A DNA stretch of 61,175 nucleotides, filler included, from Circinaria calcarea (lineage: Eukaryota), in assembly GCA_051942165.1 (NCBI GenBank). It is 17 parts of 17 records of this genome, joined end to end, with 100 filler letters (N's around TTAATTAATTAA, not from the genome) between each part and the next. Parts side by side here need not be neighbours in the genome. Positions count along the whole stretch, not along the records: positions 54,080 to 57,577 come from JAVECS010002795.1; 16 more parts are not named here. One strand, 5' to 3'. The stretch's first letter is position 1, and the number at the start of each line of letters is the position of its first letter. The notes beneath the pieces were generated by a model. The model did not search any database and was not told the origin of the DNA. It saw only the letters and a program-made list of their open reading frames with translations. Position numbers and translations under genes: made by a program. Shown here one piece after another: positions 1 through 61,175 of this stretch.

Positions 1-1019
1 CGCTGTCGTTTTGGCTTAGCAATGACCTCTTTTATCGGACTACTCTCAACCTGCCCCGTAATTTGCCGCATCTTGTACAAGTTGCCGTCTGCATTAAAAA
101 TAATCTCTGTCGGCTCCACTGTTTCTGAGGTCATTCTCATCTGCTCCAGGATCGAGCCATCTTTCTTCTGGTTACGTCGACGTTTTGCATCTGGACTGGC
201 GGAATCGAACATATCCATACCCGGCCAGAGAACACCCTTAAGCTTCAAGGACTCGGGAATACCTTGCTCCTCATCTTCAAGCCGTTCTTCGTGTTCAAAT
301 TCCTCAAGATCAGTGTTGTCAATGCTGCTGCCGTTTTGCGGAGATTTAATGCTGACGTGGGATCGAGGGGGGTGCTCGAATAGCACCGATGGATCCGGAT
401 ATACCGGTCTTGGTACCTTGCCTACGACGGATCGTCCTTCCTCTATGTTGTCACTACCCTCTCGAAGCTGCTGGTTATATCCATCGTATTGACTTCCTAG
501 CTTTGTAGTTGTAGGCTGTTGCTTGCCTACACCGTTTGACGTCCGACTGCTCATCCGTGGAACGAAGGAACGGTGCATAGAGGCAAGATCGAGAGGGGAA
601 AAGCCTGCGGCGTGGGAAGAGTGATTGGGTAGGAAGATGTCTCGTGAAAGTTGTGGGTCTATTACAATCTCTTCCTTGACTTGAAGTTGAGATGGTTTCG
701 AAGTGACTCGCCCGGCAGCACTGGCAAACCTAGACGGAGCAGACGGGCGACTATTAGCACCTCGGTTCCTGGTTTTGGCAGCTTTCGCATCCTTTTCGAT
801 CATGCGCAGGGACAGTAGCTTCTCGATTCGATTATCCTCGTACCATTGATCATAGATATCCAATTGATACCGAACAGATGGCTCTTGCCGGCTCCGTACT
901 TGGGCCTTGAAGTAGTGTGACAGATGGCCTTTGGAGCCGACATGGGTTAACAAATGGGATATATCGCTAAAGGTTGGATTCTTAGGACAGATGTTGCAAT
1001 GAAGGGGAAAGGAGGGCAT
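1..1019 (-). CDS. Conserved Pezizomycotina hypothetical protein with N-terminal C2H2-like zinc finger (3' truncated)
   Basis: Manual translation from ATG 1019: MPSFPLHCNICPKNPTFSDISHLLTHVGSKGHLSHYFK..., later LKGVLWPGMDMFDSASPDAKRRRNQKKDGS. The frame runs off the window start, so it is absent from the ORF track. An upstream exon is possible (ctttcag just 5' of the ATG). Confidence 0.8.
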   Translation of the reverse strand, partial: MPSFPLHCNICPKNPTFSDISHLLTHVGSKGHLSHYFKAQVRSRQEPSVRYQLDIYDQWYEDNRIEKLLSLRMIEKDAKAAKTRNRGANSRPSAPSRFASAAGRVTSKPSQLQVKEEIVIDPQLSRDIFLPNHSSHAAGFSPLDLASMHRSFVPRMSSRTSNGVGKQQPTTTKLGSQYDGYNQQLREGSDNIEEGRSVVGKVPRPVYPDPSVLFEHPPRSHVSIKSPQNGSSIDNTDLEEFEHEERLEDEEQGIPESLKLKGVLWPGMDMFDSASPDAKRRRNQKKDGSILEQMRMTSETVEPTEIIFNADGNLYKMRQITGQVESSPIKEVIAKPKRQ

Positions 1020-1784
1020 CGTCGTTGGTGCTGAAAGGAGCGTAATCGATTGAAAGCAACAGAGGAAATGACTGGAGCGATCGAGAGCAACGCTTCTTGC
1101 TGAAGCAGATTCAAGCTACAAGCAAACGTTCTTCCCCGCAGTGAGGGTAGGGGGAGAGAGACAGGTACGGAAGAATAAAAGGCGAGAGCGGCTTTACAGA
1201 GATGGCGGAGGAGGCTGACGAAGTAAGAAGAAGGAAGGAGGAAGGGAAAGATAATGGGGCTTGCCGGGGAAAAGCGTCCTTTCCCCGTTGGTCAGTGCCC
1301 TAAGGCGCTTCCACGAAATCGCATGGGGAGCCGATGCCACTCACTTCTGACCTTATCGGACTGTTCCCGGTCCCTAAGATACATATGTACCTTGCTCAGT
1401 CAACTTACCCATGCAACGTCCGTGAGGAATTATCAACAAAGGACAAAGGGAATTGGTAGGGAGACAGGTCGGCGGGGGGCTATACGAGATGGATTGGAAA
1501 TCTCTTCTTCACTCTCTAGAAGGTTTATCTAGGCTCATCAATGCGGGATCATGCGGGTGCTTGGGAAAGTATTCGTACATGTACCTTAAAAATCATATGC
1601 CCAACGTGAAGCAAATCGTTGGTTACATGAGATCTTAGGCCATACAGATAGTCTGCTCTCGCCCTGTATCCCATGTCCCATGGTGTAAGATGATATGGGT
1701 TATCAGATGGCGGGAGTGGGTCAACGGTTCATAGGTTCACAGACAAATATTTCGAATTACCCAATCTCATAGTCAATGTCGTTT

Positions 1785-3008
1785 TCATCGCTTGCCGAGT
1801 GCCTCTTGTGTAGTTCTGGTGGGCATGCAGCTATGGCCATGTCAGCCGTGTCACGCAGAGTTCTGCGGATGAACACACTAAACTGGGTCTACTTCTTCAA
1901 GGCCCGGGTACCCCAGAAGACTTAGACCGGCAATGCCAAACAAGGTATGGAAGACATCGACCATGTCCCCCGGCCTGTCGGCGATCCCGCCTTCCTTTGG
2001 GTCCTACTCTCAAAGTCAGTGATCGTCTCCTTCGTCTGATGGGAAGATCTGACCTGACACTCCAAGATGAATTTCGTCAACTTATCGCCATCTATCCAGT
2101 GGAGCCTGCGGATCATAGCAAGGCTGCTAAGCACCCACCAGCTGTAGCAAACGTCCTCCAGCTTCTCCGGTCTTCCGTTGAGCCCGCCACTCTTCAATTG
2201 TCTCTCGCTGAGCCAGCCAGCCAGCCGGTCTCTGTTAACGAGGTCCAGTCTCCCAGCAATAGCCAGAGCACCCACACAGGTGAACACTTGCCCAGCGTGT
2301 GACTCGGCACCAGGGCTTACTCCGTATCCACCATCGAAATTAGCGCAGGACTGGATGTGCGCAACCGCTTTAGGTATATCGATGAGGTACGTAAGGCGCA
2401 GCAAAGACAGGGCATTCAGAGCCCCGTACAGAAAGCGAGTATCTGTCTCTCCCCACTCATCGCCCGCGAATGTGCCCGTTTCTCGATCTTGTAGACTGGC
2501 AATAACTTTCGGAGTCAACAGGGGACGATGATGGAGCCCGCAGGGCAGTACTAACACTCGCCGACCCGCGTCTTCCCTCCTTGACCACGCAGATCAAGCT
2601 CATCTACGGCCGCTATCGTCACTAGGATCTGCACCGCACTCACGGTATAGAGCATGTGGGGGTCATGCCCCGGAGCAGCACCGAAACCCCCTGTCTGATG
2701 CTGACACGAGAGTACAAAACCTATAGTCTCCTCTCGTGGCAGGGCATCCGGACGACCAAGCAAATGCAGAGCGGTAAGGCCCCAGTACAGTCCGTTCAGT
2801 CGTAAATGTTCGGTCAGCCAGTATTCGAGTTCGTCTCGCCTCTATCGGGTAGTGAGCACTGCAAATGACTCGACCTGCACCAAACGATTGAGCGTACAGT
2901 GTCGAGACTCTGTATATACCGTACATGCTGCTCCCCTTGCAACTTGAGTTCCTCCGGCAGCTCCTCGCCCGCAGCACCGCCTCTCCCCGGACCTGATACC
3001 AGCGACAT
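1785..3008 (-). CDS. BET2: Rab geranylgeranyltransferase (type II) beta subunit, copy 1; 5 exons
   Basis: Spliced reading: ...[22 protein letters not shown]...[16 protein letters not shown]...[13 protein letters not shown]...[12 protein letters not shown]...[18 protein letters not shown]...[16 protein letters not shown]...CMP. These are prenyltransferase repeats. Introns at about 2897-2842, 2557-2510, 2056-2006 and 1880-1832. Confidence 0.95.
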
Positions 3009-3476
3009 GGAGGCTTCGACGGATACTTCTATCTCCCTACATGTATGTAGCGTGGCTGACTCCCGGCGGAAAGATGCATGCCAAGGCTTTGGTTGGGGCA
3101 AGGCTGTACCTTTACTGCCGCTGGTCGACACTGTCAGCCAGTTAGATAGGAGCAAATAACGGATCTACAAAGCTCCGATGGCACGTGCAATCGCTTGGGT
3201 GGCTAGATCCAGATCAGCTAGTTTCAGGACGATCAAACCCTTGTCTTCGCACGGAAGGAAGAGGCTAAAGACGGTCGGCCGAATGAGATGGGGTGCCTGC
3301 ATAAGCTCGTCGCTGTCGTAATCCCCCAGCTCATCGGCCAAGGACCGGGGCATGGAATGGACAGTAGCAAGTAGCAATCCGTACAGAGTAGTCGCTGGCA
3401 ATAAGGAAGACCCAAAGCTGCTAAACGGCGCCCAAAGCCAGAAATTAATAATCTGGTATCGAACCCAATACGTCCC

Positions 3477-3516
<40 letters not shown>

Positions 3517-3616
3517 NNNNNNNNNNNNNNNNNNNNNNNNNNNNNNNNNNNNNNNNNNNNTTAATTAATTAANNNNNNNNNNNNNNNNNNNNNNNNNNNN
3601 NNNNNNNNNNNNNNNN
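3517..3616. other. Artificial contig-joining spacer (44 N + TTAATTAATTAA + 44 N); first of 16 identical spacers
   Basis: The same 100-bp pattern starts at 3517, 7132, 10745, 14357, 17969, 21577, 25182, 28784, 32385, 35986, 39585, 43184, 46783, 50382, 53980 and 57578. The 12-mer puts stops in all six frames. Confidence 0.98.
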
Positions 3617-4138
3617 GGTGGGCATGGAGCGTTGACGATGGTACGTCTTCTGAAATTACAGGGAAAGGGGAGAAGCTGAAATGAACGGGCCGTCGAAATA
3701 GTTTTTGAAGAATCCCGGAAAATACAAGTCCGTGTCGGCATTCGCACCCATTGCAAACCCAATAAACTGCCCGTGGGGACAAAAGGCATTCCGAGGCTAC
3801 TTTGGGGAAGACCAGCAGGAGAAGTGGAAAGAGCACGATGCAACTGAGCTGGTGAAGAAGTACAAGGGTCCCCTGGATTTGCTGATTGACATTGTACGTC
3901 TCGCGTGTGCTGGTGCAAAACGCAAACAATATGTTAACGACCTTGGCAGGGAACATCGGACAATTTTTACAAGCAGGGTCAATTGTTACCAGAGAACTTT
4001 GTCAAAGCAGCGAAGGAGGCAGGCAACGATAAAGATTTGACAATTAGATATCAGCCGGACCATGATCATAGCTACTTCACAATATCAACCTTTGCGGATG
4101 ATCATGTAGAGCATGCTGCAAAGCATCTCTTCGAGTAG
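3617..4138 (+). CDS. S-formylglutathione hydrolase / esterase D, 3' part (5' truncated)
   Basis: GGHGALT (tail of the GHSMGGHG motif), intron, [29 protein letters not shown], intron, [17 protein letters not shown]...[24 protein letters not shown]. Stop TAG at 4136-4138. Confidence 0.93.
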
Positions 4139-4794
4139 CAAGCTTTCAATAGGGGGAAGATCATGGATATGAGCTTATCAGACCTAAAACTAACCCTAAG
4201 AAGCGGCAAATGCTATAATATAATGTATGTACTATTTGAATAAATATGGGATTCAATGAACTGTGTATATATCGACAAAAGCTCACTATATTGGACTAAA
4301 AAATATCCAAGGAACTCCCTCTAAACCGAGAGGAAGCTTCTCCCAGGCGACCTTCCACCCCTACTCTCGTCTGTTGAACCAGCGCTAAAGTTCTCTCTTT
4401 CCTATTGCACCCTTTTTTCCCTGTCCAATTTTTTTTTTCTTTTTTCCTGTCCACCAAACATGAACTTTCTGGCGCCAAGAGGTAATTTACCAAACACAAA
4501 GAAAGACCTTTGCCCAAAGACATCTTTCCAACCGACTTTTCGATCAGCCCAGCATGAACGAGTGTAAAAGCAGGGGACGAAAAGGCCTCCCCCGTGCATA
4601 CCTCTGGAACAAACCAGCACCGGGGGAGAAAGACCTACCCGCTTCTCCGACCTCCACACCACCATCTTCGGCGGTCTCCCTCGGCCTCCTCCCTCGACTC
4701 TGAATCCGACCGCTTACAGCCCCCGGACTGGGTAAACTACATTCTCCTCTTCGGCCCACCCGCTCCCCGTCCAACTACTCGACCAGCCGGAAAT

Positions 4795-4888
4795 TCATTC
4801 TCATTCTCATTCTCATTCTCATTCTCATTCTCATTCTCATTCTCATTCTCATTCTCATTCTCATTCTCATTCTCATTCTCATTCTCAT
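4795..4888. repeat. (TCATTC)n hexanucleotide microsatellite, about 15 units
   Basis: Perfect tandem run, directly visible. Confidence 0.97.
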
Positions 4889-5082
4889 GCCACTGCACTG
4901 CACATTTTTAGCTTTTTCCCCGGCCTCAGAGAGAGCTGAGGAGAAAAAGGAACAATGACAAAAATTGAATTACTATAAGAAAATGACGGGAGCGAGGACG
5001 AGGGCGAGGGCGAGGGCGAGGAGAGGTGGAGATGAGGTATGTGGCCGATAAAAAAATAACAATTTACTAAACCATTTTTCCA

Positions 5083-5364
5083 GCTCTACAGGCTGCTTCT
5101 TCTAAAGAGCTCGATAAGATTATAGAGATGCTCCTAGCTTGTGGCGCAACTGTTAAGGCGCCGAGCAGATGCTATAGACCCGATGGTGATGCTCTGCAGG
5201 CTTCTTCTTCAGGAGGGCACGATAAGATCGTCGAGATGCTCCTAGCTAAGGGCGCAAATACTAACGCGCGGAGCAGACGCTATAGCACTGCTCGACAGGC
5301 TGCTTCTTCAGGAGGGCACGATAATCTTCAGGAGGGCACGATAAGATCGTCGAGATATTTCTAG
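5083..5364 (+). pseudogene. Degenerate ankyrin-repeat fragment (fungal NLR-type ANK repeats)
   Basis: ALQAASSKELDKIIEMLLACGA / ALQASSSGGHDKIVEMLLAKGANTNA / ARQAASSGGHD match the ALQAASxGGHxxIVxxLLxxGA ankyrin consensus. A 20-bp tandem duplication (tcttcaggagggcacgataa, ~5305-5344) shifts the frame. No NACHT/NB domain is present. Confidence 0.8.
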
Positions 5365-5666
5365 AGGGCCAGTACACGCACGGTCGTAGGCTAGGGGACT
5401 ATAATAACCTTTTCACGGTCAGAACTTCTATATAACACGTCTGCCTATTCTGCGCAACCGCAAAGGTTCGATATTCCTCCCTGGGAATCTTGCAGTTATA
5501 TTAGTGCAGCCCGTTTCTCTCGCGCTATAACGTAGAGAGATTCGAGTGTCTGTTCTGGTCTCGTGTAGATCTGGGTAGCAAGACAATGTCTTCTCAAATC
5601 TCATTAGATGCTTCGAATACAGCATAGTATATCCGTAATGCGTGTGTGCCGATTCCCAGTCAGAGC

Positions 5667-6441
5667 CTAAGGCCTGCGAGCCAAAGCAATGCAGCTAAAA
5701 CGAAGGCTCTCTCCTCCTTCATCCGCGTTCAACTTGATGATCCTCTTGATGCCTATGTCAAGCGCTCGCGGACTGAGAACGTCCTCGTCGTCAGCAAGAC
5801 TTCCTCTCTCCAGAGGACCCTTCCTCGACCCTTCAAGCTCCCAGAGCTTCCCACCGCTCTTGACAAAACTCACAAAATGCCCACCATCACGCTCACTCGT
5901 CGGATCCGCATAGCTGTCGCCGGCCTGCTCGACCGACTTGTGAGCAAGTTCGAATGGCTCGCTGTTGTACAGCATTTCGGCGCGTTTGGTCATATCCAGC
6001 GGTATGGCGAGGCTTCGTATTGCCGCGAGATCGGAATCACGCTTGATAAAGTCGACGGCCGGACCGTTGATCAAGCTATGGAGCAGACCGATCGAGCCGC
6101 AGGCGTGGCCGATGGTCTGCTTGAACCAGATGACCGGCTCGTCAGGGCCGGAGCCAGTGTAGGGTTCTTTGTTAGCGTCTTCGGCCTTGCGACTTTGATC
6201 CCAAGCTGGTGTAAGTGGAATGATAACCAGCAGAGCCAGGGCGGGTCGAGGGATATGTGCGAGTTGTTCGGGTTCATCCAGGGAATAGACGTCGTAGAAT
6301 TGGAGCTCGGACGATAGACCCAACTTCGTTGCCAATTGACTCATTACATCGGGGTTATTCTCTGCCATTTGTTATTCAAAGATAAGTAGTCCATGAGGGC
6401 TTAGGTCCCTTACCAAGCATTACCCATGTCTTTTTTTCCAT
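5667..6441 (-). CDS. Ubiquitin C-terminal hydrolase (peptidase C12, UCH-L3/Yuh1-like); 2 exons
   Basis: MEKKTWVML, intron 6413-6362, ENNPDVM...FYDVYSLD...FKQTIGHACGSIGLLH...GHFVSFV...LWELEGSRKGP...FSCIAL. Catalytic Cys and His are present. The exact start is uncertain. Confidence 0.9.
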
Positions 6442-9400
6442 TTTGGGGAATCAATAGATGGAGGACGTCGAAAAGTCAGAAGTGTTGGCAGGAAGGAGAT
6501 GGTGTAGAGATTGCAGGATCTGATTCTTAGAGCTATCACCAAACAGGGCGCCCGACAGTAACTGTGAGATGATTAAAAACTATTATTGCGGGAAGCTAAA
6601 TATCGTGATATAAGTGGAGAGTCGTACTATGGAGTGTATATCTTGATACGTTATTTGTAAGGATCCTCTATGAATAATATAGTGATCTTACGAATAAGGG
6701 TCGGTAAACTATGTGATAATGTGCTCAATTGGTTCGTATCAGCGTGTGAATTATTGCTAAAGAGTTCTCGTGTAACGCTTCGCGAGGAAAACCTTTCTCG
6801 CTAAGCCAACACCTTGTGACCTCGGTGTATAGTTCCCCCATAGGGTTCGTAAGGGTTCTCGGGTAGAGCCTTCATATTTTTATAGGAAAATAATCCTCAG
6901 TCGACTTTCTTTGCACCCTGACGAACCCGGGCCGGCACCGAAAAAGGGAAAAAAAGTAGAAGTAAAAGCCAAGTACAAAACCAGGCACCTCCCGCCGCAA
7001 GCCGGGAGCTAAATGCCCTTCTTCTTCTCCCTCCTCACCCATCTCAATCCCACCCTCTCCGGATGCAACATCTCGACCAGCAACACCATTCCACTATCCT
7101 GAATCATACTCTTGATTCTACCCCGCGCGGCNNNNNNNNNNNNNNNNNNNNNNNNNNNNNNNNNNNNNNNNNNNNTTAATTAATTAANNNNNNNNNNNNN
7201 NNNNNNNNNNNNNNNNNNNNNNNNNNNNNNNAAAGGAGGGGGAATTTACCCCGGCCGTGAGCGCATAACCCGGCCGTGACTGGATATTCCTAGAGAAATT
7301 CGACCAAAATCTAAAGGTGATTTTCCACCTTCGCAGGCAGGGGGGGGGGGGAAGCAAATTATCAAGGTTACCCTCTTTTCGTTACTGATGAGCTTCTTCC
7401 GCCGGAAGGGAATGGATGGCAGATAATTTGTGCGACTCCAGAGATGAAGATTTATTAGGTTAGAAAGTTAACGCTACCATCTAAAGCTGAACCATCGACG
7501 AATAAGAACAGCGGATATGAAATTGGAACTTGTGCTCCGTGCATATCTGGTTATTATTAGCTTTTTCGCCCTTTACCGAGGTTATGATGATAACCGACGT
7601 CAGGCGATGAGCAGGTCGCATCTATACATTGTGTACCTCCATCTACCAACGCCTTTCCTTTCCTTTTCGAATTCTCTGCAGGACTAATAGTAGTACCCTT
7701 CATACCTAAACACCCAATCTTTCCTGGGCTTAATTCTCCTAGCTAGTCCTTTAAAAAAAAAACTTAGGGTAAAGACTCCATGTCGGGGCTTTTCGAGACG
7801 CATTATTTGTTTTTTTAAATAACAAGAGATATATATAATACCTGTAAATATACAGCCTATGATAGGTAAAAACAACTCTCAATAGAATATAGGCTCCCTG
7901 CTATCATTCGTATCTGTTTTTTTCCCGGTATATAGAAACCACCCCTAACCTACCACCAAAAAAACCAAAAGATAGCCCCGTGTCCTCTCTGTGCAAGCAA
8001 CTCTCGTGGACGTTATGGTATAGCTCTCGTTTTCGGGTTCTCGGTTCTACAGTAACGTTACCATACTATAATAACGCCCATTTGTTGTGTCTTGGGTACT
8101 TGGGGAACTTTGGATGAGGTATCTTAGCAAGCTTTGGCAGCAGCGCTCCCATACCATACCATACAAAAACTGGTTAACTGGGCCGTTCGAGAACTCCCCG
8201 CTTTTATGATCAAGCGGAGCCTTTCCTTTGTTACTTACTCTGAAGCGGGGTTGGTTTGGTTTGGTTTTAACCTCAACCGGTACGATAATAAACTGTGGAC
8301 ATCCAAAAGTTTTCCAAGGGAAATAATAAATTCCCTAACCACGAAGTTTGGTAGATAGATAACTCAACACTATGGAAGTCTTGGATTATTATTACATTCT
8401 TGATTACCGAACCCGCTTCTGCGCCCCAATACCCCTGCCCTGAGGCCCCTGCCCTGAGCCGGTTAATAATAGCCACCTACTTGTACCTGCAAAGAATGCG
8501 TCTTGGGTAGTGGGGTAGTTAAGGTGGTACCCGTAGTCTGAAGCGATGCGTGCGCTTCGTTTTGCCATTTTTGTGGGGAATTCTCGATGGTGTGGGGTAA
8601 GGGGAAGGGAAGGCAACAAGGTCGTTCAGATTCTATAGAGTTTTCTATGAAAAAAGTCGGGTGAAACTGTGGGAGAGAGGAGCTTCATGGAGTATGGTAA
8701 GACCTAAGGTCTAGAGAATCAAGAGTGACGGTTTAGGGAGGGGCTTATGATACCCCGGATTTCCCATAAAAAGATGCCGAGAACTCCTGCGAGATTTTCC
8801 TTTGGGGTTATGGTAACTCCGTTTTCCAAATTTCGCGAATCTATCTCTCTCAAAGTACCACATATGGCAAACTACTCCTAACCCAGAAAAGGCATACCTT
8901 ATTGTTTATTTTAAAAAGACCCTATATATGACTTTAGCAGACTATTTGATCAGGTTAAAGTGACAAAAAGCTACCCGGTGATATAGTACTTTTCCGGGCT
9001 GCAGTGGCAACTCATCTCGCTTTACTACGACCGTTATATGTTCGTCTGTCCCGCAAAATCAAGGCGGTTTCGATTCGGTTTCGGAGAAGAAGATTATGTC
9101 TAGCATCATGAAGAAGTCTTGCATTTGTCACTCTGTTGGTTACGACTAAAGCCGACAAGTTCTGTGGTCGGATCTCTGGCACTGTAAGCATGGACGTTTT
9201 GCGGCCGCGACGCTTTTTGCTCTCTTCGGGGTCTCGTGTCCGATTATTTCGTGACAGTCATCCGTCAGACGTGACGGGAAACGTTCGGATTATAGGACGC
9301 AGTGGGAAAGGCTGTCGTCAATGGAAAGAGATAGATAGTGAAAGTAGGGGTAGGTTTTGGATGGAGTTATCGCACAACAAAGAAAGCATTTCGAGGAAGC

Positions 9401-9687
9401 CCAGACCTGATCCTGATAATTGGTCAGGCCTTGGAGAGCATCCCATATTTTCCCCCTTGGCCACAATTTCGGTCATTGGCTCCAAACGTGACTTATGGCC
9501 GTTTGTGGGATCAACGATCCCACCGCCTACGGGTTGGAGCCCATCAAACTCCGTTACAAAAATGGTTCTACTCTTGAGATTGCAGATATCCATAACCCAA
9601 TTTGATAACTATGTGTTATTTCAATTAATTCTGACGTACATAAAATCCCCTTTATTGAATTGAAATTATAACAGCTAATGATTTTTT

Positions 9688-10089
9688 TTAAAGGACCGAT
9701 ACAAGGTTGTTTATCTCCTTTAATAAGGGACGTCGACAACGTTCGCCGCGGAAACATTTTGAGCAGCCAACTTTCTTGATTCTCCCGATCGACCTGTCGA
9801 TCAGCTTCCTTCGTTGGCATTTTAGGCAAAGCCGTTCTCTCCAATATGAGAGGGGGGCGGGCGAACCCATCTTCGAGAACGCGACCCCCCGCCCCGCCCC
9901 CCGGGGGGGTTCGGATATGATTAGTGAGATACTTGGTGGCCCGAGAGGCGGATGAACGGATGGAATTCGAGTTGTTTGCTCGTCTAGCAATCTATGGGGC
10001 TCATGGTCAAGCTCTATGATTTTGGAACTTGACGTCCGATTTTCGTAGACGTGCGAGGGGTGCCCCTCCACCTGCGACAGGGCTCCCAT
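9688..10089 (-). CDS. Hypothetical ORF with CxxC...CxxC...C motif (possible first exon or relic)
   Basis: ATG-initiated 133-aa ORF containing CLKCQRRK...GCSKCFRGERC and ending at a GTATCG donor-like site. Downstream exons could not be resolved. Confidence 0.25.
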   Translation of the reverse strand: MGALSQVEGHPSHVYENRTSSSKIIELDHEPHRLLDEQTTRIPSVHPPLGPPSISLIISEPPRGAGRGVAFSKMGSPAPLSYWRERLCLKCQRRKLIDRSIGRIKKVGCSKCFRGERCRRPLLKEINNLVSVL

Positions 10090-12007
10090 GAAGTTAAAGA
10101 GTCACGTTAAAACAGCTACAGTAAGTAAACCTTGGCTATGACGAGTTGGGGGAAAAATATTAGAAATTTATTCTCGTTATAATCAAAGTTCTCGTTGTAT
10201 TCAAGATAGGGGCTGGAGTGAATAGTGGAGTACTTGTACTATATCAAACTTGAATAATGCATTACTTATGCCATGATATCTGCTTTGTGCATGTAGCCCT
10301 GTTGTAATCCTTACTTTATACACGATTGTACAGCTTGTGCATAACGAGTTACCGTAAAATGGTTGAAATTATTAACGAGAGCTTGGAATATGGAGATTCT
10401 CGTAAAATCCCAGAAAATATTCTGTTATACCCATGTTCTCGTTCAATTCCGACTCGTTATAGTCAGTTAAGCTTCCGCTCGGCTATCAAAGTACTGTTTA
10501 CCTTCCAATGTAAGAAACGGGCTGAAAATTGTTCCTCTCCATCCTGTCTATAGGTGTTTCGCCCATCATTTGACTTTGACTCTTCGAACAATGACTTTAT
10601 CTACTCCCTCCAATTCCCACCCTACCCTATCTTTCTCCTTCAACATCCCCCAACCTCTTGCTGCACATTTCTCGACATATCCCCGCTCAACCGTCAGATA
10701 GCTCCTCCCGATACATTTCAAAGCATGCTTCCTCATGCCGTCCTNNNNNNNNNNNNNNNNNNNNNNNNNNNNNNNNNNNNNNNNNNNNTTAATTAATTAA
10801 NNNNNNNNNNNNNNNNNNNNNNNNNNNNNNNNNNNNNNNNNNNNGACAGTCATAACTCCCCTCCCTCCCACCTATCCACTAGCTTTTCCCGCCGTGCCTA
10901 CCTTTCATCGTCGATGGCGATTCCTGAATCCTATCAGATGTGCGTCTACTAAAAAGGAGACCTCGGAGAGGGATCAGCGTTCGAACTTTCCTAGGAGCGC
11001 CCGGGGTGAGTGGACGATTCTTGCTGATGTGGTGGGTGGGCGTCGCAGGGGCCTTTTGGGATATGGTAGGTTTGAAGCGGCGATTGTGGTGGGAGGCTGG
11101 GGTGTGATTTGGTGGGTGAGGACGGATTGGGGGCGTGATACATCGGGAGGCTGCTGGGGTGAGGGTGTTAGAACGGTCGATTGAGGGGTCGGAGAGCTGG
11201 GGATCAAAGGCATGGTTTTGTTCATGCGGATCAAGGGTTGGATGTGTTGCTGACTGATGGCGACTGGGGATATTGGGTGCGGTGGGGGGATCTGGGGGTG
11301 GGCTATTTGGGGAGGTAATGCGGGTGCGTCGTGGGGGACTTGGACAATTGAGAGTGTGGTGAATGTCTGGGGTCGAATGCTGGTTGCTCTTGGCTGGAGG
11401 ACTGATTAGCTTTGGATTACTGAAAGTTTGCTATATTGCTTGTATCCACAAAATACTATAAATATTCAAGGAGAACAAAAAGAGGACTTACAGATTGTCC
11501 GCTGGGCATCATTGGTCTGCTGGCTACTCGGATCGACGGTAGCCGGTTGGGCGCTGTAGGTGCTATTGTGTTTATTGGGCGTACAAGCCAGAACATATTG
11601 CAATGGATCCATCCCAAGGTTACCACAGGCTGCGTTCATGTTGAATTAAAGTACAATGGTGGTGGAAGGTATTGGCATGATGGAAGGATGCATACATAGT
11701 CTACCACGGGTGCAATGAATGACATGTCTTAATGTGAATACCAGTAAGTAGCCGATTATCTCTGTGGGGGAAGTTTGAAGTAGGTACAATTCACTTCAAT
11801 TTCCTTCAGTGAGTGATAGGGGTGTGAGAATGGCATGAGGTAGTTGAGATGTTTCCTGGCGAGATAGATTGCCAGGGCAAAGAAGTAATTGGTAGAGGAA
11901 ATTGAGTTAAGGCCCTCCGTTACCAGATCTAGTTGGCGACAGGTGTAAACCTGCAACTGGAAGCCCGACTCTTGCTAGATGGTTTCGTCAAAGGGAGCAA
12001 ACCTCCT

Positions 12008-13545
12008 TCAAGAGCCGCTCGTCATCTTCCACAACAAATATTCCTCAGTCAGTGTGGCTTTAATTTCCTCTTTAGCATTTATGTGAACTTCCTCCGTGGA
12101 ATCTATTGCGACCTTCGCTACTTTGTTTGGAAGCCGAAGTATTGTGAAGCCATCGCTTCCATCGACCGCTTGCAATGAGAAGCCATGCACACTCAACGCA
12201 AACCAGCCACGCTGCAGCTTTTTCATAGCTATGCTAACTCACACTATCAGGCAAACTCAAAATTGACTAATGGGTATGAGGCATTTTGACTTACGAGCAT
12301 TGTAAAAGCAACCCAAGGACCCAAGCAGCCGGAAGGAACCCATGCCAGGTGACCTTCTTGACGGTATTCACGGTTGCACTATCACTCTCTGGTACGCTAT
12401 AACGGCAAAGATACGGGTCAATCGTATCACCATCCTGGACACGAGGACTGTTCATACCGACGAGACCCAACCATTCGTGAAGATCAATTGCTTCTAGTTC
12501 AAGGTCCATCAACTGTGATGGTTCGCTTCGAAGTACATGATTGATCGAAGGTACTAATACCGACTGCATGCACGTTTGTTGAGATATACAAGTACTTGTA
12601 ATGGGATGGTGCTTAGCTATGGGTCGTATGTCATTGTCTAATCGAGTCTAGTAAGTCCTTGAACTTTGATGAGGGGGAATATAAATACGGTGCTGAGTGT
12701 CCTTACTTGATTCGGAACTGTCACTCTTGTCATTGAAGTCGTAGAAGAGCCATGTCACGGAGTGATTGAGTACGTTCTTGAAAGCCCAGACGATCCTTTC
12801 GAATCCTTTTTTTCCATGTAGCATAGATGGCAAGCGGAGGTTGATTTCGATCGCTGCAGAAATACTTAGTAGAGGGTTTTCAACTTAGCCTAATTCTCTT
12901 TACCAAATCTGGTCTTGATGTGTTTTCGACCTCCATCTAACATTGGTTTACCTACTAAGCCCGCGCGCTCGTATACTTCTTTTGGCAGCTCGAGTCGTAA
13001 TATACCTGGTATAGTATACTCAGATACGATAGAATAGCATACAATATTATGATCAGAGACTTCATCATACCATCTTTCAGATTATACAGATTGTCGATTC
13101 CAGGTCGACCCTCGGAGAGCATCAAGACATTTCCTAATTAAAGTCACAAAAAATCCAAGAAAACATGAAAGGCGATGCGTCTAGCAAGCGCAGAAAATGC
13201 TACCAGCTTTGATGTATGAGTTGAAAAACTCCCCTTCGAGCAGTTCTGGAAGAGACAGGATGACCTTCGAATACCGAACATGGCTAATTTGACTTTCAAT
13301 TCTTTCCCAAACTAAATCATAAATCTCCTGCGGTAAAATGAGATCAACCTCCCGGTTTCCGTCAGTAGACCTCTGATATGCTTAGGGCACGCGGAGCATA
13401 CTGTATGATTGAATGGCTGGTTCAATATTGTCGAAAATGGCTGCTTCTTGCTTGGAGGCTCTTTTGGATCTACAAACGTGGGCAAAGCACCGTGCGTCAC
13501 GTAGCATTTCGGAGGTGCTTTGTTATCCATGCCAAAGCCAATCAT
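12008..13545 (-). CDS. RPP40: RNase P/MRP subunit p40 (Rpp40), multi-exon
   Basis: Exons encode KCYVTHGALP...KKQPFSTI, INLRLPSMLHGKKGFERIVWAFKNVLNHSVTWLF, LHEWLGLVGMNSPRV...DTIDPYLCRYSVP and WFALSVHGF. These are typical of fungal Ribonuc_P_40 proteins. Confidence 0.88.
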
Positions 13546-13813
13546 TTGGTGAATCGTCGTGCTGGCCGTCAAAGTTCCATTCCGTGTCTTCCCAAGACGA
13601 TGAGCTTGAGAGTTTTGGAGAAGTTATCTAAGCGATCGCTCTGTTTGGCAGATGAGGGTTCAGCCCTACAGGGTGGTCGATCTCCTCGAGTCCACGTCAA
13701 ACCCTCGATGGTTCAGAGATACAAAACTGGGGATTAACCCGTTTACCGCAACGATGGGTGAGAAGGAGCGCCGAATCTTATATCACTGCTGATGCATGCC
13801 CTCTGCCTGTCCA

Positions 13814-14306
13814 ATGGCTCCAGTAATATTGCGCAAATCCGTCCCCAAAGACCGCTTCTCGGCGCTCTTTTCCACCCTCAAGACCCAAACCTATCATGAC
13901 CCTTCCTCTCGAGGTCCAGGCTCGCATACGTAAGGTTTCACTTGTCAGCGCTTTCTTCTCGATCGTTGAATAATCTACTAAAGATCTCAACAGTATTCGC
14001 TCTATAGCTTGGAACCCGACGGGTCACCTCATCGCCACTGGCTCCGCAGACCGCACCCTTCGCATCTGGAACCCTGAAAAGCCCCAAGTCAAGAACAGCA
14101 CCGAGTTGCGCGGTCATACCGGCGGTATTGAGCGAGTGGCATGGAATCCCGTCAAGGAAACCGAGTTAGCTTCTGTCTCTAGCGATGGCACATGCAAATT
14201 CTGGGACGTCAGGAGCAAAGGATGCGTGGAGACGGTACAGCTGGGAGGAGAGGGATTGACCATCAGTTGGGCAGCGGACGGAAGCGTTGTCATGGTTGGG
14301 AGGAAG
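13814..14306 (+). CDS. TEX1: THO complex subunit 3 (Tex1/THOC3) WD40 protein, 5' part (3' truncated)
   Basis: MAPVILRK..., intron, IRSIAWNPTGHLIATGSADRTLRIWNPEK...STELRGHTGGIERVAWNP...ELASVSSDGTCKFWDVRS. The next intron donor is at 14307 and the contig then ends. Confidence 0.8.
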
Positions 14307-14456
14307 GTAAGACCTCTACGCCGTCAACCCATGCCCCCAACCCAGTCCTTAAACCCNNNNNNNNNNNNNNNNNNNNNNNNNNNNNNNNNNNNNNNNNNNN
14401 TTAATTAATTAANNNNNNNNNNNNNNNNNNNNNNNNNNNNNNNNNNNNNNNNNNNN

Positions 14457-17193
14457 ACAAGCACGCAAAGTAGGATTGCCCAAGCATGTGATCGGTGTCG
14501 CAGTAAGAAGATACGGTGTGACGGCATCACGCCATGCTGCTCGCAATGCACAGCTGTCGGCTTCGAGTGCAAGACAAGCGATAAGTTGAGCAGAAGAGCC
14601 TTCCCCCGGGGATACACAGAATCGTTGGAAGAGAGAGTGCGTGCTCTGGAAGGAGAAGTCAAGGAATTGAAAGATCTCCTCGACGAGAAGGATGAGAAGA
14701 TCGATATCATATCCCGGGTCAATTCCAACTCCCTTCCAAAACGGCCATATGTTCCCTTCTCGCCTGATCCATCGATTGACTCGAAGCCATGCGCGGTACC
14801 GAAAGAGGACATCTTTAGGATGCAGCAGTCCCCGGTTCTGATGGACAATAAGAAGGCAGATTCTTATTTCGTGGGCACATCTAGTAGCAGAGCTTTCGTT
14901 GGTAAGGTGCATCACACAAACCTACTTTACAGATTCTCTAAACCTATTCCAGACGCCGTGAAACGCAAGATCCAAGAAAGCGGAAGACCGTGTGCAAACT
15001 TCAACATTGACGCCCTTTCCCCTACATCCCATGCGTCTACTGCTACTGGAAACACGATGCTAGATAACCCTCTATTAGCAAGCGGAGTGCCACCACGCCT
15101 CATCTCCGACCAGCTCATGAACATCTTCTTCCAGGAATGGGCACCCATGTACCCTGTGCTGCATCGACCGACCTTCCTCAAGCTATATGCAGATTATACT
15201 GCGGATCCAAATAGCATTAGTAATTCACACGCTATAGCACAGCTCCACTTGGTATTTGGCATTGCCGCAATGTCTTCGGAAGTGAGTATCCCGAATAATC
15301 TAGATATCGAAATAGACTAACTTACGGAAAGAGTAATAAAGAGATTGTAGCCGGCTCTGAGAGTCACTGGAGAGCAGCATTAGATTCTGTCGTGTCCGAT
15401 AATTCATTATCCACCCTACAATGTTTGGTGTTGGCGCAGATCTATTGCACCTGTAAGGCAGACTATGACAGCCTTGGACGGTATAAAGGCGTTGCTGTTT
15501 CTCTTGCATACCGTTTGGGGCTTCACCAGAGTCAGAAACGGTTCTCCCTTGGTGCTTTGAACCGTGAAACGAGGAAGAAGGTGTTTTGGTCCTTGTACAC
15601 TGTTGATTGGTTAGTCATGTCCCCTACACCGAATAAGTCCTACCATTGACATCTCTCAGCTTTTCAGCTGCTCTGTTAGGTTTGCCAACCCTTTTGAAAG
15701 ACAATGATATTCAAACCGAGTATCCTTCTGATGTCGACGATGAGAACGTGACGGAGCGTGGATTTCAGCCGACTCTCCCGGGCGAATCAACAAGGCTCTC
15801 AAGCGGTCTTGCCCTTTTCCGGCTTGCTCGTATCATGTCTCAAGTACTCCTCGAAATCTATCCATCAACCTCATCTCATAATCTATCTCTCCACCAGCTA
15901 TCTACTTTGAGCGATAAGCTGGACGCTTGGCGGGATGAGCTTGCACCTCATCTTCGTTTACAGTTCGTGCAAGATAAGCCTAGCACCAACATTGTTAGCA
16001 GCAGGTCGCCTCTTCTGGTATGGGAATCTAGCCCGCATTTGCTATGGTTATTGCTAAGCTTTGGATAGTCTCTCGCTTTCTATTTTATCCGCACCCTCAT
16101 TCACCGCCCCGCTGTGACGTCCAGCCTTGGAGCAAAAGCCTCATCCTCCAGTGTTGCTCTTGCTGACTCTAATAAACACATTATACAGATTGTTCAGCTT
16201 CTCGAGGAACGGCGTATGAGCTTTTCAATATGCCTTAATAAGAATGAAATCCTGCTATTGGCTGGCCTCAGTCTCGTCCTCCAGAGACTTGATGTCAAAC
16301 AAGAAGGAAAGATCATGCATGATAACCAAAGGCTTGTCTCATCGGTTATCAACAACATGGACCGCAACGCCTTTTCAGGCGCCCGTGCCTTTAAGAAGAT
16401 TGCGTCCTCTACAGTTGCTAATGAGCAATTCGAGAAGCCCCTTTCTCCAGCAGCTAGCTCTCGCACGTCACAAAGAAATTCAACTACTAGCTCACTTGGG
16501 CCGCAAGCTATCTCGAAATTTGCAAGGCAACAAATACAAGCAGTCACTTCACGCTTCTCCTACGGTACTTCTCAATTTACAGAGCATGGAATGTCAAATA
16601 GTAGACGCTCTACCACGCCATCTCTGCCTCTTGGCCTTACGCTTCATTCCCGTAATTATAGTCAAGCAAGCATCTCATCCGCTCGATCCGAACCCATATA
16701 TCGACCAGGTCGCCCGACTTTGCAGACCGCACAAACACAGATCACAAGTACCTATCTTGATGGACCTGATCTCGACTATCTCTCTTTCGGCAATAATGAA
16801 TCCCTTCTAGCACTTAACCACATTGCCGACGTCCAAACCCCTGAAGCTTCTTCTGAATGGGAGAGCCTCTTCGGCTTCATTGATGCCAGCGAGACCTTCC
16901 CTGAAGATAGCAACAATTCATCCTGCGATCTCAACACCCCCCCTCCCACCGAAACATTTCCCCACTTGTCCCAGAGTTCTCAGACTGCAGGCACCCATGA
17001 AAAGTCTCCGGAAATATGGGCTATCGTCGATGAGCCAAGTAAGCAGTCTGCATTCGCGCCAAGTGATTTCAGTCTGCCGGAAGAGGGCTCGACTAGCGGT
17101 GAAGATCTCAGTGCTTGCGAGCTCGGAATGGAGTATAGGGCAATTATGATGCCGAGTTTCGAGGGACTGGAAGGGCAACATGTGCCCTACTAA
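14457..17193 (+). CDS. facB: Zn(II)2Cys6 transcription factor FacB/Acu-15 (Cat8/Sip4 family; acetate utilisation), 5' truncated
   Basis: [58 protein letters not shown] is the FacB/Cat8 signature. A fungal-specific TF domain follows ([31 protein letters not shown]). Four introns at about 14902, 15282, 15610 and 16018. Confidence 0.93.
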
Positions 17194-17604
17194 ATGGGCT
17201 ATAATCAAGCAAATGCCAAATGGGTGGGAACGGAGGCGCTAGTGGCTTGCAGTGGTATTGCAGAGTTGTTTTGGAGGCTATGGATCTTGGAGTCGGAGCC
17301 ATATTTGAGATGTACGTTCTCTCGGCGGGCTGTCTGCTAGCGTGCAGTGTTTTCCTTTTTGCTTCACGAAAAGACGACTGTGTATATAAGGTGATGTCAA
17401 TGGCTTGATTATAGACTTTGTTGATAGATGACAGAATTAGTTTACACGACGTAACATTGCGGGGTCTCATAATACTTGGATAGCCGAGAGTGAGTTGAAG
17501 CAACCTCAAGCGTGTGTCTACTATCAAAGGTTTGGAAACCAGAAGTTCACTGCAGGACCGCTCGGCCATCGGAGCATCATGCTCAAACTGATCAACACCC
17601 ACGT

Positions 17605-17968
17605 CTAAGATTTCCCACGACGTAACACTGCCTGGTCGGTCAGCGGGCCTTTACGCTCGTGATCCCCAGGGAGCTTAAAAAACTCCACTTCCAGATCATC
17701 CATGCAAAATTCCCAGTCCAGCGCGTCTTCGCCGTAATCGGCAAAGAACTCCACCTTGTACAGCCGATCCCATTCCTCGCGGCTAAACTCCTGCATCTTG
17801 ACGCGAAAGGGCAAATGGTAGGCGAAGTCGAAATCCACATGCCACGCCAGCGGCTCCTCTCGCTCATGCGAGTAGCCCTTCACCGAGACCGTGGAGCCCG
17901 GCCAGGGCGAGGCCATGGGTTTGATGTAGAATGCGCGAAGGGTAAAGAAGGGATACCATCCTGCGGTT
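17605..17968 (-). CDS. Conserved fungal hypothetical protein, C-terminal part (5' truncated)
   Basis: Open frame from the contig edge: TAGWYPFFTLRAFYIKPMASPWPG...WHVDFDFAYHLPFRVKM...DYGEDALDWEFCMDDLEVEF. Strong coding-like codon use. Convergent with facB. Confidence 0.7.
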
Positions 17969-18459
17969 NNNNNNNNNNNNNNNNNNNNNNNNNNNNNNNN
18001 NNNNNNNNNNNNTTAATTAATTAANNNNNNNNNNNNNNNNNNNNNNNNNNNNNNNNNNNNNNNNNNNNGGGTTAGTTCTAGGAAGTAGGGATTCTATAGC
18101 TAAGGGGAGTGAGGGATCCGAAAAGGGGGCTCGGGAATGGTCGTGGACGATAATGACGGTGGATAATGACGGTGGTAGGGGATATCGCTCTGGCCGTTAC
18201 CCGGGCTCCCGTGCTGAAACCCGACTTTTTGACCAGATTCCATAGAAAGTTGGTGGTTTATTCCAAAGGAAAACGGTGGAAAGGAGATAAATAACCGTAG
18301 AATAGGGAAGCCTGCGGAAGGGTGGACGGACCGGGGAATTGTGGTTCTTGAACGAGGCGAAGGGGGGTGGAGATCTCGAGATAGGTTAATCTACCGTTTT
18401 TTTCTTCTTTGATCACAGACTCCCACATTCTTATTACATCTTAATTAACATTGCATTAG

Positions 18460-19650
18460 ATGGCGGTGGTCAGCCGAGCGCTATGTAGCGATTAAGATCA
18501 AAGCTGTCAGTCGTGTCATCAAGGGAGCTGCCGAAGGCGAACGCCGTAGCACTCAGTGTATTCAAAAGCATATCCGCGACATAGAGGATGACATTTCGTC
18601 AGGACTCTACTCGATTCTTTTACGATAAAAGGTCCGTCTAGCGATCATTCTTGTCTTGTCTTCGAGCCCTTGCGGGAGCCCCTCTGGTTGTTGAATCAAC
18701 GATTCGATATAGATACCACTACCTCTGAAATTCTCAAAAGTATGATTGAGATGCTACTCCACGGACTGGATTATCTACACATGGAATGCTTCATTATTCA
18801 CACCGGTAAGTAGAGTGTACATTGGATTCGGATGTTAATGACCGCAAGCACATGGGGTAACCTTGGCTGATTTCCTCAACAGATCTTAAACCTGACAATA
18901 TTCTGGTCGGACTTGAAGATAAGACGATCCTTGCAAGAGATGCCAACGATGAATTCATAAATCCGCTTCCGCAGAAAAGGCACGATGATCGGACCATATA
19001 CTTATCACGCAATAATTACGGTCAACCGGAGTCGGTAACCGAGATAGTATCAATCACCGACTTTGACAGGTCGGTTCCATTTTTTAATAATAACTGCATT
19101 CAAGCCGAGACTTACCGCGCTCCGGAAGTGATTCTGGCGGTAGGGTGGACGTATAGCGCTGATATATGGAACTTGGGTGCAATGGCATGCCTTTCAGTCC
19201 GCGTTTTCAGACTGGCAAGTTACGAGGCTGGGATTTGTTGGAAAAAAGACCCCTTTTCGAAGCCGTCGATCCGTTGAAGGCTCACTATGATGACCAGACG
19301 CATCTGGCATATATCGCTATACTATTGGGCCCACGCCCCAAGGAACTTCTTGCACGGGGAATGAGGACTTTACTATTTTATACCCCTGACGGTAAATGGT
19401 CCTTTTTAGTAGATATTTGTCTCCATATCCGTTATTTCTTACCAGCGAAATAGGAGCCCTTCAATCTCCTGCCCTTGTGCCTAAAAACTTTAGTCTGGAA
19501 AGTTCTATTACCGCAATTGGTGGTGAGGAAAAGAGATTGTTCTCGAGTTCGTGAGTAGGATGCTTAAGTGGCAACCAGGGGATCGGAGCACGGCGAAGGA
19601 GTTGCTCAGTGATCCATCGTTAAGGGCAGATTTTTGGCGACGGACAGTGA
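18460..19650 (+). pseudogene. SRPK/Sky1-like (CMGC) Ser/Thr kinase pseudogene
   Basis: RYVAIKI, CLVFEPLREPLW, GLDYLH..C.IIHT-intron-DLKPDNIL, YRAPEVIL...WTYSADIWNLG, RMLKWQPGDRSTAKELL. It has an in-frame TGA at 18589-18591, frameshifts near 18560 and 19541, and no N-terminal exon. Confidence 0.85.
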
Positions 19651-20132
19651 ATAAGCCTGGTGGGGTTTAGGCTGCTACGAATTGTAACCGCTCAGCTCCA
19701 GTGTTCACCCCAAACGAGTCCTAGGTTTTCACCATACTATCTCAGGCTTTTACTAAAGCCATGGCTTTCTACTCTCATGTTTCCACGAAGTCATGCTTTC
19801 TACTTTCCACTTTCTACGAACAATAAGCCAAACCATTCCGTCCATTGCTTTCGTGCGGACCCGCCACCCAAGCCACCGTTCTCACCCCAACCCATTTCTC
19901 AAACCGCACACAGAACCTGCTCTCCCCCCCCAATTCCAGCACCGCCCGCCTTACCTGATCCAACCTACGGCGGGCTCCCCTTTCACTCCACTGACTCCCC
20001 GGTCAACGCCCTTGAAATTCTTCACCAAAAGCATAACACGCCAAGTCCCGTATATCGCGTCCCCCTATAATATGTTCGTGCACGCACTTCATCCGTACGT
20101 CCCCAAACCCCTTATTCTTGCATTCTCTCCTC

Positions 20133-20188
20133 CCAGCATCACGCTATTCTAGCTATACGTCCAGCATCACGCTATTCTAGCCATACGT
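20133..20188. repeat. 28-bp tandem duplication (2 copies, 1 mismatch)
   Basis: ccagcatcacgctattctagctatacgt followed by ccagcatcacgctattctagccatacgt. Confidence 0.9.
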
Positions 20189-22925
20189 CCAAGTAGCGGC
20201 AAGTCTTAGCAGCGACTCCACTGCCGGGCCCTACCCGCCTCTCTACACCATTTAGAAGATAGGTAGGAATCCAAGCCTCAATCTAGTAGAATACTATTCC
20301 GACCCGGCCCGTCCCGCCCGGGGCTTTCAAGATGCGATATGTATTTTCGCCTGATGCTGCATGCGGATACCATAGGGGGGTTTTTCAAAATTAGAAAAAC
20401 GCTAAAGTTTTACATGGAACCGAGGTATTAGGAAATTTATCCCCCCTTCCAACTTCCCCCCCGGGTACAAACCGGAAGCTCGTTGTCCATTCATAAAAGC
20501 CCATAATTAATAGCGCTAGACCGCCCAATTCGGGGCTTCTTCGCAGCCTACAAAGGACGTGCAGAATCTCCCAAATCGTTGCGGATTTGCAGAGTCGATG
20601 GCATGGGATGCGAGTAGTTTAGGTAGGGTTTTCAAAGAAGCTCGGTGATAACAGCGCCCCCGGTTTTTGAAGAGCGCTATGGTATCGAAGATCTACGGAT
20701 TGAGAGATAGGGCGGCGATAGGAGAGTGGGTATTTGGGTTGCGATGGCGCGTGTAGCGCGACCGATTTCACTATTCGTAGTTGGCAATAGTAGCGCTGGA
20801 GGAGTTGAAGAGCGAGGGCTAGGTTTTGCTTCGGTCTCGCTGGTGGAGAGGAGATGATTCGAGGTTGGGGGGGGGGAAGGGGACATTATGGCGGTGGTGG
20901 GAGAAACCCGTAGAAGCGGAATAGTTTTATAAAAACTACAGTTTTAAATGCTGGGACTTGGATAACTCATATTCACTTTTCGTCCTGGATGATTGGAGTG
21001 TTTGGGTAGATTCGATGCTAGTGAAAAACAACACAGCAGAGTGGTGTAAGATTTATTAAATGAGTATCTGAGATCCAAAAGACGTGGAGACGCGGTTGAG
21101 AAGAGGAAATGAAAATCGAGTACACATGATTTACCCCCATACCTGTAGGTAAATACTGTGGCGTAAGCTTATACATAGTAATGACCCATACCTGTGGACT
21201 TTGATCCTGTGTTGGGAAAAACTGCTATGAATCGGTTTTTGGATTTAGAAAAAGACTGGTCAAGAAGAATGGATAGATAGGTCAAGAGTCTGAAAATGGA
21301 AGAAATCATGCTAGGGTCAGGGATGTAAATGGTGCAATATTTTTTCGATCAGTATCCAGCCAACAGATGTACTTGGGGCATGAAACAGTAGGAAGTCACT
21401 GTACATTTTTTTTCTGTCCTCTTACCTTTCGCTTCATATACATTCACGACCGATGCAAAAGACTTCGAAGGGACCCAGCCCTTCAATAGTGCAGCCGGTA
21501 CAGTGCGCACTCCCGAGTCAGAGGGTGCTGCATTGTATTGATAATGCTGGTCTTGCACTGACAGTACAGCCCTAGGNNNNNNNNNNNNNNNNNNNNNNNN
21601 NNNNNNNNNNNNNNNNNNNNTTAATTAATTAANNNNNNNNNNNNNNNNNNNNNNNNNNNNNNNNNNNNNNNNNNNNTATTTATCCCGGGGCTAATTTTTT
21701 TTTTGGTTTAATATATATTATAGTGCTAGCGTTATAATATATATGATTACACGAATGCTAAATACATGGCCCGTAGGGCTGCGCCGGGCCGACATGCCTC
21801 CGTGTGTAGGGAAGCCCAGGGCTGATCCGTAATAATTCCTATATAGGCGGAATTTATGAAAAGTCTATGGATTTGTGTGGCAGAAAACAATACTTTTATA
21901 TATACTACGCGAAGGCGCTATTACTTCTTATATTAAGCTCTCGTGTCCATACTCGCGAGTTCACGTGCATAGTGCCAAGTTCGACATGTTAATATGAACT
22001 GCTTGTGGTTTATTTATTCTATTAAGAGGAAGAACAATGTGGGCATAGCCCTGGACCCCTATGGACCCTGAATGCTTCATGCGAGCCGTGTGTGCGCTAC
22101 CATAATAGCTCAAATCGAAAAGCACGGGGCTAAAGCTGGGTTTTTGACGCTAGCATAACTTGACAGCTGCTCCCTAACTTTAAATATGGACTCCTGGTAC
22201 CTTAACAAGATCGCCTCAACTCGAGCTATTCTACAAGCCAAACCAATAAGCAGTTTTCCACTCCCGCTAACGTCCGTGACATCCACTGCCCGACTACTTG
22301 TCCTCTCTCAACACTCAGAGAGGAGACATCGGCGATGACGAACACTGTTAGGCCGCTGTCAATAACGGCGAGTCTCATGGAAGCCGCATTGGGAAGAAAG
22401 ATCAGCAAGCAGGGCCACTGCGCATGATGATGCTTGGCATCTTGGTTGGTGGGACAGGCCCCGTGTTGAAATCACCAAAGCCCAGTGCGGGCCCATTGCG
22501 CCTGGTGTGGGTCATCGACGTTGGCTGCATATCGTCTTTATAACTCGAGTAAAACTTTGATGCGACCTTGCTTGACTGTAACACAGGACACAGGGCCGTG
22601 GCAGAAAAGCTACGGGCTTAATTCGTTACTGGAGCCTGAGGATGCAGCCCACTACGGAATATTGTAGCCTATCTGGTTCTGTCGTCGTCAATGCCTGAAA
22701 AGATTCGAATCGGAGATAGCTCCATAAGAGTAATAGAGCTCTTTTATACAATCAGGTCCGCTCCAGACCTTCGGCTGCGGACCGATAGCTACGATAATGT
22801 CGATAAAAGGGAAAGAGGCGTATACACGAGCTGCCGTTAAGCAATATTCGGTTCATTTCCAGCTGCTTGTAGCGTGGTCAGGATTGATGGAAGATTTATA
22901 TTTAAACAGCCCGTTTCCCTCTCAA

Positions 22926-22933
22926 TATATAAA
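22926..22933 (+). promoter_or_regulatory. Putative TATA box of the DUF3494 gene
   Basis: TATATAAA about 140 bp upstream of ATG 23067, followed by a pyrimidine-rich leader and a CA-rich microsatellite (~23021-23058). Confidence 0.5.
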
Positions 22934-23066
22934 TTCCCATCCAGCTTCAATAACCAGACACTCCGGTCAAGCAGCTTCCTCTACATCTCTCAATTTGTGT
23001 TATATCCATCTTCCCTGACCAACACATACATACACATACACACACACACGCACACACGAATAGAAG

Positions 23067-23735
23067 ATGTATCCCAAGACTCTCGCTGCGGTGCTCCTGT
23101 TCGCTTTGATGAGCGAAGTCATCGCCATCACCATTGGCTCAGCCAGGAACTTTGGTGTCTGCGGTGGCCAAACCGTTACCTCGACGGGTAACACCGTCAT
23201 CATTGGCTCCGTCGGCACCTCGCCAGGTACCTCCATCACCGGCTTTCCACCCGGCGTTGCCACCTCCCTTAACGCCGGCAACGTCGCAGCCTTCAACTGC
23301 ATCGCGGACATCTCGACCGCGTATAGAGCGTGCAAAGACGCCATCGCTCCAACCGACCGGACGGGCAGGCCGCTGGATGGTGCGGTACTCTTACCAGGAG
23401 CGTACAAATACGACACCACGGCAGCCCTAAACGCTGGCCAGACTCTCACGTTCAACGCGCTCGGCATCTCGACGGCCCAGTTCACTGTTAACGTCGGCAC
23501 CCAGCTCGACCTTTTCAGCAACAGCAAGATCCTGCTCAGCGGCGGCGCAAAGGCCTGCAGCGTCTTCTTCTGCGCTGGGACCTCCGTCGTTATAGGCGCC
23601 AACGCCGGCGTTAATGCTACCGTCATTGCGTTGCAGAGCATCAGCGTCGCCGATGCCATAACCAATAAGGGTGGCCTGTATGGCATCAATGCCGCCGTTA
23701 CCATGATCAACGATAAGATCATCTCCTGTGCGTAA
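23067..23735 (+). CDS. Secreted DUF3494 ice-binding-like protein (IBP-1 fold), intronless, 222 aa
   Basis: Signal-peptide-like N-terminus (MYPKTLAAVLLFALMSEVIA), then IGSARNFGV.GGQTVTSTGNTVIIGSVGTSPGTSITGFPPG, L.PGAYK, ILLSGGAKACSVFF and VIALQSIS...GGLYGINAAVTM. These match the DUF3494 beta-solenoid motifs. Confidence 0.9.
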   Translation: MYPKTLAAVLLFALMSEVIAITIGSARNFGVCGGQTVTSTGNTVIIGSVGTSPGTSITGFPPGVATSLNAGNVAAFNCIADISTAYRACKDAIAPTDRTGRPLDGAVLLPGAYKYDTTAALNAGQTLTFNALGISTAQFTVNVGTQLDLFSNSKILLSGGAKACSVFFCAGTSVVIGANAGVNATVIALQSISVADAITNKGGLYGINAAVTMINDKIISCA

Positions 23736-25994
23736 GCGTTGGATGTTTTGAGCAGTTGGTTTGCGCGGAGACATGTAGGTACGATGACAAGTGGATGGGA
23801 TGGCTTGGGACGGGATGGAATCGGAACGTTTATCCCTGAGGGGGATAAGCTGGCTAGCTTGCTACTTTTTGATTTTATTATTGATTGTATATTCTATTGC
23901 TCATGATAAAAGTTCGGCGGTCTCTGAGATTTCATTTAAAGCCAGTGCAATATATCTGAACGCTCGATTTATATATTCATGATTGTTTTCATCGCGGTAT
24001 AATGTCCATCCGCCCCTATTTCGAACAGACCCCCTTCCACAATATGCCAGAAGTATATCTCAGCTATGATGATTCGCCACGGGTTCTCGCATACTGCACA
24101 CAATATTAAAAACACCCGGATTTAAGCATGACTCTCGAATTGATCTTCGGAAATTTTACACTACACAAAAAAGGCCAATAAGTCGCTCACTCCACGACCC
24201 TATTCCATCCCATCCCCTCCGCAAAGAACATTGCATCTTCGCTTCCAGTGCACCCCCACCCACTCGTAGAAAACCCAGCTGGACACGAACCAAGTCAAAC
24301 CCCACGTTCCCACTGTCAGGAAAACTTCTCATAAGCTGCCGCAATGGCCAGCTCCCAGAAAACAGGAGGGGGGAGAAAACAAGGACGGGGAAACCACCAG
24401 GCCACTTAAAGCAGCCCCTGATGGGATTGAACCCAATCTTGGTGACATTCCCGCCTGAACATCGTTGCGCGCACACGCGGTTTCTGTCCCTTTCGCGAGA
24501 TTTGCTCCGACTAACGCCGTGGCGTGCCATTCTCGTAACGGCTTTTAGCTGAATGGGGCATAATCAACTTTTTCTGTCGGGAAGGCTGTGGCTAAACCGT
24601 TCCGATCGTGGTAATGGCCGTTGATCTGGAACATCTCTCGCACTATACAGGGGCTTGGCGCGTGCTGATTCGGCGTGTTCTAGGGGGGTTGGACTAGTGA
24701 ATTGGTGGCGTGTTTCTTTATGTTCTGCACCCGGGAGAAAAGATTCATTACCTACTCGAATGTGTGGGAAGTGGTTACGGACGGGGGGTGGCGCGGTTAT
24801 CAACGGCCGAGGTAGACTGCCTCATGCAGGGCCTCAATCCCGCCACTCGGGCCCGTGGTCGGAATCCGGGTACTCCACCTCAACCCCAAATTCTGCTGTC
24901 GGATTTTTTCTATTATTTATATACCTGGCCGTTATGCCCTATAAAAATCATCTATCGTCGAATATCGAGGCTGGGGCAGAAATGGGGTGGCGGAAACGCT
25001 AAGCCTAATTCGGCTATCGTAATTTTAAACCCTCCGGAAACGGCAAGAACAACATGTTTTAATATTTCCCTTACTTAATTTCAGTCGCGAAGATTTTATA
25101 AAATATATAATTTTATAAAAATATAATTTAATATTATATATTTACGGATTCTTATTACCGAGTAATTTTAAATTATTAATANNNNNNNNNNNNNNNNNNN
25201 NNNNNNNNNNNNNNNNNNNNNNNNNTTAATTAATTAANNNNNNNNNNNNNNNNNNNNNNNNNNNNNNNNNNNNNNNNNNNNCCCCCCCCCCCCCCCCCCG
25301 ACCACGAGGCTGGATAAGAATCGCGTTGATATACGAGGGTCGGTGACTGCCAACTTGGGCGGGAGTTATATTACCGCGTGGGAACTCCACGTCCAGGCCC
25401 GGTAAGGGTAGGACAGCACGACCCTGCAGACTATGCGCGAAGGGGGCAAGTTGTTATTATCCTACGACGAAAACAGGGTTCTGCTGCGGTGCAGCGGCGG
25501 CGAGGGCGGCTTTACACGACTATATCGATAATATATACTCGAGCGCGCATTATATAGGCGAGCACGCATCGCTAGGGGACTCACATGATGAAATGATTGA
25601 TGACTTGAAGAAAGGAAGAAAGAAAAACGGGAGCGTCGTCGTACAAAATAGCTATTGGACCGAGCATCGGCTATCACGTGCCGCCGGTGCGGGACCGCGG
25701 TTACGCTCGTACGGAATAAGCTATCTTCACGCCTACAGCCTACAGTTTCTATAGCGGATAGTGGACAGCGAAAGGAAAAGCCGGCGTGGGGGAGGAAAGG
25801 AAGAAGAGGGAGGGGAAAGAAAGCGTACGCGGGTCTAACTTCTCCACCTGGCTCTATCCCTCAAAGGTATCATCGTACGTGTAAAGGTAGAGGTATACAG
25901 AATAGCACCAATAAAATACATTAGGTAATTAATAATAATTAAACCTAATCACGCGCTGAACAGGAGGGTTTTCATGTTCCTTATATTAGGCTAT

Positions 25995-26169
25995 CACGCG
26001 GTTGACAAAATTCCTGGCACACCAAATGTCGCCAGCCGTAGTAAATCGCTTAAACGGGACCACTAAATTAGTGATGGCCCTTTGCGCTTGTATTGGTGCA
26101 AGGCCCGGATCTTAGGCGAGTATATAGCCCAAAAACTTTTGGTGTGCCAGGAATTTTGTCAACCGCGTG
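25995..26169. mobile_element. Non-autonomous DNA transposon (MITE), 175 bp, 32-bp perfect TIRs, 5-bp TSD GCTAT
   Basis: Left TIR CACGCGGTTGACAAAATTCCTGGCACACCAAA (25995-26026) has its exact reverse complement at 26138-26169. GCTAT lies at 25990-25994 and again at 26170-26174. Confidence 0.92.
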
Positions 26170-26324
26170 GCTATCAAAATGGTTTTCATACGGTCCGGCC
26201 GGATTTCTGGATTTCTCCGACCCCCAACAATTATTAAGAGCTTGGCGATTTCACTCTAATAACGCGCGAGATCTCACCGCAAAGAATCCCCCTATATAAC
26301 CTCTATATATTGCGCAACTTGCAT

Positions 26325-28076
26325 TCATTCATACTTCACTCCTCTTTTCAATGTATTTTTCTCTTGCCTCTCGCAATCTATGGAGTAGCGAATCTGTCCT
26401 CTTGTCATGCTCTCCCCCGCATCATTAATGACAGCAACATTCAGATTTACCGGCCTACTAAGTTGGCCCGACAAAGCACCGCCATGCAAGTGATTCAGAC
26501 TATTCCTATCGATGCCGGACAAAATCGCCACAATACCAAAGCCGCTATCAGTAGGCGTGTCGTAAAGAATAATCATGAAAAGAAACATAAAAATTGTCAA
26601 TATTGGTTGCAAGCAGAGCACGAGATAGAGTAGCCTGCTAGGGTTAAGCGTTATTCTTGTGGATAATAAAGTTTCGTTAGTCGCAGGATAGAATATTTCT
26701 GGATTATCCTTATAGGCTTTGGATAGGTAAGGGTTCATGTAGATCGAGCGAGCCCAGTACATCGTGGCGACCGATGTCACGATTGCGGGTATTCGCCACT
26801 GCGATGAGTTTCGGGATCCACATGGAGAGTATTCCGCGATTGTGTCGTGAAAGTACGGCAAAGCGTCGAGATAGAATGGAACAGTGTTGGTTAATGAACG
26901 GTATGTAGTCGGCAAGTGTGCGCAAGAACCCTCTGTCAGCTGGAAATCGTTCTTGCTGACATTCCAAGTCCCTGTACAGGTCTGCCGTTGGATGTCGAAT
27001 CTCATTGGCGAAGATTCCCGGAAATCTTTGCTGCGCTGGTCGTCGATGGAATGTGTTTCCAAGCTGTGTGATTGCTTTGCGAAATAGTAGTCTAGAAGAC
27101 AGTACGGGCTGTAGTTGCCGGAGCTGGCTCGCTGTTGATCGACTATCATACCAAGGCATATGGATCCTGGTTGCCATAGTTGAGCAGACGACATAATGGT
27201 TGCCTCTTCGAAGAGTTGTCCCCACGACGTGTCATCGTAATGATAGTCCTGAGAGGAAACGTTGTATCTAGCAACAGTGGCATTGACAGAGGCTGATAAA
27301 ATCCAAGACTCCTGATTGCTAATATTCTGCTGAATTGACGAGATATAGTCAGGCGCTGGTACATCCAACAAAGCAGTTGATGTATTGTCGATCAGCAAAG
27401 TATTGAAACCGTATGCTTTTGGAAGTTGTGAAACGGGCAATGAGATGTTATCAGTCGATGACGCAGCCAGGAAAGGAACACCGGCATTGATCGCATGATA
27501 TACCGAGGAACGGTTCAAGACATTGTAACTACCCATTGGAGGCGGTGCGACCCCATAGCTTCCAGAATATCTAGTGGTGATGCTCAACGTTGAGTATCCG
27601 TTGGTAAATCTCTTATACGCAACACTGAGTGCCAGAGGAAGGAATATTAGAAAGGAGAGGATGGCGCGCCACAAGGGCTGAGTATGCGAAAGAGTGACAG
27701 TATTCCTCAGGATAGACTCGTAATTCTGTAGGCGTGAATTGCCCCATCGTGCTTCGAGGTTGAGAAACAAAAGGGGAGCGACCCGCATCATGCACAGATT
27801 CATGATGCTCAAGAGGAAGCCGATGACGACAATTTGACCTTCGAAACCAAGTCGCCATGAGGGGGTCCAATCCGGCGTGATGACACAGATGGCAGCGATG
27901 AGACTTGCTATAGAGGCAACGACAGCTAGCACGTCGATTCCATTCACAAAAGGTTTCGCTCGCGGCTTTCCCAAAGCTGGGCCATCAGGCCCTTTGAGCG
28001 GGAAAGTATCGGTACCATGTTGGAAAGAAGTAAGCTCGGTCTCAGAGGCTACAGGCGAGTAGCAGGACTCAGACAT
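26325..28076 (-). CDS. Intronless 583-aa membrane protein of unknown function
   Basis: Long ATG-initiated ORF with about three N-terminal hydrophobic segments. A large Cys- and N-glycosylation-site-rich loop follows, then a C-terminal TM segment (LLYLVLCLQPILTIFMFLFMIILY). Confidence 0.85.
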   Translation of the reverse strand: MSESCYSPVASETELTSFQHGTDTFPLKGPDGPALGKPRAKPFVNGIDVLAVVASIASLIAAICVITPDWTPSWRLGFEGQIVVIGFLLSIMNLCMMRVAPLLFLNLEARWGNSRLQNYESILRNTVTLSHTQPLWRAILSFLIFLPLALSVAYKRFTNGYSTLSITTRYSGSYGVAPPPMGSYNVLNRSSVYHAINAGVPFLAASSTDNISLPVSQLPKAYGFNTLLIDNTSTALLDVPAPDYISSIQQNISNQESWILSASVNATVARYNVSSQDYHYDDTSWGQLFEEATIMSSAQLWQPGSICLGMIVDQQRASSGNYSPYCLLDYYFAKQSHSLETHSIDDQRSKDFRESSPMRFDIQRQTCTGTWNVSKNDFQLTEGSCAHLPTTYRSLTNTVPFYLDALPYFHDTIAEYSPCGSRNSSQWRIPAIVTSVATMYWARSIYMNPYLSKAYKDNPEIFYPATNETLLSTRITLNPSRLLYLVLCLQPILTIFMFLFMIILYDTPTDSGFGIVAILSGIDRNSLNHLHGGALSGQLSRPVNLNVAVINDAGESMTRGQIRYSIDCERQEKNTLKRGVKYE

Positions 28077-29492
28077 AGCTCAGCGAGTCGAATTGCGAAT
28101 GCAAGAGAGCGCTATGTGTACATTGAAGATACTGCCACAAATATGAGGACGAGTATGAATCCAAATGAACGTATAGTATTTGTACAGCCCACGGAGAAAA
28201 GATGTAGAATCACCCACAAGGTTTTCTTGCCAAAGTCATGAGTCAATAAAACAGGAGATCGGTACATCCTACGCTGATCAGTGCATGAAGATTCCTCATA
28301 CACCGACTATGTGAAAATATGATTGGGCACTAAACATGCACAAGGAGCTCAAGGCCCCGCCTCTCATCTCACCACAATCGGATACCTTGGAGCGGCGGCC
28401 GAATGAAAGTAGTACAAATGGACCTCGAAGATACCAGCGTCGTACAGTATCTGGATACCTCGGGTTGGAATGCGGAATAGCATCATGAACCCAGCTATGG
28501 CTTTTTTCTAAATATACGATTGGCCAATTTTAAACTAAGACCCTGGAATACTTTACAGTAGTAGGTTTTATACCTGGCAGCCCTACTCGGAGCAACTTCC
28601 CATTTCCAACCCGATGTGTCCAGATACTGTAAGGCTGCATGAACAATTTCAGCCCCTGGCCCCCCTTTAGCTGTCAAAAGAATCCTATGAGAAATGGCGA
28701 AGTCTAGGCAGCAGAAAAGCAACGAGGGCAGCTCCAGCCAATGTCGTTAGAGCTATTTTAGGCTTCTACTACTGTCCCCCCACNNNNNNNNNNNNNNNNN
28801 NNNNNNNNNNNNNNNNNNNNNNNNNNNTTAATTAATTAANNNNNNNNNNNNNNNNNNNNNNNNNNNNNNNNNNNNNNNNNNNNGTATTAATTACGGAGAA
28901 TTGCGTGTTGAGTAATAGAAAGAAATGGGAGTAATTATTATATCTGGGTTATGATGCTGGGGATATGCAGAATACCTACGCAGCGTTTCGATATACATTA
29001 GGTGTTATTGCTACATGAGTTAACGGTTAATATGTTTTGGATATGGGTTTCGGTTAAAGTTTGTTATAAAACGAGCAAAAATCTCCTTTCGTTATTAGAC
29101 AGTGTTCAAGTTAGATATAGTATTAAATGCGAAGAGTCTGGTCGATATAAAATTTCAGAATCGCATTGAAGGGTTCTTGTAAGTTGTGGCAGTAAGCACA
29201 AAGAAACTATAATTGGATAGAATCAGTTCTCGTAGGTTGGTTGAGCATAAACACTATGCAAAGTCCATAAACTCTAAATAAACCGGGTAGGTAAGATGTA
29301 TAAACAAATATGAGGAGATGACTACGTCTGACAGATGTAGTAAGACATAATAATAAGGTTCTCGAGGCCATGTTCTCTGATAGAGACTGTAGATTTCGTC
29401 GAGTCAAGTCACAATACATAGTCCCCAGTCAAGGGGGAACATTGGCAATCTTACTATTAGAAAATATATCAGGAATTGAACACAGTCTATTC

Positions 29493-32060
29493 CTAGACTG
29501 TAGAAGGCCCTGGTGATAGCGTAGGCGCCCCTAAATCGTTACAGACTTTTTCCAACCTCTTGCACTCCACGTCCCCGTATTCCTTTACAAAGGCTTGCAC
29601 AACTTCTCCAGCGTCAGTGAGCATGATACTTCCCACCCCGGCTCTAATTCTTAGATGCTCCGCAGTACGTAATGTTTGCATGGCGATTTCAAAAATGTAC
29701 GGCCCTAGAAACGGAAGCTGCGACTCATTTTCGAGGTATTCCGGTCCACTGTACTTGACGAATTTCTCGTGGAGGGCGGTGCGGAGTTGACGTAATAGCG
29801 ACCAACAATGTTGGTGCATCCTGAAATAGTCAAAGAGCAGCTTTGGCATTTCTCGAGTTAGAGACCCTTTTAGTGCTTCGAGTAGCTGAAGAGGAGTAAG
29901 TTTGTGGGACTCATTCCACTGCCGTCGTAGTGGTTTACTGTGAGAAGTACGTGGCTGGTTGTCTTGTGCTTGCTGACTGAGCAGTACCTCAACGTTGTGC
30001 ATAGTCAGAGCGGTCGAACCTTTGTTACAGTAACGATCTCGGAATAATTCTGCTATCGGCGATGATTCTTCAAGAGCTCTTGGGCCGCTTTTTGAAGCTA
30101 TCGGCTTCGTTCGCCTTCTGTTGCGTGCAAATTGTTCTGGAGAGTAGCCCAGCATCAAGCAGACCTGCTTGAAGCTATCCTCTATGGTTTTCGGTGCACC
30201 GCCAATAAAGACTCGCTCTGGCGTGTGCATATCGATCACCAGGTCCATGTCGGGCCACAAGTCAATCGGCGACTCCTTCTGCCTCAGTCCGTTGTATAGA
30301 TGCGCCGTGTATACGACAGAGCCCCATGCGTTGACAAGATCCACACCAGTCTCTTGTAGCTTAAGAACAACATGGAATGCCAAGACCCCACATAGTATCG
30401 GGTGGCGTTTCAACAAGTAGTAAGCCTCACTAGGATCTTCCAAACTGCCCCAAGCGACTGTCACTTTCTTCTTCTTTGCAAGGAGAGCATCTTCCAAAAT
30501 CCATTCATTGATACTTTTGCAGATATTGCGGAGGTAGAAATCATTCTCCTTTGGCCAAGTATCTGGTGCCTTGGTAGACCGAGAGAATGAAAGGTAGTCT
30601 TGTAAAGTATCTTTTGCACCAGTACCAATATCATAGAGATTATCAAAACCTCGGTCGACATCTCCACGCAGCAGATGGTGAATATCCAAGAAAATCTGTG
30701 TAGCAAACACAAGCCAGACCGAAATTTGTTTGCTCGAAACCATATTTCGTAGGCCGCGAGTTATCTCGTCTTCTGCAGGTAGATCGGCGCGAAGTTTAGC
30801 CAACAAGCAAAATTCAGGCATAATCTCCATCAAAATGATCAAATCCTCGCAATATCTCTGTGGAGCAGCCATGTTTGACCGATCCGCTCGGGGATTATAC
30901 ACACCAAAATGACCTCGCTTCATAACGGGGACTTCGTTATCGTGTAGAACATCACAGAACGAGTCTAAGAGATTATGTGACGGAGTGAATATCCACTCGG
31001 CCATGTTTTCTTCAAGCTCAACCTCATCGCTGAGTCCTTTAGGGTCCTGAAATCGTCGTACATTCTCCAGAATAACTTTAAGTGTCTCATCGTAGCCTCT
31101 GCAAGCAGGGTAGGATGCGAGGAAATCCTCCTCAGCGCGTTGGGCCAGTTCAAGCGCTGTATTCGTAGTGACCGATGCAGTGATAAGATCCACCTTCCTT
31201 TCACGATAATCAGACCACAGTTGGAGTATGCTGCCACGGATTCGATGCAGATCGTCAAGAAAACAAAAAATGGCAAACAGGGCATCATCTGCAGCGTCTC
31301 CGACTGCAATGGAAGATTCGAGCTCGTAAACTTTCTCAGGAGAAGGTTTTCCACTTAACGGAGAAGTGGTAGCTTTTATCGGCTCAGAAAAGTCTTGTTC
31401 TTGCATATCTTCTACGTCCAATAGTCCAAACATGTTTTCCAACGGTTCATAATTAACGCTTTTCGAGGAGGTCAAGTTGTCGGGAAGAGACTGCGGCTCC
31501 GACCCTGGAACGCTCGAGGCAGCCAACGACTCATCATGGGGACTTAGGGTAAGCAGTACCTCCTGGAGTAGGTCGATAAAATACGAGTGTTGATTGTTTA
31601 ATTGTGACTCGCGAGGATCGTCCGAGAACTGCTTCTTGAACCATGCTGCGCAACGTTTCCGGGCAGAGACCGCGCGAAGACCAAGCCGAATGATATTTGA
31701 AGGAACCTGTATAGCCATTTTCGTATTACTGGCAATGGCTCGCGCTTGGGGAAGAAGATCTTTGAGTGCAACAACATGCTTTGATGTGGGCGAGGCGATT
31801 GGAGGAATTTGCTGTGATACTGGCTTTCCTTGGGCGATGGCCGCCCTTATAGCTTCCATTGCCGCCCTCTTTGCCTCAATTCTGGCCTTGCCTTTTAGGC
31901 GCCGAGTCGGTGGCGCAGCTGCTTTATCCAGGGCAGGGCCAGACTGGGGGGAAACTGTGGTATATCCGCATTTTTCAGCAGTCTCCGAAAGCCACTTGAT
32001 GAACTTGGCTGTATCATGCTTGTAGCGTCTATAACTGCTGGCTAGAAAATCCGGTAACAT
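29493..32060 (-). CDS. DUF6604-family protein, intronless, 855 aa
   Basis: N-terminus MLPDFLASSYRRYKHDTAKFIKWL, plus RAVSARKRCAAWF, NNQHSYFIDLL and HLYNGLRQ...WPDMD, as recalled for fungal DUF6604 proteins. Confidence 0.8.
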   Translation of the reverse strand: MLPDFLASSYRRYKHDTAKFIKWLSETAEKCGYTTVSPQSGPALDKAAAPPTRRLKGKARIEAKRAAMEAIRAAIAQGKPVSQQIPPIASPTSKHVVALKDLLPQARAIASNTKMAIQVPSNIIRLGLRAVSARKRCAAWFKKQFSDDPRESQLNNQHSYFIDLLQEVLLTLSPHDESLAASSVPGSEPQSLPDNLTSSKSVNYEPLENMFGLLDVEDMQEQDFSEPIKATTSPLSGKPSPEKVYELESSIAVGDAADDALFAIFCFLDDLHRIRGSILQLWSDYRERKVDLITASVTTNTALELAQRAEEDFLASYPACRGYDETLKVILENVRRFQDPKGLSDEVELEENMAEWIFTPSHNLLDSFCDVLHDNEVPVMKRGHFGVYNPRADRSNMAAPQRYCEDLIILMEIMPEFCLLAKLRADLPAEDEITRGLRNMVSSKQISVWLVFATQIFLDIHHLLRGDVDRGFDNLYDIGTGAKDTLQDYLSFSRSTKAPDTWPKENDFYLRNICKSINEWILEDALLAKKKKVTVAWGSLEDPSEAYYLLKRHPILCGVLAFHVVLKLQETGVDLVNAWGSVVYTAHLYNGLRQKESPIDLWPDMDLVIDMHTPERVFIGGAPKTIEDSFKQVCLMLGYSPEQFARNRRRTKPIASKSGPRALEESSPIAELFRDRYCNKGSTALTMHNVEVLLSQQAQDNQPRTSHSKPLRRQWNESHKLTPLQLLEALKGSLTREMPKLLFDYFRMHQHCWSLLRQLRTALHEKFVKYSGPEYLENESQLPFLGPYIFEIAMQTLRTAEHLRIRAGVGSIMLTDAGEVVQAFVKEYGDVECKRLEKVCNDLGAPTLSPGPSTV

Positions 32061-32686
32061 ACTGACTGTTTTCCAAAGCTGTCAAGCTACTGAGTCACTA
32101 TGGCATTGATAAAGGAGCGAGAGAATAACTGCTGCTACAACTGCGTGTGTATGGTCTGCTATGCTGCATGCAATGCAGCGAGAGAATCTATCTATGTATG
32201 TGTGGGCGTAGGCGGAATAACGTTCGCCCGAGGATCTAACCCAAAAGGTTTGACACTTGACTACCGCCTTATGTCCGTTTTTCTAGGCTTCCATTACATG
32301 TACACCCCTTTAACCTACACGTACACCCCAAAAATCATAGTTGTACACCCCCCGGATTAGGTAATAATCGTCGTCATGTTATATNNNNNNNNNNNNNNNN
32401 NNNNNNNNNNNNNNNNNNNNNNNNNNNNTTAATTAATTAANNNNNNNNNNNNNNNNNNNNNNNNNNNNNNNNNNNNNNNNNNNNCCTTTCCCCCTTTCCC
32501 CCTTTCCCCCTTACAATCCCTTTTCCTCTCCCCAATCCCATCGTCGATACCTGCACCCCTATACTGGTAGGTTTTCCTGGTGCTTGTGGCGATCACTGGC
32601 CAGTTTTCGGAGAAGGTCCACAGTATGTTCGGGAGCAATTACTCATTGAACGAAGGCTTAAGGTTCAGTTTCTGTCGCTGAGGTGA

Positions 32687-34405
32687 TCAAGGCAGGGTCA
32701 GCAGAGGAGTCTTGCCTTCATCGAGACATCGCGTGTAGAAAACATCTAACAGAGTCTGTGGTAAACTTACCGAAAGGAAAAGTGAGGTCACCAGGCCCAC
32801 GGAACCGGAGACGTAGACAAGAATATATCTGTGCGCGTCAGCGTCTGGCCGGCTGAATGACTCGGCGTATCCACAACTCACACTTTCTGCAGAGAAGCCA
32901 TGATGACTTGTAGGCAATCAGCTCGGATCACAGGGTCCAACGTTGTGAAGAATCGCCGCTCGCTCCGGAGATGGCCATTTGGAGCAGCTGGCGAGGCACA
33001 TTGGGTATCACGACCTGGATCCCGGCCAGGGTGGTGTTTATGAAGATGGCGCCACCGATGGATAAGGTGAGAGCGAGGCCAAGGAGTTGACCTGCCCATT
33101 GAATCGGCACCGGTCTTTTCTAGGTCGGGCCTGGATTTCCTTACTGAAGACCATGAATGTGATGGCATAGACCATATGGGAACGACCCAACACTATTTAA
33201 ATAACGGAGTATGATGTCTGGAGGTAGCTACCAAAGCCGATTCCTAAGAGTATTTCGTATCCGTAAACCCTAGCGTTCGAAGTACCAAGATCAATCCGGG
33301 CTAAAATAACAAAGTCATTCCCTAGCACCCATATATACTAATCCCTCAGGTGCACTTACATATAAGCACTCCACCAGTGATTACCAATATACTTCCGAAG
33401 ATGTACCAAGGTTGATAGTATCCGGTTTTGGATAGCACACCGCCATTTATCATAATAGCAGCTGTGACTGTAATGATGAAAGGGAGTAGCTTTACGCCCG
33501 AATTCAATGAGGTAACTCCACGAGCAAACTGGAAATAGAGAGGGATATAATACATGAGTAAAAACAGGCCGCCGCTGCATGAAGCCATGAGGATAAATAG
33601 ACAAATTGGCTCTTTGATATTTGAAAAAAAATGAACCGGGAGTACTCGATTATCTGGGCTTATAAAGACTTGAAATGTTTGCTGTATAGAAAATCCAATC
33701 AGCAGGACGCCGACGATAACAAACATCGTAATGATCTGTCCGGATCCCCAGTTATAAACAGTGCCACCGAAATTGAAAGCCATGACTCCACAAGCAAGGA
33801 GTCCAGCCTGTAGGAGCGTTCCGAGAAATTCAAATCGTCGAAGTCGAGTCGAAATCAGTAGATTCGAATTAGGACTGGAGGACGGCAAGAGTATTAGGTA
33901 CACAGGGGCAAAAACTCCACCAATGACCAGGTTGAGATAAAATCCCCAACGCCATGTAGCTGTGGAGTCTGCAAATGCGCCACCAATAATAGGGCCAATG
34001 ACGGTTCCTTAAGCACAGTCAGCGTCTCCTAACGAGACACTTATCGCTGTCAGAGCTCTCAGATGTTCCTACCTATGCCATATGTCAGGCTGCTGCTTAA
34101 AGTCAACAGCAGAAACGAAGGATTCGGATTTGATGGCTAAACCCACACTAATGCCATGTATATGGGCCGTTCCACTTCCGTCGTATGTGAAGAATATAGC
34201 GTATTGACTCTGGTATTCATGCCATTACCACCAATACCCGCGATGACCCGCCCAACGATCATGGCAGGCATGTTTGGAGCTGCTCCACAGAGAGCGGAGC
34301 CAGCCATGAACAACAGGACAGAAATTAGATAAAGCCTTTTTGTGTCAAACAAACCATAGAGTTCTCCGAAGGGAAGGGCGGCGCAAAGGCCACCCATCAT
34401 AAACC
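32687..34405 (-). pseudogene. DHA2/14-TMS MFS efflux transporter, probable pseudogene (5' exons missing)
   Basis: GSALCGAAPNMPAMIVGRVIAGIGG, GTVIGPIIGGAFADSTATWRWGFYLNL, YYIPLYFQFARG. It has an in-frame TAA at 33197-33199 and a frameshift near 32950. No N-terminal exon is found between 34405 and the P450. Confidence 0.8.
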
Positions 34406-34498
34406 TAGAGAGTGTTTAAGTTAGATACAACGGCAAATATCTAAAATAGTACATAGTTTTGGCCATTCTATCTGGAATAGCACACGATATCTAAAATA

Positions 34499-34911
34499 CA
34501 GTAAAACCTCGATGTAAGAACATTGTATGTAAGAATAACCTGCATATAAGAATACCTTTTCAGGAACGAAGGTTTTTTGGGTGAGAAATTTCAAAAATAA
34601 GAATATCCTCTTTATAAGGATATTCTTAGCATTTTGAGATTTTTTTGGTGTATATTCTTATATTAAGGTTGATATTTCCCGGGTTTCTCGCCCAAATTCT
34701 TGTAATTTTCCGAGATTCCAGCTAAAAATCCATACAAAATGACATCATTTCCCCTCCTTGGCGTCGCATCCAGGGAATGTGCCAGGGAACTGTCGAATAT
34801 ACTGATCTATTCCCACTTTTTCTTCTGTTGTGCGAATTTGACATAAGAATAACCTCTATATAAAAATACGAGAATCGGCACCGAGCATATTCTTATATCG
34901 AGGTTTTACTG
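34499..34911. mobile_element. Tc1/mariner-type (pogo/Fot1-like) MITE, 413 bp, TA TSD
   Basis: 22-bp TIR CAGTAAAACCTCGAT(G/A)TAAGAA at both ends (1 mismatch), flanked by TA at 34497-34498 and 34912-34913. Several internal TAAGAATA sub-repeats occur in both orientations. Confidence 0.88.
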
Positions 34912-35114
34912 TAGTTAGATTATAACCCGCTAGAGAAAATTACCCTGCATTCTTCCGTACCGGCGCCCAGCTGTTTGTGCAACCCCAAATGCAGCGGAAA
35001 AGGCCGCAAATAAATCAGGTAGATATCACCCCGCACAAATGCTGCAGGAACGAGGTCTTGAACTCTTGATTTCTGTTCTTCGAGACCCATCTTCACAGCC
35101 CCACGCAGCTCATC

Positions 35115-35985
35115 ATGACTTCTTTATTCCAGCTAGCAGGAGGAATTATCGTAATATATATTACCTATTCGGTCACAAGAAAATGGTCGGAAAGAGCCCG
35201 ATTCGAAAAAGCTGCTCGTGAGCATGCTTGCAAGCCTGTGGCACGATATCCGAATTGGGACCCCTTCCTCGGTATCGACCTTTTTGTCTCTCTTCGCAAA
35301 GCAGACTATAACGGACGTCTCTCCGAGAGTTACAAAGCTCTACATGAGGCCTATGGCGCAACGTTTGAGATGAAGACTCTAAGCAGCTTTCAACTGCAGA
35401 CATCGCAGCCGGAAAACATCCAGGCCATCTGTACGTCGGCTTTCAACGATTTCGGTGTCAGCCCTATGCGAGGAAGAATCGGTGTGCCATTTCTGGACCG
35501 TGGTATCTTTACTGAAGACGGCGCTTTCTGGAAGCACTCCCGAGCGCTGATTAGGCCCACCTTCAGCCGAGCGGAAATTGCAGATCTGAGTAGCTTTGAA
35601 CGCCATGTTGCTCGGCTCTTAACTCTGATTCCTAGAGATTCGAGTACGTTTGACTTGCTTCCTTTAGCAAAACGCCTGGTGAGTGCTCCTGGATCATGCT
35701 CTTGAGAACAAGCATTGACAAACATCAATTGCCTAGTTTCTGGACACGTCAACTGAGTTTTTGTTTGGCCAATCAACCGACTCTCTTCTCCCACAGACAC
35801 CCTTCGCCACGGAACAATTTATGGAAGCATTCGACCGATCTTTGCTAGGCCTTGCATTACTGCTCATCTTTGGACCTTTCCGATATTTCCTCTATCTTGA
35901 CCCTGGCTGGAAGAAAGCGTATAAGAAAGTGCATTCTTTCGTGGACAAGCACGTAGATATCGCCCTTAACCGGCAACGCAGCATC
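35115..35985 (+). CDS. Cytochrome P450, CYP52 clan, 5' part (3' truncated)
   Basis: N-terminal TM anchor, YPNWDPFLGIDL, TSQPENIQAI, GIFTEDGAFWKHSRALIRPTF, intron about 35679-35736, then FLDTSTEFLFGQS. Confidence 0.88.
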
Positions 35986-36085
35986 NNNNNNNNNNNNNNN
36001 NNNNNNNNNNNNNNNNNNNNNNNNNNNNNTTAATTAATTAANNNNNNNNNNNNNNNNNNNNNNNNNNNNNNNNNNNNNNNNNNNN

Positions 36086-38220
36086 CCCTAAGATACATAT
36101 GTACCTTGCTCAGTCAACTTACTCAGGCAACGTCCGTGAGGAATTATCAACAGAGGACGAAGGGAATTGGTAGAGAGGCAGGTCGGCGGGAGGCTATACG
36201 AGATAGATTGGATATCTCTTCTTCAATCTCTAGAAGGTTTATCTAGGCTCATCAATGCGGGATCATGCCGATGCTTGGGAAAGTATTCGTACATGTACCT
36301 TAAAAATCATATGCCCAACGTGAAGCAGATCGTTGATTACATGAGATCTTAGGCCACACAGATAGTCTGCTCTCGCCTTGTATCCCATGTCCCATGGTGT
36401 AAGATGATATGGGTTATCAGATGGCGGGAGTGGGTCAACGGTTCATAGGTTCACAGACAAATGTTTCGAATTACCCAATCTCATAGTCAATGTCGATTTC
36501 ATCGCTTGCCGAGTGCCTCTTGTGTAGTTCTGGTGGGCATACAGCTATGGCCATGTCAGCCGTGTCACGCAGAGTTCTGCGGATGAACACACTAAACTGG
36601 GTCTACTTCTTCAAGGCCCGGATACCCCAGAAGACTTAGACCGGCAATGCCAAACAAGGTATGGAAGACATCGACCATGTCCCCTGGCCTGTCGGCGATC
36701 CCCCCTTCCTTTGGGTCCTACTTTCAAAGTCAGCAATCGTCTCCTTCGTCTGATGGGAAGATCTGACCTGGCACTCCAAGATGAATTTCGTCAACTTATC
36801 GCCATCTATCCAGTGGAGCCTGCGAATCATAGCAAGGCTGCTAAGCACCCACCAGCTGTAACAAACGTCCTCCAGCTTCTCCGGTCTTCCATTGAGCCCG
36901 CCACTCTTCAACTGTCTCTCACTGAGCCAGCCAGCCAGCCGGTCTCTGTCAACGAGGTCCAGTCTCCCAGCAATAGCCAGAGCTCCCACACAGGTGAACA
37001 CTTGCCCAGCGTGTGACTCGGCACCAGGGCTTACTCCGTATCCACCATCGAAATTAGCGCAGGACTGGACGTGTGCAACTGCTTTAGGTATATCGATGAG
37101 GGACGTAAGGCGCAGTAAAGACAGGGCATTCAGAGCCCCGTACAGAAAGCGAGTATCTGTCTCTCCCCACTCATCGCCCGCGAATGTGCCCGTCTCTCGG
37201 TCTTGTAGACTGGCAATAACTTTCGGAGTCAACAGGGGACGATGATGGAGCCCGCAGGGCGGTACTAACACTCGCCGACCCGCGTCTTCCCTCCTTGACC
37301 ACGCAGATCAAGCTCATCTACGGCCGCTATCGTCACTAGGATCTGCACCGCACTCACGGTATAGAGCATGTGGGGGTCATGCCCCGGAGCAGCACCGAAC
37401 CCCCCTGTCTGATGCTGACACGAGAGTACGAAACTTATAGTCTCCTCTCGTGGCAGGGCATCCGGACGACCAAGCAGATGCAGAGCGGTAAGGCCCCAGT
37501 AAAGTCCGTTCAGTCGTAAATGTTCGGTCAGCCAGTATTCGAGTTCGTCTCGCCTCTATCGGGTAGTGAGCATTGCAAATGACTCGACCTGCACCAAACG
37601 ATTGAGCGTACAGTGTCGAGACTCTGTATATACCGTACATGCTGCTCCCCTTGCAACTTGAGTTCATCCGGCAGCTCCTCGCCGGCAGCACCGCCTCTCC
37701 CCGGACCTGATACCAGCGACATGGAGGCTTCGATGGATACTTCTATCTCCCTACATGCATGTAGCGTGGCTGACTCCCGGCGGAAAGATGCATGCCAAGG
37801 CTTTGGTTGGAGCAAGGCTGTACCTTCACTGCCGCTGGTCGACACTGTCAGCCAGTTAGATAGGAGCAAACAACGGATCTACCAAGCTCCGATGGCACGT
37901 GTAATCTCTTGGGTGGCTAGATCCAGATCAGCTTAGTTTCCGGACGATCGAACCTTGTCTTCGCACGGAGGGAAGAGGCTAAAGATGGTCGGCCGAATGA
38001 GATGGGGTGCCTGCATAAGCTCGTCGCTGTCGTAATCCCCCAGCTCATCGGCCAAGGACCAAGGACCGGGCATGGACAGTAGCAAGTATACAGAGTAGTC
38101 GCCGGCAATAAGGAAGACCCGAAGCCAGGGGGGAATGAATAGACGGGGGCAAGTGCAAGTGCAACTGCCAGAAATTGATACGGAGTAATCGGGTGTCGAA
38201 CCCAATACCTCCCACCCCCC
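36086..38220 (+). repeat. Near-identical second copy of region 1372-~3480
   Basis: Colinear at a constant offset of 34714 with no indels over 1372-~3218. About 57 substitutions counted by eye in about 1.85 kb (~97% identity). Indels appear only further upstream of BET2. Confidence 0.95.
36499..37722 (-). CDS. BET2: Rab geranylgeranyltransferase beta subunit, copy 2
   Basis: Same exon structure as 1785-3008 and an intact frame, with few amino-acid changes (E/D, G/S, Y/S, I/V, N/D). Confidence 0.95.
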
Positions 38221-39684
38221 TAGCAGGCCCTTCCGATTGGTCGAGCATCCTCCCGAAACGGAACGTGGTGCCAGTTCTGAATGTGGCCTCTCATTGTTCA
38301 TTCGTTCGTTCCATTGTCACGACTCCCTCCATTCACCATTAGCACATTCGTCACTCAGCATCTCCCACCCCTTGGCTCTTGGCTCGTCGATTCCCGTCTT
38401 TGGAGACTGGCCTTCCACCACGACACCATCACTGCCGCTCCCCTTCACTCCTTCGTAAGGCTGACCCGTACGCCGTCGACAGCGCGAAGGACTCTCTCCC
38501 GTCTCGATTCTGGTCCATGACAAATCGTCCTATCGCTTTTCCCATTCGAGAATCCCTGGTGGCAGCGGTAGGAACGGCCCTTCGTGTGACGCTGCACTAG
38601 GAACGCTCTATCGACGAGACGCTGGACGTCTCTGCATGTTGGGCCTTCGTTCAAAGGCTTACTTTCTCAAGAACCTCCGCCCACCAACCGCCCAGGCGCT
38701 ATCCGACGACCTCCCACATCCTCTTTGTCAACACGAGTATATGCCCGGCGTCGTTGCAGCAAGGCCTCCTCCCCTCCGACATCCTCCATCAAACTCGACA
38801 AGTCCTGCTCGTAAGCTGAGGATCTAGTAGGAAGAAGCTGCGTGTATGAGACAGCCTGTTGTCAAGCTTGGCCTCTTGTAAGTCTTTTGGGTTTCTCACA
38901 TACCCTTCATAGCAAATCAGGCATGGAAATCCCAAGAATGAAGAGTGCCGGCGGGCCACTCTACATACCTGAAGCCCTATTTACAGCTTTCCCAGACCAT
39001 GTCGCAGAGTTATCCAAGTTATTGAAGACTGATAACGACTGTTGAGCCCTACTAATTGACTGGGATATCATTAGAGACTCCGGCATCTTCCCCCTCCTCC
39101 TCCTCCTCCTCCTCCTGCTCCTGCTCCCAGTACTATCTGAAAGTTTGTACACGGACCCTTGTGTCTTGGAATTGTGGCTATAGAGATCTTTCTCTATTAG
39201 ACCGTTTCAGGAGTAAGTTGGGAGAACAGGTGCCAGTACTAAGAGGCCTGCCATTCTGTATCTGCGGCCTTCAGAAAACACGGAAACTGGAGCCGACATT
39301 GAGCTTGTTTCTGCCGCGTCTTTTGGGCTGTTAATCCTCGGTTCGGATTGAAGCGACTTGATACATGGACTTTACTGCATTCGTCAGTGATATACCGTTT
39401 ACCGATTACTAACGGTACCGATATAAGGCTTTCTTGAGCTTCTGTTCTTAAGGCCTTGTGGAACAAAGTGTCTCAAGTCATAGGTGTCAATAGGTTGGAC
39501 AAGAGCATCGATCTTCGTGGCATTCGAGGCTGCGACTGTAACGTTACGTGAAGGCTGTTGTAGGGAAGGTGGAAGAAGAGTCCANNNNNNNNNNNNNNNN
39601 NNNNNNNNNNNNNNNNNNNNNNNNNNNNTTAATTAATTAANNNNNNNNNNNNNNNNNNNNNNNNNNNNNNNNNNNNNNNNNNNN

Positions 39685-40229
39685 AAGGCAAAAGTGTATG
39701 CTGGCTCACAGTAGTGGTCGACCTGGCTGAAAACATCTTTACGGTAATAAAGCTTGTGTAGGGAGCCGAGGGCAACCAAGGCATGCTTCACGGCCGGTTC
39801 AGTCAGAGCAACGGCAAATACAGCACTGTCCCAAAAGCCAGAGGCAAAGTTGCCTGCGAATTTAGGGCTAGATTCATGACGGAGGAAATCGAAAATCTGA
39901 GACTCTTGGGAGTTATCCGAGAACCCCGTACAGAGTGAAGTCGGGATAGGATTACCCTCAGTGCGGATGGGGAGCCTCTTGGAAACTAGAGCTCTTTCTC
40001 GCTGGGGAGCGTAGCCGTCGCACTTCCTGCCTGTGCTTGAGCACTTCGTGCATTCCGGCTTTTCTTCTCCGCACTTGACGCGCCGGATCTGATACTGTAT
40101 CAGCCGCACAGATAGAAAACCATTAGCGAACGTTGGGATATTCTATACTTTACAAGTAATACAACCCGTCTTGAGCTTGGGCTTGCTTGCGCGCGTGAGT
40201 TTGACAAGCTGCAGGTTCGCATCCTCCAT
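39685..40229 (-). CDS. Zn(II)2Cys6 transcription factor, 5' part (3' truncated)
   Basis: MEDANL...KTGCITCK, intron ~40148-40090, IRRVKCGEEKPECTKCSSTGRKCDGY...FWD...EPAVKHALVALGSLH. Confidence 0.88.
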
Positions 40230-41416
40230 CGTGACCGATAGTCGTGGGGAGGCAACGTCACAGACTGACAGTAATGATGGGGAGGCATGATTGAGATATA
40301 CGAACAAGCAAATCCAGGCTACACTACACACGCGGCTTACGTGGAAGTAGGGCACGGTTTATCTCCCTTGACGCATCTCCTTGTGCGAAAGGGCGTGGCG
40401 CTCTTAGTTTTTGTTATATATACAAGGGCCCTCATTGGTCGGATCGTATTCTCAACCTTGATTTCTCGACCGTGTCGCGTTAGCTTCATCCTCCTCCCAA
40501 CCGCAGTATATCAAAATCGCCCTGTATCTCAATGTCTTTAATATTTGCATAGAAGCTGATCCATTTTGAAGGCTTTCATAGAACCCTCTACTATTCACAT
40601 TACCGGTGACCGCCCCCATTTGCAGACGCTCTAGTAGCCTTCGATTTTTCACATGAATCTCGTGTTCTACATTCTTCTCCCGTTTGATGTATTATCCAAT
40701 GCCACCGCTCTACCTGTCCGCTCCCGAAACTGCTTTGAATATGGTCTTCACTCCATCTTACTTTTATGATGTGGAACCTCAATTCCCAGTGAATCGGCCC
40801 CGCGACCGAGGGATCTTCGGCGGAGCTCATTGTTGATTCGGTATATCACGACGGTCGAGTAAGCTTGTGTCATCTTTCCCCTTAGATTTTATTATGTTTT
40901 TACTGGATTTGCTGTTATGATTGGGATGATAGATGTGGCCCTGGTGGGGTACAGTTCGGTTAGTAGGATACAGTACAAGTCCACTTTGCCAATTCATCCT
41001 TATTCGCTCTAATTGTATTGCATGACTTGGACTGCTGAAGTATATTGTTCGGCCTACACCGGCGTTTTATGTGGACATGGTGATTGTAGCCCGATAGGCA
41101 TTGGAGCCTTATTGATGTTATCCAACATCTCCCTTCCCCCTTCTAATACATCGTGTAGCTCTTGCTACCAGAGAATGGCAAGACGGCATACCCGCCTTGA
41201 AACTGTTGGACACCGACCATACTCGCGCGTGTGAGTTTGACATGGTAGCAAATCATGTTTGATGTTTCCTTTGTTGTTAATGTGATTGGTAATCTGGTTG
41301 CTCAACTTTATTTGGTTCCTCCCTGGTTATAAGAGTCTGGAATCTACCACAGGGTCTGAGCTTCAATCGTACTTCGCGCTGAGCTATTGTACTCAAGACT
41401 GATTTCCTCTTACATC

Positions 41417-41971
41417 ATGGCAAGTGTAGTCCCAGAAGCTGACATGATCAAAATCGCAAAGTCCGCCAAGAGAATTCTGGAGGAGATAGCAGAGCATGTT
41501 GACATGGCCAGCGCCATTGAATTGATGCTTAAACATGATACCTTGGGTGGATTAACTTTCATAAGGAAGCTCGGCAAACCTACAGAGGCAGTCACGCAGC
41601 TCAACTACGCTATCGATGGATTCGCCCAGGACTACCAGAAATGCAGGCCTGTCTGCGAAGCGTTCAGACAGGCCATCACAACAGATGGGTGGAAAATCGT
41701 AGAGGACATGGCTTTCGGGGATGCATACTTGAGATGGATGGACCTGCCAATGCAACAGGATCTGTTCATGGAGTATGGTTTCCAGGCCATCTACAGAGGT
41801 GTTGGAGAGATGGCTGGTCGGAATATCCCTCTCCACAACTTTCTGATCCTATATTGGCGCTGGTTTCTTGCAACGCAGTCAGTTTTGAGGAACACTTTGT
41901 TTTACACACCCCCAAAAGCGCTGTGCGATGTTGATAGATCCGCAAGTCAGTCTCCAAAGCCTGTTGGTTAA
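41417..41971 (+). CDS. Hypothetical protein, 184 aa, intronless
   Basis: ATG in good context (catcATGG), a TATAA about 90 bp upstream and protein-like composition. No family recognised. Confidence 0.55.
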   Translation: MASVVPEADMIKIAKSAKRILEEIAEHVDMASAIELMLKHDTLGGLTFIRKLGKPTEAVTQLNYAIDGFAQDYQKCRPVCEAFRQAITTDGWKIVEDMAFGDAYLRWMDLPMQQDLFMEYGFQAIYRGVGEMAGRNIPLHNFLILYWRWFLATQSVLRNTLFYTPPKALCDVDRSASQSPKPVG

Positions 41972-42265
41972 CTGTAGCATAATTAAACCCCAATGCATAT
42001 CACACAGTGTCAAGTGCTTTTTCTAAGATTTCTGAATACACAGCTCAAGGCAACAACACTGTGAACCATAAAATCCCAAGACAGGGCCTTGCAATGTTAT
42101 GCCGGTTTCTAAGCCTACGATAGATACGTCAGTCTTTTAGTTGTAGATGAGGATGTTCCCAACTTCAGACGAGGAACCCGGAATTCGTGCTAGCGTTCTA
42201 CTCAAAGCTCTCATGTCCCAGGGACTGAATTATATCATCAGCAGCACACAAACAGACACCTTTGA

Positions 42266-43183
42266 ATGTTGCACACCCGTTCCTTGCCACTACATGAATT
42301 AGAGTATCTTACAAGTCATGATGAGCTCATGTGGTTAGAGGTGTTTGCTGCAGGCTGCCTTGTATGGTACCTTTTCATACTCTTTGTTTGCGCCATTGGC
42401 TTCCTCCAATTGTGAAAAGACCCACTGCGATAGCTTAGCTTTAACATCTTTTACTGATGTTTCTCTAGAAAGCGACACTACTCTAAACCTCTCAACACGC
42501 CCATAGCACCAGCACTTCCACTTCCCGACATCCCTCATGTCACCGTCATCCGGCCCGTCAAGGGCGTTGAGCCCTATCTCTACGAATGTCTCGCTGCGAC
42601 CTTCCACCAAACCTACCCATCCCAAAAGTTGACGGTCTACTTCTGCATCTCCACGCGCAGTGATCCTGCCTATCCAACCCTTGAGTGCCTGATCTCCGAC
42701 TTCCCGACCTTTGATGCAAGCATCTTGGTGGAGGATGAAGACCCGAACCTCTCCGGCCATCATGGCAGCCAATACAACCTGGGCCCAAATCCCAAGATTC
42801 GCAACATGAGCAGAGCATATCGAGAAGCCAAGGGTGATATACTGTGGATCATCGACTGCAATGTTTGGGTTAGCTCAAGCGTCGCCGGTCTAATGGTCGA
42901 CCGTCTCTGTGGGTTTGACCCTACGACCAGCCGCCGTAAATACAAATTTGTGCACCAACTCCCTCTTGTCGTTGACGTCTCCAACCTCTCATCACCGTCG
43001 ACACCACCCCTCTCTAATGGGTCCCTCGATTTATCTACTCAGACAATCACGAAACCTAAACGACTCTCCTACTCCGGCGGCCTCCTCGAAGCCCTCTTCC
43101 TTTCCACCTCTCACGCTAAATTCTACACTGCCATCTCCACCGTCGCCATCGCACCCTGTACAGTCGGCAAATCAAACATGTTC
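42266..43183 (+). CDS. GCS1: Ceramide glucosyltransferase (glucosylceramide synthase, GT21), 5' part (3' truncated)
   Basis: N-terminal TM exon, intron 42412-42468, then [58 protein letters not shown] and HAKFYTAI...[11 protein letters not shown]. Confidence 0.92.
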
Positions 43184-44471
43184 NNNNNNNNNNNNNNNNN
43201 NNNNNNNNNNNNNNNNNNNNNNNNNNNTTAATTAATTAANNNNNNNNNNNNNNNNNNNNNNNNNNNNNNNNNNNNNNNNNNNNTTTACTAGCAAATTACT
43301 ATGGTACGGCTATATATCATAGCTAATCCCTTTGTCTAACCCTTGCGGAGATCCCCCCTGAAAACAAACTTCCCTGAAAATGCGCCTACACTTTTGCCCC
43401 CAACTGTCAAAAGTTTCTGAACGGGCGACGGCTTGTTCATTGAAGAGTCGCCAAGGCGCTATTGGTCCACCAATAAAGTCGTAACCTCTTGAAGAGTCAG
43501 GCTAAGCCTCGGCTATATACATAAATGGTGACCCCTGTAACCAGCCACCCCAGCCACTGAATTTAATAAACCTGGAATTTTGACACCAACTGTAACCTTC
43601 GGTGGCTATTCCTCGTCACCTCCCCTTCCTCCTCCAGAATATGGAGTAATCGGTATCATCTAAGCTGTTGTTCAAACACCCAGTCTGAAACGTGCTTTCC
43701 TTTGAATATTCATGCCAGTCACGCTGCACAGCGGACCAGGTGTGTTGGAGGTCGACTGTTCTCCTTTGTGACCTGAAGGACTCCTCCAGAGATGGCAGGC
43801 GTCTGCAGAGCTGTTGGAATAGGAGTTTATCCCAACTGGGGGACGGAGGGCAGACGACTTGCTGGCGTTTCCACGGTTCGTAGGATACGATTGATTGAGT
43901 TATTCGAGCAACACTGTGAAGTGTCCCGTGAGACTCTAACTTTTGCTAAGACGGGTCCGACCTAAATCACAGTCTAGATAGTGTCTAAAGCATAGTGTGC
44001 AAAACCTACCTTCGTATCGATCCCGTGGTTGACGAAGTCTATTGGTCCCTCGGTTAAGAAATACATCTAAGCTTTATGAAAGTATAGTACCTCCGTATCC
44101 GTAGCTAACCTCCTTGGAATCCTTGCCATCAAAAACATATATATATATATCCCCATGAGAAGAACCCATCTTGGCCGAGGATCGGTAATTCTAGGAGTTT
44201 GGACAGTTCTCGGACCTTCACCGAGCGATGAGCTGATCCAAGGATATTGCTTAAGCTTGCTTGGAGTATATATAAGGCGTTTGCTTTAGATATCGAATAT
44301 GCCTTTTTCACTATATATGCTCAAGCTGTGCGTCTTGTAATCGAGTCATAAGTATTTGATCAATCCTTTAGATACAACTCTCATCCTATTATCCAACGGT
44401 GCTCTTTGGATTGTTAAGAGCAGACATCTTACCCCCAATAGCCGTATCTTCCCAGGAACAAGGGAAGGACC

Positions 44472-45584
44472 ATGACTAATCAAAGGACTCCTTTGGGTCA
44501 GGTCCGGTCCAATGTCGGCATTACGGAAGATGCACCAAGGCCATCGTGTGATAGCCTCCGGGCTGTTAGGGTCCATGATGCCAAGCCACAGGTCGACGAC
44601 CGATGCACCGTCGCTCCCAACAACACGCCTTCTGAAGGACCTTCCCTGGCCCGATTCACCGATCCTGAATATCCCATTGCCATCAACTCTGACTCCATCA
44701 ACGAGTACGGAATGACTCCGGATGTTCTCAATCCACCATCCTACAGCGAGGTCACCTATGACTTCACGGTAATGATGAGTGCCTTACAGGCCGAGAGGGT
44801 CGTACCGGATGGGCCTTCACCAGATGAGACAGAGCGGTTTCGGAACTTTCTCATTCATTGTCTTGCAAAAGACTATAAGCTTGATCCGATCCCACCCTTG
44901 AATCCAGATGACACCACACACTATTTGCGGATGGGCGAGTACTTCTTAGACGCAATGACGCCCCCTGACTGGTACCTCCACGCCGGCGAGGAACATTACA
45001 GGTTATTTACCTTTATGGATGCTTTTTTCTACAAACCCACTAGAGCACTGGATTTACCCGTAGATCGAGTTCTTGTTATGCTGATGAGGTTCAGAAGAAC
45101 TTCTGGTTACCGCAAATTCGAGAAGGGTCACTGGTATGGCCTAGGTGGTTACCTTGAGGGCCTAGCATTGAAGTTATTTGTGGACAGAAGTATCATGATA
45201 AATGCAATCGTACCACCTACCAATTCAAACCTTCGTCGAAAGCTCTTGGATGCCTTGGATTCCGAGCAAGCAATTTACTTCACCTCATTGGCTAGCCCGG
45301 AATCGTTTACCCTTACGGAGAGAGGAACAAAATATCGTGATATCAGAAGCAAGTCCCATCAGTTCAGGAATTTCTTCAAGTCTTTCTCTCTCAAGGAATG
45401 TCACAAAATATTTTGTGAAATCGCAACTATAGTCCGGTTTAAAAGCATTGTGTCAAAAAGGGAAAACCAGCAGATAAGAAACGATCTAATAAAGCAATTG
45501 GAGGACATGAATAAATTTGAAGACGACCGTGATACCGCGAAGGGGCCAGTGAAGGCCCCAAAAAAGAGAGATACCACGTACTAA
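44472..45584 (+). CDS. Hypothetical protein, 370 aa, intronless
   Basis: Long ATG-initiated ORF with a disordered N-terminus, a helical-looking core and a basic C-terminal tail (PKKR). No family recognised. Confidence 0.7.
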   Translation: MTNQRTPLGQVRSNVGITEDAPRPSCDSLRAVRVHDAKPQVDDRCTVAPNNTPSEGPSLARFTDPEYPIAINSDSINEYGMTPDVLNPPSYSEVTYDFTVMMSALQAERVVPDGPSPDETERFRNFLIHCLAKDYKLDPIPPLNPDDTTHYLRMGEYFLDAMTPPDWYLHAGEEHYRLFTFMDAFFYKPTRALDLPVDRVLVMLMRFRRTSGYRKFEKGHWYGLGGYLEGLALKLFVDRSIMINAIVPPTNSNLRRKLLDALDSEQAIYFTSLASPESFTLTERGTKYRDIRSKSHQFRNFFKSFSLKECHKIFCEIATIVRFKSIVSKRENQQIRNDLIKQLEDMNKFEDDRDTAKGPVKAPKKRDTTY

Positions 45585-46882
45585 TGCAGCCAGATGCTCA
45601 AGGGTTAGCGAATAAGCCATGGCGGCTAGTCTGGGCCAACCTCAGTATCTCATCCCACAGCCAGAAAGTGGTATCCAACACGCAAATTTCAAGTTATTTG
45701 GGTAGCGTGTAGTATCAAACACTTGTCCTTTTTTGAGAAGTAGAAGCAAGAAAAGCTTCGGATATGTAGCAGCTGACCTGTGGGCGTGGTTAGCTTAGAG
45801 TCGGAAACGCGTAGGATAGCTTCAAGGGAATAGACGCTTTGGTTAGAAGATCGCGATACTCCATATTGGGAGCAAGACTTACTGCAAAGAATCTCATCAC
45901 ACTGACATCAATATTCCTGGAGGGTTTATTCAAGCAGTGCAAATCATGCGTAAGATGGTCGGTTGGTGGCTGCCTGGTGCCGAGCTCGCCTGACCAACCC
46001 TGTATCCAGGGCAAGCACAATTCTCGGGGGATGAACTAGATAAAGAGAGCACCGGAAGAGAACTTCGGATCTATTAACCATGCGCAACGCACCGCGAAAA
46101 GACAGGGAAGAGAACGGGGTGTACTGAAGATACCACGATAAGCATAACCATCTATCAGTAGTGAGAGCTCTATAGGCCAGCCCAATTGCAGTCGATTTGT
46201 GATGGATAACTAGAAGTCAGCTATAGACAACAGAAACAGTTAAGCTAACCGAAAACTATGAGAGGTACTATCTCCTCAGCACGTATAGTTGGTGATGGAG
46301 GAGGTGATTATTGGTAGGGGCTAACGTGTAGACAGATAGCTGAAGACGCTCAGGAGCGGTAGGAGATGGTGAGGGGAACAAACGAGCAGCTGAGGAGACT
46401 AGGAGGCAGTGTTTGAGTCGATAATCGAGAGGAAGAGCGGCAAGGAGACTGGAAGGTGATACTTGAGTCGGTGGTCAAGAAGAGGAGCGACGGAAGAGTT
46501 TAGTAGGCGATACTCGAGGAGATCGGCCAGGTAGATCGAGATATATACCACTGACAAACATATCATCAGTAGGGGTCCTTGACGGCTATATTGCGGCGAC
46601 TTACCTGATTTTTCTTGGTTTTTGGTTTTCAACTTTTTTTGATTTTTAAAATTTTTTTTTTCTTTCGCATTTTCACATAAGCTTAAACATTCTCAGGGGG
46701 ATCCTCCATCCCACCATCCCTCCTCATCCTCCTCATCCCCTCCAACATCCCCTTCCAACCCTCAAACCCAACCATCAAACCTNNNNNNNNNNNNNNNNNN
46801 NNNNNNNNNNNNNNNNNNNNNNNNNNTTAATTAATTAANNNNNNNNNNNNNNNNNNNNNNNNNNNNNNNNNNNNNNNNNNNN

Positions 46883-48680
46883 TTCCGCTTCCTCCTCGGT
46901 TTTCTTCTCTTCCGGTTTCTTACCGTAGACGACGTGCCTAAAAGAGTTTCTCGTCAATCCAATTCTATATCTTGGCAGTAGGGGGGTGGAAGAGAAAGAC
47001 GGTAGATAAGAGTCAGACTCACATGAAATAAAGGGTATGCTGTTTCGGGGACTTCATTTCCTTTCGAATGTTCGCACAAAGGACCTCAACTTCCTCCTTG
47101 TTGTAGCCTAGCTGCCGGGTAAAGAGTGCATAGGTAAACGCTTCGAGACCTTCCATGAGTTGCAGATAGTTCCATGCACCAACCTCTTTCTGTTGGTATA
47201 CAGCTTGATCAGTACAACCCTTCGATGACGATTGCAAGAGCAGCAAGCAATCCGATTCATTGTGCAAAAGGAGCGAGGTATGAATGTTTCACGTCCAGAC
47301 AGGCCAAGAGCCTCAGAAGATAACGTACCAAGTGCTTATCAGCCGGCCAGGTACCAACAGGAAGAGGGAATTTCTGATGAACGACATCGACAAAGCCAGC
47401 GTCCTTAACCCATTCTTCCAGTAACGGACCGGGGCAGGGCTCCATGTTGGCTTCCTTAAGCGCTTTAAGGAATGTTAGATTTGTTTTTCTACAAGCACTA
47501 TCCTCGGCCAGGGAGCCGTCTGGCGAAGCCCAGTCGAGATCAAAGTCAATAAATTCCGTATATCCTCCAGGTTGATTATATCTACACAAGAGGAAAGGGT
47601 GTTAGTTAATGCAGTCAATGGGCTGATGTAAGCCATCGCGGTGGCTTAATCAAGAATTGCTGCAGAGGACATACTCGAAACACTGCTTGACCAGCCGAGG
47701 CCAGTCCCGAATTGCCGGAGCCAAGAAGCGGCAATGGATGTAGTCGAATTTTTGAGAATAGGTCCAGTCGGCTTCAACATCGTCGACCTCGAAGCGGACA
47801 TTAGGGGGAACCCTTCGTCCATATCAGCCCAGGCCAAGCGAATTAACGACAGACAATACTACCAGCGGGGTTGAATCGGACTCAGGTCATTGCCCAAGAT
47901 CTATGGTTAACGATCGTTTAGTATAGCAAACATGTGTGTCATCTAGTAGTTATATCAAGTAGTGGACTCACGTCGGCGGTCGGAAACTTGTCGCCTGAGA
48001 CCATTATTAGATCGGAACCCTTCTATGCATCAACAAAAGTCCAGGGTGATTCACCTATCTCCATCGCCCAGATTCCGGTCCCAGTACCCAGATCAAGTAC
48101 ACGAGCCGGCTCGCTAATTGGAGCCAGGTGTAGTTTTCTCCGCAAGCAGACCTAGAAGATCTTCAGAGTCTGGGGATCTTGCATGATCAGCGACATCGGA
48201 CTTACTTCGACTAGCTTGTGAACAATATCTAGGCGGTCGTTTTCTTTCTGGAAGGGGTGTCGATATAAGCAAGGTTCGAACGGGAGGCGTTTGCCAGTCA
48301 TATACCTCATCGTTTGGGTAAATGTAGCCTAGAAGTGACCTGAGTAACTGTCTCCTCCGGAGCCTGGGTTGGAGTGCAACCTACTGCCCTCCTTGTATGC
48401 GTGGTACCGCCTTCCGTGCTCAAACTTGTAGTCGAGCACGTTGGAAGCCAAGGAGGTCGTATAACTCGCGCTGAGTCGCATGGTCAGTGTGATACTTGAT
48501 CTGAATGTTGTGCTCGGCGCGAGACCAACGTACACTTCCGAATCGTAGGCCGAGTCGCTCGCTTGTCCATACTGCGCATCGCATCAATTGTTGCGTGGCC
48601 AAGCACTTTGAAGGCATTGACCGACATACATTATCGGCCGTCAGGTTCGCTTCAACCGCGATTGGTGGCGGTGATGCCAT
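46883..48680 (-). CDS. LaeA-like (Llm/TAM-type) SAM-dependent methyltransferase, many short exons; stop lies beyond contig end
   Basis: TTSLASNVLDYKFEHGRRYHAYKEG, YPNDE-KENDRLD, LHLAPI..PARVLDLGTGTGIWA, GNDLSPIQP, PPNVRFEVDDVE, DWPRL, PVGTWPAD. Confidence 0.9.
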
Positions 48681-49744
48681 GTTTTGCGACGGAGAAGGAC
48701 TGCTTCCTTTGTCCTTTGGATCAATGATCTCGGAAGAGGAGGTAAATCAATTCGTCCAGATTTTCTCCCCGAACGTTAGGCAAGTGCCCGAGTTTAAATA
48801 CCTACGCCTTAGTCGCCAGACGCTGTCTGCTCCCAATGGCGATTGTTGGTAGGGGAAAACGCTCCTCCATTCGGCTGGCCCGGCCACGAGCTGACGGCTG
48901 GTCTTGGCTGAATCGGGCAAATCGAATGGAATCGTTTCTTTGCATTAGGGCATTCGGGGGCACACGTGGTTGGCACAAAGACTTGGCTTGCATGCCTGAG
49001 GCTGATCGATCACAAGTGGAGAGGGAAGAGGGAAGAGGGACTTCTCCGAGTGAGGGCTCCGAGTGAGAAGGCAACCTTAGGCTACAGGGGGGTTCCTAGC
49101 AGCTTCCTAATCCGAGGCTATCGCCAAAGATCTACTCCCTACTGTACTCCATATTCCCCACCTTCGGCTCCTTCAGCCTTGTGCTTTCTTCTTTTTCACT
49201 CGCAATGGATGGCGATATGCTAGCGAGTACAGTATGTTCCCCTGCCAAGCTACCACCCCCGGCCATTTCAGGTACTTTAGTAGGAGACCACACTGATGAG
49301 AAATGATGCTTGACCTGATCAAAGTGTGCTCTACCCTGATCCTGATGATGCGCCCGCCTCCGTCGGGCGTCAAGTAGTACTTTCCTCAACCTTGTCCGTA
49401 TTGTCCCGGAACAAGATCGCTTGCGCCAACGTTAAGCTTCTGACTGAGCCCTTCTCGAGGAATGAGTGCCCCACACCCCCGGAGACTAAGCAAAGTTTGA
49501 TTGGTTCCCGACAATCGAGGTCGACGGGTCAAATGATAACAGAACAGACCTTCAGCCTGCCCTGATGAGTTGAGTTAATTTCTTCCTCCCAGTTCAACAT
49601 TTTCCATCGGGATCATTGCGACAGCTTCATCAGTGCCTGCCTGCCTCATCATCCACTGGATTCACTGGATTGTTAGTACGATCGATATCTTTCGGCGGCG
49701 TTGGCAAACATACATGTCTCTTGGAAGGTTCGCTCGGCGATGAA

Positions 49745-50381
49745 ATGTTCGCCAAGTGTGGGGGTCCCATATGGCGGGTAGATGACTTCTCGACCTGCTT
49801 TCAACGAGAGTATGTCCACCCGGCTTCTGGTATCTCTCTCGGGAGACTTGCTGATCGCCTCGACAAAGCTATCTTCAGGTCTTACTCCCCTTGATTGCCT
49901 GCGGCGCCTCTTTGTTGCTTCTCTCGATACAAATCATACGACGGATCGTCAAGCTCAAGCAACCTCGTCATTATGCGTCACTGTACAGCAACCCTAAACC
50001 GAGTATCAATGGAAGCGGACAGACTCTTGCAGTAGGGAGCGAGATAGGTGTGTCCGACGGTACCAACGAAGATGACGAAGACCTTGATCTAGTCTTGCAA
50101 AAATGTGCCATCCAGACAAATGAGGTTGCTGTGGAGGTGAGTCGGCCAAGAGGGGAACCGGTTGTGATCGTAGTGGAAATACTGGCGTTGCTGGGCGAGA
50201 TTGGCATCAGCTTGGCAGCACTGTTGACCCAGGCATGGGACAGGAATGGAGACATCGCAGCAATCACAAGTCTCTCCGTGTGGATCTATATCGCCACGCT
50301 CGCCTACTCTAGAGTGATGCTAGCCCATGTCAAACGCAGCCCGTTACCAAAGTTATGGAATCATACTGCTGTATTGTATTG
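49745..50381 (+). CDS. ABCC/MRP-type (Ybt1-like) ABC transporter, N-terminal fragment
   Basis: MFAKCGGPIWRVDDFSTCFQRD, intron 49810-49868, YLQVLLPL...RPRGE...LWNHTAVLY resembles the N-terminus of Pezizomycotina Ybt1-like transporters as recalled. No nucleotide-binding domain lies within the contig. Confidence 0.65.
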
Positions 50382-50701
50382 NNNNNNNNNNNNNNNNNNN
50401 NNNNNNNNNNNNNNNNNNNNNNNNNTTAATTAATTAANNNNNNNNNNNNNNNNNNNNNNNNNNNNNNNNNNNNNNNNNNNNAGGGATGGGTAGAACGAAA
50501 CGAAGTGGTAGAGTCGGAGCTTTTTCTTTTTTCTTCTTTTTTCTTCTTCCTTTTTTTTTTCAATTTTTTTTTTTCAATCTTTTTGTATTCGAAACTTCTT
50601 TTGCGCCGAGCTGGAATAATACAATACAACACAATGCGACTAAAATCCCAGATGGGCAATCAACATCTACATAGCGGGGAAGACTCCCATAACCAAGATT
50701 A

Positions 50702-52274
50702 TCATAGATCATCCATCTCAGCTTCACTTCCCAGCTCCTCTACTACCAAGTTCCCTTCGTCTTCCTCTTCGTCTCCTTCTGGCCCTTCTTCCCCGCCGCC
50801 GCCATCTTCCTCTTCACTACTCGTCCCACTGCCCTCGCTCTCCCCTTCACTCCCAGGATCAAAATTCTCATCGTCTTCCTCTTCGTCGTCCTCGTCGTAG
50901 CTATCCTCCTGCCCGTCTGCTTCTCTCCTCGCCTTCTCCAACGCACTCCCTTCTTCCCCGTTCTCGTCCTCTCCATCCTGTCCGCCTTTAACACCGTTGA
51001 TGTTCAACTTCTTCGCTCGTCGCTGCTCAGCCATACTGGCATCTTGTAACCGGTGGCGTTTCACGTAAGCGTCTATGCCGGTAAAATCGGCTTGGTCTAT
51101 CATGGAGAACTCAAAGTCTTGGGTATTGTCAGGCGTAGTTCGGGTAGTGATGTTGAGGTTGAAAGTACGTTGGAGGACGGAGGTGTAGGAGACGGAGTCG
51201 ATGTGGTCAAAGGAGAAGAAGTGGAGGGGTTTCTTGAAGCCCCAGAATATGCCAGTGGAGAGGAAGAAGAAGAAGCCTGTTTATTGGGCGCGAGATTAGC
51301 TCTTGTTCCAGGTATGATGTTGTACCAGCTGTAAGGCCTGGAATTGGTAGCATACCGTCTTTGCTTCCTTTGAATGCCTTTGTATGATATGCTTTCTCCC
51401 CTTTCCGATTTGCTTGAACGACTTCGCTGGTAAACTCGGAGGCGATAGGGACGATTACGTGGACATATCTGGCCTCTAAATATTCTATGATTCGGTCCCT
51501 TAGAGACTGTTTATCCGTATCCGCATCTTTAGTCTTCCCGTCAGGCACAGTCCATACTATCGGCTCGTGGACCTGAGCACCATCGGAGGGTTTCGTAATG
51601 CCATTGCTATCCTTGGGGAAGACACAGAAATTATATGCGGCGGTAGCTTTCTCGGGCAATGGAAGGCAGACAACGTGTTCTATAATCCTGTAATTAGTCA
51701 CTCTCACACTGCGAGATGTGGACACCGAGAGAACACTCACCAATGTCCTTCCAAGAGACCGAGAACTCAATTGCTTGCGTTTTGGGGTTCAATGCCCTAA
51801 TACCCTCGGACTTGAGAACTCCAATCTCGAGAGAAAGCTTCTTCCTTTGGGGAACTAAAAAGGAAATGTCCAGGATTTGAAAGGCAATCTTCCATTCTGA
51901 GCTTCTACTGCCCTCATCTTTCGCGTTCCTTGACAACAACCCCTCGTCGGATGGCCCATTTGGAGGAGATGCACCGTTTAATTTCCTCTTCTTTGACTTT
52001 GAACAGTCCTCATATACATCAAACTGTGCCGAGGTTGATGTAGTACTAGACTTAAGGCTTAATATGTATTTGGCGACATCCACCATTAACGATTTCAGAG
52101 AAAGTTGGGTTTCTGTTTTGAGAGCGTATTAGCAATAGCTTCCCTGGTCTTAGGGAGGATAGGGTTAAGTGACCTACCTATAGCTTGTAGGATTCGACCA
52201 TTGAGGTTTGCATCGGACTCGAAAGCTGCAGAAATAAGATCTGCCTCATTATTAGAAGCCTGTGGTTTCGGCAT
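50702..52274 (-). CDS. RTT106: Histone chaperone Rtt106; 4 exons
   Basis: [85 protein letters not shown], followed by an acidic tail. Confidence 0.92.
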
Positions 52275-53028
52275 AGTTGAGGAAACTGACTTGGACGAGG
52301 AAGGATAAGATGCACGCAGGCGTTTATGTGTTTACAACCTCTTTGTCTACCATAGTATTACCCGCATTCGGCGATCAAGCCACAAGCGAGACGCCACGTC
52401 GTGCAAGCCACCATATCACAAATGTGTCCCGGGAGCACCTTCACCTAAAATATACTCACGTCCTGTTGATACCGTTAGCCTTAAGGGTATATTCAATCCA
52501 GTGAGCTCTTGCTGGTCTGCAGAGTTTGAACCACGTTCTTGCTCTAGCAGGAGAACAAGAACCCGTTTCTCCCATATTGATATACAGGTTCAAGCATCTG
52601 TTAAATTGCGGAGCTTGTTGCGAACGCTCGCTTTGGAAGGGAACTATTGTCGCATAAGTCATAGTGGTTTCTTGCTTTCTTGCTTTCCTCCTTTTGCTGT
52701 CTCTGCTAGAAAGGAGGCCTCATGAACTATCATCGAATCCTAACCTCACCGGCACGTGGGAAGACATCGTTGTTTGGCTAGTCTGATGCATGGACAGAAT
52801 CTTTATCTAGCTTATCATACCATCTCTTTTCCCTGTCACAACCCAGATCTAAGAATGCACATCCTGGCTTCAGATACCCATCACGCAGCGATGACAAGTC
52901 CCACATGTTCTGCCACTTTAAGAAGTGAACAGCCAAAATACAGAACGTGATGTAGACCTCTTTGAACTGCACCTAACCCAACGCCTCTCCCTTACCCCTA
53001 CCTCCCATCTCCTTCTCCCCTTCCCATA

Positions 53029-53443
53029 TCACACACCCTTCTCCACCCCATCCGCCTCTCCCCTGGTCACTTTCTTACCCGTCTTCTTAATCTTCTCCAG
53101 CACGCTCTCATATTCGACCCCCTCGGTGGCGATGATATCGGCCGATTGCGTCTCCAGCGAGACGGTGTAGGATTGGATTCCTGCGTGCGTACTTGAGCGT
53201 TAGCGAGAACTTTGCGCTCAGAGGGAGGAAGAGGAGCAGGGTGCGGGGTTAGTGTAAGTGCAAGTAGGTGAATAAAAGGACTTGGATGGCAAAGGTAATA
53301 AAGGAGTTGAAGAGAGGGGAGAAAGACATACCATCCATCTTCTTCAGTACGCGCTCGATGGCGCCGCTGCAGCCGGAGCAGTTCATGTTGATGGCGAATT
53401 TGTAGGTGTGGGTCGTCGGGGACGAGGTGGTCGTTTCGGCCAT
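53029..53443 (-). CDS. ATX1: Copper chaperone Atx1 (HMA domain); 2 exons
   Basis: HTYKFAINMNCSGCSGAIERVLKK (MxCxxC), intron 53331-53181, ...VLEKIKKTGKKV (KTGK motif). Confidence 0.95.
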
Positions 53444-54079
53444 TTTGCGGCGAAGGTGGGCGTTGGATAAGTGGTGGTAAGTTGGAGGATGAGGGGATTT
53501 CTACCGGCGTTTATGTACACGAAGGTGAGGTCGAGAAGTACGTTGTAGAAAAGAACCAAAAAAGGGCTTCTTCACGTCAGGCGGCAGTCGAGGTGAATCA
53601 TTGAATACGGGTTTAATGCGCTCCAAGCATCATGCATTTTTCCGATTTCTCAGCAGAAACAAATCAAAGTGAACTAGGCATATTCAATATCCTTTGCAGG
53701 GATAAAGAGCGATGATGATGGCGTGAGAGTTGCGCCGGCATTGGGTTGCGCTAGGCTAGCGTAGTGATCAAATGTCTTGCATCAGGGGGAGAATCGGTCA
53801 CCGCTCAGTATTCCTAATCCCTCTTCTTAAATCATTACCAGCATTTCGCTCCCTCTCTTGCTCCCCTTGCGTGGCTTATATCGCATAGGTAGCGGAACGA
53901 AACAGCAAATAAAATCTACCTACCTTTACCGCTCCCATACGCATACCTCCACACCCCTATCAAACCCCTTCCCCTTCTCNNNNNNNNNNNNNNNNNNNNN
54001 NNNNNNNNNNNNNNNNNNNNNNNTTAATTAATTAANNNNNNNNNNNNNNNNNNNNNNNNNNNNNNNNNNNNNNNNNNNN

Positions 54080-55157
54080 GCAGTTGATTTGGCCACCCAG
54101 GAAGAAAGCTACCTTGCCCTCGGCGTTGAATAAGGGAGCCACGTAAAGGAGATTCCAGAAAGGCTCTCCGTTCTTCCTGTAATTGAGCAGAAGTTCTACC
54201 GACTCTTGATTTGCGTTGATAGCTTCTTTCAAACGCCGTGAAGCAGATTGATCCGTGTACCTGCCTTGGAGGAAGCGACAGTTCCGCGGGATAATGTCGG
54301 GTCGGGAGTATCCCGTCACTTTGATGAATCCGTCCGATGCAAATACAATCGGATTATCAGCTTTACTGAAAGGGTCAGATCACATGTCAGCTTCTAGTAC
54401 TTGAATCGAGCTGGCTGACCATTGCGAGAATACTTACGTGGGATCGGTCAGACAAAAGCAGTCGCCGAGACCTCCGTATTTTGCACGTGCCGTTGACAGC
54501 GCTTTTTCAGCACTGACAGTCATCTGATGTTTCACAAAGCGTGGGTATATGTCAGTTGCCAGCATGTTCTCGATGCACAATTGAGCGTCGGAAAAAATCA
54601 ATTCCATTGACGGAAGGGTGGTTAAGGTGGTTTGCTTGATGTCCATGTTTATCCTCTTGATCAAGGCTTGAGATATGTTCAGCTGCCTGGGCGCTTCGAC
54701 CGACGTAAAAGAATGATGAATGTCTGACATGACCTTTGTCAACTCATCGAGCAAGGTATTGTAGCGGTCTACCTGTTCCGCAGAGTCAGCGACAAGCCTC
54801 CGCCTACCTCCTGGAACGTACCTTTTCTAGGAACTCCATGTTCTCCCCGCAGAAACGCGATTGACTATAGCGGAGAAGCTGGTGGGACGTGGCCGGATTG
54901 TGCAGGACGATTTGGAAAATCTCCGGACTGAAGATATCAGCAACGCCGGTTGAGGGCGGATCGCTCCTGTCGCTTTGCTTCTGGGTTGATGCCACGGAGG
55001 TATCATCGTGGCTGATGGAATGATTTCTCTCCATGGCTACATGCTGCCACTTTTGGGGCTGGTGGTTGGATTCGCCCGTCGCGCCGGGCGGTCGTAAACC
55101 CGTTGGGCTGACGAGAGTGTTATTCTCATGATCGGCAAGCTGGTTTGGCCCGAGCAT
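54080..55157 (-). CDS. RGS-LOV blue-light photoreceptor (BcLOV4-type), 3' truncated
   Basis: RGS-like region (IFQIVLHNP...FCGENMEFLEKV...QLNIS...DIYPRFV) followed by a complete LOV core: FCLTDP..ADNPIVFASDGF.KVTGY...IIPRNCRFLQG...LLNYRKNGEPFWNLL..APL...FFLGGQ. Introns at about 54820-54772 and 54437-54367. Confidence 0.93.
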
Positions 55158-56569
55158 CTCTCAATCTCTCATCAAAGGCACAGGCACACTGACAGTTTGA
55201 CGCAAGAGAGACTTCGCAGTGCGTACCGAATTCAAAGAATGGGCGAACACATCTTGACGCCATCAGGTAATCATGCAGCACGAAAGAATACCCGAGTAGT
55301 ACAAGTAACTGCTCGACCACCACCATCGTAGCTACACCGCTAACCCCTGCTACATGGTATCGTCTCAATGGATTCGATGGCGCGGGAAATGTTTCCGGGG
55401 TGGAAAGCCCTCATCAGCGCTCGGCGCTCTAGTCCCGCGCAATACAGCTGAGCTTCCCTGCAAAAGTCAAATTGGCTTGGACCAATTGTCGGCTCCACTA
55501 GCCCAAAATCAAATGATACCAGACTGCCAATCGGTACGTCGACAGCCACGTAAAAACATTCGAATTAATAAAAGCAAAGCGGGCATCTGCAGCCAATATT
55601 GTCTCGCCACGAAAGACGCAGGCTCACGGTCCGCCAATCTCCTGAATTTACAGTCATTACTGTGTGATTGAAGAGAGCAGCCTGCAGACTCGGGCAAGAT
55701 GCGATGCATCCCTCGGCAATCTCGCAGGAGGAAGGAAGCCACGTGCTACTGTGCCTTCGTACGGTAGTATTTCGGACTGCATATACAGTACATGTACTCG
55801 TTGGGTACCACCTTATCTTTCTCAAACATGCCGAACCTTCCATGATGCACCTCATCTCATCTTTCCATTATGCAGAAGGGAACAAGGGATAGCAGCGGCC
55901 CGAATCTGCAGGCTGCGTCGTCAAATAAGCGATAGGCCAGCCGGTAGGGGCGATGAAGTAGAGGGTGTCCTCGGGACAGCATCGATCGTCAGCCATTTTC
56001 AAAATGAATGCCGTTCGGAGGGACTTCCGACTGGTATCGGCCTTGTCGTGGCCGACAGTCGAAGGATTCGAAACGTTGCCGTTCATAGGGTGGACCAGAC
56101 AATTCGATTCGGGCGTAGCTCAGGGTATCGAATTGGGGAAGAAAGGATTTGGGGGGGGGAATGGATTGCCGCCGTGAGGCTGGAATCCTGCGAGATTACG
56201 CTAAGGCTAGTGCTCATCTGCAGGCCCCTCCCCGGTTTGAGGATTTATAATATTGACGGTGGTACGCTGCAACTGCCAGCCACCAGGCGACTAAGGCTGG
56301 TCGGTTCCAGTGGACAAGGGTTCCGTGTCGGGTCTATCGTCACTAGAGGTCACTAGGGACCGAGACGGCGTGGTCGACGAAATTGTGACATGCATACAGA
56401 TTTCTTCCCCAAATCGAAATATAGCAGGCATCCTGTTTGGTAGAGGTGGAGATAGGTAGCTAAAATTGATTTCTGAAGCCTTTGCTGGTCCTTATCAACC
56501 CTTTGACCGTCATGAGTATATCGCTGGAGACGAAAAACATTACTTGAAATTTCCAATCAGAATAGTAGA

Positions 56570-57577
56570 ATGATGCAACCGCACAAGGCCGACAGTCTGG
56601 TCAATGGTCCGCAGCCGGGGGGGCCTCGAGTCCAATTAACCCCGCGCGGGCGTATCGTTCAAGATGATCGTATTCCGGAGGTCCCACATCTTCCAGACGG
56701 CTATCAGAATGCTCCGAACAGACAAGTGTCGGGAGGCTTACAGTCGCATCCAGTAAGGCTCGACAAAGACCAGAGGCTAGGAAAGGGAGACCACGCCCCG
56801 ACACTGACTCGGTTCCTTTCTCGTACCAAGTTGGTCTCCTACGTTCTGTATCAAAGGGGATGTACTGACAGGAGACACGATAGCAGCAACAAGGGCCAAA
56901 TAAAGGCCATCATCCGCGTTGACGATTTCTCTGAGCCGATGAGCTCAGGGAATGAGTCCGCTTCGTCCTCAAGCGAGTCTAAAAGCACACGTGCTAAACC
57001 GTCACTACCACCTGCGTATGCATCTCCGCAATCGAAGGCCACGATCAAAAGAGAAAGTGTCGATCAAATGCTGGAAAGCTATGACCTTGACGCCCCGGTC
57101 GAAGACGGGCACAAACTCGAGTCGCTCGAAGTTATTTCCGAGCTGCTATTCTCTGCCGAGCACCTGAGGACCATTTTCGCAGATCCATCCTCCTTGCTCA
57201 AGTTTACACTGTTCCTGGGTACATACAGACCCCGTTCGGTACCGACCCTGATCTACTATCTGGACGCCACAAAGGCATTGAAAGCTATTAGCTATGCAAA
57301 TGCTATTGCGTCTGGGCTCGAACCGGTATCTGGACAAGGCCTAACACCCATTGCGACGAGGACAGTCAACTCCGATCTCGAAGAAAAGGCCGAACGTGCA
57401 TTCAACCTGCTTGTACAGAATGACTTACCGGCATATACCACCCATATCTACATTCAAGTCATCACAGCAAGTCGGTCGAGGCCGGCGACGGAGACAAACG
57501 GTCCACATGCGCAGGAATCATCAGACGGATTTGCCGAAGTATTCTGTCTCACAGATCCATCGCGACAAGATAACCCG
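56570..57577 (+). CDS. Second LOV-domain photoreceptor with divergent RGS-like N-terminal region, 3' truncated at the start of LOV
   Basis: LFSAEHLRTIFADP...KFTLFL...LIYYLDATKALKAISYANAI...AFNLLVQNDLPAY...GFAEVFCLTDPSRQDNP. The last 12 residues are the first strand of a LOV domain. The 5' exon structure is uncertain and the photoactive Cys is beyond the contig end. Confidence 0.8.
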
Positions 57578-57677
57578 NNNNNNNNNNNNNNNNNNNNNNN
57601 NNNNNNNNNNNNNNNNNNNNNTTAATTAATTAANNNNNNNNNNNNNNNNNNNNNNNNNNNNNNNNNNNNNNNNNNNN

Positions 57678-58452
57678 TGTAATGTCTGAGCAGCATGTAA
57701 GCGGGTTGGCATTCAGAAGTATATTTGACGTTGGCCACCTCAGCCGGTCCAGCCGCTATGCCGTTGAGCACGCACGCGCCCATGAAACTACCATATGTCT
57801 GAGCCTTGGCTCTCCAGACCATGCTGCCCAAACAAAGTAAAGTAGACGCCAGGAGGACTGGCCGGCGGCCGAAGGTTGTGCTTATAGGTACCCTTACTTG
57901 GCTTTAGTAACGCATACTTCACAGGACGACCCGAGCCAAAATAATACCACAAGAAGTTGCTAAAACCCAGAACCAGAATGGCAATACCGGTAAACTGAAT
58001 TACGTCCGTCAAGTTGGACTCGAAGGCGTCAATGAGCTGAGGGAACATAGGGGCCAGGGCCAATGGTCCGAAACTTTGGGTAAAGGTGAATACCGTCGCA
58101 CAAACCAGTGTCGAGAACTTCCAGAATCTATTCCAGTTCTAATACATGCAGATGGTTAGCTTCTCGACTGTCGTGTCCGATTGGGATGAAGCACGACTTG
58201 CCAGGGGATCATGAGGGTCATCCGAAGGCTGCGGGACGAGTACTCGGTCTGAGGTCGAGGACGACTTGATGAAATGGTGCGTGCCAACATCGGTCATGAC
58301 CTCGGTCCCAGGAACAATCTTGACATTGAGCTCCTGCTCGAGCTGATGGAGCGTCTACACTCAAAGCAGTGTGCGTTAGCTACCAGAACCGTACGCGGAA
58401 GGATCCGAAAGGTGACAGGACGTCTTACCAATTGATCGTTGTTCAGCTCCAT
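57678..58452 (-). CDS. MFS transporter (DHA1/Hol1-like), 5' part (3' truncated)
   Basis: IVPGTEVMTD, LVPQPSDDPHDPL-intron-NW, LVLGFSNFLW-intron-VPISTTFGRRPV (MFS motif A), GACVLNGIAAGPAE. Confidence 0.85.
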
Positions 58453-59060
58453 GTTGGACGATTGCTGCTACGTAGCCCTGCTTCGTACCTTGGATGTCAG
58501 ACTGCAGATGCGAGTATCTTGGACTGAATAATCAGTATGCAGATGCAGCATCAGAAATCAGAAATCAGGAACCACGCAGGACTCCATAGGTACCGTTGGA
58601 TGAACAAGCCGATTAGAATCTGATGAGGGGCGAGGGTAGGCCTCCGGTCTATTCCTCCGATGCGTGGGAAATGCACCTTTGCAGAGTTCAGACCTGAACG
58701 CTAATCCCTTAGGGTCGAAAACAGCAGAAGGAGGGTCCGGTCCACGGCTGCCGTTGCATCACCAACATCACGCCGACGATAGTGACTGCAAAGGAGAGCT
58801 TGGTGAATCCAAGTGCCAGTGGCACCTATTTGCCTGCCCCGTTCTAAACTGGCTACTTTAGCTATCAAGTGGGCCAGTACACCATTGTTCCAACAAACAG
58901 CCGCCACAACATACCATTCGAGCAATTATAGTCATCCAACTGTCATAGGAAAGACAAACATATCAAGGGGAAAAGTCGAAAGAACATACACCACGCTCGA
59001 TATCCCATGGATTTGCACGACTTCCCACACTCCCAGCAAAAGAAATAGCCTAATTTCATT

Positions 59061-61175
59061 CTACCGACCATCCGGACTGTTGCTTGGCCCCGAAACAGTC
59101 CTCTTTCCCCACCCACTGAAGAAGCCACCGCCCGACGGAACTGCCGACGCAGGCTTTGGAGGGTCTTGCACGCTCTTCAACGCCGATCCGTACGACACCC
59201 CTGGTGACCCGGGACTTTGGCCTCGACCACCGGCGCCAGGAGAGGCCGGGGTGCCACTCAACAGCTTCCGGAGAGAGTCGAGTTTACTCTTCACTTCTTC
59301 CAGTTCTTGCTTGGCAATCGCCTCCCCCGTCTTCGAATTGACCAACTCCAACAACAACGCCTCCTCGCCGACAGGCTTAAGGTCGGGGGTGGCCAAGAGG
59401 CTCTGCGTACTTAGACTGCTCATCCTCTTCGAGAATACCGGTCCGGGCTGTGCGGTTGTCACGGGCGGCAATCTTCCAAGCTTAAATTCACGAAGGCCAG
59501 GGGAAGGGGCATGTTCCGCAGTTGCCGAAGTAGGGGAATCAGGAGAATCAGGAGGTCCCGACCTGCGGTTCTTGAGATCTTGTATGCTCCTCTCTAGTCG
59601 CTGTTTCTCCCGACTGTTCTCCTGGAGGCGAGATCGCGCATCGCGGAGTTGCTCCTTGACCTGCACGGCTTCCCGATCTCGCTCAGTCAGCTGTCGCGAC
59701 AGATCGGCAGATCGAGCTGCTTCTTCGTTGTATTGATCCTTCCATAGTGTGACATCGTCTCGTAATTGATGCTTGGTTTGTAAAATTGAAGATCGCTTCT
59801 TAGCGATAGTTGTAAAGTGCTCTTCCAAAACTGTGAAGCTCTCCTCTAACACTACGAAATTCTCTGTAATGTCGTCGGATACAAAACACTCATCGTTTAG
59901 CGATGTTGCATCATCTTCTGAGACGGCAGCCAAGGTTTCTTGCTTCTTGACCCGACTAATCACTTGCCGGACAACGTTTCGATCCTCATCGCGTTCTTCG
60001 CGCTCTCTCTGAAGCTCACTTGCCAAAAGCGTCTGTTCCCTTTGCATGTCACTCAAAGCTGTCAGAAGATCCTCAATCTGAATATGGAGGTCTTTATCCT
60101 TATTTGAAAGGGCGACTCGGGTCGTTGTGACAGTGCCAGTCTTAGTCAAAATTTGCTTCACGGGGACCCAGTCCGCAGACATCTGCCGTGACACATTGGT
60201 AGCGTCAGTGGAAGATGTACTTGCACTGGTGTCTGCACTTTCAACGGAGTTGAGCGTAGAGGCCATGCTTTGCTTGGACGGAGTTCGCCGAAGGGAGCTG
60301 AGTGGTCTTGCTGGCGCTGAAAGTGCTGAATTCGATGAGTTGGGCTTAAGTGCCGTGCTAGATCCGGCCCAAAAAGCGAGATGCAGCAGAGTGAATGTTG
60401 GGCTTGGATACAACAGGCGACATTGCATCTTCGTTATGAGCCTCTTTGAAGCTTACCTCAAGCGACTGTAAGCCATCGCGTGTGACAAGTCCAGTTAAAC
60501 CACAGAAATCATTGACTAATTCGTCTGCGTTACATCCATAAGTATCCCACAGCCCACGTGATAGTAGAAGCTGCATTATGTCTTCAAATTCTGTAGTAGC
60601 CAGAATCTTTTTCTCGTTCCTCCGCATTAGTGAAAGAGCAACCCGCATCAATGTCTCAGAGGCACCTTCGGTCAGTATAACATCATAAATGCGCAGGAGC
60701 ATCGGTAAAGGACAAGTGACACCAAAGAAGGACAGAAACCATTGGGAGAGATACAGTGGTTCTAGCTTCAAGTTATCTAAATGTGCTGTAAGCTCTGGAA
60801 GATGCTGGCCGAGCAGATGCTGAAATTGATAAATCCGAAGATGAAGGCCAGATAGGTCCGGCAAAAAGCATGACCGTAAGTCGTAGTGTTTCATCAGACT
60901 TATTATATGTTAGTTACTAGCGTCTCACAACAAGAATATAACAAGAATATATCAACCCACCGAACGAGTACACAAAAGGCCTCCTTGTCGCCCATATGCA
61001 TCAACAATGGGCCAACAACGAAACCGAGTCCCTGGCAATATCCGATTTCTTGATCCCAAAGACTAAAGGCGTTCAGAACCTTGCCCAGCATCTTCTGCCC
61101 TTCTCCATTCGGGTCCCTGAACATATCCACTCCAGGGAAACTTCGGCCGATGTCTTTGCCAATAAGCTTCTCGTA
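59061..61175 (-). CDS. TBC-domain Rab GTPase-activating protein (Gyp5/Evi5-like) with coiled-coil tail; 5' truncated, apparent frameshift near 60371
   Basis: IGKDIGRSFP (R finger), IGYCQGLGF (Q finger), EAFCVL, YLSQWFLSFF, LRIYD, then a coiled-coil region with ELVNSKTGEAIAKQELEE in a different frame. Confidence 0.88.

Follow-up and report, generated by a model that had tools for sequence, protein, structure and literature searches.

The question raised by a solitary reading frame at positions 23067–23735 is whether it specifies an ice-binding protein and, if so, how a fungus came to possess it. The DUF3494 family, the fold of its members and the idea that its genes have been transferred into eukaryotes are already established, and the original prediction had placed this gene among recent horizontal acquisitions by a fungus exposed to cold or freezing.

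The gene and its contig

The window, the term used here for the whole stretch of DNA analysed (61,175 bases), consists of 17 contigs of 3,498–3,516 bp placed in order of descending size and is not one locus, the separators being 32 runs of 44 N paired around a 12-mer (N44-TTAATTAATTAA-N44). The seventh contig (21677–25181; 3505 bp), delimited by such separators in both the N-run table and the sequence, carries on its plus strand a single uninterrupted open reading frame (ORF; 23067–23735, stop codon included). Translation confirmed an intronless gene for a DUF3494 protein of 222 amino acids with cysteines at residues 32, 78, 89, 164, 169 and 221, exactly as claimed. The proposed TATA box was also present, in the form of a TATA-like element (TATATAAAT; 22926–22934, plus strand) read from the sequence at 133–141 nt 5' of the ATG and putatively functional as such. 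A CA-rich, microsatellite-like leader, likewise read from the sequence, lies on the same strand just upstream of the ATG (23022–23058), and the base at −3 is A.

The codons of this gene end preferentially in C or G, unlike its surroundings, as had been supposed: its GC3 of 0.74 was the highest among the long ORFs tested in the window, the 14 others ranging from 0.42 to 0.61, and the GC content of the coding sequence was 0.587 as against 0.48–0.49 in the 1-kb flanks. Those flank values also show that the AT-rich setting attributed to the gene does not extend to the flanks overall, but is confined to the outermost ~100 nt at either end of the contig, where the GC content was 0.30 in the first 100 nt (21677–21776) and 0.15 in the last 100 nt (25082–25181), and the TpA/ApT ratio reached 1.06 (left) and 1.04 (right) compared with 0.79 elsewhere. 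The break in the assembly at 25181 is probably due to this very AT-rich right end.

None of the eight other ORFs tested on the contig matched Pfam at the curated cut-off, and searches of the same contig found neither an Rfam match nor a tRNA nor any meaningful repeat, in agreement with the claim that the gene is the only one present. The description of it as alone on its contig is explained by the make-up of the window, 17 contigs of ~3.5 kb. Other contigs of the window bear fungal genes, among them those for a Zn2Cys6 domain with a fungal transcription factor domain, DUF6604, a ubiquitin C-terminal hydrolase and, twice, a prenyltransferase.

In trinucleotide composition the contig under study correlated least well with the 16 others (r = 0.23, compared with 0.45–0.86), and its dinucleotide distance of 104 was the second highest recorded (range 29–115), a value which dropped to 81, inside the range of the other contigs, once the AT-rich ends and the coding sequence were removed. 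Taken as an indicator of foreign origin, composition points both ways.

Fold, predicted secretion and probable cysteine pairing

A Pfam search assigned one PF11999 (Ice_binding) domain to residues 32–218 (109.5 bits, E = 2.4e-31), the match spanning positions 2–207 of the 208 in the profile; with a gathering cut-off of 28.7 bits, a score of this size places the assignment far beyond chance. No second DUF3494 ORF was found among the 867 ORFs of at least 40 amino acids in the window. The AlphaFold model of the 222-residue protein, generated with a 108-row alignment as input (pLDDT 94.6; pTM 0.89), consists of some 20 short strands and one long α-helix (residues 73–91 by DSSP; 23283–23339, plus strand) that bears both C78 and C89. 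Comparison of the model with the PDB by Foldseek gave 31 matches at E ≤ 0.001, and among the matches listed all were DUF3494 ice-binding or antifreeze proteins, the fold expected of the family being present as a triangular right-handed β-solenoid with one long α-helix alongside. Since sequence (PF11999) and fold (Foldseek) agree, the protein can be assigned to the DUF3494 family, and the proposed description of it as a secreted-type, single-domain member is upheld with the signal peptide predicted by rule.

This predicted signal peptide comprises residues 1–20 (23067–23126, plus strand), hydrophobicity and the −3/−1 rule indicating cleavage after V-I-A: the N-terminus reads MYPK and is followed by a hydrophobic core and then by V-I-A ahead of I21. 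The pLDDT over residues 1–20 was 58–70, and alignment with solved homologues begins at residues 19–21. The mature β-solenoid domain would thus correspond to residues 21–222 (23127–23732, plus strand), and contains a single N-glycosylation sequon, N183-A-T185 (23613–23621, plus strand), which is retained as NAT in eight close relatives and at which the secreted protein is probably glycosylated.

The reported alteration of the VFWxVGSS motif is also apparent, VFFCAGTS standing where the family consensus has VFWQVGSS. The SPGTSITGFPPG motif, by contrast, had been regarded as a mark of bacterial-style members, a reading that did not survive comparison with 108 sequences: TSITGFPPG is indeed present, but G59 and F60 are invariant and P61, P62 and G63 are at least 90% conserved, and a motif that is family-wide is not diagnostic of bacteria.

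Cysteine patterns were then scored at positions 32, 78, 89, 164, 169 and the C-terminus across 366 homologues, a set in which co-occurrence represents few independent events and not 366 because related rows inherit their patterns. Written in that order, the most frequent pattern was ---C-C (176 of the 366 rows), followed by ------ (107), CCCCCC (32), --CCCC (17), -----C (12), ---C-- (9), CC-C-C (6) and --C--- (4), with CCC-C-, --CC-C and CCC--- each recorded in one row. The CC-C-C (6 rows) and --CCCC (17 rows) patterns point to Cys32 (codon 23160–23162) and Cys78 (23298–23300) as partners; co-occurrence similarly couples Cys89 (23331–23333) with Cys169 (23571–23573); and the ---C-C pattern links the widely conserved Cys164 (23556–23558) to the C-terminal Cys221 (23727–23729), all six codons being on the plus strand. 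Three disulfides, C32–C78, C89–C169 and C164–C221, are on this evidence likely. In a smaller set of 360 rows the four extra cysteines were present on an all-or-none basis in 12 rows, and the pairs were resolved once relatives with partial patterns had been added, so that the earlier suggestion of a protein possibly stabilised by disulfides can be refined into three specific pairs.

When mapped onto the tree, the 32–78 pair was jointly absent from a single 17-row clade, to which Peltigera belongs, the 89–169 pair from at least four places and the 164–C-terminus pair from one row. Within the cysteine-rich fungal group a pair was broken in one row, the partial sequence P0333 (CCC---), and the five rows with Cys89 and no Cys169 outside that group all belong to the prokaryote-containing clade.

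The likely pairs also fit the geometry described in the structure paper for AnpIBP, the Antarctomyces psychrotrophicus protein, in which the helix covers the A-face and the coils are stacked in the order loop-β1-β6-β5-β4-β3-β2 (PMC7277481). C32 and C169 align to the A-face residues L14 (β1) and I150 (β4) of AnpIBP, which are three coils apart (~14.4 Å), and each sits three residues ahead of a B-face segment in the alignment with 7BWX; C78 and C89 are separated by 11 helix residues (~16.5 Å) and share one side of the helix. In the alignment none of the six positions is a cysteine in either 6EIO or 7BWX.

The candidate ice-binding face

A candidate ice-binding surface, the B-face, was defined by carrying over the seven ice-binding segments of AnpIBP via the 7BWX alignment, and not from coordinates. 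The segments so mapped are T55-S-I-T58 in the loop, Q35-T-V-T-S-T40 in β1, A209-A-V-T-M-I214 in β6, Q190-S-I-S-V-A195 in β5, T172-S-V-V-I-G177 in β4, T145-Q-L-D-L-F150 in β3 and T117-T-A-A-L-N122 in β2. Alanine, glycine, serine or threonine occupies 19 of the 27 outward residues, the value reported for the AnpIBP counterpart being 70% (PMC7277481), and the share of these four residues in the mapped face is 84% over the 53-row fungal clade described below. In nine orthologues this face was the most conserved surface, with a mean entropy of 0.35 and 25 of 40 positions invariant, compared with mean entropies of 0.57 for the A-face, 0.64 for the C-face, 0.77 for the helix and 0.59 overall; among 10,000 random position sets matched in size, an entropy this low arose 17 times for the whole B-face and 354 times when only its outward positions were considered. 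Ice binding by the mapped B-face is plausible.

A conserved flat face could also be conserved for contact with something other than ice, such as rock or another mineral surface, a polysaccharide of the wall, the air–water interface or the surface of the photobiont, in which case the protein would be a secreted factor in adhesion or symbiosis, corresponding to the neofunctionalised effector of the original prediction; this reading is considered unlikely, though it is the most serious of the alternatives. It draws on the mapped face itself, in which Val175 occupies the site of AnpIBP T156, one of two residues whose mutation is reported to have cut activity (PMC7277481), and which also includes D148, F150 and three glutamines. 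It draws too on the distribution of the domain, since profile searches located DUF3494 paralogues in ascomycetes of temperate, mesophilic and non-ice type, namely Didymella, Boeremia, Paraphaeosphaeria and Trichoderma. The same searches also recovered members from the rock-inhabiting or Antarctic black fungi Cryomyces, Friedmanniomyces and Meristemomyces and from the lichen-forming Trapelia, Lignoscripta, Acarospora, Piccolia, Vezdaea, Peltigera and Pleopsidium. The breadth among non-ice ascomycetes appears to be new, and the many temperate ascomycetes among the named matches stand against the statement in a 2024 review that the eukaryotes carrying DUF3494 all come from icy habitats (PMC11645318). 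The same source records that many bacteria of non-freezing habitats carry the domain, for which Raymond (2024) suggests other surfaces as targets (PMC11645318).

It follows from the occurrence of DUF3494 in mesophilic ascomycetes and in bacteria of non-freezing habitats that the fold is no proof of ice binding, and from its presence in Didymella, Boeremia and Trichoderma that the domain alone is no sign of a cold habitat. A freeze-exposed host, at which the original prediction hinted, is nevertheless plausible, lichen-forming fungi being its nearest named relatives. A further point consistent with a non-ice target is that the protein is small and of a predicted secreted type, with six cysteines in 202 residues, and is encoded on a short contig with AT-rich ends. 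As regards the features of an effector, it has fewer than 300 residues, a predicted signal and six cysteines, the named members of its clade are all lichen fungi, and AT-richness is limited to the terminal ~100 nt. Ranged against a non-ice target are a mapped face that keeps, both in this protein and throughout the 53-row clade, the abundance of A/G/S/T characteristic of proven ice-binding sites, the fact that the closest solved structures are those of active ice binders, and the report that lichens freeze while hydrated (PMC13342294). Adsorption to ice is for these reasons the preferred reading of the B-face.

Descent, proposed role and relation to known systems

Word-indexed searching across 5.8 billion proteins yielded 29 matches, eight of them full-length and collinear at 60–91% identity, the named one among the eight being from the lichen fungus Psora testacea (79%); identity in this set then falls from 60% to 41% for the next match. 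An exhaustive HMMER search gave 6,422 relatives at E ≤ 0.001, and further named members of the cysteine-rich group were Vezdaea acicularis, Peltigera leucophlebia, Pleopsidium flavum and Acarospora aff. strigata. A scan of one prokaryote genome per species (185,579 species) gave 556 confirmed relatives, of which the best 80 exhibited 34–43% identity and none exceeded 43%; cysteine at position 32, 78 or 169 was absent from all of these best 80 loci.

Two quick maximum-likelihood trees were constructed, both unrooted and with SH-aLRT support from a short search. The first comprised 87 rows and included 32 of the best 80 prokaryote loci, while the second comprised 126 rows, included 20 of those loci and had the six cysteine columns masked; AnpIBP, EfcIBP and basidiomycete sequences were left out of both. 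In each tree the protein and its eight close relatives formed a nine-row group with support of 100. The second tree placed this group within a 53-row clade (support 97) that contained zero prokaryotes and whose named members are Psora, Vezdaea and Peltigera, while all 29 prokaryote rows fell in a separate 43-row clade (support 98), the first tree being similar. A long stem (0.64) leads to the nine-row group, and an AU test in which the group was held with the 43-row prokaryote-containing clade did not reject that arrangement (delta lnL 13.97, p = 0.366), so phylogeny alone is not decisive on origin. Independent support for the fungal placement is provided by the derived cysteines at positions 32, 78, 89 and 169, which were masked in the second tree and are kept, wholly or in pairs, by the nine-row group and by the remaining members of the 53-row clade.

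The claim of a recent or lineage-specific horizontal acquisition is not sustained by these results: the best trees nest the gene in a fungal clade, notwithstanding the AU result, and its eight relatives at 60–91% identity contrast with prokaryotes at 43% or less. That this fungus recently took the gene from a bacterium, or that the contig stems from a bacterium or another non-mycobiont organism in the sample, would accord with an intronless gene whose GC3 of 0.74 is above that of the other ORFs, with a contig that is compositionally the most deviant in the window, with the unrejected AU arrangement and with the reported bacterial derivation of AnpIBP (PMC7277481). The DUF3494 gene of Trichoderma viride, moreover, nests among Chloroflexota in both trees and looks like a separate transfer, which makes it probable that bacterial transfers into fungi do happen. 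Set against this possibility, however, are the ceiling of 43% for prokaryotes and the identity gap that follows the close relatives, the presence of a named lichen fungus among those relatives, the four derived cysteines shared only with the fungal clade although kept out of the tree, a eukaryote-like context comprising a TATA-like element together with A at −3, and a dinucleotide distance that is within range without the AT-rich ends and the coding sequence. A foreign contig or recent transfer is on balance highly improbable, the sequence comparisons making recent bacterial transfer of the gene itself very unlikely; all ascomycete DUF3494 genes may nevertheless go back to an ancient bacterial origin. 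As a member of a lichen-fungal group with three likely disulfides, the gene looks to have been inherited within fungi.

The explanation preferred overall, to which somewhat better than even confidence is attached, is that of a secreted, fungal-inherited and disulfide-stapled DUF3494 protein that adsorbs to ice in the lichen thallus. The gene would derive from an ascomycete of lichen-forming type and encode a secreted single-domain protein with a mature length of ~202 residues, belonging to a subfamily inherited and duplicated within fungi whose named members so far are all lichen mycobionts. The product would adopt the triangular right-handed β-solenoid with the long helix resting on the A-face, C32–C78 and C89–C169 serving to staple that helix to solenoid coils β1 and β4, and C164–C221 to fasten the C-terminus. 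After export to the hyphal wall or thallus matrix, its flat Thr/Ser/Ala-rich B-face would adsorb to ice, thereby inhibiting recrystallisation and shaping extracellular ice during the frequent freeze–thaw of a hydrated lichen, while the extra disulfides would preserve the fold through drying and heating.

The converse proposal, that the protein in aggregated form is a component of the proteinaceous ice nucleators, remarkable for their stability, that have been reported from lichens and so promotes ice, is most improbable. Such nucleators are credited with high efficiency, exceptional stability, independence of membranes and an unknown genetic basis (PMC12978214), and stability would be expected of a secreted ice-binding fold stapled by disulfides. 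The protein, however, has one domain of ~200 residues with neither repeat expansion nor a large templating surface; the only fungal nucleators so far identified belong to the InaZ-like proteins of Mortierellaceae, among them those of a culture obtained from Peltigera, and the paper concerned makes no mention of DUF3494 (PMC12978214).

The literature searched yielded no description of DUF3494 proteins from lichen mycobionts, and within that literature the lichen-fungal subfamily appears to be new, as do natural helix-stapling disulfides in DUF3494, both on the basis of sequence comparison. The wider generalisation can be advanced only tentatively, namely that lichen fungi possess previously undescribed secreted DUF3494 ice binders in which one or two natural helix–body disulfides allow survival of thallus drying and heating. 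If true, such proteins would underlie, at the molecular level, the 'antifreeze proteins' with which lichens have been credited, organisms for which the matter is relevant in that they tolerate freezing while hydrated, and a helix–body disulfide design that failed in the engineered protein FfIBP would exist in nature. The co-varying natural cysteine pairs offer a ready test of DUF3494 fold stabilisation, itself of practical interest for cryopreservation additives (PMC10853241), and the fungal clade result corrects a tempting story of horizontal transfer.

Of the systems already characterised, EfcIBP (6EIO), a bacterial protein from an Antarctic consortium, was both the best sequence match (E = 4.2e-29) and the best fold match (TM 0.87, rmsd 1.3, 37% identity). 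Like the protein described here it is a short single-domain solenoid with a side helix, but it is bacterial and has none of the six cysteines at the aligned positions, whereas the present protein falls in a fungal clade. AnpIBP (7BWX/7BWY) is, similarly, a secreted ascomycete protein of like size and fold (TM 0.86/0.94), in which the T-S-I-T segment of the ice-binding loop is identical and S153 aligns with T172; however, identity is 33–34%, cysteine is absent from the six positions, T156 aligns with V175, and its reported bacterial transfer differs from the situation of the present gene, which is surrounded by a deep fungal clade.

FfIBP and its engineered disulfide variants (4NU2, 8X0Z, 8X1L and others) have a like fold (TM ~0.8) and resemble the present protein also in that disulfides serve as a means to greater stability, with the difference that FfIBP possesses a capping head region, whereas the present protein aligns best with homologues lacking one. 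In the FfIBP design CC2, a disulfide joining the body to the long helix is reported to have lowered the Tm by ~8.3 °C, while a cap disulfide raised it by 5 °C (PMC10853241); the helix–body bond of FfIBP was thus engineered and destabilising, in contrast to the two likely natural helix–body pairs conserved across the clade of the present protein. The basidiomycete proteins TisAFP from Typhula (3VN3/5B5H) and LeIBP from Leucosporidium (3UYU) are also secreted DUF3494 proteins with a comparable fold (TM 0.74–0.82), but they represent another subgroup with 20–23% identity and sequence E values of ~1e-6 to 1e-7. Finally, the nIBP of Nostoc, including Peltigera cyanobionts, places a DUF3494 protein in another lichen partner, a likeness drawn from its description (PMC7783341) and limited to that, the Nostoc protein being cyanobacterial and the present one fungal.

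Contig make-up and fungal gene content

The window comprised 17 contigs of 3,498–3,516 bp each, arranged from large to small along positions 1–61175 and separated by spacers of the form N44-TTAATTAATTAA-N44 (e.g., 21577–21676 and 25182–25281), across which features should not be read. Contig 8 opened with a run of around 20 consecutive C residues (25282–25301), which probably arose as an artefact of assembly or sequencing at the contig end.

Open reading frames located on the neighbouring contigs included a DUF6604 protein with an 862-residue open frame (29493–32081, minus strand), a Zn2Cys6 transcription factor fragment (14409–15320, plus strand) and a ubiquitin C-terminal hydrolase (5667–6371, minus strand), a gene content consistent with an ascomycete assembly. 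Alignment of contig 1 (1372–3418) with contig 11 (36086–38125) gave 96.1% identity over 2,049 aligned bases, the shared stretch containing a prenyltransferase-domain ORF on each contig (1922–2593 and 36636–37307, respectively): the likeness could reflect two haplotypes, a recent duplication, or an assembly that holds the genomes of two close relatives.

Composition of contig 7 and the antisense frame

In trinucleotide composition, contig 7 (21677–25181), which carries the DUF3494 gene, correlated least well of all with the 16 remaining contigs (r = 0.23 versus 0.45–0.86); by dinucleotide distance it ranked only second, and fell within range once its ends and the coding sequence were removed. 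Its coding density was the lowest among the window contigs, which may account for this compositional difference.

A 240-residue antisense ORF (23000–23722, minus strand) overlapping the DUF3494 gene (23067–23735, plus strand) gave no Pfam match; it most likely arose incidentally from the high GC3 of the sense frame.

DUF3494 relatives in other fungi and a planctomycete

The planctomycete Tundrisphaera lichenicola, the species name of which suggests a lichen source, encoded a DUF3494 protein (locus L025, 1501–2076) with 40% identity to the window protein and no special closeness to it in the trees. Several DUF3494 paralogues of differing cysteine types occurred within single lichen-fungus genomes, as in Acarospora aff. 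strigata (P0216 and P0322) and Trapelia coarctata (P0207 and P0356), and the domain was also found in many temperate Dothideomycetes, often with Ser/Thr-rich C-terminal tails. The paired relatives P0218, from Trichoderma viride, and P0062 were nested among Chloroflexota sequences in both trees (support 92, then SH-aLRT 99), inside the prokaryote clade of the second (SH-aLRT 98); their DUF3494 gene is a candidate for a separate bacterium-to-fungus transfer.

Follow-up and report, generated by a model that had tools for sequence, protein, structure and literature searches.

A BcLOV4 orthologue and a divergent BcLOV3/LovA-family paralogue as a probable conserved gene pair in Ostropomycetidae, divergently oriented in Circinaria calcarea

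A single contig from the MAG of the lichen fungus Circinaria calcarea probably holds the 5' halves of two divergently transcribed genes for flavin-based blue-light photoreceptors, namely a BcLOV4 orthologue (gene A) and a divergent paralogue of the BcLOV3/LovA family (gene B), whose adjacency has been inherited vertically. Both gene families are already known, and we regard the lineage-specific paralogue and its synteny as modestly interesting. One lichen lineage thus holds an extra, fast-evolving LOV3 copy, which is the neighbour of RGS-LOV wherever linkage is known. No description of this pairing or of the extra paralogue was found in the open-access literature on RGS-LOV, BcLOV3/BcLOV4, LOV-U and lichen LOV photoreceptors.

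The window, that is, the whole stretch of 61,175 nucleotides that was analyzed, consists of contigs of about 3.5 kb strung together in descending order of size, with N44-TTAATTAATTAA-N44 spacers between them. The features on and around the contig are listed below.

53980..54079, no strand: artificial spacer N44-TTAATTAATTAA-N44, dividing the contig from the preceding, unrelated contig
54080..57577, no strand: single 3498-bp contig of the Circinaria calcarea MAG, holding both genes
54080..54365, minus strand: gene A exon 3, LOV core; the contig end cuts it after GGQINC
54366..54437, minus strand: gene A intron 2, 72 nt, GT..AG
54438..54772, minus strand: gene A exon 2, remainder of the RGS domain and linker to FCLTDP
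54773..54821, minus strand: gene A intron 1, 49 nt, GT..AG, with a CTGAC branch-like site
54822..55157, minus strand: gene A exon 1, 112 codons from the ATG, low-complexity N-terminus and first RGS helices
55158..56569, no strand: intergenic region, presumed divergent promoter and 5'UTR, 1412 bp, no recognisable gene
56570..57106, plus strand: gene B residues 1-179, an N-terminal stretch of low complexity; the model begins with low pLDDT
57107..57478, plus strand: gene B helical domain, residues 180-303, six helices, pLDDT mostly >90; signature domain of BcLOV3/LovA
57527..57577, plus strand: start of the gene B LOV domain, GFAEVFCLTDPSRQDNP; the contig end precedes the flavin-binding Cys
57578..57677, no strand: artificial spacer, dividing the contig from the following, unrelated contig

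Gene A (minus strand) and gene B (plus strand) are arranged head to head, with an ATG-to-ATG distance of 1412 bp. A 100% identical partial protein, encoded on a contig of 3498 nt, is on record under the title 'MAG: Q9187_007950, partial [Circinaria calcarea]'. In line with the first-pass annotation, the contig carries a minus-strand RGS-LOV gene with a PRNCRFLQ motif and, about 1.4 kb away, a second LOV gene on the plus strand, its ATG being located at 56570. The junction that had been proposed for both genes, G-x4-FCLTDP-x3-DNP, is present in each, and the sequence ends confirm the earlier statement that both C-termini and the Cys of gene B fall outside the contig. Since the helix and DUF of gene A and the LOV core and Cys of gene B are encoded beyond the contig ends, these features are taken from relatives only. 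The four longest open reading frames of the intergenic region (55158..56569) gave no Pfam match at E ≤ 0.1. The Neurospora light-response hexamer GATCGA is at chance level: the intergenic region has one site, and the window as a whole has 35 where 36.5 would be expected.

Judged by its domains and its position in the tree, gene A is an ordinary BcLOV4 orthologue (RGS-LOV-DUF). Exon 1 aligns with the N-termini of orthologues (tblastn, E down to 1e-77), the exon-2 frame matches the Pfam RGS domain PF00615 (E 7.5e-8; 33.2 bits, the cut-off being 23.9) and exon 3 matches PAS_9 (E 2.1e-18), the adduct-Cys motif being read directly as IIPRNCRFLQG. Searches with exon 2 returned 183 homologues at E ≤ 0.001, most of them with RGS and PAS_9; those that are named measure 500-600 aa, and identity over exon 2 to named RGS+PAS_9 proteins ranges from 50 to 82%. 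In the tree, gene A falls, as expected from its species, in an Ostropomycetidae clade with a short stem (0.18; SH-aLRT 99%). The contig holds its first 319 codons, the J-alpha helix, polybasic helix and DUF lying beyond the end at 54080; an FFKSFR-type basic stretch and a conserved C-terminal block/DUF were found in 17 aligned orthologues. As in the BcLOV4/RGS-LOV-DUF class (Bcin02g04390, MoRGS5, Fusarium LovB; PMC6099885), the RGS domain lies directly N-terminal to a Cys-bearing LOV domain. Apart from the membrane-switch helix and DUF being off the contig, nothing distinguishes gene A from that class.

BcLOV4 is in wide use as an optogenetic tool, and we know of no established native role or partner for it. 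By homology, blue light would lead to a Cys-flavin adduct in the gene A product, and the adduct would free the polybasic amphipathic helix behind the LOV domain (encoded off the contig). The freed helix would then bind anionic plasma-membrane lipids and carry the RGS domain to G-alpha. Within this class, a flavin photocycle and a membrane switch consisting of light-switched binding to anionic lipids are known for BcLOV4 only (PMC6099885).

Gene B is assigned to the BcLOV3/LovA family. Its full-length product is expected to carry a LOV domain between a helical N-domain and an acidic linker, followed by a C-terminal domain related by homology to the DUF of BcLOV4. On the plus strand, its reading frame begins with the ATG at 56570 and stays open for 336 codons, until the contig stops at 57577 (terminal GFAEVFCLTDPSRQDNP); it is collinear with the relatives P0125 and P0126 in a single stretch (residues 2-336 against 1-336). 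A phmmer search with gene B yielded 415 proteins at E ≤ 0.001, of which 96 reach E ≤ 1e-30. PAS_9 directly follows the helical domain in all 12 long relatives tested, 11 of which pass the Pfam cut-off, and GRNCRFLQG occurs in nine of ten aligned relatives, the remaining one having Pro for Cys; the LOV Cys is kept in all five pair-clade rows aligned. A search with the family profile picks up 'Bclov3 [Botrytis cinerea B05.10]' with an E-value of 2.7e-280, and the tree places gene B inside the BcLOV3/LovA family, apart from the RGS-LOV outgroup. With BcLOV3/LovA it has in common the helical N-domain running into FCLTDPSR-DNP, as well as relatives that possess the LOV Cys and the C-terminal block. 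To our knowledge, the BcLOV3/LovA family has never been characterized. BcLOV3 (Bcin10g03870) and Fusarium LovA have been referred to as fungal LOV proteins 'without recognizable domains' (PMC10056346).

The two genes had initially been read as a pair of RGS-LOV genes, which holds for gene A but not for gene B: the latter belongs to the named BcLOV3/LovA family, in which Pfam RGS was detected in 0 of 17 members even at E ≤ 10. The piece of gene B in the window likewise gave no Pfam match at E ≤ 1. The gene B product is probably a soluble LOV sensor, because its pair-clade relatives keep the LOV-photochemistry residues and have no FFKSFR-type basic helix; it would signal via its own N- and C-terminal domains and not through the membrane switch of BcLOV4.

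Within the family, gene B is placed as a separate, fast-evolving LOV3 paralogue, new here and, among the sampled fungi, present only in Ostropomycetidae. Its clade consists of Xylographa (7), Lambiella, Icmadophila, Ptychographa and two further fragments (support 99%, stem 0.59). In a tree of 27 rows, comprising five pair-clade rows and leaving out the Circinaria gene B fragment, the clade is supported at 100%, on a stem that measures 0.93; trees were built with a quick method, support being SH-aLRT only, and their backbone is unresolved. Gene B differs from canonical BcLOV3/LovA in belonging to this long-stemmed, separate clade, which is marked by many substitutions of its own, spread over all three domains. 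Unlike canonical LOV3, moreover, its clade adjoins RGS-LOV, and it coexists with canonical LOV3 in Xylographa: the second Xylographa LOV3 copies group with canonical Lecanoromycetes LOV3 and are located away from the pair.

As for the relation between the two families, the earlier view that genes A and B are old paralogues and not the product of a recent inverted duplication is borne out. By BLASTP, the Lambiella pair match in the LOV domain alone (49% identity, 111 residues), and the LOV3 and RGS-LOV families are parted by a branch of length 5. There is no inverted repeat at the DNA level between genes A and B (best arm pair 22 nt at 73%). Comparing LOV3 with RGS-LOV by hhalign gave E 4e-43 for the LOV domains and E 6e-7 for the C-terminal domains (probability 92%, 96 columns), against E 0.13-0.25 in cross-controls. 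The kinship of LOV3 and LOV4 thus extends past the LOV domain to homologous C-terminal domains. LOV3 accordingly looks like a sibling of RGS-LOV that has lost the basic membrane helix and any RGS domain that could be recognised. Where the linker of LOV3 is acidic, that of RGS-LOV is basic.

The paralogue of the pair clade adjoins RGS-LOV in nine of nine species with known linkage, belonging to two orders (Pertusariales and Baeomycetales), although eight of the nine come from one family, Xylographaceae. In all eight species in which both genes are named (seven Xylographa and Lambiella), their NCBI locus tags directly follow one another on one contig; the contigs concerned, from eight independent assemblies, measure 66-656 kb and carry the two as successive gene models. 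Adjacency in these relatives is locus-tag order, head-to-head orientation and spacing being read in Circinaria alone. The count leaves out Diplocarpon rosae and Lasallia pustulata, for which the A and B entries possibly derive from different assemblies. The fragment identified as Ptychographa contributed no further linkage. Canonical LOV3, on the other hand, lies beside RGS-LOV in none of 16 named comparisons. A match to the N- or C-terminal part of RGS-LOV at E ≤ 1e-5 was found at none of 80 metagenome LOV3 loci (79 canonical; 31 with more than 3 kb upstream), while the same queries match the Circinaria window at E 1e-44 to 1e-77, as a positive control; the sole pair-clade locus among the 80 (L062) has only 484 nt upstream, making the scan uninformative on orientation in the pair clade.

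Taken together, the separate paralogue clade, the 9/9 adjacency and the unlinked canonical LOV3 indicate that the linkage between A and B is real and vertically inherited. The first-pass annotation had likewise held the linkage to be genuine barring misassembly, and the synteny survey, far from finding the pair absent in all relatives, located it in all eight Xylographaceae species examined. The A and B trees have an identical branching order for Circinaria, Lambiella and Xylographa. We infer a single origin of the adjacency, no later than the ancestor shared by Pertusariales and Baeomycetales, with vertical inheritance thereafter.

Whether the two genes also act together is a separate matter. 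That they form a two-sensor module, co-expressed from a bidirectional promoter and acting together, for instance as a LOV/DUF heteromer in which the LOV3-type paralogue tunes the membrane recruitment or G-alpha regulation of RGS-LOV, seems rather unlikely to us. In its favor, paralogue and adjacency co-occur perfectly (all nine of the pair clade against none of the 16 canonical LOV3), the A and B trees agree, and both proteins share homologous LOV and C-terminal domains, such domains in PAS proteins being typical contact surfaces (PMC6099885); BcLOV4 itself, moreover, oligomerises (PMC10410727). Against it stands the different regulation of the two families in Botrytis and Fusarium: in B. cinerea and F. 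fujikuroi, LOV3/LovA is photoinduced via WC-1 and RGS-LOV is hardly light-regulated (PMC10218500, PMC10056346), the proxy here being canonical LOV3, which is unlinked from RGS-LOV in those species and is not the Ostropomycetidae paralogue. Co-regulation, interaction and independence from White Collar, all put forward in the first-pass annotation, are conjectural. The concentration of the linked species in Xylographaceae also weighs against such a module. Furthermore, a lone conserved neighbour pair over such a distance is not unusual in fungi. That the two genes have stayed neighbours across two orders may be neutral, or it may reflect selection to which our reading gives too little weight.

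Unlikely, too, in our judgement is the more specific proposal that the Ostropomycetidae LOV3-type paralogue is a dedicated partner of RGS-LOV, with a bidirectional promoter and a mixed LOV/C-terminal complex that sets the light or temperature response of the membrane-recruited RGS protein. If this were true, the paralogue would be the first natural partner for a BcLOV4-type photoreceptor. Should the linkage be functional, a natural RGS-LOV partner would best be sought in Ostropomycetidae mycobionts that can be cultured; should it not be, the pair would represent ordinary conserved microsynteny of two known photoreceptor genes.

We give very little credence to the idea that the pair is the original inverted tandem duplicate from which LOV3 and LOV4 both arose, kept only in Ostropomycetidae, with canonical LOV3 having relocated later. 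The two families do have the same three-part architecture, and in AU tests run on the 27-row set, a tree that unites all 19 canonical LOV3 rows and sets the pair clade beside the RGS-LOV outgroup is not rejected, exceeding the free tree by 0.5 lnL (p-AU 0.55). However, a duplication inside Ostropomycetidae is not rejected either (delta lnL 1.43, p-AU 0.29), and a founding duplicate would demand many independent losses across all other sampled Pezizomycotina classes. Moreover, with a stem of 0.93 and an outgroup branch of 5, the basal position of the pair clade is what long-branch attraction would be expected to give. As to assembly, the source is a highly fragmented, metagenome-derived assembly with 3.5-kb contigs, but a chimeric join of two unlinked loci is very unlikely and deserves hardly any weight, because the orthologues are consecutive on one contig in eight independently assembled relatives.

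We take the pair as conserved microsynteny around a presumed shared divergent promoter region of 1.4 kb. The data show what the genes are, the families they belong to, the separate clade of the paralogue and the conserved adjacency, while photochemistry, membrane recruitment and any shared regulation are inferred.

A minor observation concerns the fold of the gene B N-domain, for which the AF2 model reached a pLDDT of 81.5. In a Foldseek search, RGS domains filled most of the top rows, at E of at least 0.79 (RGS17 being best, with E 0.79 and TM 0.34/0.45), and by VIA RGS7 ranked first (Z 7.0, rmsd 3.4, 82 aligned), tied with unrelated helical proteins. With hhalign, the first 35 columns of the N-domain matched the RGS start of RGS-LOV at E 0.011, with a probability of only 3.9%. 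The domain differs from RGS (PF00615) in having no Pfam match, and its fold scores are not separated from those of unrelated helical hairpins; an RGS-like fold is a weak lead. Like RGS, the domain precedes LOV, is of similar size (about 124 residues) and has six helices.

The two LOV photoreceptor genes lie head-to-head on one 3498-bp contig, with which positions 54080-57577 coincide exactly. The 61-kb window consists of 17 separate contigs, the longest of 3516 bp and the shortest of 3498 bp, ordered by falling size with N44-TTAATTAATTAA-N44 linkers between them (spacers 3517-3616, 7132-7231, ... 57578-57677). Because it is a chain of joined contigs, neighbourhood across the spacers is uninformative; the contigs flanking 54080-57577 are unrelated to it. 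Circinaria calcarea is a lichen-forming fungus (Megasporaceae, Pertusariales, Ostropomycetidae), and a deposited partial protein, MAG hypothetical protein Q9187_007950 [Circinaria calcarea], likewise from a contig of 3498 nt, matches at 100% identity. The contig carries the 5' parts of gene A, an RGS-LOV gene, and of gene B, a second LOV gene:

55157 (ATG) to 54822, minus strand: gene A exon 1
between exons 1 and 2, minus strand: gene A intron 1, 49 nt, GT..AG
54772-54438, minus strand: gene A exon 2, Pfam RGS on its frame (E 7.5e-8)
between exons 2 and 3, minus strand: gene A intron 2, 72 nt, GT..AG
54365 to contig end, minus strand: gene A exon 3, Pfam PAS_9 (E 2.1e-18)
56570 (ATG) to contig end, plus strand: gene B, open frame of 336 codons, last residues GFAEVFCLTDPSRQDNP

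No recognisable gene was found in the 1412-bp spacer between the two genes, where GATCGA occurs once, at chance level.

Linkage in relatives was assessed by comparing NCBI locus tags and contig sizes of the matches. In 8/8 species with both genes named, all Xylographaceae (Baeomycetales), A and B carry consecutive tags on the same contig.

Locus tags of genes A and B, consecutive and on the same contig in each species
Xylographa soralifera: A MMC17_001772; B MMC17_001771
X. vitiligo: A MMC15_006881; B MMC15_006880
X. opegraphella: A MMC26_001493; B MMC26_001494
X. parallela: A MMC32_000196; B MMC32_000197
X. bjoerkii: A MMC18_005484; B MMC18_005483
X. trunciseda: A MMC11_003553; B MMC11_003554
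X. carneopallida: A MMC34_007319; B MMC34_007317 + MMC34_007318 (split model)
Lambiella insularis: A MMC13_008403; B MMC13_008404

With the window (Pertusariales) added, adjacency is 9/9. A chimeric contig is very unlikely because A and B are consecutive in all eight named species, and the linkage of two LOV photoreceptor genes proposed in the first-pass annotation is thus confirmed. Their head-to-head order is known for Circinaria only, since locus tags carry no orientation. The gene A tree and the gene B tree agree on the branching order of Circinaria, Lambiella and Xylographa, in keeping with a pair that was inherited vertically.

Judged from its sequence, gene A is an ordinary BcLOV4 ortholog, because in a 37-protein tree it falls on a short stem (0.18) in a clade with Trapelia, Lambiella and seven Xylographa species (99% SH-aLRT). 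It contains the IIPRNCRFLQG motif. A search with exon 2 yielded 183 proteins at E<=0.001; among the best 120 of these, the named ones come from Lecanoromycetes, Leotiomycetes and others, and nearly all are RGS+PAS_9 proteins of 500-600 aa. As described in PMC6099885, BcLOV4 has a polybasic amphipathic helix between LOV and the C-terminal DUF, which is exposed by blue light and then binds anionic membrane lipids, the RGS domain inhibiting binding in the dark. Aligned gene A orthologs carry an FFKSFR-type stretch and the DUF; the matching part of gene A falls beyond the contig end.

The gene B piece in the window has no Pfam match. An exhaustive phmmer search retrieved 415 relatives at E<=0.001, and gene B needs no intron, as its two closest relatives align in a single stretch across all 336 residues. 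PAS_9 directly follows the helical domain in 12/12 long relatives tested (11 above the Pfam cut-off, one at 26.2 bits vs 27), and the LOV domain is followed by an acidic linker and then by a C-terminal block that is conserved. GRNCRFLQG is present in 9/10 aligned relatives, the other having Pro for Cys. Such a replacement of the adduct-forming Cys (NPRFLQ) is seen in P0173, a LOV3-family representative that is possibly light-blind. Gene B is a BcLOV3 family member (LovA in Fusarium), because 'Bclov3 [Botrytis cinerea B05.10]' is recovered at E 2.7e-280 by a 17-member family profile, which matches 1240 proteins at E<=1e-30 in all. In a Fusarium review, LovA-type LOV proteins are described as 'without recognizable domains' and scarcely studied (PMC10056346).

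In a 60-row LOV3 tree rooted on RGS-LOV, gene B groups with the RGS-LOV-neighbouring genes of Xylographa and Lambiella, with Icmadophila, P0127 (Ptychographa xylographoides) and two fragments (99% support, stem 0.59). A cluster look-up placed second LOV3-type genes of Xylographa on other contigs (MMC32_000699, MMC17_003490, MMC27_007957, MMC26_006830, MMC15_001844), and these nest among canonical Lecanoromycetes LOV3, in a clade with 97% support. A 27-row tree, with five pair-clade rows and the window fragment left out, gives the same picture (100% support, stem 0.93). Substitutions specific to the pair clade are numerous in each of the three domains, among them GFAEVF in the window vs GLAEVF in canonical genes; the clade's complete models keep GRNCRFLQG, and in the LOV core the conserved Asn, Asn and Gln. 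The Xylographa gene B models P0129, P0274 and P0276 lack three LOV-core residues that are present in Icmadophila, Lambiella and X. parallela, probably through a wrongly annotated splice site and not a real deletion. A fast-evolving, lineage-specific LOV3 paralog that neighbours RGS-LOV in Ostropomycetidae wherever linkage is known (9/9) is new; no paper describing it was found in the literature covered, which included few subscription journals.

Two origins of the pair clade were compared by constraining groups chosen after tree inspection, on a tree whose backbone is without resolution. Forcing all canonical rows together, with the pair clade basal, is not rejected (0.5 lnL better, p-AU 0.55), a placement that would also be the expected outcome of long-branch attraction to the outgroup. 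Duplication inside Ostropomycetidae, modelled by forcing the second Xylographa copies and the pair clade into one group, is likewise not rejected (delta lnL 1.43, p-AU 0.29).

Canonical LOV3 lies beside RGS-LOV in 0/16 named comparisons, from which Diplocarpon and Lasallia were excluded as their entries are possibly from different assemblies. The two genes have distant tags on different contigs in Piccolia, Loekoesia, Psora and Caloplaca ligustica, and lie on contigs of unlike size in Mollisia, Phialocephala and Cadophora; none of the four second Xylographa copies compared shares a contig with gene A. Going by the gene identifiers in the sources, they are unlinked in Botrytis (Bcin10g03870 vs Bcin02g04390) and Monilinia laxa (EYC80_002606 vs EYC80_003150) (PMC7827745), and LovA and LovB identifiers are far apart in three Fusarium species (PMC10056346, Table 1). 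At 80 metagenome LOV3 loci, neither N-terminal nor C-terminal RGS-LOV queries gave a match at E<=1e-5; 31 of these loci have >3 kb upstream and 79 are of canonical type, the upstream stretch of the one pair-clade locus being too short to inform. With the same queries, matches to the window range from E 1e-44 to 1e-77.

The earlier description of the second gene as an RGS-LOV was not borne out: it is BcLOV3-type, and of 17 family members compared with Pfam RGS none scored at E<=10. Residues 150-336, modelled with AlphaFold2 from a 67-row alignment (mean pLDDT 81.5), show six helices over ~124 residues. The top Foldseek rows are mostly RGS domains, the best at only E 0.79 and TM 0.34/0.45. In VIA-align, RGS7 comes top (Z 7.0, rmsd 3.4, 82 aligned) and three further RGS domains appear, the RGS rows being tied with many unrelated helical hairpins. 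In profile-profile comparison with the RGS of RGS-LOV, only the first 35 columns align, to the RGS start (E 0.011, probability 3.9%); in an earlier comparison 25 columns aligned, at E 0.023.

In BcLOV3-type proteins, the C-terminal block is homologous to the 'DUF' of BcLOV4-type proteins (hhalign on large profiles: E 6e-7, probability 92%, 96 columns; on small profiles: E 2e-5; cross-controls E 0.13-0.33). This homology is new; no statement of it was found in the literature covered, again with few subscription journals. Since the LOV domains (E 4e-43) are homologous as well and the full-length profiles are collinear over 412 columns, LOV3 and LOV4 are old paralogs that share one three-part architecture, in which the LOV3 acidic linker occupies the place of the basic lipid-binding helix of RGS-LOV. 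That A and B are ancient paralogs and not a recent inverted duplication stands: in the Lambiella pair, BLASTP finds similarity only in the LOV domain (111 residues, 49% identity), and at the DNA level the contig contains no inverted repeat that would link the genes. The 'junction' motif common to A and B is mostly the first LOV-domain strand, which is probably general to LOV domains.

In B. cinerea, according to PMC10218500, a light pulse induces blue-light receptor genes with bclov4 as sole exception, and bclov3 induction (log2FC 2.4) depends on BcWCL1. In F. fujikuroi, too, the LovA gene is light-induced by way of WC-1, and light hardly affects the RGS-LOV gene (PMC10056346). These literature proxies point away from simple co-regulation and White-Collar independence of A and B, which had been suggested earlier. 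Because canonical LOV3 was measured there, in species with unlinked genes, such expression proxies limit the idea of a putative module of two interacting sensors, which may nevertheless apply to the linked paralog.

On the next contig, the minus strand carries a partial RabGAP-TBC domain gene (60358-61175; Pfam E 7e-32 + 7e-20, two exon frames) and, after it, a long frame (59061-60452) that is rich in Ser and Glu, resembles a coiled coil and has no Pfam match. The previous contig carries a short, copper-chaperone-like HMA-motif frame (53249-53500, minus strand; Pfam HMA E 5.9e-5, slightly below the curated cut-off).
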